A DNA stretch of 57,275 nucleotides from Ministeria vibrans ATCC 50519. Its lineage: Eukaryota; Protista; Filasterea. The translations under genes were made by a program, and so were the position numbers. This document shows positions 1-57,275 of the stretch, piece by piece (position 1 is the first letter of the stretch; the number at the start of each line of letters is the position of its first letter). Location: contig CALSCP010000515.1 in NCBI GenBank assembly GCA_943704425.1, forward strand, positions 21,914 through 79,188. The letters are read 5' to 3'. The notes beneath the pieces are model-generated. The model did not search any database, was not told where the DNA came from, and was given only the letters and a program-made list of their open reading frames with translations.

Positions 1-246
1 TCTCTATCACTTTGTTTCTCTCTCTATCACTTTGTTTCTCTCTCTCTATCACTTTGTTTCTCTTCTCTGTCACTTTGTTTCTCTCTCTATCACTTTGTTT
101 CTCTCTCTCTATCACTTTGTTTCTCTCTCTCTATCACTTTGTTTCTCTCTCTCTCTATCACTTTGTTTCTCTCTCTCTATCACTTTGTTTCTCTCTCTCT
201 CTATCACTTTGTTTCTTTCTCCCTCCTCTCTCTCTCTCTCTCTCTT
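1..246. repeat. Tandem minisatellite (CT)n-ATCACTTTGTTT, intronic (ends at acceptor TTAG 248)
   Basis: About 8 copies of CTATCACTTTGTTT separated by CT runs; the ORFs here (LSLCFSLS...) are repeat artefacts. Confidence 0.9.
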
Positions 247-248
247 AG

Positions 249-335
249 AAAATTGTGCAGAAGTACTTTCCCGCCGGTCAAAAGTGTCTCATGCCCACTC
301 GTCACTCTCCACTCGACCACACGAAGACATACTAA
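249..335 (+). CDS. Probable last coding exon of a gene that starts upstream of the window (KIVQKYFPAGQKCLMPTRHSPLDHTKTY*)
   Basis: Polypyrimidine tract + AG at 247-248, open frame to TAA 333-335, convergent with the MCM8 3' end; phase assumed, product not recognised. Confidence 0.5.
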   Translation, partial: KIVQKYFPAGQKCLMPTRHSPLDHTKTY

Positions 336-439
336 TCACACACACACGCACGCACATCGACACACTGTCTTTTGTACAAAGTTAAACTGAATTTCACTCT
401 CATTTTCATCATATTATTATATACACCATTGTTAAGGGT

Positions 440-3400
440 TCACTCTTGCAGACGCAACTGGTACGTTCGCCCCGGCTTTTTCAGGAGATAGCCCTACACA
501 CACAAACACAGACACAAAACACATACAATTAATGTAAACTATCCTTACTCGCGTAAATTCTTCATACTTGGGCATTCATGGTGTCCACCAAATCAAGAAA
601 CGACGTTTGCGGCCGGATACCATGTACTCCAGCCGTGTGTCGCAAGTCGTCGAGGGAAAACCTATTCTTGCCTGTCTCCTCCGCTTTACGACCCAAAATC
701 GCCACAAATCGCTTCACCATCGCCTGCTTGCTCATACCCGTTCCATTTTGCGACCTACTCTCAATAATCAATCACGAGCAAAATAAACTTCTGTAATCTC
801 CTCAGGTGTACGTACCTGTCAAAAGCGAGTCCACCAGTGCCGTCCGAGAATACATCGCACATGCTGTTGCGCATAATCTCTACCACATCCTCAGCATCTT
901 CCACAGTCACTCGCTCTCGCAACTCAAGCCGTGCACGCGCTACACACAAGTATTACACACAACACAAACACACTCAATCAACAAACAAAATCGTACTCCA
1001 TTTGCTTTAGCACTCACCTTCGGCCAATCGAATAAGACTCTCAAGTTGTCGCGTCGTAATTGGAGTACTGTCTTGCTTCTGGTACTTGCGACGGAGGTCC
1101 ACATAAAAATCTTGAAGGACCTTGCTTGCACCCGATGACAAGCGTGGATGCACATACTTGCGAGCGTACGCAATGTACTTTCGCAGCAGCGCCGAAGGTA
1201 TAGGGTCCTTCAGGTCGGAATACTTGAGACGCTCGAGAAGTGGTCGGCCCGACAAAGACGTCTCGTCCGTACCCTCTGCACCTCCTACTCCACATGTTGC
1301 TCCTGCTGCACTAGGTCCTGCTCCTGCTGGTCCCGCTGCAGCGCTTGCAGTTGCCCCGCCACGCGAGCCAAAAAAGGGTGAGGAGGCCACGCCTGCATCT
1401 TCGCCTCGAAGACTCAGCAGCTGCGACGAACTGAGCACGTGCTGCGACGTGGCCAAGCTCGCTGCCGTGGCACGCGCACGACGTGACAGATCCACTTTGC
1501 CCGCGTGAATGGCCATGACGTGCTCCGACAGTAGTCGGTCCATCTCCTCGTCGGGCTTGTCGAGCAGGATGAACACAAGGTCGAAACGCGACAACAGCGC
1601 CGAGCCCATGCGAAGGTTCTCCGACACCGTCTTTGCTTTGTTGTAGTGTCCGCCTACGGGGTTCGCCGCCGCAATGATGGACGTGCGCGCCGGCAAACTG
1701 CACACAATGCCAGCCTTGGCGATGCTAATACTCTGCTGCTCCATCGCCTCAAGCAACGCGTTGTGCTCCGCACCCATCTTGTCAAACTCGTCGATGCAAC
1801 AACAGCCTTGGTCGCCCAACACCAACGCGCCCGCCTCCAGCGCATAGTCGCCGCTCCCACCTTCCTTTATCATCGTCACCGTAAGACCACTGGTGGTCGC
1901 CGTGTTACCGCACACGTACACACCACGCGGCATCACAGACGTCGCCGCCTGCAGCATCTGACTTTTGCCCAGTCCCGGATCGCCAACAATAAGAATGTGC
2001 GGATCGCTGCGAATGGGCATACTGCTGCTGCTCGCACTACTCGTGGCACCACCACCGCCACCACCGCCTGCACCACCGTCCGCACCTGCGCCTCCGCCGC
2101 CACCACCACCGCCACGATGACGCCCGCCAAAGAGCGTCAAACTGATGCCCGCCTTGACCGTCTCGTGGCCGTAAATGGAAGGACAGAGCGAGTTGATGAG
2201 CAGCGCAAAGAGTCTCGGTTGGTTTTGAATCTCCTGAATCGCATAGAGGTCCTGCAACGAAAACTCCATAATGTCCACCGAGCCAGTGCCCATGGATCGC
2301 GCATTGCTCACGCTGTTGGCAAGAAGATACAGCACAAACATGTTCTTGGTGCCAGCCTTGCTCTGAGGCATCTTGACACCCTCTTGGGCCGCGGTCACCT
2401 TGACCTCGCCTGCAACGGTCACGACATCACCCGGGATGCACGAATCGACAAGACCCTCGACAAGCTCACACTCAATGGTGCGCGGGATGCGTCCGGCGTC
2501 CGCCGAGTCGTCGCTGATGATTTCTTGGACACGCACCGTTTGCCAGTCAATGGTGGACGTAATGGGCGACGCACGGTCTGGCTGAAACTGTTTGCTTTTG
2601 CAATCACCAATGCACTGCAACGGAGGTGCATACTTGCCGTCGACAAGACTCACCGGGTGCGTCTCCATGCACTTGTTGCACACAAACGCCATGCGAGTCA
2701 CCATTGGTTTGACATTGCTCACGCGAATTACTGTCCCACGAATACTCACAAAGCGTCCTGCATCAAATTAATGCAGAAGAATATAAAAAAACAAGGCAAA
2801 GGGTGCAGCGGAGCACGATGATAATAGTATTATTTTGTAATGTCTTCCGAGTGTTTGTCTTCTTACCAATCGAATTTGACTTGAGCTTGCGCACTGGCGT
2901 AATCTTGTCGTAGTTGTAGATGCGCACATACAGCTTGGGTGGCATTCGTGTAAAGAGGGGCGGCATTGTCGGCTCGGCGTACACCACTTGGAAAGCGGCA
3001 AAGCCAAAGCAGGCAAGTGCATAGGCGGGTCGTTCGCGCAGTTCGTCGGGAAGACCCGCCAGCGCACCTACGCACTCGGTAATGAGGTCCTGGTAGTCAA
3101 TGAGAATTCCGTTGTATTTCTCCACCGTCGCCTAGGTGTGTGATCAGGTGAGAATGTTTTTATATTTCTCTCTTGTTTATCCTAGTTGAGTATGTGTGAA
3201 AACACCTTGTTGATAAAATCAGGCTTGGCACGACAGTACTCCTTCAATGACCGAACGAGAGTACCCGCTTCGCCGTCTTCGTCAAATGCTACAAGATACC
3301 AGGAGGTGGATGAGCGCATCTGAGCGTAGAATGACACGAAACGTTTTCTCTTTTTCCATTCTTTTTTTTTTTTTTGCGTGAACGCGACGCGCGACTAACG

Positions 3401-3750
3401 GCGAAGAGTTGGCGTTGAAGAACGCCGAAAATCATAGAATGCGCACGCCAGATACCTGAGTGTGGAAAGTACAAACCCCATCCATAGGAATGTGGGTTGG
3501 GCGGTGCTTCGGGTCGAGGAGGAGGCGGTGTGGGAATGGTTGGGACGTTTCGCTGTTGAAACCCGCCACGGCCAGCACCGCCACCGCGCGGGACCAAGCG
3601 AGTCGGCGGAGTCTCGGGAACGCTCGTGACAGTGTCGTCTTCCTGTGCGTGACTCGGTCCAGCACCCGAGCCTGTCGAACCACCTCGACCACGACCACGA
3701 CCGCGCCAACGACCGCGGCCACCGCCGCCACGCCCTCTCCAGTTACTCAT
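440..3750 (-). CDS. MCM8: DNA helicase MCM8 (multi-exon)
   Basis: RG-rich N-terminus and GWGLYF as in animal MCM8; C4 zinc motif CNKC..C..C; Walker A GDPGLGKSQ; IDEFDKM; arginine finger SRFD; ITTRQLESLIRL; last exon GYLLKKPGRTYQLRLQE*; GT-AG introns. Confidence 0.93.
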
Positions 3751-3867
3751 CACACGATAACAGGATGGAAAGCAGATAATTTTGTGACAACGGTACAGTT
3801 AACAATAATTATTTATGCCGATTTGTTTGTTTAATTGTGTTGTTTTTTATTTATTTGTCTCTTTCAG

Positions 3868-6795
<2,928 letters not shown>

Positions 6796-7003
6796 AGTAA
6801 CTGGTTGATGTTCCTCAATGCACGATAGTATATAATAGTGATGAGTGACAATCATGTGCCACAGTATGTGCACATGAATACGATCAAAGATCAATTGGCA
6901 GAAGACAGATGGAACTCTCATAGAAATATTGTGTTGCTCTTTGTTTTGTATATTGTTTTGCTTTGTCATTGAGTACTCGATTCTTTTATATTCAATTTAG
7001 TTC

Positions 7004-10000
7004 ATGGCTTGCCTTCCGCCTGCGTCGAATTGGTACTGCGACTCACTCGCTAGTGAAGTGCATACTGATGACGAAGGGGTGCGTCGGTGTCTCGTGGCGT
7101 ACGCAGCAGCGCGAACTTCCGTGGTGATTCTTGATGCGACTCAGTCAACACAGTTGCGTGTTCTTTCGACCTTTGCTCTCTCGAGCCACCCCGATCGAGT
7201 GACGGGCGTTGCCTTCAACACCGAGGCGACAGTCCTTGCCACAAGCTGCGCCGATGGTCGTGTGCGTCTGTGGAACGCTCGATCGCGCGCGCGTCTCGTT
7301 GTTCTGCAAGACGCGCCGTCGTCGCTGTCCGCCGCCTCCGCTTCGTCCAAGACGCCAAAGCGTCGTCGTAAAGGCGCCCCTGCAAGCTCGAGCACAACCG
7401 AAGAAATGACCTGTGTCACTTTTTGCGCTGGCAGCACGCATGTAGTGGCGGGAACGTCGCGCGGCGCACTCATCGCGTGGAGTGTGGTGCGCCACGGTGA
7501 CTTTCAGCCGTCCGAGCCAGTCTCACTGGTGCTACCGGGCTCGTCCGTGGCAAAATTTGGACCGGTGACATGCTTGCGTGCAACCGGGAGCGACTGCGGC
7601 GACCACGGCAATCTTGTGGCGGCCGGCTACCGTGGTGGTGTCGTGCACATTGTCGATGTGGTGCGCAACGAAACGGTCCAACTGCTGCGCGGTCACGAAG
7701 AAGAGGTGCTATCACTTGCCTGGTCGCCACTCGCTTCGACGTCATCTCAGACGCAACTTATGCTGGCATCAGGCGCGCGCGATCGCACGGTGCGCGTGTG
7801 GAATGCCACAACTGGTGTGCAGCTCGCGTCCACTCCTGTGCCCCATAAAGGGGCGTCCAAGGACGAGCGACACTTTAGCCATCAGCAACAGCTGCAGCGT
7901 GTCTGGTCTGCAGTACTCTGGTGCGATTCTCATCGTCTTTTCATTTCCTCGCTCAGTGGCGACGTCTACGCCTGGTCACCTCCCTGCTGCGCGACGTTGT
8001 CGTCATCTTCGTCGTCGGTGGTGTCGTCGGCTTCGACAACCACCACCAAATCTGCTTCCAAAAAAGGCGGTTCGGCTCAGCTGACGCACCTCACCAAGCT
8101 GTCGGGTACACCGCACTCGCGCATCGTGTTTAGCATGTGTCGCACGGGCGTCGATCCGGAACGCACGGAGTTCCTCTCGACGAGCATGGACCGTCGCTTG
8201 GTGGTTTGGGACGGCACGTCGAGTGTGGGTGCGCTGTCGACCATTGGCTCGCATGTGAGTGCGATTGACGTGTCACCCGTCGACGGCAAACGTGTTGCTG
8301 TGGCCAGTGGCGACGCTTGTATCCGTTTGTGGTCGAGGACGGGTGCGACGGGCAGCGGCGACTGTGTGGTACTCTGGCGTGGACTTCAGAACAAGGTGGC
8401 TGCGGTGGCGTGGCATCCGCTCGACGAAAGTGTGCTTGCCTTTGGTATGGAAGACGGTCGTGTGGGCACATTTGATGTGTTCTCGCACCAGGCATGGTTT
8501 TCAGACGTGCGTCATGGCAACTCGTGTGTCTACACCGTGTGTTGGTCGCGAAAGGGCGAGTCGAGTCAGGCGATGGAGGTAGACAAAGGGGGCGAGGAGG
8601 AACAGGAGGAGATTGGATTGAGAGCGCGGGCGGTGCTATGGAGTTGCGGCGGTGACGGCATGGTGGTGCGACATGCGCGAGATGAGGGTGTGCGCGCGTG
8701 CAACGTCAACGAGTTGCTTGTGGGACCCAGAGACGACAACGACGAGTCGTCGCCAAGTATGGGAAGTGGTGGTGGAGGTGCAGTGATGTTGTCAAAGAGA
8801 AGCGACGTGAGGTTTGCGTATGACGTGCCGTCGCAAGTTGCTCTTGCCAGCACCACAGGCAGCATTGACGTGTACAATGCGTTGGCAGACGAGCGTGGAC
8901 CGTGGAGGAACGTCGCCCAGCTGTGCGGACACACACGGCGCGTCAATGCACTTGCCTGGGAGCGCAACGGCCGACGACTTGCCTCGGGCACGGACGACGG
9001 TCACATCCGTGTGCATCTTGTGCCCACCGCCGCATCCAGTGACACATGTATACAGAGTGTGCAGGCAGTGGCCGTGCTGCGCGGCCACTCGCGCTCCGTG
9101 ACCGACCTCGATTGGTGCTCAATGGGCCTGGCGTCGTCGTCGTACGATGGGACTGTCCAAGTGTGGAACCCAACAACGTCGGTTGCGCTCGACAATGATG
9201 CGCCGGAGCAGTTTGAGGGCACAGCAAATTTTCGCGGCCATGTGGGCACACGGGTGAGTACAGTGCGTTGGCAAAGTCACCATGCGCATCAGCAAGCGGG
9301 TATGCTCGTGTCGGCGGGCGACGATCAGTGTGTTCGTGTGTGGTCAATGACCGAGCAACCTCATCGTACGCCACCCGAGCTACCTTCACTCAAGCGCAAG
9401 GCACGACGAGCCGATGGCGAGTCGGATGCTGCCAGCGGGAATGGTGGTGGTGGTGGTGGTACGTTGAATGGCGCAACGGTAGTCGAGGTCGCGCAAAAGG
9501 AAGCGATGGAGAAGGAACAAAAGCGACGCAAGGTTCAGGCTTCCGAGTCTGCGAAGAAGAGGACGGTGAAGGACACGCAGTCGCGCGTGCCAGCCTCACT
9601 CGACGTTGCCCACGCGTCAATGACCGAGATTGAATCGGCTGTGTCCCCATCAACACTGTGGATGTACCAGGGGAACGTGCTTGCAGCTTTACGTGCGGCA
9701 CGCGAATCGCTCACTTCAGATTTGGTGGCGTGGAGCGCGAGTGCCGGTGAGGCGGTTTGGCGGGCGTGTGCGCGACTGTACGCGGCACAATTGCAGGCGC
9801 AGTCACGACCGCACGATGCCGTCGGCTATCTCTTGGCCGTTGGCGACGTGACGGCCGCCATTGAGGCGTATCGTAGTGCTGGACTGGACCGAGATGCGAT
9901 GCTTGTCGAACGAATGCAGGTGAGGCACACAGTCGTGTCGCAGGGTGACGCGCTGGTGGCTGAGTGGACTCAAGAGAAGGTAGAGCACCACGACCTCGTG

Positions 10001-10531
10001 CATGGCGCATGCTCCCTGCGGGGTCGGTCACTCGACCCGCTTCTAGATCGGCTGGCCAGGTGGGAGTGCGAAGGAGGCGGCACGGGAAGAAGCGCTGCGG
10101 GTGGTGTAGTGGGTGCGCTAGTGGCACTCGCTCGTGATTCAAATGAACACCACTATCGCGCTCTACTGAACACGCCGAATGTACCCCTGGCCATTATTGG
10201 TGCAGTGCCCTCTGAGCAGCTGTGGCAGAGCTTGAGTGACGAGAGTCGTGCGTGTCATTTGCGTGCACTTGTATCATGCTCGATTGAAGAGCTGCAGATC
10301 ACCGACCAAGTTGTTCAAACGATGGTGTTTAATGAGGTTAGCGAGAGAGAGATTGTGTGTGTGTGTGTGTCTGTGTATGTGTGTCCTGATACTTAGAGCC
10401 ATTTCATTTGTTTTTTGTAGAGCCTGTCTGCTGCAACTGCGTCGACCAATGCGCGCCTCTTGCTTGAGCGTGTGCCTAAGGGGACCCTCCTTGCTGCTAA
10501 GATTGGTGCGTTTCTCAAGACGTGTACATGA
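7004..10531 (+). CDS. GEMIN5: Gem-associated protein 5 (WD40 repeats plus TPR-like region), SMN complex
   Basis: N-terminus LPPASNWYC resembles Gemin5 LPPSPNWY; many WD40 repeats; LSTSMDR, AFGMEDGRVG; C-terminal YLLAVGDVTAAIEAY; one intron 10337-10420, stop at 10531. Confidence 0.82.
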
Positions 10532-10601
10532 AAATCGTAAAGTAACAATGAAGCAAACAACGACGTTTCAAGTGTACAAGAGGGGTGAAGAGAAGTGTGT
10601 A

Positions 10602-11072
10602 CTATTGGGCATTCGAAGACGACTCGCCGTTGGTCTGGGATGGTAAATGGCGATGCCCTAACAGAGACAAGAAAGCGTTTGAGAGATGTTTGAAATGTCG
10701 ACGGAATGTTGCACAGAAAGGGAGGGGGTCTACAGGGGAGAGGGGGCGTACAGGGGTAGTCGCTGGGCCTCTGGTCGGGTTCTCTTCCAACAACAGCCAC
10801 GAGAAGTGGGCCTGTGAGTAGGAGGAAAAAAAGAGAAGGTCAGAAAGAGAGAGCACTTTTGATGAAAACGCATTGAAATGGACGTGTTGCTCGACTCGTC
10901 TGCGCCTATCCCCTCTCAACGACATCACTTGCGCTTGTGCGCACGACGGTGTGCCTTGACGAGGCCTTTTCTTTTTCTTTCTTTGGTTACCAGAGACGAA
11001 CAAAAGAGTACTGAGAGCAATTACGGGCTGTTCGGCGACGAAGCGCTTGAAGAATCGATGGAAACCCGACAT
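10602..11072 (-). CDS. About 65-aa single-TM protein, NDUFA3/NI9M-like complex I accessory subunit (3 exons)
   Basis: Spliced MSGFHRFFKRFVAEQPVIALSTLLFVSG|PLLVAVVGREPDQRPSDYP|WHRHLPSQTNGESSSNAQ*; pattern FLK..W.KEPV..S + TM + YP resembles NDUFA3; canonical GT-AG introns. Confidence 0.6.
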   Translation of the reverse strand: MSGFHRFFKRFVAEQPVIALSTLLFVSGNQRKKKKRPRQGTPSCAQAQVMSLRGDRRRRVEQHVHFNAFSSKVLSLSDLLFFSSYSQAHFSWLLLEENPTRGPATTPVRPLSPVDPLPFCATFRRHFKHLSNAFLSLLGHRHLPSQTNGESSSNAQ

Positions 11073-11226
11073 GACAATGGGGATGGACAAGCAGGAATGA
11101 GAATTTTTATTAACTTAAGACAGTTAAAGAGAGCTGAGTGATATAATATTATTTATAATGATAATATTTTTATTTTATTTTGTGAGCAGTGAGACTCATT
11201 TTTTTTTTACATTTCACGGTGCAACT

Positions 11227-12977
11227 ATGACGACTGTCCAAAAGATTGCCGACATTGAGGCCGAGATGGCCCGAACGCAAAAGAATAAGGTCGGAATGCG
11301 CTCTTGAGAGATTCGTCTTCGTTCCATCTGACCCTCCTTCCTGCTCAACTAGGCGACATCTCGACATCTGGGCGAGCTGAAAGTATGGGAAACAGGATGA
11401 TCGCAGCCTGATGAGCAGTCTGATGTCTTGTGTTCTGTGTGTCTGTGTGTTTTTTTTTTTCTTCTTTTTTTTGCCATGACAGGCGAAACTTGCACAATTG
11501 CGTCGTGAGCTTATCTCGCCAAAGGGGGCGGGTGCGAGCAAGCCCGGCGAAGGATTCGATGTAGCCAAGACTGGAGATGCTCGAGTGGGGTTTGTAGGGT
11601 TTCCCTCTGTGGGCAAAGTAAGAACGACGGAATTTTTCTCGTTTTCTGGTCTGTGACACACTTTGCCGCCTTGTCGCTCTCTTGGGCTGCAGAGTACGCT
11701 GCTGAGCAACTTGGCGGGAGTCCATTCGGAAGTAGCAGCCTACGAGTTCACCACGCTGACGACTGTCCCGGGCGTGATCCGCTACAAGGGCGCAAAGATC
11801 CAGCTGCTGGATCTGCCCGGAATCATTGAGGGCGCCAAAGACGGCAAAGGCAGAGGCAGACAAGTAAGCATGCGTGGCATGCCGTGCGCGTTTGGCTGAC
11901 CGTTGTTTTGCTGTTCTCTATAGGTGATTGCGGTGGCGCGGACGTGCTCCCTCATTCTGATTGTGTTGGACGTGCTCAAGCCGCTGCAGCACAAGCGCAT
12001 TATTGAGAAGGAACTCGAAGGATTTGGCATCCGTCTCAACAAAGAGCCGCCGAACATCTACTTTAAGAAGAAGGAGAAGGGTGGCGTCAACTTCAACTCG
12101 ACCGTACGACATGCGAAACCTGATTGCGGACGTTGAATTGGATTGTTTAGGTGTCACTGACCCATTTGGATTTGGATCTGGTCAAGTCGGTTCTGAGCGA
12201 ATACAAAATCCACAATGCGGATGTGACTGTGCGATTTGACGCAACCGTCGACGACTTGATTGACATCATTGAGGGCAATCGTGTGTTTGTGCCGTGCATC
12301 TACGTTCTCAACAAGATCGACCAGATCTCCATTGAGGTTCTCCCTTTCGCCTCTCCTTTGTTCTCTCTCATCATTCTCTCGTTTTTTTTTTTGTAGGAAC
12401 TTGAAATCATCTACAAAATCCCGCACTGTGTTCCCATTAGTGCACATCACAAATGGAACTTTGACGATTTGCTCGAGAAAATGTGGAACTACCTCCGTCT
12501 TGTGCGAGTGTACGCAAACACAGTCCACTCTCTTCTTGTCGTCACCTTTCTTTCCGTTTCCTCACTCACACATATCTACATCTACACACAGAGAGATAGA
12601 CACGCACACTCTCACTCTCACACACTTACTTACTCACGCATGCATCTATTTGTCGTCTTCTTCTCTCTTTTAGCTACACCAAACCTAAAGGCCAACTCCC
12701 TGACTACGAAGCTCCCATTGTCCTCCGCTCCGGTCGCTCCACAGTCGAGAGTTTTTGCAACTCTCTACACAAGTCTATTCTCGATCATCTCAAATAGTAC
12801 CGCCAAAAATGACACCCAACGAGAGAGCACTCTTTCGTCATACTCACGTTGTACACTTGTTTCTTCCTCCTTAGTGGTCTCGTGTGGGGCTCGTCAGTCA
12901 AGCACAATCCGCAAAAGGTTGGAAAGGAGCATTTACTCGAAGACGAAGATGTCATTCAACTTGTGAAAAAGGTCTAA
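11227..12977 (+). CDS. DRG1: Developmentally regulated GTP-binding protein 1 (Rbg1)
   Basis: [63 protein letters not shown] domain ending [12 protein letters not shown]. Confidence 0.95.
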
Positions 12978-13303
12978 AATTGAAATACTACAGAGAGATT
13001 AATGGAGAAACAAACATGTCAAACAAAACTAGTTCGCTGAGTTATTTATTAGTTTGTTTTATTACTCGAGGAGATGAAACTTCAATGCAATGGAGAGTAC
13101 TACAAGTTTATACATCGGTTCCCCCATTACCCATAGGCTCGTCTGGCTAGCCCCAAGAAGATCTTGGTGTAAAGTTTTTCATCCAAATATTTTATTGATT
13201 TCGACGATCGAATAATGAATATTCAATATCGATCAATTATCAATAATTCTCATTCCCCTAACGCGCCCTTTATCATTTCAGCTCCAGTCTTCCACCAGTT
13301 CCC

Positions 13304-14088
13304 ATGTCAGCTGTGAAAAGACTCACGCAAGAGTTCAAAGGTGCAATGCACCGCACTTTGAAATTGCCCTTCTCATTGTCTCTCCTGTTCAGAGCTCACT
13401 GTCGCCCCACCAGAGGGAATTGCAGCCGGGCCTGTGAGGTATGTGTTTAGAGAGCTCCCGTTCGCCCCCCTCGTCCTCTAATCGCGTCGCTACCCTCCCG
13501 TCTCGCGTCTCTTTTTGTGTTGTGCTAGCGACGAGAATTTCTTCGAATGGATTGCTTACATCATGGGACCGGACGAAAGCGACTACGAGGTCACGCGCCG
13601 ATCCACATGCGTGTGGGTGTGTTGCGTGCATGCTTACTGACACGCTTTCCTGTAGGCTGGAGTGTTCCAGGCACGTCTCAGCTTCCCCAAGGACTATCCG
13701 TTGAGTCCGCCCAAGATGAAGTTCACCTCCAAATTCTTCCATCCCAACGTCTTTCCTGACGGCACCGTCTGCATTTCGATCCTACATCCTCCTGGAGACG
13801 ATCCTCTTGGCTATGAATCATGGTAAAATGACCGAGGAGAGGAGGAGATTGATATCGCTGTGTGACTGACTGACCGTCTCGCGACTCTCCTCCTCCCCGA
13901 CCGACAGCTCCGAGCGATGGTCGCCAATTCAAAGCATTGAAAAGATTCTCCTATCCGTCTTGTCCATGCTTGCCGAACCCAATGATGAGAGCCCGGCCAA
14001 TGTGGATGCGAGTGTGATGCATCGTGACCGACCGCGCGAATTCACTGAGCGGGTCGACGCCTGTGTACGCGCTTCGCTCGGGCTCTGA
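13304..14088 (+). CDS. UBE2G2: Ubiquitin-conjugating enzyme E2 G2 / Ubc7
   Basis: [47 protein letters not shown] (acidic loop), [16 protein letters not shown], ends SLGL*. Confidence 0.93.
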
Positions 14089-14472
14089 CTGACGAATGCG
14101 TCGTGAAAGAACCATACTCAGAGTGACATATACCAATTGTACAGTACTGTAATCATTTTTTGAAAGTTGACTCAACTCATCAAGACGCAATGTGTTAGTT
14201 AAAACAAACTGTCAGTTAGTGATTGAGTAGGAGTGAGTGACAGGACAGCTCGTGCGAGAGGCTGGCTGAGCCGCATCCTGGTACATTCTAGCTGTACTTG
14301 TTACTACTTGTAACTTGGGTACCTAAACGGTGCTCGTCGCGCCACTGGTCCACACAAGAGACTTTTAGACTAACTTTAAGTGAGTGCACACGACAGATTA
14401 ATCAAATCTCCGAATTTTTAAGTTTTTAACTTTATTTCCTTGTATTGTCTGAATTGTCACTTACTACTGACC

Positions 14473-16718
14473 ATGTTGCGTGTGGCTTCGCGATCGTTTG
14501 TGACTTCCTTGTCGCGAGCATGGACCAGAGTACGCCTCCCCTCCCCCTCCCCCAACACAACGCTCGTCGAGGCTGTAGACTCCCTCGCCTGCAAGTGTCC
14601 CTTCCCAGCTCTCCTCCCGCTGCTTCTCCGTGGTCCTACGCGCTGTGTGCAGTCCCTTCTGCGCCGTCGTGGTCCTTTTTCGATTTTTTCAGTCGTTGTC
14701 TGAGCGCCTTGTTCTCTCCTTTCACACACAGGGTATGGCCTCTGCATCGGCTGCCGTGGATACCGACTCGAGCATCGAGCGGACCGAGTTCCCTGGCGCT
14801 CGTCCGAGCGCGTACACGTCGAAACTTCAGTTGATAAATCCAGACGTAAGTCGCTTTTTTTTTTCTTCGCTTTTTGAGACGGTGCAATGAGTCCCCTTTC
14901 TGCTGTACTCGAGCTGCCGTGTGTCCTTGGACCTTTCACACGTTTTCTTTCACTCACATTCCTTTTTTTCCCTCTCTCTTCCGTTTGTCCAGCTCGACGC
15001 TCCTGCCGAGTGCTACCGCGTCATGAACCGCTTTGGCGAGCTTGTCCCCGGCGCCGAAGAGCCCAAGGTTCCCATAGACTGCGTGACTTCTTCCCCAAAC
15101 TGACTCGGTTGTTTTCTCAGTTGTCGGAAGAGACGCTCGCCAAAATGTACACAACCATGGTCAAGTCGGATGAGATGGACCGGTATCTCAACAAGATCCA
15201 ACGAATGGTACGCACTCTGTTCCACCCACCACCCACTGACAGCTGGCCCTGTTACCTTCCTACCCACAAACCAGAACAAAATCTCCTTCTACATGACCAA
15301 CTACGGCGAGGAGGGCACGCATGTGGGCAGTGCCGCCGCTCTCAGTCCCGACGACCTTGTCTTTGCTCAGTATCGCGAAATGGGTGTCCTCATGTACCGA
15401 GGCTTCTCCATTCAACAGGTTTCAAAGATTTTTTGTGTCCATTATTCGTTTTCGCGTCTCTTAAACGCCCAAACTATTTTTGTTCTTCAGTTTTTGCATC
15501 AAAACTTCTCCAACGCGTCCGATCTGGGCAAAGGACGACAGATGCCGGTTCACTATGGATCAAAAGAGCTCAACTACGTGACCATCTCATCGCCACTGGC
15601 TACGCAGCTTCCACAAGCGGTCGGATCAGGTTAGACACTCCAACCCTAACTCCGAAACCCTAACCCTAGCCCTGACGCAGCGTATGCTTTCAAGCGTGAT
15701 GGCTCCAAGCGTGCTGTCATCTGCTACTTTGGCGAGGGTGCTGCCAGTGAAGGTGATGCCCATGCTGCCTTCAACTTTGCTGCCACTCTCGAGGCACCTG
15801 TCATTTTTTTCTGGTGAGGATTCATTTTTGTTTTTGTACGTCAAAGTGATTATTTTTATTGTTTGATGCGTAGCCGTAACAATGGATTTGCTATTTCAAC
15901 GTCAACAAAAGATCAGTACCGCGGAGACGGAATTGGTACTCATACTTCTTACTTCTTACTCACTCACTCGCTTACGTATTTTTATTCACCCAATCAATCA
16001 ACATCAGTGAGTCGCGCAAAGGGTTATGGAATGGACTCGATCCGAGTGGACGGAAACGATGCATTTGCCGTGTACAACGCAGTGGAGGCAGCTCGTGCTA
16101 ACGCAGTCAACCTTAACCGACCCACTCTTATTGAGGCAATGACATACCGGTACACGCACCATTTTTATTTTCTCTCTCACATTGACTCATTTTTTCTCTT
16201 TGGGGGGTTTAGTGGCGGTGACCACAGTACAAGCGATGACTCGTCGCGCTACCGTGATGGAGAGGAAATTGTCCACTGGAAAGAGCGCAATCACCCGATT
16301 ACGCGAATGAGACTGTTCCTTGAAAAGAGAGGCTTGTGGTCGGACCAGCAAGTACGACTCCCCCAAGCAAAACACATGTTTTGGTTGTGCCTCAACTACA
16401 AATTCCCTGTAGGAGGTGGAATTGCGCAAATCGGCCGAGAATGACGTGAGGCGTGCCATCAAGGTCGCCGAGAAGACTCCCAAACCTGCACTCGACGAAA
16501 TGTTCACCGATGTGTACCAAGAAATGACGCCCGAGCTCAAAGAACAGGTGCTCTTCCTCTCTCCATCCCACTTTGTCTCCCTTTTGTTCTTTTTTCCCTC
16601 CTCTCTCGCGTTGTTCTTTTCGCTCCTCTCTCATCACTCCCTGTCTATCTACATCTAGTACGCCGAGGTGCTGGAGCGTGTCCGCAGCAATCCTGACGTG
16701 TATGGTGCACACCACTGA
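14473..16718 (+). CDS. BCKDHA: Branched-chain 2-oxoacid dehydrogenase E1 alpha, mitochondrial
   Basis: Presequence-like start; [35 protein letters not shown] (ThDP motif), [20 protein letters not shown] phospho-loop. Confidence 0.95.
15642..15672. repeat. Degenerate telomere-type (CCCTAA) repeats inside a 51-nt BCKDHA intron
   Basis: aaccctaactccgaaaccctaaccctagccc between donor 15630 and acceptor 15680. Confidence 0.6.
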
Positions 16719-16826
16719 TTTTTTATATTTTCCAATGAAGATTTTTGATTTTTTGATTTTTGAATATAAATAATGTATTATTCAATATAACTTTTTCCTT
16801 CTTCTTTACGCTTGTTTCATCTTCGT

Positions 16827-18867
16827 ATGCTCGTGGCACGCGTTCGTCAACCACTTCGTACGTCTCGTTTTTTTGTCTTCTTTTTTTTTTCTTTTTGCTT
16901 TTTTTTGACTTTCTGTGTCGTCTGTAGACGTTACAACGTGTCAGCGCGCCTTTGCAACAGGGCTACAGAGCGCTAGCAGCACCGATAAGGTTGCCCCAAG
17001 ACCGATTGTGACTCACAGTCTGAAAAAGGTTTGTTGAAAAATCTCTTGTGCCCTCTCCCTGCCTCCTTCTTCGCCTCCTGGGATCCGATCGGGCCCCGCC
17101 TGTGCTGCACTGCCTGCGTTTCTCGTGTGTGCGTCTCTCTTGTTGTGTTCTCGATTGCTTATGGGGAGTTTTTTTGGCGAAACGATTTCATTTTGGTTCG
17201 GCTTTTGCAGTGGGAGGCTGGTCCCTTGACCAAGGCTGGCCCTGGCGGTCGGTCGAGCGTGTCGGGGCTCAGCGTCACCGTCTTTGGCGCCTCAGGCTTC
17301 TATGGGCGCTACGTGGTGAACAGGTAAAGCGCTATTATGATTAAATTTATTACACTCGTCTCAAACGATGCTGTTGTCCACTGCAGACTGGGCCGATCCG
17401 GCACACAAATTGTGTGTCCGTACCGTGGTGATGAGTACGACGTGGGCCACCTCAAAGTAATGTGTGACCTGGGTCAGCTGCAGCTGTTCCCTTTCAGTCC
17501 GCGCGACGACGCGTCTATTGAGCAAATGGTGCAGCACAGCAACATTGTGGTAAACCTGATTGGCCGCGAGCACGGGACACGCAACTTCTCGGTGGATGCG
17601 ACGCAAGTGGAGGTCGCACGGCGTATTGCGCGGGCGTGTGCGCGCACCAACGGTGGCGTGCGCCAGCTCATCCATGTCTCCCAGCTCAACGCCCATCCGC
17701 AAAGCCCGTCGGCCCTCCTGCGCGCCAAGGCTCATGGCGAAATCGCCGTCCGCGAGGAGTTTCCCGACGCCACTATCCTCCGCCCAGCAGACACGTTTGG
17801 CGCTGAGGACCGGTGAGAACCCGTCAACGATGAGGAGAGATAGAGACCAATTATTGTGTGACTGAGACCCTTTCTCTCGTATTTTCTTGTTGTCGTACAC
17901 ACATATATAATATACATTATGTATAATATATAGGTTTCTGCATTACTTTGCACAAAAGACCAGTGGAATGATTCTGAGACGGGCTATTCTCGGACGACAA
18001 CAAGCAAAGGCGCTCAAACAGGTTGACACACAGAAAGACTCGAGTCACACCAAACCACCCGCTCAATTCACTCTCTTCTTCTTTTGTCATTTGATTTCTT
18101 CAGCCGGTGTATGTGATGGACATTGCCAATGCAATTCACAACGCAATGCAGAATCCAGAAACAATCGGACAGACATACGAGCTTGTCGGGTAAACTAAGC
18201 AAAAAATATAACCTTTCCATTTTTCAACGTTTTTCTTTTTCGCTCATGTCGTACTTTTTTCTCCTTGTGTCTTTTCTTTCTTCTTTCTTTCACTTTGTGT
18301 CGTTGCCACTTCTTTATGTTTTCCTTTCCTCTATATCACTTTATTCTTTCTCACTCCAGTCTTTTTTGTTTTCCTGTCCTATGTTACTCACCCACTTCCA
18401 TTTCACTTGCTTTGTAGACCAAAGGAATACACCACGTTGGACATTCTGACTCACGTGCAGAAGCAGATTGTTGTGCCTGAGCACGTTACGATTGTGCCCG
18501 AATCCCTTTTGTCGTTTGTGGCTCGTCAGGTCGAAAAGTGGCCTCTCTACAATCCCCTCATGTACCCCGACAGAGTCATTACGGTACACATTCTACTTCC
18601 CTTCTTTTTGATGCCGTTAGACTTTTCTTTTCTTCCTTGCAGAGAGCACTGTCGGACAAGACGACTGAGGGACTTCCGGGTCTCGCTGATCTAGGTATGA
18701 AACAATGCACACACACAGACACACACACACCCACACATAATTATGTTGTTTCTTGTCTTTCAACAGGAGTGACTCCGACCCGTATGGAACGTGTCTCGCT
18801 TCCCTTCCTGCGCTACTACCGCAACGCCCGCGTCTACGAACAACCGTATCAGCCTTCGACAGACTGA
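16827..18867 (+). CDS. NDUFA9: NADH dehydrogenase 39-kDa subunit (complex I)
   Basis: [80 protein letters not shown]. Confidence 0.95.
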
Positions 18868-19146
18868 CGACTGACACAAATGAACTTGATGAACTTCACT
18901 TGATAATTATATTCTTTCTTCCGGACTAATAGTTTACCTCCTTTCGCTCAATATGCGCAACTCATTAGTAACTACAATGTTTGCGTGTGTAAACAACCAC
19001 GTATGCCATGACTTCGGAAGGATCAAAACATATTTCGTTTCCAAAAAAGAGTTATCAGAGAAGATTCCAATTTCCAGTAAACCAATCAAATATCCAAGTT
19101 TCAACTTACTATCGCCCAGTCTTTGGTTCCTTGTACTCTGTAGGAA

Positions 19147-19201
19147 ATGGCAGAACACGGCGAAAGTCCGGTGTCAACAGAGAAAGGTGCAAAAAAAAAA
19201 A

Positions 19202-19257
<56 letters not shown>

Positions 19258-19535
19258 ACACTCGACTTATTGACATCGAGCAATTGGCGGGGCAGCGCAT
19301 TGCGCGCATGTCAACTGGCACGGGGCAGCTGGACGCATGGCTGCCCCGCCGGCGCCCGCGTGCGTCGTTTCGTCGTGTGACGGCATCTGGTCCGCTGTAA
19401 ATATCAACACATCCACGCCGTCACAGCGCAGACGCCGCTGCCCGACCCCCACTCCTTTGCCCGCCCTACCCAACTATTCCCCCAGGACTGTCTCCTGAGA
19501 GTCCTCTCACCGTTTCCCAACGCTTTAACGGAACG

Positions 19536-19587
<52 letters not shown>

Positions 19588-22500
19588 TTCTTTTTTTTTC
19601 TTTTTCGTTTTTTTGACCTGACACGATTCTAACCAATTTTGGGGATGGGGGGGTTCCTTTGATGCAGGCAACGACGGCGCTGCGCAGCCCGTGAGCCCAC
19701 CAGGATCGCGACGCTCGTACCCCCCGCCGCCGCTGGTGCCCTTTTCCATGGCGCCCGGCGCTCCGGCGTCGTCCGCATCGTCGGGCGGCGTCCATCAACA
19801 GCAGCCCAGCCTGCAAATGCAGCCACCACCACCACAGCAGCAGACGCAGCCGTCCATGCTCCCCGCCTTCCCCTCGGCCGGCTACACACCCGTCCCCCAC
19901 GCCTTCCTGCCGCGCCCCTCCGCCGCGATTCCCCCCGACGCTCCGCCAATGCGTCCCTTTCACGCGTACGCCATGTCCAGACCCTTTGCCCCAGCCCCAA
20001 TGCCGCCGTCTCCCTCCACAGGCTCGCCACAGGTAACGCCGTCCCCTTTCACAGTGCCCCCAGCCCGCTTCGCAGTCCCTCACTTTTCACCTCTTCCAAA
20101 TCGCCTCATCATCCTTTTTTTTTTCTCTTCGTTTTTCCAACAAACAAACACAGCAGGAAAACATCCCCACCCCAATCTTCATCAATCACTCCCTCATCCT
20201 TCCTCTTTATAGCCCGCTTTCAACTTTATGGCATCCAAACAATTCAACCCTGCTTTTATGGCACCAGTATGTGATGTGCATGAATTGGTAATGCGCAATG
20301 TAACATAATTGTATTGTTTTTTAGCATCTACAACAACAATTCATGCAAATGCAACAACAGCAGCAGCAATCCCAACAACAACAGCAGCACCACCAATCGC
20401 AGCAGCAACATCCATCCCAGCAACCCTTCTTCAATCCTCAGCAATTCCTCGCGCAACAGCAGCTTCTCCAACAGCAACAAATGCTTCTGCTCGCACAGCA
20501 ACATCAACAGCAGCAACATCAACATCAACAGCAGCAGCAACAACATCAACAACAGCAGCAACATCAACAACAGCAGCAACATCAACATCCTCATGCCGCC
20601 CACTCGGGCCCTCTTTCGCCTTTCCACCTCGCTCAACCGTCGTTCCCCACCGGACACCCGTCAGACCGACTCCCCACCTCCCCTTCGTCTGGCCCTGACG
20701 TCAACTTCAAGCGAAGACGCACTAGCATCAGTATTGGCGATATGGGTTCTCCCTCTACCTCCCATCAGCTCGCCGGATATCCTTTCAATGGCTCTTTGTC
20801 GTCGCCCGCCATGGCTGTGCCCACCTCAATGCGCTCGCGCTCCTTTAGCGAGTCTGAAAAACCACGCATTGGCCTCGCTCACGGCTCGTCCACTCCTCTT
20901 GGCTCGCCCTCCTTCCAGGCCTTTGCCACCGTGGAAGGTGTCCCTACACCTCCTCTTGCCGGTGCTGTCATGAACGCTGTCGGCTCCCGTCCCGTCAATC
21001 CCGCTGCCTCGGCCGTCGCTCACATGGCTGCTATCAGTAACAACCTCAACAACCAGCAAGTAACCAATGCGAGCGAGTCGACCAAGCCACAGCAACAACA
21101 GCAACAACAGCAACAACAGCAACAGCGTCGTCGTTCGGGCCAGTCCCCTCAGCACAACAACAGCAACAACAACAACGGCATGAACAGTGGTCCTCAATCG
21201 CGGCGGGACTCGCCCGCCCAGCTCGCTATCCGTCGCAAGAATAGCATCAGTACCAACTCACCGGGCATCTGGCACCCCGCACAGATGGCCGCGTCGCCCG
21301 GTTTGCTGCAGCAGCGCCTTGCACCCGGCTCACCCATGGCAACCACCGTCGCCAGTGCACACAGCCACCTCCTGCACGAGTCAGGCCCCCACGTGCCCCT
21401 CTCCGTTCCAATGGAGACACGCCTGCGCACTGGCATGTTTCCCGTGAGCTTCACCGATGACACGCCCCTCCTTAGTGTTCCCGTTGTTGACACAAGCGTG
21501 GAGAACACAGATGCGCTTCAGCAGAACACTGTGCCCTCTGCCATTTTGTGGCCTGACAGCGGCGCCCTCTTCGACGAGCCACCCACCAAAACGTTCCCTC
21601 CACGTCGTGTCATCATCTGTCCACAAGCAAGCGACGGCTCGCGCTTGATGTCTATGTATCTCAACCACAACAAGGCGGGCGAGCCGGAGCGCCGTATGCC
21701 CATTGGCTCGCGCATCGATGCAATCCATGAGGACGGGCACTGGTATGCGGGGCGTGTGCGCCGTCGCGATGGCGACGACTGTATCGTCTCAGGAGATCCC
21801 TTGGTAAGAGAGGAATGTTAGATATCTCGTGATTGATTTTAATTCTTGTCATTTTACTCTCCGTGTGTATAGTACTTGGTGCACTATGAAGGATGGGGCG
21901 TTGAGTTTGACGAGTGGATCCCCGCGAGTAGCTGTCGGCCGTCCCAGGGCCATGCAATCGTCGGTCCCGATGGCCCCGAAGACGACCTTCACTGGCGCAA
22001 TATCAACCATGTTGGTACGTAGCATAGCCATGTTGTTGCTTTTCTTGATCGTCCCACTTGTTTGTTTTTTTTTTTTTGTTTTTTTTGTACGTGTAGTTCT
22101 TGAAACTTGCAAAACAACACAAACTGCAATCATCTACGACGGCAACATGCTCAAGGTAATTTCTCATTCTTCTCCACTCTCAATCACTCACTGTTCTTTC
22201 CTTGTCCGCGCTTCTTGGTTGATTGATGTAGCACGACTGTACATGCGGACAAGATGTACATCCCGAACAGCCCGATCGTCTTGTGAGCATCTTGTACAAC
22301 ATGAACAACCAAGGACTGCTCGACCGCTGCATTCGTCTGCTTGCCAAGGAAGCCAGTCCCGAAGAACTCGCCACTGTTCACACAGCGCAGCATGTAAACA
22401 CTTATGCCATCTCCAATGTCGGAGTGCTGCCCCCTGAACACGAAACTATGGAGTGTGGTGGAATTGGTATGAGATATGGCGTTTTTATTAATTGTAGTGA

Positions 22501-24126
22501 TCCACTCATTACTGCACGCAATGTAGGACTCGCCTGTGATACCATTTACAATCAAGAATCAACACCCATGGCTGCGCGTCTCTCGGCCGGATGTGTCTCA
22601 GAAATGGTAAAAGAGCAAAGCAGATTTACGTTGAGCATAGACTAACACTAACAATTGTCCCGCGTTGCATTGTCAGGTGCGACGCGTGTGCCAGGGACAG
22701 TGTCGCAATGGTTTTGCCGTCGTGCGCCCACCGGGACACCACGCCGAAGCCAACGAGGCACTTGGCTTCTGCTACTTCAACAATGTCGCTGTGGGCGCCC
22801 TCCTCGCCCGTAGCATCCTTGACTTGCCCGCCCGCATTCTCATTCTGGATTGGGTACACTACTTTTTTTTTTNNNNNNNNNNNNNNNNNNNNNNNNNNNN
22901 NNNNNNNNNNNNNNNNNNNNNNNNNNNNNNNNNNNNNNNNNNNNNNNNNNNNNNNNNNNNNNNNNNNNNNNNNNNNNNNNNNNNNNNNNNNNNNNNNNNN
23001 NNNNNNNNNNNNNNTTTTTTTTCTTTTGTGTCGCTTTTCCTATTCTTATTCTTCACGGTTTTCAGGACATTCACCATGGCAACGGCACCCAGAACATCTT
23101 CTACCGGTCAGCCGACATCATGTACATTTCGATGCACCGCTACGACGAAGGCAACTACTACCCGTACACGGGCGCACTGGCCGAGACGGGCGAAGGGGCT
23201 GGCGAAGGCTTCAACATCAACATCCCGTGGCGCGGTGACCGTCCTATGGGAGACACAGGTGACCACTATTGCTTGTATGTAGTTTTCTTGAATGTTCTTA
23301 TTCTCCTCCTGCAACAGAGTACATGAGTGCCATGCTGCATATTATTCTACCGCTTGCCCGTCTCTTCAATCCGAGTCTGGTCCTGGTCAGTGCGGGTTTT
23401 GATGCGGCCAACGGCGATCTCATTGGCGGCTACCGGGTGTCTCCGCAAGGTAAGGCTGACGTAGCACCGACTTGCGTTGTGTGCGAGGTCTGACGCTCAA
23501 AACGACTCTGCTGTGTAACACAGGATTTGCGCATATGACACGCGCTCTAATGGAACTTGCTGGCGGTCAAGTGATACTGACGCTGGAAGGTGGGTACGAC
23601 AAGGAGTCGCTGGCGCTGTCGGCGACGGCGTGTCTGACGGCCCTGTTGGGCCATGAAATGGGCGCTATCTCAAGCTCTAACCGCTCGGCGTTGGATCGTG
23701 GCATTGGTACCCCCTTGCCGACTGCCATGGCGGTATGTCGATTCGGGTGTGTGTGTGTGTGTGTGTTTCTGTTCTGATGTGCAATGTGTTTTTTTTTTCT
23801 CGTCAGGTGATGAAGGAAGTCTTGCAAACCCAACAAAAATACTGGCCTGATCTTGAGGTAGACCCACACGCTCCATTCTCCGCCTCATCATTTACTCTTG
23901 TTTGTAGATTCCCGAAGGCCAACGCGGCTTTGACGTGCCTGCCGAGTACTATTCGTCACCCTTCCGGCCCCCAATGGGCGGTGCCCAGTCGCGTCCTCAG
24001 AAGCGGGTTCTTCAGGTACCACCCTTTCTCCATTACTCTTCCACTTCACCTTCTTTTCTCACACTGTATTCTGCGTCGTCGTGTGTCTTGTGTTTCAATT
24101 AGGAGAAGAAACGATACGATGTGTAG
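19147..24126 (+). CDS. Class IIa-type histone deacetylase with P/Q-rich N-terminus and a Tudor/chromo-barrel domain
   Basis: YDGNMLKHDCTCG..HPE, CGGIGLACDTIYN, NGFAVVRPPGHHAE, GFCYFNNVAV, DWDIHHGNGTQ, SAGFDA, LEGGY; first exon MAEHGESPVSTEK inferred to splice to 19668; assembly gap 22873-23013 lies in an intron. Confidence 0.85.
22873..23013. other. Assembly gap (N run) in a poly-T intron; a second short gap is at 39400-39409
   Basis: N bases. Confidence 0.99.
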
Positions 24127-24229
24127 TATATGCTATCCAACCGACACTGACGCAAAAAATACTATTGTACACTTGTGAACATGAAGACACACACATAATC
24201 ATTATACGGGAAAGAAAAAACACACCCTT

Positions 24230-25510
24230 TCAAATGAGTTTTCCTGCGACAAACACGGACTGAAGAGAGAGTGAGTCATCGAGCAGAAGTAAATCACCGC
24301 GACAGCCCACGACAAGCGCACCGACACCGGCAGAAGCACTAGTTATACTATCGAGGGTCAGGAGACGGGCAATGCGGGCAGGTGCGGTAGCACATGCAGC
24401 CACGGCGTGCTCCAGGGGCTGAGCGTAGATGCGCACGAGACGTTGGAAAGTTTCAAAGAGAGTGGTGCATGAGCCACACAGACGCCCGCTGCCGTCGCAC
24501 AGACGCACTGCAGTGCCTTCGGAATCAACTTGAACGCGACGGTCACTTTGGGCGTAGGAGAGCACCGTGCCTGCAATTGGTTCTGCAATGGCGTCCGTCA
24601 CGCAACACACGTGCGAGTCGTTGCCATGGACATCCAACACCGCCTGCACCACTGCAGGCGACACGTGTACGTTGTCGACAATCAGTTCGCAAGTGGGTGC
24701 AAGACAGCCTTCGTAGAGGGGCAAGGCAGGTAGGCGACGAAGCAACGCAAAGTTGGCCAGGCCGCTGTCGCGGTGGTGAAATTTTTGGGCATTAAAGGCA
24801 TGTGTAATGTGCATTCGGTCGCCCAGTCGAAGTGCGCCCACAATGTCCTCTTCCGTGCAGAGCGCATCGTGACCTAACGCTGGCTGGACAGAGTGCGCGA
24901 GCAAGTACTTGATGCGCTCGTAGTTACGAGGCGCTTCAAGAGACGGAGCAATTGTCATGACACGCAGTGAGGGTCCAATTTGGTCACACAGAGCCACAAA
25001 ATCCTCCAATGGTGCTGCAGCAAGACGATCGGAGGCGGGGAGGGCACCCAATGTTGCGACAACAGGTCCTATTCAGAGAGTGTCACCACACAACACCCAC
25101 ACTCGCGAGACAACCAAACCTTCTGCGTGGATTCCAGCAAGAACACAACCCAGGTCAAGACGTCCGACAACCCTGTGGATGGCAGTGAGGCACTCTTGGA
25201 GGCGGTGCATTTCGTCTTGAGGGAATGTTAGCGACGCGAGCACTGAAGTTGTGCCAGCGGCGCCCAAGCGCGCCAAGGAGTGTTCTGGATTGGTCCAGGT
25301 CGTTGCAACATCCTCTGTCCCTCCCACGCCGTGATTGTGAATGTCGACGAGCCCGGGAACCACGATGGGCGCCGTGTGTGTCGCCGGACGCACATCGGTT
25401 GCGACGCGCGTTCCACACTCGACAATTAGACCCGTCTCCTCATCGATCACTACTCTTCCAGGCGAAAACACGCCATGCAGTCCCACAACGCGGTCTGCAT
25501 CAACGATCAT
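24230..25510 (-). CDS. N-acetylglucosamine-6-phosphate deacetylase-like amidohydrolase (2 exons)
   Basis: PGLVDIHNHG, GTTSVLAS, HAEG|P, MTIAP, LGHD, THAFN, DNVHV, VTDA, LCGS, PARI, GDLLLLD. Confidence 0.8.
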
Positions 25511-25672
25511 CGCAGAAATAAAAGAAATAATTATAATTACAAGAAACTTGCTGGCGCCGTTTCTTTTCTGCTCCGCGCAAGTCTGTAGCAGAACAAAAGA
25601 GAAACTAAAATAACCCACGTACTGGGAGATCAAGATCAAAGATGAAAAACAGAATATTGACAATTGGGTTAT

Positions 25673-25825
25673 TTATGCACGGAGTAAATTGAGAGAAACG
25701 ATATTTACAATGCAGGCGGCGGAGTGGACATCCTGGTGGTTCACGTCGACACGGTAGGCGGGAGTCACGAGGACAGCAACATCTTGCGCACGTCGCGCCC
25801 GTGACAGAGCAACGTAGGCCATACC
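25673..25825 (-). mobile_element. Remnant of a Pif1-type/Helitron RepHel helicase C-terminus
   Basis: Reads GMAYVALSRARRAQDVAVLV...IVNIVSLNLLRA*; matches SF1B motif VI G(Q/M)xYVALSR plus the terminal NIV...L; no AG acceptor, abuts a (TAA)n tract. Confidence 0.7.
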
Positions 25826-25840
25826 AATTATAATAATAAT

Positions 25841-25872
<32 letters not shown>

Positions 25873-26105
25873 TTTCTTATAATAATAAATTTATTTTGGA
25901 CTTTTCTCTTCCTTCATATAATTATTAATAAGACGGTATCATTAATAAATGGGTTGTATTCTTCTTCTTCTAATTATTAATAATATTATTTCAGATAATA
26001 TTCATATTAATTTTTCTTCTTCAGATAATATTATTATAATGCATTATCCACGCGAAAATAAAAAGACATTTTTGTTTGCTAATTTTAATGGTTTTACATC
26101 TGATT

Positions 26106-26415
26106 TCATACAGCCGACTCTTCGCCAGAAGGAGGCGGTTTGGATAGCCTTCGGTAGGTCTTCTGAAGCTCCTTGGGTAAGGCGGCGAGGACGTCGTCGA
26201 CAAAATCACTTTCATCCACTGCCACCGCCAGCTTCACTTCGGCCGTCTTGCCCTCCTCAATGTCAACACCGCACTCTTCGGACGACACTCCAGAGACTCC
26301 ACTTGTTGCGTCCGTCACTGCCTCGATGTCTTTCAGAACAGGGAACTTGGTCTTCTGTATCGAAGACGGAGACATAGAACGCTGTGCAAAAACAATCAAT
26401 AAATATCAATCCCTA

Positions 26416-26474
<59 letters not shown>

Positions 26475-28807
26475 AAAAATATATATAATCATTACGAATT
26501 TTTGTCTCATTATTTTGGTATTATTTTAGCTTCTTACGAATCGGGCAATGATCTCCGAGGGCTCTGGCTTTCGGATGGTCGCGGCGCGCTTCTTCCGCTT
26601 CATTGCAGTGCTCCGCGGACGAGGAAGGATCGGCTCATGCGACGAGACGTTTACGCGCATGGCCACATGATCGCTACGTGCTCTCGCTTCGTTGTCGGTC
26701 AGCGACTTTTCCAGAGCCTCCAGAGATACGTGTTGCTACATAATGATAATTATAAAAGATAAATTTAATAATAAATAAATTAATTAATATTAATAATAAC
26801 AATAATAACAATAAGTGCTCATTGTTCTTACCTGAGTGGGTGTCTTGTGAGCGACTTGCTCGGGCGAAGTGATGGAAGGTTTGAGGCCCAGCATGTGCAT
26901 CGTTCCGGCCGACTTGCTGCGCCCCATTTGCACAGAGGAGGAATCCTTGGGACTGGGCACGACCGATGTGAAGTCGCTCTGGTGGGCGCCCACCTGATGC
27001 TCGTCGGGAGTTGGCTCGCGTGGTGTGATCGTGTGCGCACGCGTCATGTTGGGCGACGAGATAATCTTCTTGGTGTGCGACGCGTGCTTCTTGCCCAGCG
27101 GATCAACTACACGCACAGATTTCGTGGGCTCCAACGACAAGGTTCGCTTCGCCTCGGCGCGGCGCGTGCCAAACAACGTCGTCTTGATGGACGGCGGCAT
27201 TCGAGTGCGCTGTTGGTCTCGAGCTGCTGTCGCTGCCGCAGCCTTTTCACTCTCACTGCTTTTCACCTCCTCTTGGCGCTTCTTGTCGGCGGCCGCCGCC
27301 GCCTGCGTGTTCTTCTTCACCATGTGCATAGTCGTGGCAATGTCCAGGGGCAACGGTACGGCATTACTAAGCTGGGCTAGGTGCTCTGGAAAGGCACCCT
27401 TCGACGAAGACTTGGAGGGAGACAGGGAGGTACGCATGCGCACCGTGAGCGAGCGTTTGTGTGACACCTTCTCGCGGAAGTGACCTGTCATATCTGACTT
27501 TGAGGAACCGAGGCGACGATGTTGCGACGCGGACGCTAGTTGAAACGAGTCAGTCTCACGCATCGCATCGTCACCGTTGTCATGAAACCAGTCACCGAGA
27601 CCGCGTGCCTTGTGCTCGACCTCGAGCTCCCTGTACCAGTCGTCGAGCCCCTCGTCGTCAAATCCCTCCTCATCAACAAAAGCCGAAGCAGACTGGCTGA
27701 ATACTCCAGCTGGACTGGCGTATCGTAAAACATCCTGTTGCGAGACTGGGCTGAGCACCTGTGAGGGCGGAACGGCGTCGCCTTGGAACGACACTGGTGG
27801 AACAACGCCATCGAGGCCTGAGAGGGCCGTCATAGAGGGAACCGAGAGTACCGAAGCGAGACCCCAATCGTCGTGTTCTGACGACAAAAGTCCTTGGTTG
27901 CTTGGCATCAGTGACGGCGTAGTCGTTGGTCCTTCCGTGCTCCGGCACGGCTGAGGCTCGGCAAGTGACGACAAGCCGGCGGTGGGAACGGAGACGGCCT
28001 CAACCACGAGAGGCTCACCAAGCCGTCGAGCCTGGCGCCAGCGCACGTAAGCATATCGCCGGTTCATCAGGGTAGAACACAATAGCTGCGAGAGCACCTG
28101 TTGCCTTTCGGGCGACAGGACACGTGGGATCGACGCCAGCTCTGACTCCTCCACATCATCTTCATCCTTGAGTATCTCCAGCGCCCCCACCTCGACCTGA
28201 CCCACACCCCCCTCCTCTGCGTTGTCGCTGTTGTTGTTGTAGCTATTCTGATCAGCAATGGGCAGGTTGCGCATCCGGCGGACGACCTCGTCGAGCGACG
28301 TATGATCGACCAGCGACGCAATTTCTTCGTCCGAGTCGTTGCCGGGCAAGGTCAGCAGCTGTTGCTTCATCTCTTTGAGTTGACTGAGACGTCGCTCGCG
28401 CTTGTCACTGTGTCGTCGCACGGGAGTGTAACGTCGCTGCCGAGCTGCATCACCCACGGCCATACAGTCCAAGTCAACGTCCGCAAACATCTTGAGCTCG
28501 TCTGCTGCAGCGCCACTCTCCATCACACTTGCACTGCTGCTACGTCGTCGCGACGAAGACGGCACGTGTCGTCGGCCGCGCGGGCTCTTTGTGGGCGACA
28601 ACGGCTCACCTTCGTCTTCGACGGAACTTGCATCGGCGTCTCCTTCGGCGTCGCTCACAGGCAAGTCGACAATGTCGTCTTTGTCTTCGTTGGCCGTGTC
28701 CCTCTGTAGATCAAGAGGCAACATTCTTTGAAGTACTCGAGCGCGAGTCTCACGGTTGAAAATGCTGGCGAGGGCGCTCTGCAAAAAAAAAGTATTATAA
28801 CAATAAA

Positions 28808-28840
<33 letters not shown>

Positions 28841-29668
28841 TATTATTATTATTATTATTAATTATTCATGTCTTATTATGAGTATTCTTATTAGTCAAGA
28901 ATGCCCTTCTTGCAGTTCGTATTTTGTAAGCCTTTTTTTACCTGTCTTAATTGAGCATATCGCCGACGCGTCGCCGCTTCGTTGGGGGAAGCTACAATCA
29001 TGAAGAAGTAGTGTAAATTCATAATGAACAGGATTATTTTTTGATTTTTTGATTGTTGTACGTGAAAGTAGTTTGGGTGTGGCGGGTGCAATGGCTCGAG
29101 CAGGGGATGCAGACGACTGTAATAATGACGAAGCAACGGAGGAGCTGGAGGCGTTGCTTGGGATGCGATCAACGACGGCGTGGGCTCGCACTGCGGCATT
29201 GCGCGTTCTGGGCGTCAACGACACGGGCTGCGTGGAGTGACGGCGAGCGGTGCTTTTGGCGGCGTTTGTCAAGGCGGCCACCAAAGGAAACGCATCACTG
29301 GTACAGGGTGCGACTGGATTGGATGTGGCCGAGCCGATGCTTGGTCTCCGCTCCTTGTGCACCGAATGGCGTGCAGAGCGTTTCTATATAAACCCACAGA
29401 CAAGTTCAATTCCTACACAAAACGGACCCCAAGCAACCAGAACCACAGCAACTCGTACCAGTGAGTTTTCACGACTGAGGCTTCCGCCACGAAGAAAGTA
29501 GGGGGTCTCGTCATCAAAGAGAAAGGCGTCGCCGGGCCGACGAGAGGCACCGTCGCTCTCGGCCGACGACTCGGGCGGCCCGTCCATGAGCATTTCAACG
29601 TCGCTGTCCGTGTCCAGCGTCTCTCGCGCAGGCACACATCCATTCTCCAACGACCATTCGCCAAGCAT
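26106..29668 (-). CDS. Large low-complexity hypothetical protein (about 6 exons, about 1000 aa)
   Basis: Continuous spliced frame through GT-AG introns including a roughly 650-codon exon; S/D/E/R-rich, no domain recognised; start codon uncertain. Confidence 0.7.
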
Positions 29669-30097
29669 CGCTAACAGAGTGGTGTGCGTGTGTGTGAGAG
29701 AGCGAATTTTTCGTTTTTTTTCCATGTCAGACACATTATATGGCGAGCAGAGCAACAGTTACGACTTTGAGAGCTATTCAAGACACCCGAAGGTGCCCAA
29801 AGGAGCAGGTTGAGGCGGGAGCGGTGTTGCGGGCGACAAAGAACGAACTTTTGGCAGAGCAAAAACTTTTTTGGTTCCTCTTTTGCGAAATTCACGATGT
29901 CACACGCCACGCCAAAATAAGGGACAACGCCCCCCGAATATCGCCTCGCTCGACCTGCCGGTGGAAAGCAGGGGGCACTGCAGAGTCTGGGCCTTTCGTC
30001 TTATTTTTCGTTTTTTTTTTTTTTTTTTTCTTTTCTCTCTCTCTCTTTGTTTCGACTGACGCTCTTTGCTCTTTTGTTTGGTCGTGTGCAGCTCATC

Positions 30098-31681
30098 ATG
30101 CAGGCACGATTGCTGGGACTTGCCCTTGTGGCCATGATCGTTGCGTCCAGCGTCCCCCTGTGCTCGGCAGCGGACGGTCTTCGCTGGTCGGCGGCACGAC
30201 GCACCATTGACCTGACCACCCAGGTTGTTCGCATGACGACGGAGGCTGACCTGGTCAACGCAGGCAAGGCCGATGTTGCCACGGTGCTGTTCGGCGTCGA
30301 CGCGGACCACGCCGACTCGATTGCGTGGGTGGAGGCGCAAGAGACGGACGCCAAGGATACGCTCAAGACTGCCAAAGTCGATGCGCCCGCCGGTGCTCCC
30401 GCCGGCTCCGTGTTCTACCAGGTGACCCTCTCCAAGGCGCTCGCCGAGGACGATGCTGTCACAATTGCCTTCACTGCCGTCATTACCAACGCCCAGACGC
30501 CATCGCCGGCCAAGCTCAAGCAAGACGAGACCCAAAAGGTACAAAATTTTATTTTGTTGCTGCTATTATTTTTATTATTGTTATTACTGTTGTTGTTGGT
30601 GTATTGTTGCCTGGTCCAATCCCTCTTTTGTGCACACGTAATATGTGTGCCCTGTCCTTTTATCTTTGTGGTGCCTTTTTTTGTATTTTCTCTAAATATT
30701 TGATTAATTATTATTTTGTTTGTTCAGGTGCGTTTCAGCGGAAACCACTACATTCTGAGTGCATACGTGACGGAGACCCAAGAAACAAAGATTGAGGTGT
30801 CGGGTGCTGTGGAGAGTCAATCGTCGCTCAAGCCGACGACGGCCGGCGACAAGGAGATCAAGTACGGACCGTACGAGGGCGTCGCCGCCTTCAGCTACGA
30901 CGCCATGTCGCTGCACTACGAGAACAACGGGCCTTTCTTGGCGACGCTCGACCTTGTGCGTGAGATTGAAGTGTCGCACTGGGGCAACGTCGCCGTTACC
31001 GAGCACTTCCACATGCGCAACGTGGGTGGCGAGCTCAAAGGCAGCTTCTCTCGCTTTGACTTTCAGCGTACCCCCGCCGCCGGGGGTGTCGCCGCCGCCA
31101 AGACATTCATCACGCGCCTGCCCAAGGACGCCACCGAGGTGTACTACCGCGATATTATTGGCAACATCTCGACGAGCAACCTCGCCGAGGGCGACGACGG
31201 CCTCGAACTTGAGGTGCGCCCACGCTTCCCTCTCTTTGGCGGCTGGCAGACCAAGTACACGGTCGGTTACAACCTCCCTGCGAGCGCTGTGCTTGCCGTC
31301 ACGCCCTCGGGCCAATACAAGCTGACCATGCCGTTCATTGCGCACATCTACGACAGCCAGGTCATCAACCGCGCCACGGTGCGCATCATCCTGCCCGAGC
31401 TCGCCTCCGATATCACTCTCGCCGCGCCCTACCCGCTGTGCCACGAGACGCGCGAGACCACCATTACGTACCTGGACACAGTTGGACGTCCCGTTGTCGT
31501 CGCCGCCAAGGGCAACCTTGTCGAGGACCACATCCAGGACTTCACTCTCACCTACTCATTCAAGTCGTCCTCTCTCATCCGCGAGCCCCTCATGCTCATC
31601 ATCGCCTTCTTCTCCTTCTTTGTCATCGCCATGATCTACGTTCGTCTCAACTTTGCCATCTCAAAGCCCAAGTCAGACTAA
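30098..31681 (+). CDS. RPN1: Ribophorin I / Ost1, oligosaccharyltransferase subunit
   Basis: Signal peptide, IKYGPY, REIEVSHWGN, YYRDIIGNISTS, RPRFPLFGGW, TYLDTVGRP, C-terminal TM and KPKSD (KxKxx ER retrieval). Confidence 0.95.
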
Positions 31682-31757
31682 CAATTCTTGACGGTGTCGA
31701 CTAATGAAAAGTATTAAATTTTTAAAAAGAAAAAACATTAAAATATTGTGATTGTGA

Positions 31758-33421
31758 TTAGAGAATATCTTTGGCCCATTTGATCAAGTGATCCTGGGTC
31801 TGGGTATCCATGACGGAAATGTCGTTGGGAGCAAGAACAGTGAGGTTGGCGTGCGTGGCGCGAGCAAGCAGGCGCATGACGGAGCTGTGGTCTACGGTGC
31901 GGTCACGCGTGGGAGCGATAACGAGGGACGGACGACTGCCAATGTGTGTCAGGAGGTCGTCGTAGTCGTAGGGAAAGCGCCCGTTTGTCGTGTTGTTAAC
32001 AAACATCCCAAGACGAGGAAGAATCGCGTGCCACTCGTACAGTCGCTTCAACTATTACAATACAAAAGTATCAAAAAAAAAAAAAAAAAAAAAAAAAAAA
32101 CGACGAAGTAGGAGATTTTCAGACTCGTTTCAGATTCTTACGCTGGCATGTGTGTGTTCAAATGACGAATCGCGGAGAGAGCACAAGCTGGCAACAGCAG
32201 CAACGCCATAGATGCGCGGGTCAAGAGCGGCGGCATGCACTGCAACGTGCCCTAAACAAACAAACACAAAAAGCACTGGAGATTACGTCCACGCCACGTC
32301 CACGTTACATACCTCCCAACCCATAGCCCGCCACAACAATGCGATCCTGGATAATATTAGGGTACCACGTGCCGTACATATCCGAGATCGGAAGTCCGTC
32401 GGGGTGAGGTCCGTTCTAAAAAAACGAAAGACCACATGACTGACATGCTGCATTGCTCAAGCCCAAGGCATTTTACTGCTATTGGAGTACTTTATCGCTC
32501 AGTAATACGTCAATCGCAGCCATCACATCTTGGACAGAGCGACCTAGACGAGACCAAGACGCATGGCGGTCGTAGAACCGCGATCCTTGTGAGATGCGGT
32601 GTCCGAAGCCCACTTGATCAAAGGTGAAAACGAGAAAGCCAGCATGGGCAAGGGCATCAAAGGTTTGGAGGGTGCTTCGAGCATGGTAGTCTTCAATAAA
32701 TCCGCCTTGATAGCTACAGAGCAAGCAAGAACCCAAGCAAATGACAGGGGGGGGTGAGAGCTGTCAGTAGATTACACTTATCCCATATATGGGGGTCAGG
32801 GCAACGGGGGGTTCCACTTGAAACTCGAATCAAACATTCAGTCTACAGTGTTTGCGTACGAATAGGGATGCAGCCAAATGATGACTGGAAGCGCAGCGCC
32901 CTTTGCCACTGCTGTCGTGTTGACCCAGTACAAGTACCCATAGAGGCTCGTGGAGAAATTAATTGCCATCTTCGTGACGGTCGAGGCGGGTGCGGGTTGC
33001 GGTGTAAACAGTTTATCGCCGCGCCGGAGCATGTCGTCCACCCAAGTGAAGTCCAAAAGACCATACTCACCGCCAGGAGACCACAGCGGTCCTGCGGCAA
33101 CGGGGGCAGTCCCAAGAGCCCACTGAATTCTGTCAACCAACGGGTGGGACTCGGCAGGCGCCATAGTGTGTCGCGTAGTTGCGTTCCACTCGTGCCAGTC
33201 AAACGCAAACAAGAGAGTTTCGGGCCACTGTTGGGCCGACGAGCCTCGTCCAAACGCATAGTCAAACCAGTCCATGTAGTTCTCAATGTCTTCCATTCCG
33301 TGATGTTGTCCCTTTGCAAATCATGCATTAATAAATAAATAAAATTATTAGTTTTCAGAAGAATTATGAATAATAATAATAATAAAAATAAATTAACATA
33401 AAAATAATAATAATAATAATA

Positions 33422-33463
<42 letters not shown>

Positions 33464-34930
33464 GTTGTTGTTGTTGTTGTTGTTATATTATTATTATTAT
33501 TAATTTATTCTTGTTTTATGTTACTTTTCGCCAGTGGATTCGCAGTCGTTCAGAATGTCCCAGAAATCTGTTTAGCAACAATGATATTAAACCGTTGTTG
33601 TCTTTTGACAAACAAACAGTAAAGTCCGTCTGGCATGAAAAGGACGTTGTTCGTTACCGGTACACTTCTCTCGCGGCCACGTACGTGCGCTCGACAGCAA
33701 AGGACGGATCGCATTCGTCGGTAAAGGCGGCCTGGCTGAGAAAGAACCGCGGAGCAATGAGGGCCAGTAGGCCATGCGACTAATAGCTAGTGTCAGTAAA
33801 CGTCTGAACACGAATAGTACAAAGTACAAACGTATAGTTAGAGCTAGGGTTAGGGTTAGAGTAAACGCTCAAATCAAACGCATAGGTTGTTCAGGTGTCC
33901 GTTAGGGTTAGGGTTAAGGTTAGGGTTTTCACGTGAATACAATCGTAAAGTTTATGTTTCGGTTTTCACGCGCAGTATTGCGGCTTACCAAATGATGCTC
34001 TGCTACGATCAATCACCATTTGGTGACACCTCTTCTTGCAACAATTAAAGCACTTACATCGATGGGATTCTCGTTTTCACGGCCAGACCAGTCCGCTACG
34101 GCTGGAGGCCACCAGCAACACTCGGGGCGTGGGGGCCGTTTGTCACTTTTATCGCGAGGACAAGAGCAGTTCAAATTCAATGGAGGACGCGGCCAGGTCC
34201 CAAAAGGATCCTCTGAAAATGTATAGGCGCTTGTAAATCTGTAGGGACTCATTGCTGGCGCGCCAGACGAAGACGAGATGACCGCCGAGATTCGATCGTC
34301 GAATGCCGCCAACAACATGGACTGCTTTCCATTTCGACTGTGTCCAGTCACCGCAATTTGACTGGCATTCACCAGCGTGGTCAGCGTCACCAAGTAGTCG
34401 ATGGTGCGCGAGCCAAGCCAAGCGCGGCGGATGATGAGGCCCCAGGTTGCATTTGTGTACGCCAGGCGAAACCCGTCCGTCTGGTCGTCTGAGTCCGCGC
34501 CCGGATAGACACAGGCAAAGTAGCCTCGGTTAACCGCAGCCAGAGCCCACCGCCGGTGGTTCGTCTGCGTCATGAACACGGGCATGGGACGCACGGCGGA
34601 GGTGGAGTAGATTTGCTCGACGGTGAACGAAACAACTTTGTTATCCGCTGCTTGAAAGGTCAGCCGAACAAACTCCCGGACGCTCCCTCTCTCCTCAACA
34701 TGACTGACAACAGTAGAGCCTAGAAACGAGGGAACCGACGTGGGCAGCGAGCCATACAGCGTAGACTGGAGAAGTTCTCGAATTTGAGTCTGCCGTGCCT
34801 GGAAACCCGCCGAGTCTACCACGGATGAGCCATTGGCAAACTCCAACAGGGGTGGCAGATCGCACATTCCAACGTGCGCAGGGCCCGCGTGGGCGACCGA
34901 TAACAGCAGGGAGAAAAGGAGAATGAGCAT
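31758..34930 (-). CDS. Secreted tandem alpha/beta-hydrolase; N-terminal domain CE15 (glucuronoyl esterase)-like
   Basis: Signal peptide; WG....AW..SR.IDYL, GHSRNGK nucleophile motif, AAFDDRI, LIAPR; second domain WLHPYSY, FDQVGFGHR, AGYGLGG. Confidence 0.75.
33845..33926. repeat. Two clusters of TTAGGG-type repeats in intron 33780-34057 of the hydrolase gene
   Basis: ctagggttagggttaga and gttagggttagggttaaggttagggtt. Confidence 0.75.
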
Positions 34931-35220
34931 AAGAAAAAGTTGTTGTAATGAAAATAAAAATATTATTTCAAAAACTCAAGTTGATTAAAAAGACGTAAGA
35001 AAAACAAAATATGGCAACCATCGCTCAAAATGAAACTAGTAAAGAAGTATCAAGTAATCAGTAATCAGCCAAATCTGAAATCAGGCAAAGACTAAAGTGT
35101 AAAGACAAAGACCATTGAAATATAATCAATAATATTCTTCATTATTACGACTTGCTTCCCGTCTCTGCATTGCCCGTGATCCGTAGACGTTGAGGGGGCG
35201 AGTTTGGACAAGAGTTGGAC

Positions 35221-38200
35221 ATGGTTGAAACGGATGATTCCCTTTTGTGGGGCGACTATTGGGAGTCGATAGCGGCGAGTGTCGAGCAACTGTCCAGCCT
35301 CGACGCATCCGACCGACCCGAGCCACCCGCGGCGCCCCATGTGTCTACAGTCACGCCTCCGCGCCCGAGGTCAAGGCAGCCGTCGGCGGCCTCCCCGCCA
35401 CGGACCGCCGCCGCTGCCGCAGCAGCAGCCGCAGCAGCAGCAGCAGCAGCAGCAGCCGACGACGACGTTGGGGGCGCCGACGACGCCAATGACGACAACG
35501 GCGACGAGCACAGCGGGGCGCGCGCAACGACGCCGTCTGCCACGACTCCCTTGGCCCACGACTTGTCTGGCCTCTCGTGGTGTGTCGTTGATTCCGTAAG
35601 ACCCTGCGTCGTCTCTTTTATCCTGTTTTTCCAGCTATTATTATTTTTTTGTCCTTTTCGTTTTGTCGACTCTGTGGGGCTATGGGGTGGGTGTCTGACT
35701 GGCCCGCCGGTGTCCTTGGCCAGTATGCGCTGTGTTTTTTGTGTTTCTCGCTGACGGGCATGTCGGCGACCTGTGGTTGTGCAGCTGTGTCAAGTTGATT
35801 GTGTGGGTGTCGATGCCACGACATTTGGATCCGCTGCGCGAGTGTTGCTGTGCGTCGCGCGCTGACTCTGCGCGCGTGTGCGGGTGCGGGTGCGCTGTGG
35901 TGTGTGTGTGTCTGTCTGTGGGAGTGTGTCTTTTCCGTGGCGTTGGTGTTTTTCTGGAGACATTGCGCGTTTTGAACCTTTTATTGCATTCTGTTGTTTC
36001 ACAGGGATCCAATACAGGGAGAGCAGATTCGCCATCGACCCGTCTTGCCGAGCAAGACTTTCCCGTTGCCTATACTGTCAATGAGCTTCGAATGCGTGCC
36101 AAAGTTCTCTACAGTACGTTGTGTTGTTCTTCTTTGTTTGAATTTCGTCCAAAACATAATAATAATAATAATAATAATACATTTTTCTCTCTCGCGCTTG
36201 CCCTTATCTGTCGCTCTCTTCCTTTCTCTCTCTCTATCACTTTGTTTCTTTCTCCTCTCTCTTTCTCTCTCCCTATCACTTTGTTTCTTTCTCCTCTCTC
36301 TTTCTCTCTCTCTATCACTTTGTTTCTTTCTCCTCTCTCTTTCTCTCTCTCTATCACTTTGTTTCTTTCTCCTCTCTCTTTCTCTCTCCCTATCACTTTG
36401 TTTCTTTCTCCTCTCTCTTTCTCTCTCTCTATCACTTTGTTTCTTTCTCCTCTCTCTCTTTCTCTCTCTCTCTCTACCACTTTGTTTCTTTCTCCTCTCT
36501 CTCTTTCTCTCTCTCTATCACTTTGTTTCTTTCTCCTCTCTCTCTCTCTCTCTCGTTTGTTATCTTATCCTCTTCACTCTCTCTATCTTTCTCTATCTCT
36601 TTTATCTGCTCTTGTGTTTCCTCGTTCTTACACGCCACTTTATCTCTTTTCTTTCTCTACCTTTCCTTTTTTTTCTGTTTCTCTCTCGCTTTTGTTATTG
36701 TTCTATTTTAGATGAATATTGGGACTTTATGGCGAGCAAGGAGGCGTACATGGGGCGGCTGGGGGCGTTTTATGAGTATTTGCAGAAGGACAGGGGGTTT
36801 GTGGAGGGGGGTACGCTGGGGCTGGACGAGTCTCTGGACAAGACGAACATCCGCGAGGTGGGTATTGACCCACGCGCGCTGGGCAAGGCAATGGTCTACT
36901 ACATGCGCATGCGACGCTCTCAGATGTCGATGGTCCAGCGGTGGCATCAGCGCGAGCGGCCTGCGCGCGTGTCTCATTCGTTTGCCCAAAAGGTCGTACT
37001 GCCTGCCGACTACCCGGAACACCTGCGTTTTCTCAACATTGGCGACCTCCACGGCTCGTTTGCACCTCTGTGCAACATGCTGTTGATGCTGCAGGAGAAC
37101 GGTCAGCTCGACAACCACTGGCGCCTTATTGACCAGGCTGTCCATATTGTGTTCACCGGCGATCTCGCCGACCGTGGCTTCTTTGGCGTCGAGGTGTGGC
37201 TTGCCGTGCTCTACCTGCTCATCCAGAACCCCGAACGTGTCTTCGTCATCAAAGCCAACCACGAGTATGGCGCTGCGACCGACTTCCGTCTGGATGAGTG
37301 CCCTGTGCGCATGCGCCTTCCCCGTGCTCTCCACAACCGTATCTTCTGGAACCTCGCACGCACTTTCCCCGACCTGCTCTTCGTCGGCGTGCGGCCCGTT
37401 CACCCCGTCCATCCGCTTCACTACCTCATCTACTCGCACGGTGCCATCGAGCCCGGCTACAACCCCGCTGGCTTTCTCAACCCGTCCAATTTCGCCACCT
37501 TTCACTCCATCCCCGCCTACGACCGCACGCGCTTCTACGACTTCCTCGGCGACCATGCCCCGCGCATCCTTGTCGACATTCGCAAGCACGTTCACTTTAA
37601 CGAAATCCCCATTCGCATTGTGTCTGAGCCCGATAGCATCGCCGGTGCAGGACCCATCTGGAATGTCTACCAGGTACCGTTTTTGTTTTTTTCTCTTTGT
37701 ATGTGTGTGTGCGTGTCTTTGTTCTGATAATATTATGTTTCTCCTTTTTACGCAGGGCACAAAGTGTCCGTTGCGACTAGGGCGAATGGGCCAAGGTATT
37801 GCAATCAATGGCGAGCTGCTAATGCGCACGTTTGAGTACTGGACCAACCACTGCCAAGAAGCGGTGGGCAGCCGAGGCTCGTCGGGGGCCAGCAAGATGC
37901 AAACCATGCTGTCGTCGCTGCTTGCATACGCCGGCAAGAAAGCCAGTCCGTCCGCGACCACCCGCCCCCTCGACGCCACCTATCACTTTGATGCCAACAT
38001 TGGCGGCCATGAGCACGGGCCCTCGTATGACCTTGACCCCCTCACCATGGCTCAGGTACATCTCTCTTTCTCTTCCACTTTCTATTACTCGTTTTTCTCG
38101 CGCTCTTCATGAACTCTATCTGTCACCCTGTTCTCTTGATTTATCTCTCTTGTGTTCTCTCTCGTACCATTCTGTTGACTTAATATATTCTTTCACTATC

Positions 38201-38724
38201 TCGGCTTCCTCTTTCTCGCCTTGTTTGTTCTCTCACTCTTTTTTTTCTTTTTTGTTCTTTTATACACACGCATTGTTACTCTTTCCTCTAGTCTTCTGCT
38301 GGCATGGCTGCCGTCTTCCCCAAACCCGGTCCAAAGGGTTCCGCTTGGGTTTACAAGGTATCAACTTTCGAAAGAAAATTATTTGTAGTCATCATACACA
38401 TTTCGTTCCGTCGATTGTGTCTGAGTGTGTCGATTAAATACCTTGCGCCCTTCTTCTTATAAACCAACGACTCTTTTGCTTTATTTCATGTAATAGTTCT
38501 TCAATATGCAAGACAGTGTGTACTATCGGCTGCCGGTGGTCAGCTACGGCGAGTCGACGACGGTCGTGTCGGCGTCAACGGGCGTCCATGCGTGGCGGGT
38601 TCGCGGTGTCCCCATCTGCGACGTCGCCGGCCTTCACGACAAGGCTCCCGACTGCCGCCAGGCCTTTGATGATCTCATGAAGACGAAGGGCCGCTCCGGT
38701 CTCACCGAGGATCTCTTCACTTAA
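35221..38724 (+). CDS. Calcineurin-like metallophosphoesterase (PPP family, bacterial-type)
   Basis: GDLHG, GDLADRG, KANHE, SHGA, GGHEH motifs in order; low-complexity N-terminal exon; exon joins outside the core are less certain. Confidence 0.8.
36225..36553. repeat. Intronic minisatellite, about 39-bp unit containing CTATCACTTTGTTT, about 8 copies
   Basis: Gives the repeated 13-aa [13 protein letters not shown] in the spurious ORF. Confidence 0.9.
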
Positions 38725-39694
38725 TATTCTTACTTTTTCTCTCGGTTGTCCCCGTTTTTTTGTACTCTATCCAATAAATAACGTCATACCTTTTTCAAGT
38801 GATATTCAGTTCAACGCTATTCCTGCTGTGAGTCTCACATAGCGTCCCACTGAGAGTAACAACTCGTGTGCGAGAAAAGTATCCCTGAGGCTTGTATATA
38901 TATAATTATAGGAAACCCATGCGAAGGCTTTATACCATTAATGAAGCGCGAAGCAGCCGCTTGAAGCTTTCGCCCTAGGGAAAAAAAAAAAAAAAAAGTC
39001 TCTGCCCCACAAAAAAACTACTCGCACTGCAAACCGCCTCCTTACGGAACTCCTAAACTCCATCACTCACCGGCTCGACTTGCTTGTTGCTTTCTAATTT
39101 AAACTTTCGCGAATTTAAATCCCTCTGATTGAAATGGATTTTAAGCTGTGTTCAACCGATTTTAAATTATATACTTTCGCCTGATGAAATGAGTTTAGTA
39201 ATTTGCATAATTGTGTATGTCACGTAGTGCGAAATATCTACAACCTTAAATCTACGCGTCATATATTATGTAGTGCGAAATCTATAACTAAGTTAAGCCA
39301 TGACGAGCGACAAGAGTGTAGATTTCTCTCTCGGGTTTTCTTCATTCGCGGCAAAAGTGGTGGTACCAGAATCATACCAAAAAAAGAGTCGGGGGGGGGN
39401 NNNNNNNNNTTTTTTTGCGAATTCTAAACAACGACCCGTTTTCTTTCTCGTACTTGCTGTTACGGCCGACATTCGTCGGCCGCCAAACGAGTCCATTGTT
39501 GATGTATAAAGAAGAAAGAATCAATAATATTAAAAATGTTACAAGTCATTTGCAACTGTCAACTGATCAGTCGGTTAATTGTTAAAACAACTTGAAACGT
39601 AATAATTATGACTTGTGAGTTGCGTAAAATGGTCAATTTCGTCGAAAATACTACTTTGATGGTGTGGAATGACCACTGACCAGCGTTGGTTTTT

Positions 39695-41046
<1,352 letters not shown>

Positions 41047-41245
41047 GGTGTCGGACGTGGCTGCAACGCAAGAAAATTAATTAATTTTTATTTTATTTCG
41101 AAACAATCAATATAATATTCATCAATATTATTGTCAGGTTGACTAATATTAAATAAGATCATGACCTCATTGGCTCATTCACGCTCATTCACTGATTATT
41201 GATATTTGATCATTCAAAAAAAAAAACAGTTTCGACTGCTTCAGC

Positions 41246-44200
41246 ATGGGTGGGAAGTCGTCAAAGGGCCAGGTGCAAGCGCTTCTTGTTGAGTTTCTCT
41301 CATCATCTTCGTTTTTTTTTGTTTTTGTTTTTTCATGACAGGACCTCGAGAAACTGATTCCTTCCCTGCAAACGGGAGACATTGTTCTCATGTCAGGCAA
41401 GACAAGCGGTGGTTTTATCATCCGAACCTTCGAAGGGTATTCTGCAGATTCGTCACTTTCCCGTCATGACGTTGTTGTCTCCGCAGATCTCCCTTCTCCC
41501 ACATTGGACTGGTGTACCGGCGCCGAAACGAGGACGGCATTGATCAGGTTTGCGTGATGGAGGCGTCCACGAACCATGCGGGTCTTGTGGACGTGGAGAC
41601 TGGCGAGGTGAGTCGCGGCGTCGAACTTCTCGACTTGCGCGAGAAACTGCTCTCTGGCTGGTACGACGCCGTCGCCTTTCGCCAATTGATTGTCCCCGAT
41701 GACGTCCGCGAAGAGATTGCTCCGCTTCTCTACGAGTTTCTCGAGAAGACGCGAGGGTAAGTCACACAAAGCGCCTTCCGCCCTCAAACCGCAGCCTGAC
41801 CCTTATTCTGCCACGTTTGGTGTGGCGCAGCCTTCCCTATGAGCAGAGTATGCTTGAGATGGCCAAGTCCGCCTACGACAAGTTCCTCGGCGAGAACCAC
41901 TACGAGAACCTCTCGAGCATCTTCTGCTCTGAGTTTGTCGGCGCTGCCCTCATGCACATGGGTCTGCTGCCCAACCGAATCTCCCAAGATCGCTATTTGC
42001 CATCAAATGAGTACTCTCCGGCGGTATTCCCATTCGCTCTCGCCTCTCATCCGAATGACTGATTATTTTGCTTTTTTTTTTTTTTTTTCGCTTTAGGACT
42101 TTACGTCACGACGATCACTTCCCTTGCAACGTGGAGCAATGTACGGACCCGAGATTGACATGTATGTACCGCCAGGTCTCAAGAAGGTACCGCTCGCTAT
42201 CGGAAATGGCTCAACTCATCGCTGATCTTCCTTATTTTCGCTTTGGGTTCTTATTCATTATAGCTTCGCGCGCCGAAATCCATTGCAAAACCCGCAAAGA
42301 AAAAGAACAAGGTGAGTGCGGCCGAGGCTCTTCTTGAGCCTGTAGCGCCGGCCGAGGATGCGACGGCTCTGTGGAAAGCGCTGTGCATCAACTTGTTCCG
42401 CCGACCCACAATGAAGCAGGTAAAACAGATTGTTGTTGTTTTGCGCCTCTCCTCTTGCGCCCCCTTTTTTTCTTTACTACAATACTCGGCTCTTTTTGCC
42501 ACGTTCCTCGTGTTTTCCCAAAAACAGTACGAGAGTCCGTTTTCACCTGAGCCACAGAGCGTGTTGCAGCTGTGGGAGTTTTTCCCCTTGTAACCGCCAA
42601 CTTTGAGTCTTTGCAAGTCAAATTATGGATTTGCAGAGAATTACGTTGGTGAAATATCACTAATAGTTAGTATTCATTTTTTTGTTTTGTTTGTTTTTAT
42701 TGATGATTATGGTCGTTGTTAAAATTGTTACGTTGTTCTTCTGCTTGCTGATGGTTTGGATAGATTCGAACGTATTGGAATGCGTTCGACGCGAATGAGA
42801 ATGGGCGATTGGAGCGCAGTGAGGCGACGGAGTTTCTGCAGCGGTTGCATGCGGATTTTGGAGAGGAAGGGACGACACCCGACATGGCGTTTCTGGCGCG
42901 TGTGGAGCACAAGATTACGGGGACGATTGCATGGGAGACGGTGCGCCGGGTGCTGGTGGGGGCGACAGACTACGGTGTGTGCGCACTGGTGGTGACCAAA
43001 TTGCGCGGGGCGTTCAAGAGCGCCAAGTGTGAGGGTCCCACAGGTCTGCTGACCAAGGCAGCCGCGCGCGATGCGGTGGCAGTGCCGCTGCTGGCGCGGA
43101 ACAATGTGCACGCGGGCAGCAAGCTGCACAAGCGGGCCATGGCGGCCGTGGATGGCCTTGCAGTCGACCCGGTGCCCTTTGAAGAGTTTGTGCGTGTGTT
43201 TGGGCCTCTGTACCAGGAGACGGTGCTGCTGCACGACCACGAGAACATCTCGGGACTGCACGCGCGCGTTGACCCACACAAGGACCGCATGGCTATCGAC
43301 GGTCACGTCAAGTCGTTTGCCCCCGAGCGTCTCTATGTTGATGCCAAGTTTCTCATTGATGGCCAAGAGACTTTTGCTGAGATGGCCCAACTCATTGAAG
43401 TACTGACAAAGTTTTTTTTTTTTTTTTTTTTTTGTTCTACTCACACACACACACACACACCCTCTTTTCTTTTTCCGCGTGTGTAGAGCGCGACGACGTC
43501 GATCATGTGCTCGTTCTGGCGGCTGTCACCGGAACTGGCAATGGTGCGGACACGCGAGGCAGTGCCCGCAGAAGACTCTCACATGGGGACACTGCTGCGG
43601 CGCAAGGCAGAGCAAGGCGTTCGCGTCTATGTGCTGCTTTTTGACGATTTGGATGCTGCGCTCGATCTCTTTCCCGAAGAGAACAAGGCAGTAAGTGAAT
43701 GAATGAATAAAAGAGAGGAGGGGAAAAGAAAAAAAGTGATAGAGAGAGGAGGGGAAAGGAAACAAAGTGAGAAAGAGAGGAGGGGAAAAGAAACAAAGTG
43801 ATAGAGAGAGGAGAGGGAGGAAAGGAGACTAAACGATAGAGAGAGGAGAGGGAGGAAAGGAGACTAAACGATAGAGAGATGGATGAGGAAGAAAGAATAT
43901 AGGAAGACAAAACTCAAAAGGAAATAGAGAGAGAGGGTTTGTGGACTGAGCAGTTTTGACCTGTGTAGTATCTTGAGGGTCTTCACGAGAACATTTCAGT
44001 CATTATTCATCCGGAGCAGTTTCCCATCCTGTGGTCTCACCATCAAGTACATAACTAAAAAAAAAATTGCAGAAACAGAACACGCAGCTAACTTTGTTAT
44101 ACTTTTTCTTTTTTTTCGGATGGTGATAGAAATTTCTGATTGTCGATGAACAAGTGGCTGTGTTAGGAGGACTCGATTTTGGAGTGGGCCGCTTCGACAA

Positions 44201-46010
44201 TTGCGAGCACGTCCTGTTTGACGAGACGGGCGGAAATATGTTTCCGGGCATTGACTATGTCAACGCAAAGACAAGTCAGATGACACACACTCACACACAC
44301 TCGTAGAAGAAGAGTGCGCTACTGACACCTTTTTCTCCGTCTCTATCATGGCAGGTGGCTATCCATCACGAGATGCCTATAGCACCCCGCGCACGGATTA
44401 CATCGACCGCAGCACTATGCACCGCTTCCCCTGGCACGACATTGACGTGCGCGTCAATGGTCTCGCTGCCTTTGACGTTCTCGTCAATTTTGTACAGCGC
44501 TGGAATGACCACCGTCCCCGTCTCAATCGGTGCCTTTTTTTTTCCACTGTCTTGTCGTTGGCTTTTTTCTTGGGTGTTGAGACTCTGCCTTCCTTTTTGT
44601 CCTGTGCAGATCGCGCTATCCGGAACTCAAGGCCCCAAAGGAGTCGTCGTACACGAGCGACGTGTCGACGGGAACGCACTCGGTCCAGATCGTCCGGTCT
44701 GCCTGTGAATGGTCCATTGGCCATCTCCTCAAGAGTCGTGTCGAAGTGTCTCTTTACGAAGTACATGACACTCCCTCCCCGTTCAATTCTTGCACTCAAG
44801 CTCTCTCCTCACTCCTCTTTGCCTTAGTCGTACATCCGTGCCATCAATGCGGCCGAGCACTACATCTACATTGAGCAGCAGTTTTTCATCTCGAGCACGG
44901 CCGGCGGTGGTGTGCAGAACCGCGTAGCTGAGGCCATTTACCAGCGCATCAAGTGGGCCGTGCAGAACAGCAGGACCTTCCGTGTCATTTTAGTCATTCC
45001 CTTTCCAGAAGAGACTGGTCTGGCTGCGCGCGAGATTGTCCACTGGACGTGGCGCACCATCTTTCGCGGTGGCCAGTCGCTTATGGAGCGTGTCGAGGAG
45101 CTTGTGCAGGGCACGGACCGCACCATAGAGGATTACCTCGTTGTGTGTTCGCTGCGCACGTGGCAGAAAAATCCCAAGGACGACGCTCACGTTGCGACCG
45201 AGCAAGTGTTTGTGCACGCCAAAGTATGAAATTGCAATGTTGTTGAGCGAACATGGGCGCTTTGTCCTCATTCAGGTGCTCTCTTTTTGTTTGCTACGTT
45301 CAGGTGATGATTGTCGACGACCGCGTCGCAATTGTGTCGTCTGCCAATGTCAATGATCGCTCTATGATTGGCTCACGCGACTCTGAACTGGGAGCAGTTG
45401 TAAGTGGAAAAACAAATAGAGGGGTTTCCCACTGCCCAGCCACACTCACCCATACCTACCATGACAGATTCGTGACGACAAGATGACAGAGACACTGATG
45501 GATGGCGGTGCAGCGTCGGTGGGCACATCAATCAAAGCCTTCCGTACGCGTCTGTGGCTCGAGAAGCTTGGCCTGTGCATGTGCAGTGAACACGAGAAGC
45601 TCATAGAGGATCCCGTTGTGGATGCAGTCTATCGCGACATCTGGCTTGCGACTGCTCGCAGTAAGTGGAATCGTGTTCATTTCGGATTGCTTACACACAC
45701 GCACCCACATGAAAACATCTTTTGTAGAGAACACGATCATTTTTAACAACGTCTTCCCTTTCATTCCGTCCAACCAACTGCGCACCCCCCAACAAGAAGA
45801 GGTAGCCCTCTGCTAAGTTAAAAAAAAAATGTGTCATAAACTTGTACTCTTTCCTAGGCGGCACCCAAAGCACCGCGTGAAGTGGAGCGTCTGGCCGATG
45901 TGAGCGGGTCGCTGTGTTTGAGCCCTCGCTTCTACATGGCCGATGATAAGTCTAATCCCATCGAGTGGATTATCGAGACCTTCCGTCCCTTCCGCAGACT
46001 GTTTCAATGA
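41246..46010 (+). CDS. Fusion protein: N-myristoylation motif + permuted papain-like NlpC/P60 (YiiX/YebB-type) domain + EF-hand + phospholipase D (two HKD motifs)
   Basis: MGGKSSK; TGDIVL, SPFSHIG, IFCSEFV; DANENGRLERSE; WSHHQ|KFLIVD..GGLD, PWHD, IYIEQQFF, FVHAK|VMIVDD..SANVNDRS.GSRDSE; all joinable in frame. The PLD part is very secure, the fusion moderately so. Confidence 0.75.
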
Positions 46011-46087
46011 AGAAGAACGACATTTAATAACGGAGAAAGGCCAAATTTTTTAATCATTGGGTACAAAAAAAAGAGAGGGAGAGATAT

Positions 46088-48295
46088 TTAGGAGACCTGA
46101 GCGGCCAAATTGTGATGAAGCGACGAAATGCGATTGGTCCAGTTGCGCAGATTGGCATACTTCGCGGCGTCCTCGCTCTGGGGATCGAGAAGCAGCACAC
46201 CGTGAACCTGGTCGATGCGCCCCCGCACAGCCTCATCCAGCACCAGTGCCGTCAGCAGCGACTCCACTTCTGTCTCGTCGATGTTCAGTTCGTCCGATAT
46301 GAACGACAGTCGGATGCGCGTATATGGTTTGATCAGTTTCAAAATCACCTGTAAATCACATGAATTATTATATCAATGAATGTGCAGAGGCATCAATAAA
46401 CTATTAAACGATACTCGCTGACCTGTGTGCGAACGTTCTTCTTAAGCTCCTCAATGTACTTTCGGATGAACGAGTCGGCCATGATGGTCTTCGCGTTGCG
46501 CTTGAGAATCTTTTCAAACTCGTGTACTTGATTACGTTGATACCTACCAATCGGAAGGTTGTCAGTCTCGCGTATTCTCTTATTGTCACTCTTGCCCTTC
46601 TCCCATTGCTCTCTCTTGATCCTCTCACACTTTGTGTTATGTCTCTCCCTTCTCTCTATTTCCTCTCTCTCTCTCTCTATCCGTATAACGAGTCGTACGA
46701 TGCAACTAAGTTGGTCATGGCAAGAATCTCCGGATCGTTTTTGTACGGCTTGGTCTCGGGAGAGTCAAAGGGATCGATGGTGCTTTGCATGAGCATGTTG
46801 GCGAGCACAAGGTACTTGAGGCACTGAATTCGGCGCGGCGACCCACTCTCGTCATAGTTCTTAAAGGCCTAAATTGATGTGTGAATTACAGGTTGGACGC
46901 CCACTCGTTCCATTTGCAACAGTGTTCTACCTCAAAGAAGTCTGTGTGTGCTTGGTCGTATTGGTCTTCGGACAAGTGCATTTTGCCGCCACACTCGCGA
47001 ATGGTCCCCAGAATGAGCGGATGCGGAATGGCTGACTTGATTTTCAGTGACTTCTCATAGATGGCCTGTTGGTTTGATATACATGCACACACACACAATG
47101 ATTAGTGTTGGTCACAGACCGATGCGTTTTTTTTTTTGGCGTACCTTGAGTTTCTTGTTGTTTTCTTGTTCGGTGTACATTTGGATTTCAAGCGCGTAAA
47201 TTTCGAGAAGCTGTGTGCCCTTCTTCATGTCATCACTGCCATCGTCCTGCTGGCACGAATCAACTAGTTGCTTGATGATGCGTCCCATTGCAGAGTACTC
47301 TTGGCGGTCGAAGTGAAGCTAAAGAGATCGTTAAGTATCCGTCTCAAACACGACATTTTTGCATATATTTATGCGAATAATGTGCACTTTCGTGCGTCAA
47401 CAGAATAATAGTACAATAATAATTCTAATAATAATTCTAAATATTGCTACCTTTCCCAGCTTGAGATTGGTCTTGAACCAAAGACGTTCGTTCTTTGCTT
47501 CTTGCAGGGCGGAGAGAGTGGTCTCGTAGAAGTTTTGCAGAAGCTCTCCGTCGGGTGTGGTGGAGATGCGATCGAGAATGCCATTGATGGACTTCTCACT
47601 GTAGTTGCGTGTCACAGCCGACTTGATGTACGTAAGCAGCTGCTTGTAGCGCTTCATCATCTTGTCGTGTTCGCCCCGCCGAAAGTGCAGCTTGATCATT
47701 TGCTTTAGTGCCTTGAATCCCCAGTCGCACTTCTCTTGTTCGAGCAACAGAACCTAACAATAAGTAAAAGACGAAGAAGAAAAGAAGAAGAACCCATATA
47801 ATAGTTAACAATAAGAATAAAGAAATAGACAAACAAGAATAATAATAATAAAAAATATACTATAATAATTATTATTGTAATAATAAGAATAATAATTATT
47901 TTTCGTGATTGTGTTTGATGGGGAAAAAAAGACGTTTGTTGCACTGACCTGTTCAAACGCCTCAAGCGCCGCCATCTCGTCGTCTTCCTTGAGCGACTTT
48001 GCAGTGTAATACCTGAGAGCGGGGGCAAGCGTCAGCAGCCGTATGGAGCGTGTGTCTTGCTCAACAGACAGCGAAAGAGTCACAGACGCAGAAACGAAGT
48101 TGAACTCTCTTCTGTGGTTGTTCTCCTACTGGTTTTCCATGTCCACGTCAGGCTCGCTTCCCTCGTCGTCTTCGTACTCAAGACCGTAGTCCTACAGAAC
48201 AGAGGATGTCGAATGAGATGCGCAGAGAGCGAATGGAGAATGACAATCTGTTGCGCTACCTCGTCGTCGTCCATCATAAATTCATCGTCGCTCAT
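46088..48295 (-). CDS. COPS2: COP9 signalosome subunit 2
   Basis: [63 protein letters not shown] domain IKPYTRI. Confidence 0.96.
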
Positions 48296-48653
48296 GGTCG
48301 AATGCTGACACGTGCGCCAAGAGGATGCAATGAGAAGAAAATAAAAAGAAGGAAAATTTTTGATATAATTTATTATTATTAATTATTTAGGTGATTGATC
48401 ATTGAACAGGTTTATTCGACTCTGACCTCCCTGCCGACAGACACCCTCCATGGTGTCAACGCTCTTAGCTTTCTTCGGAGGTACGGCGTACCATTGCAAT
48501 TGTCTCATTGTATAGCGACGCCAAAATGAATTGCATTCTACCTAATTGCTATAATTATTCTTCTATGTTATAAAAACAAACTAAAGATGAGGGCCTCGCC
48601 ACACATCGCTGGTGCAGTAATAATTAGTATAATTATACAGGTGTAATGATCGA

Positions 48654-51546
<2,893 letters not shown>

Positions 51547-51745
51547 TTCTAACTTTCCTATACTCAGCCCGAGAGGAGGAAGGCGGGCGGATAGAGAAGA
51601 ATTGCGAAAGTGGAGAAGAAAGGAGTGAGGACTGATGATTATCAATAAAACTGAAACCGTAATCAAAATCAAAATAAAATACAACAGTCTTTTAGAAGTG
51701 TACCTGTTAGTTCTTGAAAGCATCAACTCTATTTAGTTAAACCCA

Positions 51746-52239
51746 ATGGCAGGTACGGCACACGAGTGTGCTGATCTTCTCACGCCGCGGCTCACCTGTC
51801 GCACACTCCAGAAGCAAGCATCCCGCCGTCCACAGACACTGCGCCTGTGTTTGCTGCCGCCCCCATGGCTGTTGACGCCGCAGCGCCCACAGGTACGAGT
51901 GTGGTCGTGTAGAATGCCCTTGTTCACTCGGACGGCCGTGTCGTTTCCATAGCAAACGAAAGCAGCGCTCACGACCTGCGCGCCGCCGCCGCCGCCGCCA
52001 CAGCCAGCGCCGCCGAGCGCAGTGTTGCTGCTGACGACGCCAACATGTACGGCACGTCGCTGAGCCGCGCCGACATCCAGACAATGCCGCTGCGCAAGTA
52101 CCTCGACGCGACTGTCGTTCCCGTGCTGCTCGACGGCATTGAGATTCTCGGGCGCGAACGCCCCGACAATCCCGTCGAATGGCTTGCCGCCTACCTCCTC
52201 AAAAACAAGGACGCCGGTGCGATTCTCGAGAGGAAGTGA
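51746..52239 (+). CDS. DPY30: Dpy-30 homolog (COMPASS subunit), 3 exons
   Basis: [42 protein letters not shown]; AATAAA at about 52250. Confidence 0.9.
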
Positions 52240-52261
52240 GCTGCTCTCCAATAAAATCAAT

Positions 52262-52356
52262 CATCTTGTACATTGTTTACATTATAATGTCATGGCGCGC
52301 CTCCTCCCACCATCTCGTACATTGTTTACATTATAATGTCATGGCGCGCCTCCTCC
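52262..52356. repeat. 49-bp-period tandem duplication
   Basis: catct(t/c)gtacattgtttacattataatgtcatggcgcgcctcctcc occurs twice. Confidence 0.9.
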
Positions 52357-53334
52357 AGTCTCTCTCCAACTTCCCACAACACTCTTGATCGCTCAACAGC
52401 AATTTCGTCGCTTGCAAACCGATCAAGCGGTCGCGACAATACCACTCCCTGAGATTCCACTATGCCAGCGGGGCCTAAGAAGGGTCCTGGAAGAATGCGG
52501 ATTTCTCCTTCTAAAGAGACAATAATAATAATAAGTATAATGATTGATAATCGTATTGATGGCTTTTAGTCTGGTTGGACCTGTCCCATCCACACGTGCA
52601 CTGTAGCACACACTAAAGGCAGACCCGCGCCGCCACATGACCCGATCGGCGGCCGTTTCCTTTGCATTCCGTTCCTGTTCATTCCGCGCTCGCACAATCG
52701 GAAGAAAGTGCGTAATCAAGTCTACAATAATCATCATCAGAATTATTATTAAATTCTTGGCTGTGCTTACCTCTGATTTCGTTCGCTGAGAATTTCCCTT
52801 TGAGTCTCTCTTCAATTTGTTCAGTGTCTCTCACAGTTACATTTTTGCGCAAAATGTCCACTTCTTTCTCACTCAAATTCCCGTTTTCTATGCACACATA
52901 CACGCACACACACGGAAGTAAGAGAGAGAAAAAAAGAAAGACAATACCAATTGAGCGCTGTTTACCGATTTTGGTGAGCAATTGTCTCATTTGCGCACAA
53001 TCCATTGTGGAAAATGATTCATTGAGAAGAACAAAAAAATCCGCTACAAAATACACTGAAAATGAGTATTGATCTAAATGTACAAAGATTGCGTACCTAA
53101 TATAATTGCAATGGGTTGAAAAATGGACTCAAAGAAGTCGGATTGAGAAAAAAGCTAAAAGAAACGATTCAATAAAACACGAAACAAAAATTTTACGTTA
53201 CGTTCGAGAGAGAACCCAAAAACGGAATAGAGAGAATCGACGAGGAGACGGTGATTGAGTTGGGAGGGAAAATGTGAGGGAATTTATCCGTGATGAGAGA
53301 AATGCGCTGCAGTTGAAAAAACAGAGAGAGTTAG

Positions 53335-53426
<92 letters not shown>

Positions 53427-54403
53427 GATAAACAAAGTGATAAACAAAGTGATAAACAAAGTGATAAACAAAGTGATAAACAAAGTGATAAACAAAGTGA
53501 TAAACAAAGTGATAAGCAAATAATTGGTGATAAACAAAAAAGCGATAAACAAAATAGTGGTATAACAAAGTGAGTGAGAGAGATGTTGTAAGTCATACTG
53601 AACAAAGGAGGGTATTGAGAAGATGCAAAAGTGGATGCGCAAACCAAATGCGAGCGGAAACGGAGAGAGAGTCGAGTGCGAGAGACGGAGTAGGCAAAGA
53701 GGGCCATAGCCATGCGTGAAGGTGGAACTGTAGGAGAGACATAAACGACGTCAGAGAGCGACAGAAGAGGGTTGATCAAGCGCCTTCCTGTTGTCTCACT
53801 TTGGTAGGAATACTCTGGAATCCGTTCGTCTCCTCGAGAGCTCCCCAGCTGTACGGCGACCAGTTGTACCCGATGAACGCTATGTGCTGTTTGAGTAGGT
53901 GGCTGGACATGCTTGTGGTGGGGTAGACTGACCTCTACTGGCAGTAGGACACAATTCCACGGCGCAGTCGACTTGTGCACTGGCCAATGCGCACACTCGC
54001 ATACCGTCTGGCGTCTACACAGGGAGCACGCGCTAGCTGAGACGACAAAACAGCACACGCTGCTACTCCTGTGTGTGTGTGTGTACCGACAAGACCTCTG
54101 GGCCGGGCAGGTAGCGCTCAGGAGAGAGCTCGAGAAGCATTGTGTGGAAGACAGTGGAGTAGGGCGACAGGACGGACAGGACCGCCCAGCCGCCCTCTTC
54201 GTAGACAACGTCCCGCCCAAGTTGCTTCACAAGCCCATGGAGGTCCAGCGCACGCCGTGGACGCAGCTGCGTTCATAAAAGGGCAATTATTAGGAAATGA
54301 GACTTGCGTGCACAGTTTCTACGCGTTCGCCCAGAGGCGGTGGAGGAGACACCCCTTTGGGATGAAAGCAAAAGCATGGAACAGTAATAGCGGTCAGGAG
54401 CAT
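52326..54403 (-). CDS. Uncharacterised multi-exon protein with a HIT-like motif (not visible as a single ORF)
   Basis: Manual splicing gives MLLTAITVP...|LRPRRALDLHGLVKQLG...PGPEVLS|TPDG...ASR|AFIGYNWSPYSWG...FQSIPTK|FHLHAW...|...|...PGPFLGPAGIVESQGVVL...HDIIM* using GT-AG introns. Confidence 0.7.
53338..53520. repeat. (GA)n followed by a 12-bp (AAGTGATAAACA)n array, intronic
   Basis: About 7-8 copies of the 12-mer after the GA run. Confidence 0.92.
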
Positions 54404-54507
54404 ACTCGTGCAGAGAAGGAGACGAAAGAGAGTGAGATAACACTAAACACAAGGTGGAATAAACGAATTATTTCTTATTCATATTTTTTTTGTTATTATT
54501 CATCATC

Positions 54508-57236
54508 ATGGACTACGCCGCCGATCCCCTAATCAAGGAGACCAACCGAATTCTCAGCACACAGCCGGACCAGGTGTTTCCCACTCTGGAGACGCTGGAG
54601 ACGCCCCCAATGGCAAACGGCGCGAATTTCGAAGTGCAAACAAAGTGCATGACAACCAACAGCGCACTGAGCCAGGCGCTCGCCGAGTGCGGCAGCCTGG
54701 ACTGTGTGGCGCCCGGGATCGAGTTCTGCGCCGAGCTGGGCTCCTTTGAGGGCTGTGCTGACGATCTGTTTGCCATTGGCGACGGACCCGACTCGCCGCA
54801 CACCCGCGCCATGCAGCACCTCCCCGAGACGCACATTGTCTTCACGACGGCCACAGCAGTCCTGCCCGCGCCCAAGGACGACCGTGTCTTCGTCCAGGAC
54901 CTGCCCGCCCCCGCCCGTCTCTATGTCCAGCAGCAGTCCATGGCCCTCCTCCGCAACCGCTTCCATCTGCGCCTCAACGACCGCCGCACCTCCCTTAGCA
55001 GATTCAGTCCATCCAAAAAGCGCAAGGTATCTCCTCCCCCTTGCCTTCCCTAAGCCCATTCCCCACATCCTTTTTTTTTCCTTCTTTTTTTTGAATTGTT
55101 TGCCACCCTCCGCCAAAGTCTTTCCAGTGCCGTACGAGCCGCTCGCCGCCCATAAAACCCTTTAACACACTCTGTCAGCTCCCATGGCGCGCCCTTCTTG
55201 CCCTGGATTGCCCTCTTTCCTGTGCAGTTTCAAATCTTGCGGTGTGAACTGAGCACATCTGTCAAAAACGTTCGTCCCCATCCCATCGCTCCTGCGTCTT
55301 CTTGCCGTGCGCACGACTCATCAATGCTTGCTATGTCTAAACACCACTGTTGCCAGGGGGTCGTTAACTCATCGATCCTTCTCTATTCTTCAGTCTGTCC
55401 GTTTGTCGTTTTTTTTTTTTTTTTTTTTTTTTGGTTCGTCTTTTTTTCTTTTTTTTCGCGCGTGATGCAAAAGTGATGAAACACAAAAAACGATTGCGTC
55501 TTCACTTTTTGCCGGCTCGTCTTTTTCGTCCATTCGACGTGCCCGCTCCATCGCAAGCGCCTTTGCCAACTCTCCCTTGCCTGCCTTAACCTTGCCTTGT
55601 GAATTGCTACCGTGACAAGGAGGTTTTGCGATTGAGATGGGTTTAGTTGTTATCTTACTCTACTCTGCATTTGTCTGTCTCTCTCGTCGATCTGAAACTC
55701 ACTACTTGTTTGTTTTTGTTTCAGGCAACTTCAGTGCATCAATTTGGCATGGCATTGGATCAGCTGGTGGAGAGCAGTCCCAAGGGCACGGCGGCCGGAC
55801 GCGTTCCGTCGTTGCTTCACAAGATGGTTACTTTCCTGTCACAGCCTGAGAACATTACGGCACAGGGGCTGCTTCGTGTGGGTGGATCGATGAAGCGCAT
55901 GACAGAACTGCGTACGGCCATTGAAAATGGCAGTATGAGCTTTGCCGAGGCACGCACACACGACGTGGCGAGTCTGTTGAAGCAGTGGGTGCGAGAGTTA
56001 CCCGACTGTGTGCTGACAAACAAGCTAGCGCCACTCTTTATCAAGGCATTCCACACAATGCGCCGTAGCGACCAGGAGGAGAAGCAGAGCGAGGCTATTC
56101 TCATGCTGTGTCTTGCTTTGCCCCCTGCCCATTTTGCCACGCTCAAATGTCTGCTCGATTTTGCCGAGGAGGTTGCGGCGCACAGCGAAACCAATGCCAT
56201 GACACTCAAAAATGTCGCTCTCACCTTTGCCACCAACCTCTTTCCGGTGTCCAGCGACCAAGACCATGAACGACACGTCGACGTACTCACCCACCAGTTT
56301 GAGGTGTTCAAGATTCTGTGCAAGCTGCGCCCGCAGATGGGCCAGTTGCCCAGCGAGCTGCGTACCGAGGCCCAGGCGTTCATTGACAACGGCATGATGG
56401 CACCGTCAACAAGCAAGCGCGATCTTGCCTCCGACTGCGAGGACAACGACGACGAGAGCGGTGCGGGGAACACTGACGGACGACGCCACAAGCGCCGTCG
56501 CACCAGCTCCGTGGGACAGATGCTCGTCGGCAAGGTTGTCAAAGTGACGCGCCAGGCGTCGTCGCGTCTGCGCGGCTCATCTAGCAAGTCTACGCCTGTT
56601 GCGGATCTTGCCAGTGCGCGACCCGCAACCAGCACTACTGATGTGGTGGGCGCCGCAGTAAAGGGACTTGGACAGCAGCAGCGTCGCATGCCGGCGGACC
56701 TGCGCATGCACGCCATGAAGAAGGCGACCGCCTCGTCACTTGGTTCCTCCACCGCCGCCGGTCGCGCGGGTCCCATGAAGATTGATCGCACGTCGGCTGC
56801 ACTAGCAATGGCTCCCTCCTTCAGCTCGCCCATGCGTGCCGTCTCGTCGCGTGTCCCAATGCCCACGGCCACCGTTGTTGCCACGACGACCACTGACGAG
56901 AATGCCCTGCTGGCCAAGACCAAGAAGAGCTCAGCCGTCAAGCGCCGTCGCAGTGGCTCTATCATGAAGCTGCTGAGCAACGAGCGCCGTCGCAGCACGC
57001 AGCTGCCCGCAGCGTCGGCGACCACAGCTGTCCTCAGCGACGTCTCCAACTCGCCCTCCAAGCGTCCCGATGCGGCTGCTCAGTGCGCCACCTTTGGTGG
57101 CGGTCTCGAGATTGACGGTTCGCCCAACAGCCCTTACACCATCAGCCGTGTCGCGCTTCTCTCCGGTGCCGAACCAGAGCCTCTCGACACCAGCCACAAC
57201 AGTGAAATGGCTGCACTGCACACGAGTTATGTCTAA
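54508..57236 (+). CDS. Rho GTPase-activating protein; the 54508-55026 exon probably splices (phase 0) to the RhoGAP exon at 55726
   Basis: FGMAL, VPSLL, GLLRVGG (arginine finger), HDVASLLKQWVRELPD, LPPAHFATLK, NAMTLKNVALTFATNLF; linkage of the first exon is inferred. Confidence 0.8.
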
Positions 57237-57275
57237 ACGAACAACACGCAAATAACCAACAGAGAGAGAGAGAGA

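Follow-up and report, generated by a model that had tools for sequence, protein, structure and literature searches.

Mammalian phospholipases D PLD1 and PLD2 (6ohm and 6u8z) share a PX-PH-HKD layout; each has two HxKxxxxD motifs, the second of them followed by a SANVNDRS-type motif. In the plant C2-PLDs, a Ca2+-related C2 module precedes the PLD core, and there is no second catalytic domain. Permuted NlpC/P60 enzymes of the YaeF/YiiX type occur widely among bacteria, poxviruses, and protists, and we know of no enzyme of this family with a proven substrate. Two structures of the family, which is catalogued as PF05708 and as MEROPS C92, are those of Bacillus cereus BcPPNE (3kw0) and E. coli YiiX (2if6). 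N-acyl-PE is made by the LRAT/PLAAT branch of the permuted NlpC/P60 enzymes.

The LRAT/PLAAT enzymes are a different family of the same permuted NlpC/P60 superfamily and act on lipid acyl chains (PMC3142127; PMC12994826). Phospholipase activity is described in a permuted NlpC/P60 toxin (PMC12994826), and fusion to membrane-targeting modules is common among the permuted members (PMC3142127). The YiiX crystal holds a fatty acid, bound noncovalently, in the hydrophobic S1 pocket, and the structural paper suggests an amidase reaction (PMC3142127). In Dictyostelium PldB, EF-hand-like motifs and a PH domain serve membrane targeting (PMC13187810).

The locus described here lies in contig CALSCP010000515.1 of the marine eukaryote Ministeria vibrans ATCC 50519, within the 57,275-nucleotide stretch that was analyzed and that we call the window. 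The window also encodes MCM8, which is 52 to 65% identical to animal and Capsaspora proteins and for which no close relative was found. The gene under study (41246-46010, plus strand) has 17 exons and 3,132 coding bases, that is, 1,044 codons including the stop, and encodes 1,043 residues. Its C-terminal half resembles PLD1 and PLD2 in having two HxKxxxxD motifs with a SANVNDRS-type motif after the second, but no PX or PH was detected, and the roughly 450 N-terminal residues begin with a putative MG start and continue into a YiiX-like domain, followed by a basic linker and a predicted EF-hand. As in PldB, a Ca2+-related module lies upstream of the PLD core; PldB, however, has a PH domain and no second catalytic domain. 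BcPPNE and YiiX have the permuted order and the four catalytic residues in common with the N-terminal domain (N-domain) of the window protein, but both are single-domain proteins, whereas the window domain sits inside a 1,043-residue multidomain protein.

One spliced mRNA joins both halves of the gene

The exon map (Table 1) was drawn from a reading of the sequence and from RNA contigs aligned to the window. RNA runs X1, X5, and X6 represent three studies, and X19 is a DNA run. All 16 introns are GT..AG, and the frame is open through all exons, with no stop in any in-frame exon piece. Thirteen of the GT..AG joints within exons 2 to 17 were found directly in RNA contigs of both X1 and X5, and ten of the thirteen in X6 as well. 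The joints listed in RNA contigs include 41436>41487, 41756>41831, 42186>42264 (in X1, X5, and X6), and all nine inside exons 8 to 17; the joints 42023>42097 (X1 and X5) and 43399>43487 were deduced from adjoining contig pieces. A single contig, X5 contig 11 (3,133 nt), covers 41339-46034, reaching from exon 2 as far as the poly(A) region, and an X1 contig puts poly(A) addition close to 46038. In the DNA run X19, the introns were kept and no spliced joint was found. Exons 2 to 17 form a single spliced mRNA. The initial annotation had proposed one spliced frame leading from the N-domain through the EF-hand into the PLD, and the RNA contigs of three studies bear this out. The motifs it had named are all in place: MGGKSSK, SPFSHIG with its His, FCSEFV with its Cys, the basic linker KPAKKKNK, the loop DANENGRLERSE, and two HxKxxxxD motifs.

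Table 1. Positions of the features of the fusion gene in the window
Feature	Position	Strand	Basis and remarks
Exon 1	41246-41272	+	Sequence
Exon 2	41342-41436	+	Sequence + RNA contigs
Exon 3	41487-41756	+	Sequence + RNA contigs
Exon 4	41831-42023	+	Sequence + RNA contigs
Exon 5	42097-42186	+	Sequence + RNA contigs
Exon 6	42264-42419	+	Sequence + RNA contigs
Intron 6, between gene halves	42420-42763		344 nt, GTAAAA..ATAG; spliced out in RNA contigs
Exon 7	42764-43399	+	Sequence + RNA contigs; EF-hand pair, ~120 residues, PLD core start (..YVDAKFLIDGQETF..)
Exon 8	43487-43690	+	Sequence + RNA contigs
Exon 9	43969-44046	+	Sequence + RNA contigs
Exon 10	44130-44274	+	Sequence + RNA contigs
Exon 11	44355-44529	+	Sequence + RNA contigs
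Exon 12	44610-44760	+	Sequence + RNA contigs
Exon 13	44828-45223	+	Sequence + RNA contigs
Exon 14	45304-45399	+	Sequence + RNA contigs
Exon 15	45468-45660	+	Sequence + RNA contigs
Exon 16	45728-45801	+	Sequence + RNA contigs
Exon 17	45858-46010	+	Sequence + RNA contigs
Stop codon	46008-46010	+	Sequence
3' UTR, short	46011-46038	+	X1 loose end, 20 A behind 46038; X5 contig to 46034
YiiX/YaeF-type permuted NlpC/P60 domain	41342-42186, exons 2-5	+	Homolog alignment, profile, fold of homolog
Basic linker KSIAKPAKKKNK and start of EF-hand entering helix (..MKQ)	42264-42419, exon 6	+	Sequence
EF-hand Ca2+-binding loop DANENGRLERSE, predicted	42788-42823, exon 7	+	Sequence, model
PLD1/2-type catalytic region	43487-46010, exons 8-17	+	Pfam PLDc, PDB matches
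HKD1 (HQK/FLIVD)	His 44041-44043, Lys 44130-44132, Asp 44145-44147	+	Split by intron 9
HKD2 (HAK/VMIVD)	His 45215-45217, Lys 45221-45223, Asp 45316-45318	+	Split by intron 13

The critical joint is that between the two halves. RNA over 42419-42763, the span on which the initial annotation had staked the fusion, was checked, and the joint 42419>42764 was found in X1, X5, and X6. RNA contigs skip intron 6 at depths of 182, 32, and 5.6 in the three studies, and just one unspliced RNA fragment lies inside it (42485-42670, depth 2.5). A contig of the DNA run X19 is unbroken across 42099-43134, intron 6 included. The reading that the locus is two genes or an assembly chimera, with the N-domain and the PLD as separate products and the joint as an artifact, is already largely refuted and, in our judgment, scarcely credible: intron 6 is the longest of the gene and transcript starts are not visible from contigs, but three studies agree on the GT..AG joint, each at full contig depth, one contig covers both halves, the TAG of the acceptor itself closes the frame of exon 7, the first in-frame Met of exon 7 falls downstream of the EF-hand loop, and an independent contig, from DNA, runs across the intron.

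At the 5' end, exon 1 encodes MGGKSSKGQ. An in-frame stop lies at 41207-41209, and the ATG of exon 1 is the first to follow it; position -3 is A, and position +4 is G. The joint from exon 1 to exon 2 (41272>41342) was found in no RNA contig; X1 is unspliced over 41244-41435, and X5 ends at 41339. Because the frame of exon 2 is closed upstream by TGA (41336-41338), although the first 16 residues of exon 2 are conserved in homologs, we infer that exon 1 is spliced to exon 2. Gly2 and Ser6 of exon 1 match the N-myristoylation consensus M-G-x-x-x-S/T, and since this splice is itself inferred, N-terminal myristoylation is put forward as putative only.

The N-terminal domain is assigned to the YiiX/YaeF family

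The family assignment of the N-domain came only via its homologs. The window's own exon pieces, scanned singly, gave no match to PF05708, and PF05708 against the genome in six frames found nothing. The homologs scored 15 to 27 bits on PF05708 against a cut-off of 27, only one of them at the cut-off, and the ESM Atlas gave a weak lead to the same family (score 0.88). A profile built from the window exons and the homologs matched 3kw0 (E 5e-14) and 2if6 (E 5.5e-4) in the PDB. Exon pieces 2 to 5 align in order with the homologs, exon 2 carries the motif TGD, and the circular permutation is seen in the position of the catalytic His and polar residue ahead of the catalytic Cys. In the profile alignment, the predicted active-site codons for His (41500-41502), Glu (41560-41562), Tyr (41838-41840), and Cys (41925-41927) align to BcPPNE His49, Glu64, Tyr127, and Cys154 (residue names from PMC3142127).

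As a proxy for the window's own domain, an AlphaFold2 model of homolog P0015 (pLDDT 76, from alignment A1, which includes the window's exons) was compared with known structures by Foldseek. It matched only 3kw0 (probability 1.0, TM 0.56/0.66) and 2if6, pointing to a fold shared with BcPPNE and YiiX, and no LRAT/PLAAT chain was among the matches listed for this model. The Cys motif also differs, being NCEHF in LRAT/PLAAT and FCSEF in the window. By these comparisons the N-domain is assigned to the YiiX/YaeF family (PF05708), within a small branch of eukaryotic proteins, and not to LRAT/PLAAT. The initial annotation had called it permuted NlpC/P60, a group for which it named LRAT/PLAAT and YiiX-type members; the permutation and the YiiX/YaeF type (3kw0 and 2if6) stand, and LRAT/PLAAT falls away. 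The analogy with N-acyl-PE formation of the PLAAT type therefore has no family basis.

Set against the bacterial structures, the window domain belongs to a eukaryotic branch with about 15% identity and an inserted segment, E.STN..GL.D...G.V..GVE. Proteins from Guillardia theta (L1JIY7), Ancoracysta twista (EP00164_P003477), and Cymbomonas tetramitiformis (KAK3273858) are 37 to 59% identical to exon 3 and have the same motifs. These eukaryotic YiiX-like proteins are all tied to the membrane via a C2 domain, a membrane tail, or an MG start, and none has a PLD or an EF-hand.

The PLD half is of the PLD1/2 type and is preceded by a predicted EF-hand

Pfam PLDc matched exon 14 with 27.4 bits (cut-off, 21.9) and exon 10 with 16.1 bits. 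In the PDB, exon 13 matched human PLD2 (E 3e-14), human PLD1 (E 1.8e-13), and 7v53, a 1,099-residue chain named "Phospholipase D" (E 1.4e-8), and nothing else at E 0.01 or better; it aligns full length to the PLD1/PLD2 catalytic domain. With both HxKxxxxD motifs in one chain, this half is by homology of the PLD1/2 type, as opposed to the bacterial or plant enzymes, and the complete PLD of the initial annotation is upheld. The claim that PX, PH, and C2 are missing likewise agrees with our scans, in which, up to E 1, no exon piece matched any of the three; the scans were made exon by exon, which is less sensitive than a whole-protein scan. The PX model used does detect a PX-PLD paralog of the same genome, on contig C871; contig C238 encodes a further PLD, one with Cys/His repeats. 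A second match, on contig C2097, was weak (E 0.08) and was not confirmed by tblastn.

The loop DANENGRLERSE has the canonical 12-residue pattern (D1, D/N/S3, D/N/S5, G6, hydrophobic 8, E12), which arose by chance in 98 of 20,000 shuffles of the exon translations. Its entering helix runs across the splice joint 42419>42764, a degenerate partner loop, EHKITGTIAWET, lies about 35 residues downstream, and the DANENGRLERSE region aligns to secretagogin loops. Pfam EF-hand_7 gave a match below threshold in a single-exon scan (E 0.013, 16.3 bits versus a cut-off of 30). A single-sequence model of exon 7 was poor as a whole (pLDDT 46) and showed helix-loop-helix pairs at pLDDT 58-79. The EF-hand proposed earlier is thus predicted to be present, from the canonical loop and the modeled helices on both sides, at a sub-threshold Pfam score, and the Ca2+ responsiveness proposed with it is putative. 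The roughly 120 residues after the EF-hand pair matched no family, and a search with exon 7 returned no homolog of 117-371 residues.

Distribution of the architecture

Among 28 representative N-domain matches, none is longer than 605 residues and none has a PLD; what the homologs do carry is a C2 domain, a membrane tail, or an MG start, which in one case reads MGNKSSS. A PLD exon within 10 kb downstream of a homolog was found in none of five metagenome loci nor in one 750-kb contig (P0003). The neighbor gene lists of homologs P0004, P0007, and P0024 showed no PLD partner, a region search with P0016 gave five proteins and no PLD partner, and a scan of viral contigs for an N-domain/PLD fusion was empty. 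The view that this architecture is otherwise undescribed has held, as neither the sequence searches that were run nor the literature that was searched yielded a second case of a YiiX-type domain, EF-hand, and PLD combined. Because the searches turned up the fusion in no other organism, functional coupling draws no support from conservation.

Proposed function of the fusion protein

We think it probable, if by no means assured, that the gene yields a single lipid enzyme of 1,043 residues, directed to the membrane, with both catalytic centers intact and a Ca2+-modulated, two-cut action. The classical PX-PH targeting module of PLD1/2 would have been replaced by an N-myristoyl-plus-basic anchor, a fatty-acyl-binding cysteine hydrolase/transferase domain, and a Ca2+ sensor. 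The PLD half would cleave phospholipid head groups at the membrane to give phosphatidic acid, and the YiiX-like half would attack, in that same pool of lipids, a fatty-acyl ester or amide bond, such that a single Ca2+-modulated protein would make two cuts in membrane lipid. The coupling of the two lipid reactions is pure conjecture, and an intact active site alone is no proof that both domains use related substrates.

It may instead be that the YiiX-like domain, the myristoyl group, and the EF-hand chiefly replace PX-PH as a module that binds lipid or fatty acid, positions the protein at the membrane, or is autoinhibitory, leaving an otherwise ordinary PLD and a cysteine chemistry outside any shared pathway. 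Such a role would suit the three N-terminal modules of the genome's PLD paralogs (PX, Cys/His repeats, and YiiX-EF), the noncovalently held fatty acid of the YiiX crystal (PMC3142127), and the membrane targeting of Dictyostelium PldB by EF-hand-like motifs plus PH (PMC13187810). However, the four catalytic residues are kept in the window and in the homologs, which is unexpected of a purely binding module, and we consider this account unlikely, though deserving of some weight.

The two-cut lipid enzyme that we favor could be taken a step further, with the fusion read as a Rosetta stone in the full sense: YiiX-type enzymes of eukaryotes would act on a fatty-acyl bond in the very molecules, derived from phospholipid, on which PLD works, in a Ca2+-gated, myristoylated, two-step lipid-mediator pathway, for example, the turnover of N-acyl-PE to N-acylethanolamine or of phosphatidic to lysophosphatidic acid. 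This extension we regard as doubtful. The particular pathway of the initial annotation, in which the N-domain acylates PE to NAPE and the PLD half then releases NAE, has in its favor that both domains are intact on one chain. It is nevertheless improbable, as the domain is of the YiiX/YaeF type with no LRAT/PLAAT structure among the Foldseek matches listed, the Cys motif is not the NCEHF of PLAAT, and the amidase reaction proposed for YiiX (PMC3142127) would come after the PLD step, not before. That the YiiX-like domain strips N-myristoyl or other acyl groups from proteins, perhaps its own anchor as a switch for PLD release, is very improbable: the window protein and homolog P0017 both begin with the MG..S consensus, but the idea is speculative, and many homologs have C2 domains or membrane tails and lack an MG start.

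Implications for YiiX-type enzymes and for phospholipase D

So far, the clues to YiiX-type function have come mainly from fusions to membrane-targeting modules and from the fatty acid that the YiiX crystal contains. An expressed mRNA that fuses a YiiX-type domain with an intact active site to a PLD1/2-type enzyme directs experiments at membrane phospholipids. The gene suggests that a PLD core is able to do without PX-PH and, together with the PX-PLD and the Cys/His-repeat PLD of the same genome, offers an example of the exchange of PLD N-terminal control modules. The fusion is a testable clue to the function of YiiX-type enzymes, and if it is indeed a Rosetta stone, it would provide the first defined substrate class for the YaeF/YiiX family.

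Transcript evidence for a single gene

The window DNA is eukaryotic with short GT..AG introns, and the gene was read from the sequence as 17 exons totaling 3132 bases (1043 codons and a stop). No in-frame exon piece contains a stop. All 16 introns are GT..AG; introns 6 and 8 measure 344 and 278 nt, and the others range from 50 to 87 nt.

Twenty public sequencing runs contain the gene stretch, whole or in part. Several contain 0.52 to 0.58 of its sampled words, which is near the exon fraction of 0.64 (3132/4901 bases), and two contain about 0.9. Contigs of runs X1, X5, and X6, from three studies, and of run X19 were compared with 41200-46100. Of the joints that link exons 2 to 17, thirteen (all GT..AG) were listed in X1 and X5, ten of these also in X6, and the remaining two were deduced from adjoining contig pieces. 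X19 has none of the joints and its contigs continue across the introns, which identifies it as DNA and the other three as RNA. X1 carries a 20-A tail at 46038.

The initial annotation proposed one spliced frame across the junction of the N-terminal domain and the PLD half, and this is borne out by the joint 42419>42764 (listed as 42417>42762, cut +2), which was found in X1, X5, and X6. Contig 11 of X5 (3133 nt) covers both halves, starting at 41339 and ending at 46034, and the interior of intron 6 is represented only by a fragment of depth 2.5, versus 182 for the spliced contig. The codon preceding exon 7 is the acceptor's TAG and the first in-frame Met lies downstream of the EF-hand loop, so exon 7 is unable to start its own protein. 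The joint, the spanning contig, the intron 6 depth, and the exon 7 frame therefore speak against a separate PLD transcript.

The gene model is weakest at its 5' end. The sole contig covering it (X1, 41244-41435) keeps the 69-nt first intron, and the X5 contig ends exactly at 41339. This stop coincides with a CAG (41339-41341) that ends intron 1 and also forms the last three bases of exon 1, where spliced and unspliced paths would branch in an assembly graph; the spliced path, of about 30 nt, would be a short tip of the kind that assemblers drop. Because a TGA at 41336-41338 closes the exon 2 frame upstream, though homologues, BcPPNE (Bacillus cereus), and YiiX (Escherichia coli) conserve the first 16 residues (..LQTGDIVL) of the exon, a predicted exon 1 to exon 2 splice, or an equivalent, must exist. 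The ATG at 41246 is the first past an in-frame stop at 41207, with A at -3 and G at +4, and MGGKSSK is quite likely the true N-terminus and a putative myristoylation site. The homologue P0017 starts MGNKSSS, so that an MG start recurs in this YiiX-like branch.

Domain assignment

Exon pieces of the N-terminal domain had no match in Pfam. A HMMER search with exon 3 against 1.84 billion representative proteins gave only 28 matches, with the green alga Cymbomonas, the cryptophyte Guillardia, and Ancoracysta as named sources; the others are metagenome contigs, some with holozoan-type neighbor genes. These homologues match PF05708 (Peptidase_C92, YaeF/YiiX) at 15 to 27 bits, and exons 2 to 5 align with them in order. 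A profile of exons 2 to 5 and the homologue alignment matched BcPPNE (PDB 3kw0, E 5e-14) and YiiX (PDB 2if6, E 5.5e-4). In the BcPPNE match, the four catalytic residues (PMC3142127) are paired with the window's His (SPFSHIG), Glu (VMEAS), Tyr (LPYEQ), and Cys (FCSEF). When homologue P0015 was modeled with AlphaFold2 (pLDDT 76), the only PDB entries matching the model were 3kw0 and 2if6; LRAT and PLAAT structures were absent among the matches. From the family matches, profile, catalytic pairing, and fold, the domain is a YiiX-type enzyme with intact catalytic residues, not a PLAAT-type acyltransferase. The permuted papain-like domain first described, with His before Cys, is retained, but its PLAAT-type analogy is not. 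Some homologues, including P0017 and P0002, have two tandem YiiX-like domains, the first without catalytic motifs.

Exon 6 encodes a basic stretch, and the entering helix of the EF-hand (..MKQ|IRTYWNAF) straddles the 42419|42764 joint and leads into the loop DANENGRLERSE. The loop pattern is rare by chance, the loop aligns to those of secretagogin, and a degenerate partner loop lies downstream; the annotated EF-hand is favored by its loop but scores below the Pfam threshold. Searches detected no relatives of the ~120 residues ahead of the PLD core.

The PLD half is complete, as proposed, with both HKD (HxKxxxxD) motifs, each split by an intron. The two intron positions could be ancient or could be a remnant of the internal duplication that gave the PLD fold. 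Exon 13 is nearest to human PLD2 and PLD1, and Pfam found no PX, PH, or C2 domains on the exon pieces. Searches, alignments, and folds took single exons or homologues as input.

Features of the gene, its paralogues, and its surroundings
Feature	Location	Strand	Description
YiiX-EF-PLD gene	window 41246-46010	+	17 exons
HKD1	window 44041-44132	+	H-Q / K-F-L-I-V-D; phase-0 intron next to Lys codon
HKD2	window 45215-45318	+	H-A-K / V-M-I-V-D; phase-0 intron next to Lys codon
Second PLD gene	G000:C238 ~14990-17900 (L018:2990-5840)	+	713-residue open frame
Third PLD gene	G000:C871 ~6240-9790	-	PX domain (25 bits, above cut-off) upstream of core, same 1495-residue open frame
PCI-domain gene	downstream of YiiX-EF-PLD gene	opposite	
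DEAH helicase, RhoGAP, ribophorin I, Gemin5-like WD40 protein, MCM8	farther out in window		
GA-rich repeat	window 43700-43900		intron 8; 40-nt scale
WD40 protein	window 7004-10396	+	intron-free, 1130 residues, Gemin5 TPR domain
MCM8 helicase	window 1007-2749	-	single 580-residue open frame
Masked run	window ~22800-22950		N in DNA, X in two overlapping open frames

Genomic context

The flanking genes are ordinary. Intron density among neighbors is sharply unequal, the WD40 gene adjoining heavily spliced ones. The best MCM8 matches are from corals, other animals, and Capsaspora (52 to 65% identity), the top one being a sturgeon assembly entry marked as contamination; a close relative was absent from the database searched, and the organism is thus probably a holozoan-like eukaryote. 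The masked run lies within an apparent histone-deacetylase-like gene. The intron 8 repeat is a member of a hugely repeated family: its bin has a summed depth of 246,042 in the DNA run versus ~200 in the flanks, the RNA runs are also very rich in it, and the window has further arrays of this sort, GA/CT and CA, throughout.

The 29.7-Mb assembly of the same organism (G000) has only one gene of the YiiX-like branch, that of the window, and two further PLD genes. The gene on contig C871 looks like the organism's classical PX-type PLD. In the gene on contig C238, the PLD core is immediately preceded by an acidic run and about seven Cys-x2-F/Y..CxxC..H repeats, with which the open frame starts. PLD cores in this organism therefore bear interchangeable N-terminal modules: PX, Cys/His repeats, or YiiX-EF.

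Novelty and possible function

The gene is real and expressed, and its architecture is undescribed in the sources searched, as the initial annotation had supposed. A YiiX-PLD fusion was found neither elsewhere in accessible protein, metagenome, or viral searches nor in the literature searched. These negatives are weak; the lineage is poorly covered, since the full-length window protein is itself missing from protein libraries.

Contigs and sequence show one mRNA with two intact active sites. A hydrophobic pocket of YiiX contains a fatty acid, and the structural study proposed that the enzyme is an amidase with fatty-acyl amides as substrates; fusions to membrane-targeting modules are common among permuted family members (PMC3142127). 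One toxin of the permuted NlpC/P60 kind is a phospholipase (PMC12994826), and Dictyostelium PldB has EF-hand-like motifs and a PH domain for membrane targeting (PMC13187810). The product may thus be a membrane-anchored, Ca2+-modulated protein that would cut two bonds, a head-group phosphodiester and a fatty-acyl bond. The scheme of the initial annotation, from N-acyl-phosphatidylethanolamine to N-acylethanolamine, leans on the PLAAT analogy, which is not supported by the family assignment; a putative amidase step following PLD is at least as plausible. The finding is of value chiefly for the clue it gives to the function of YiiX-type enzymes.
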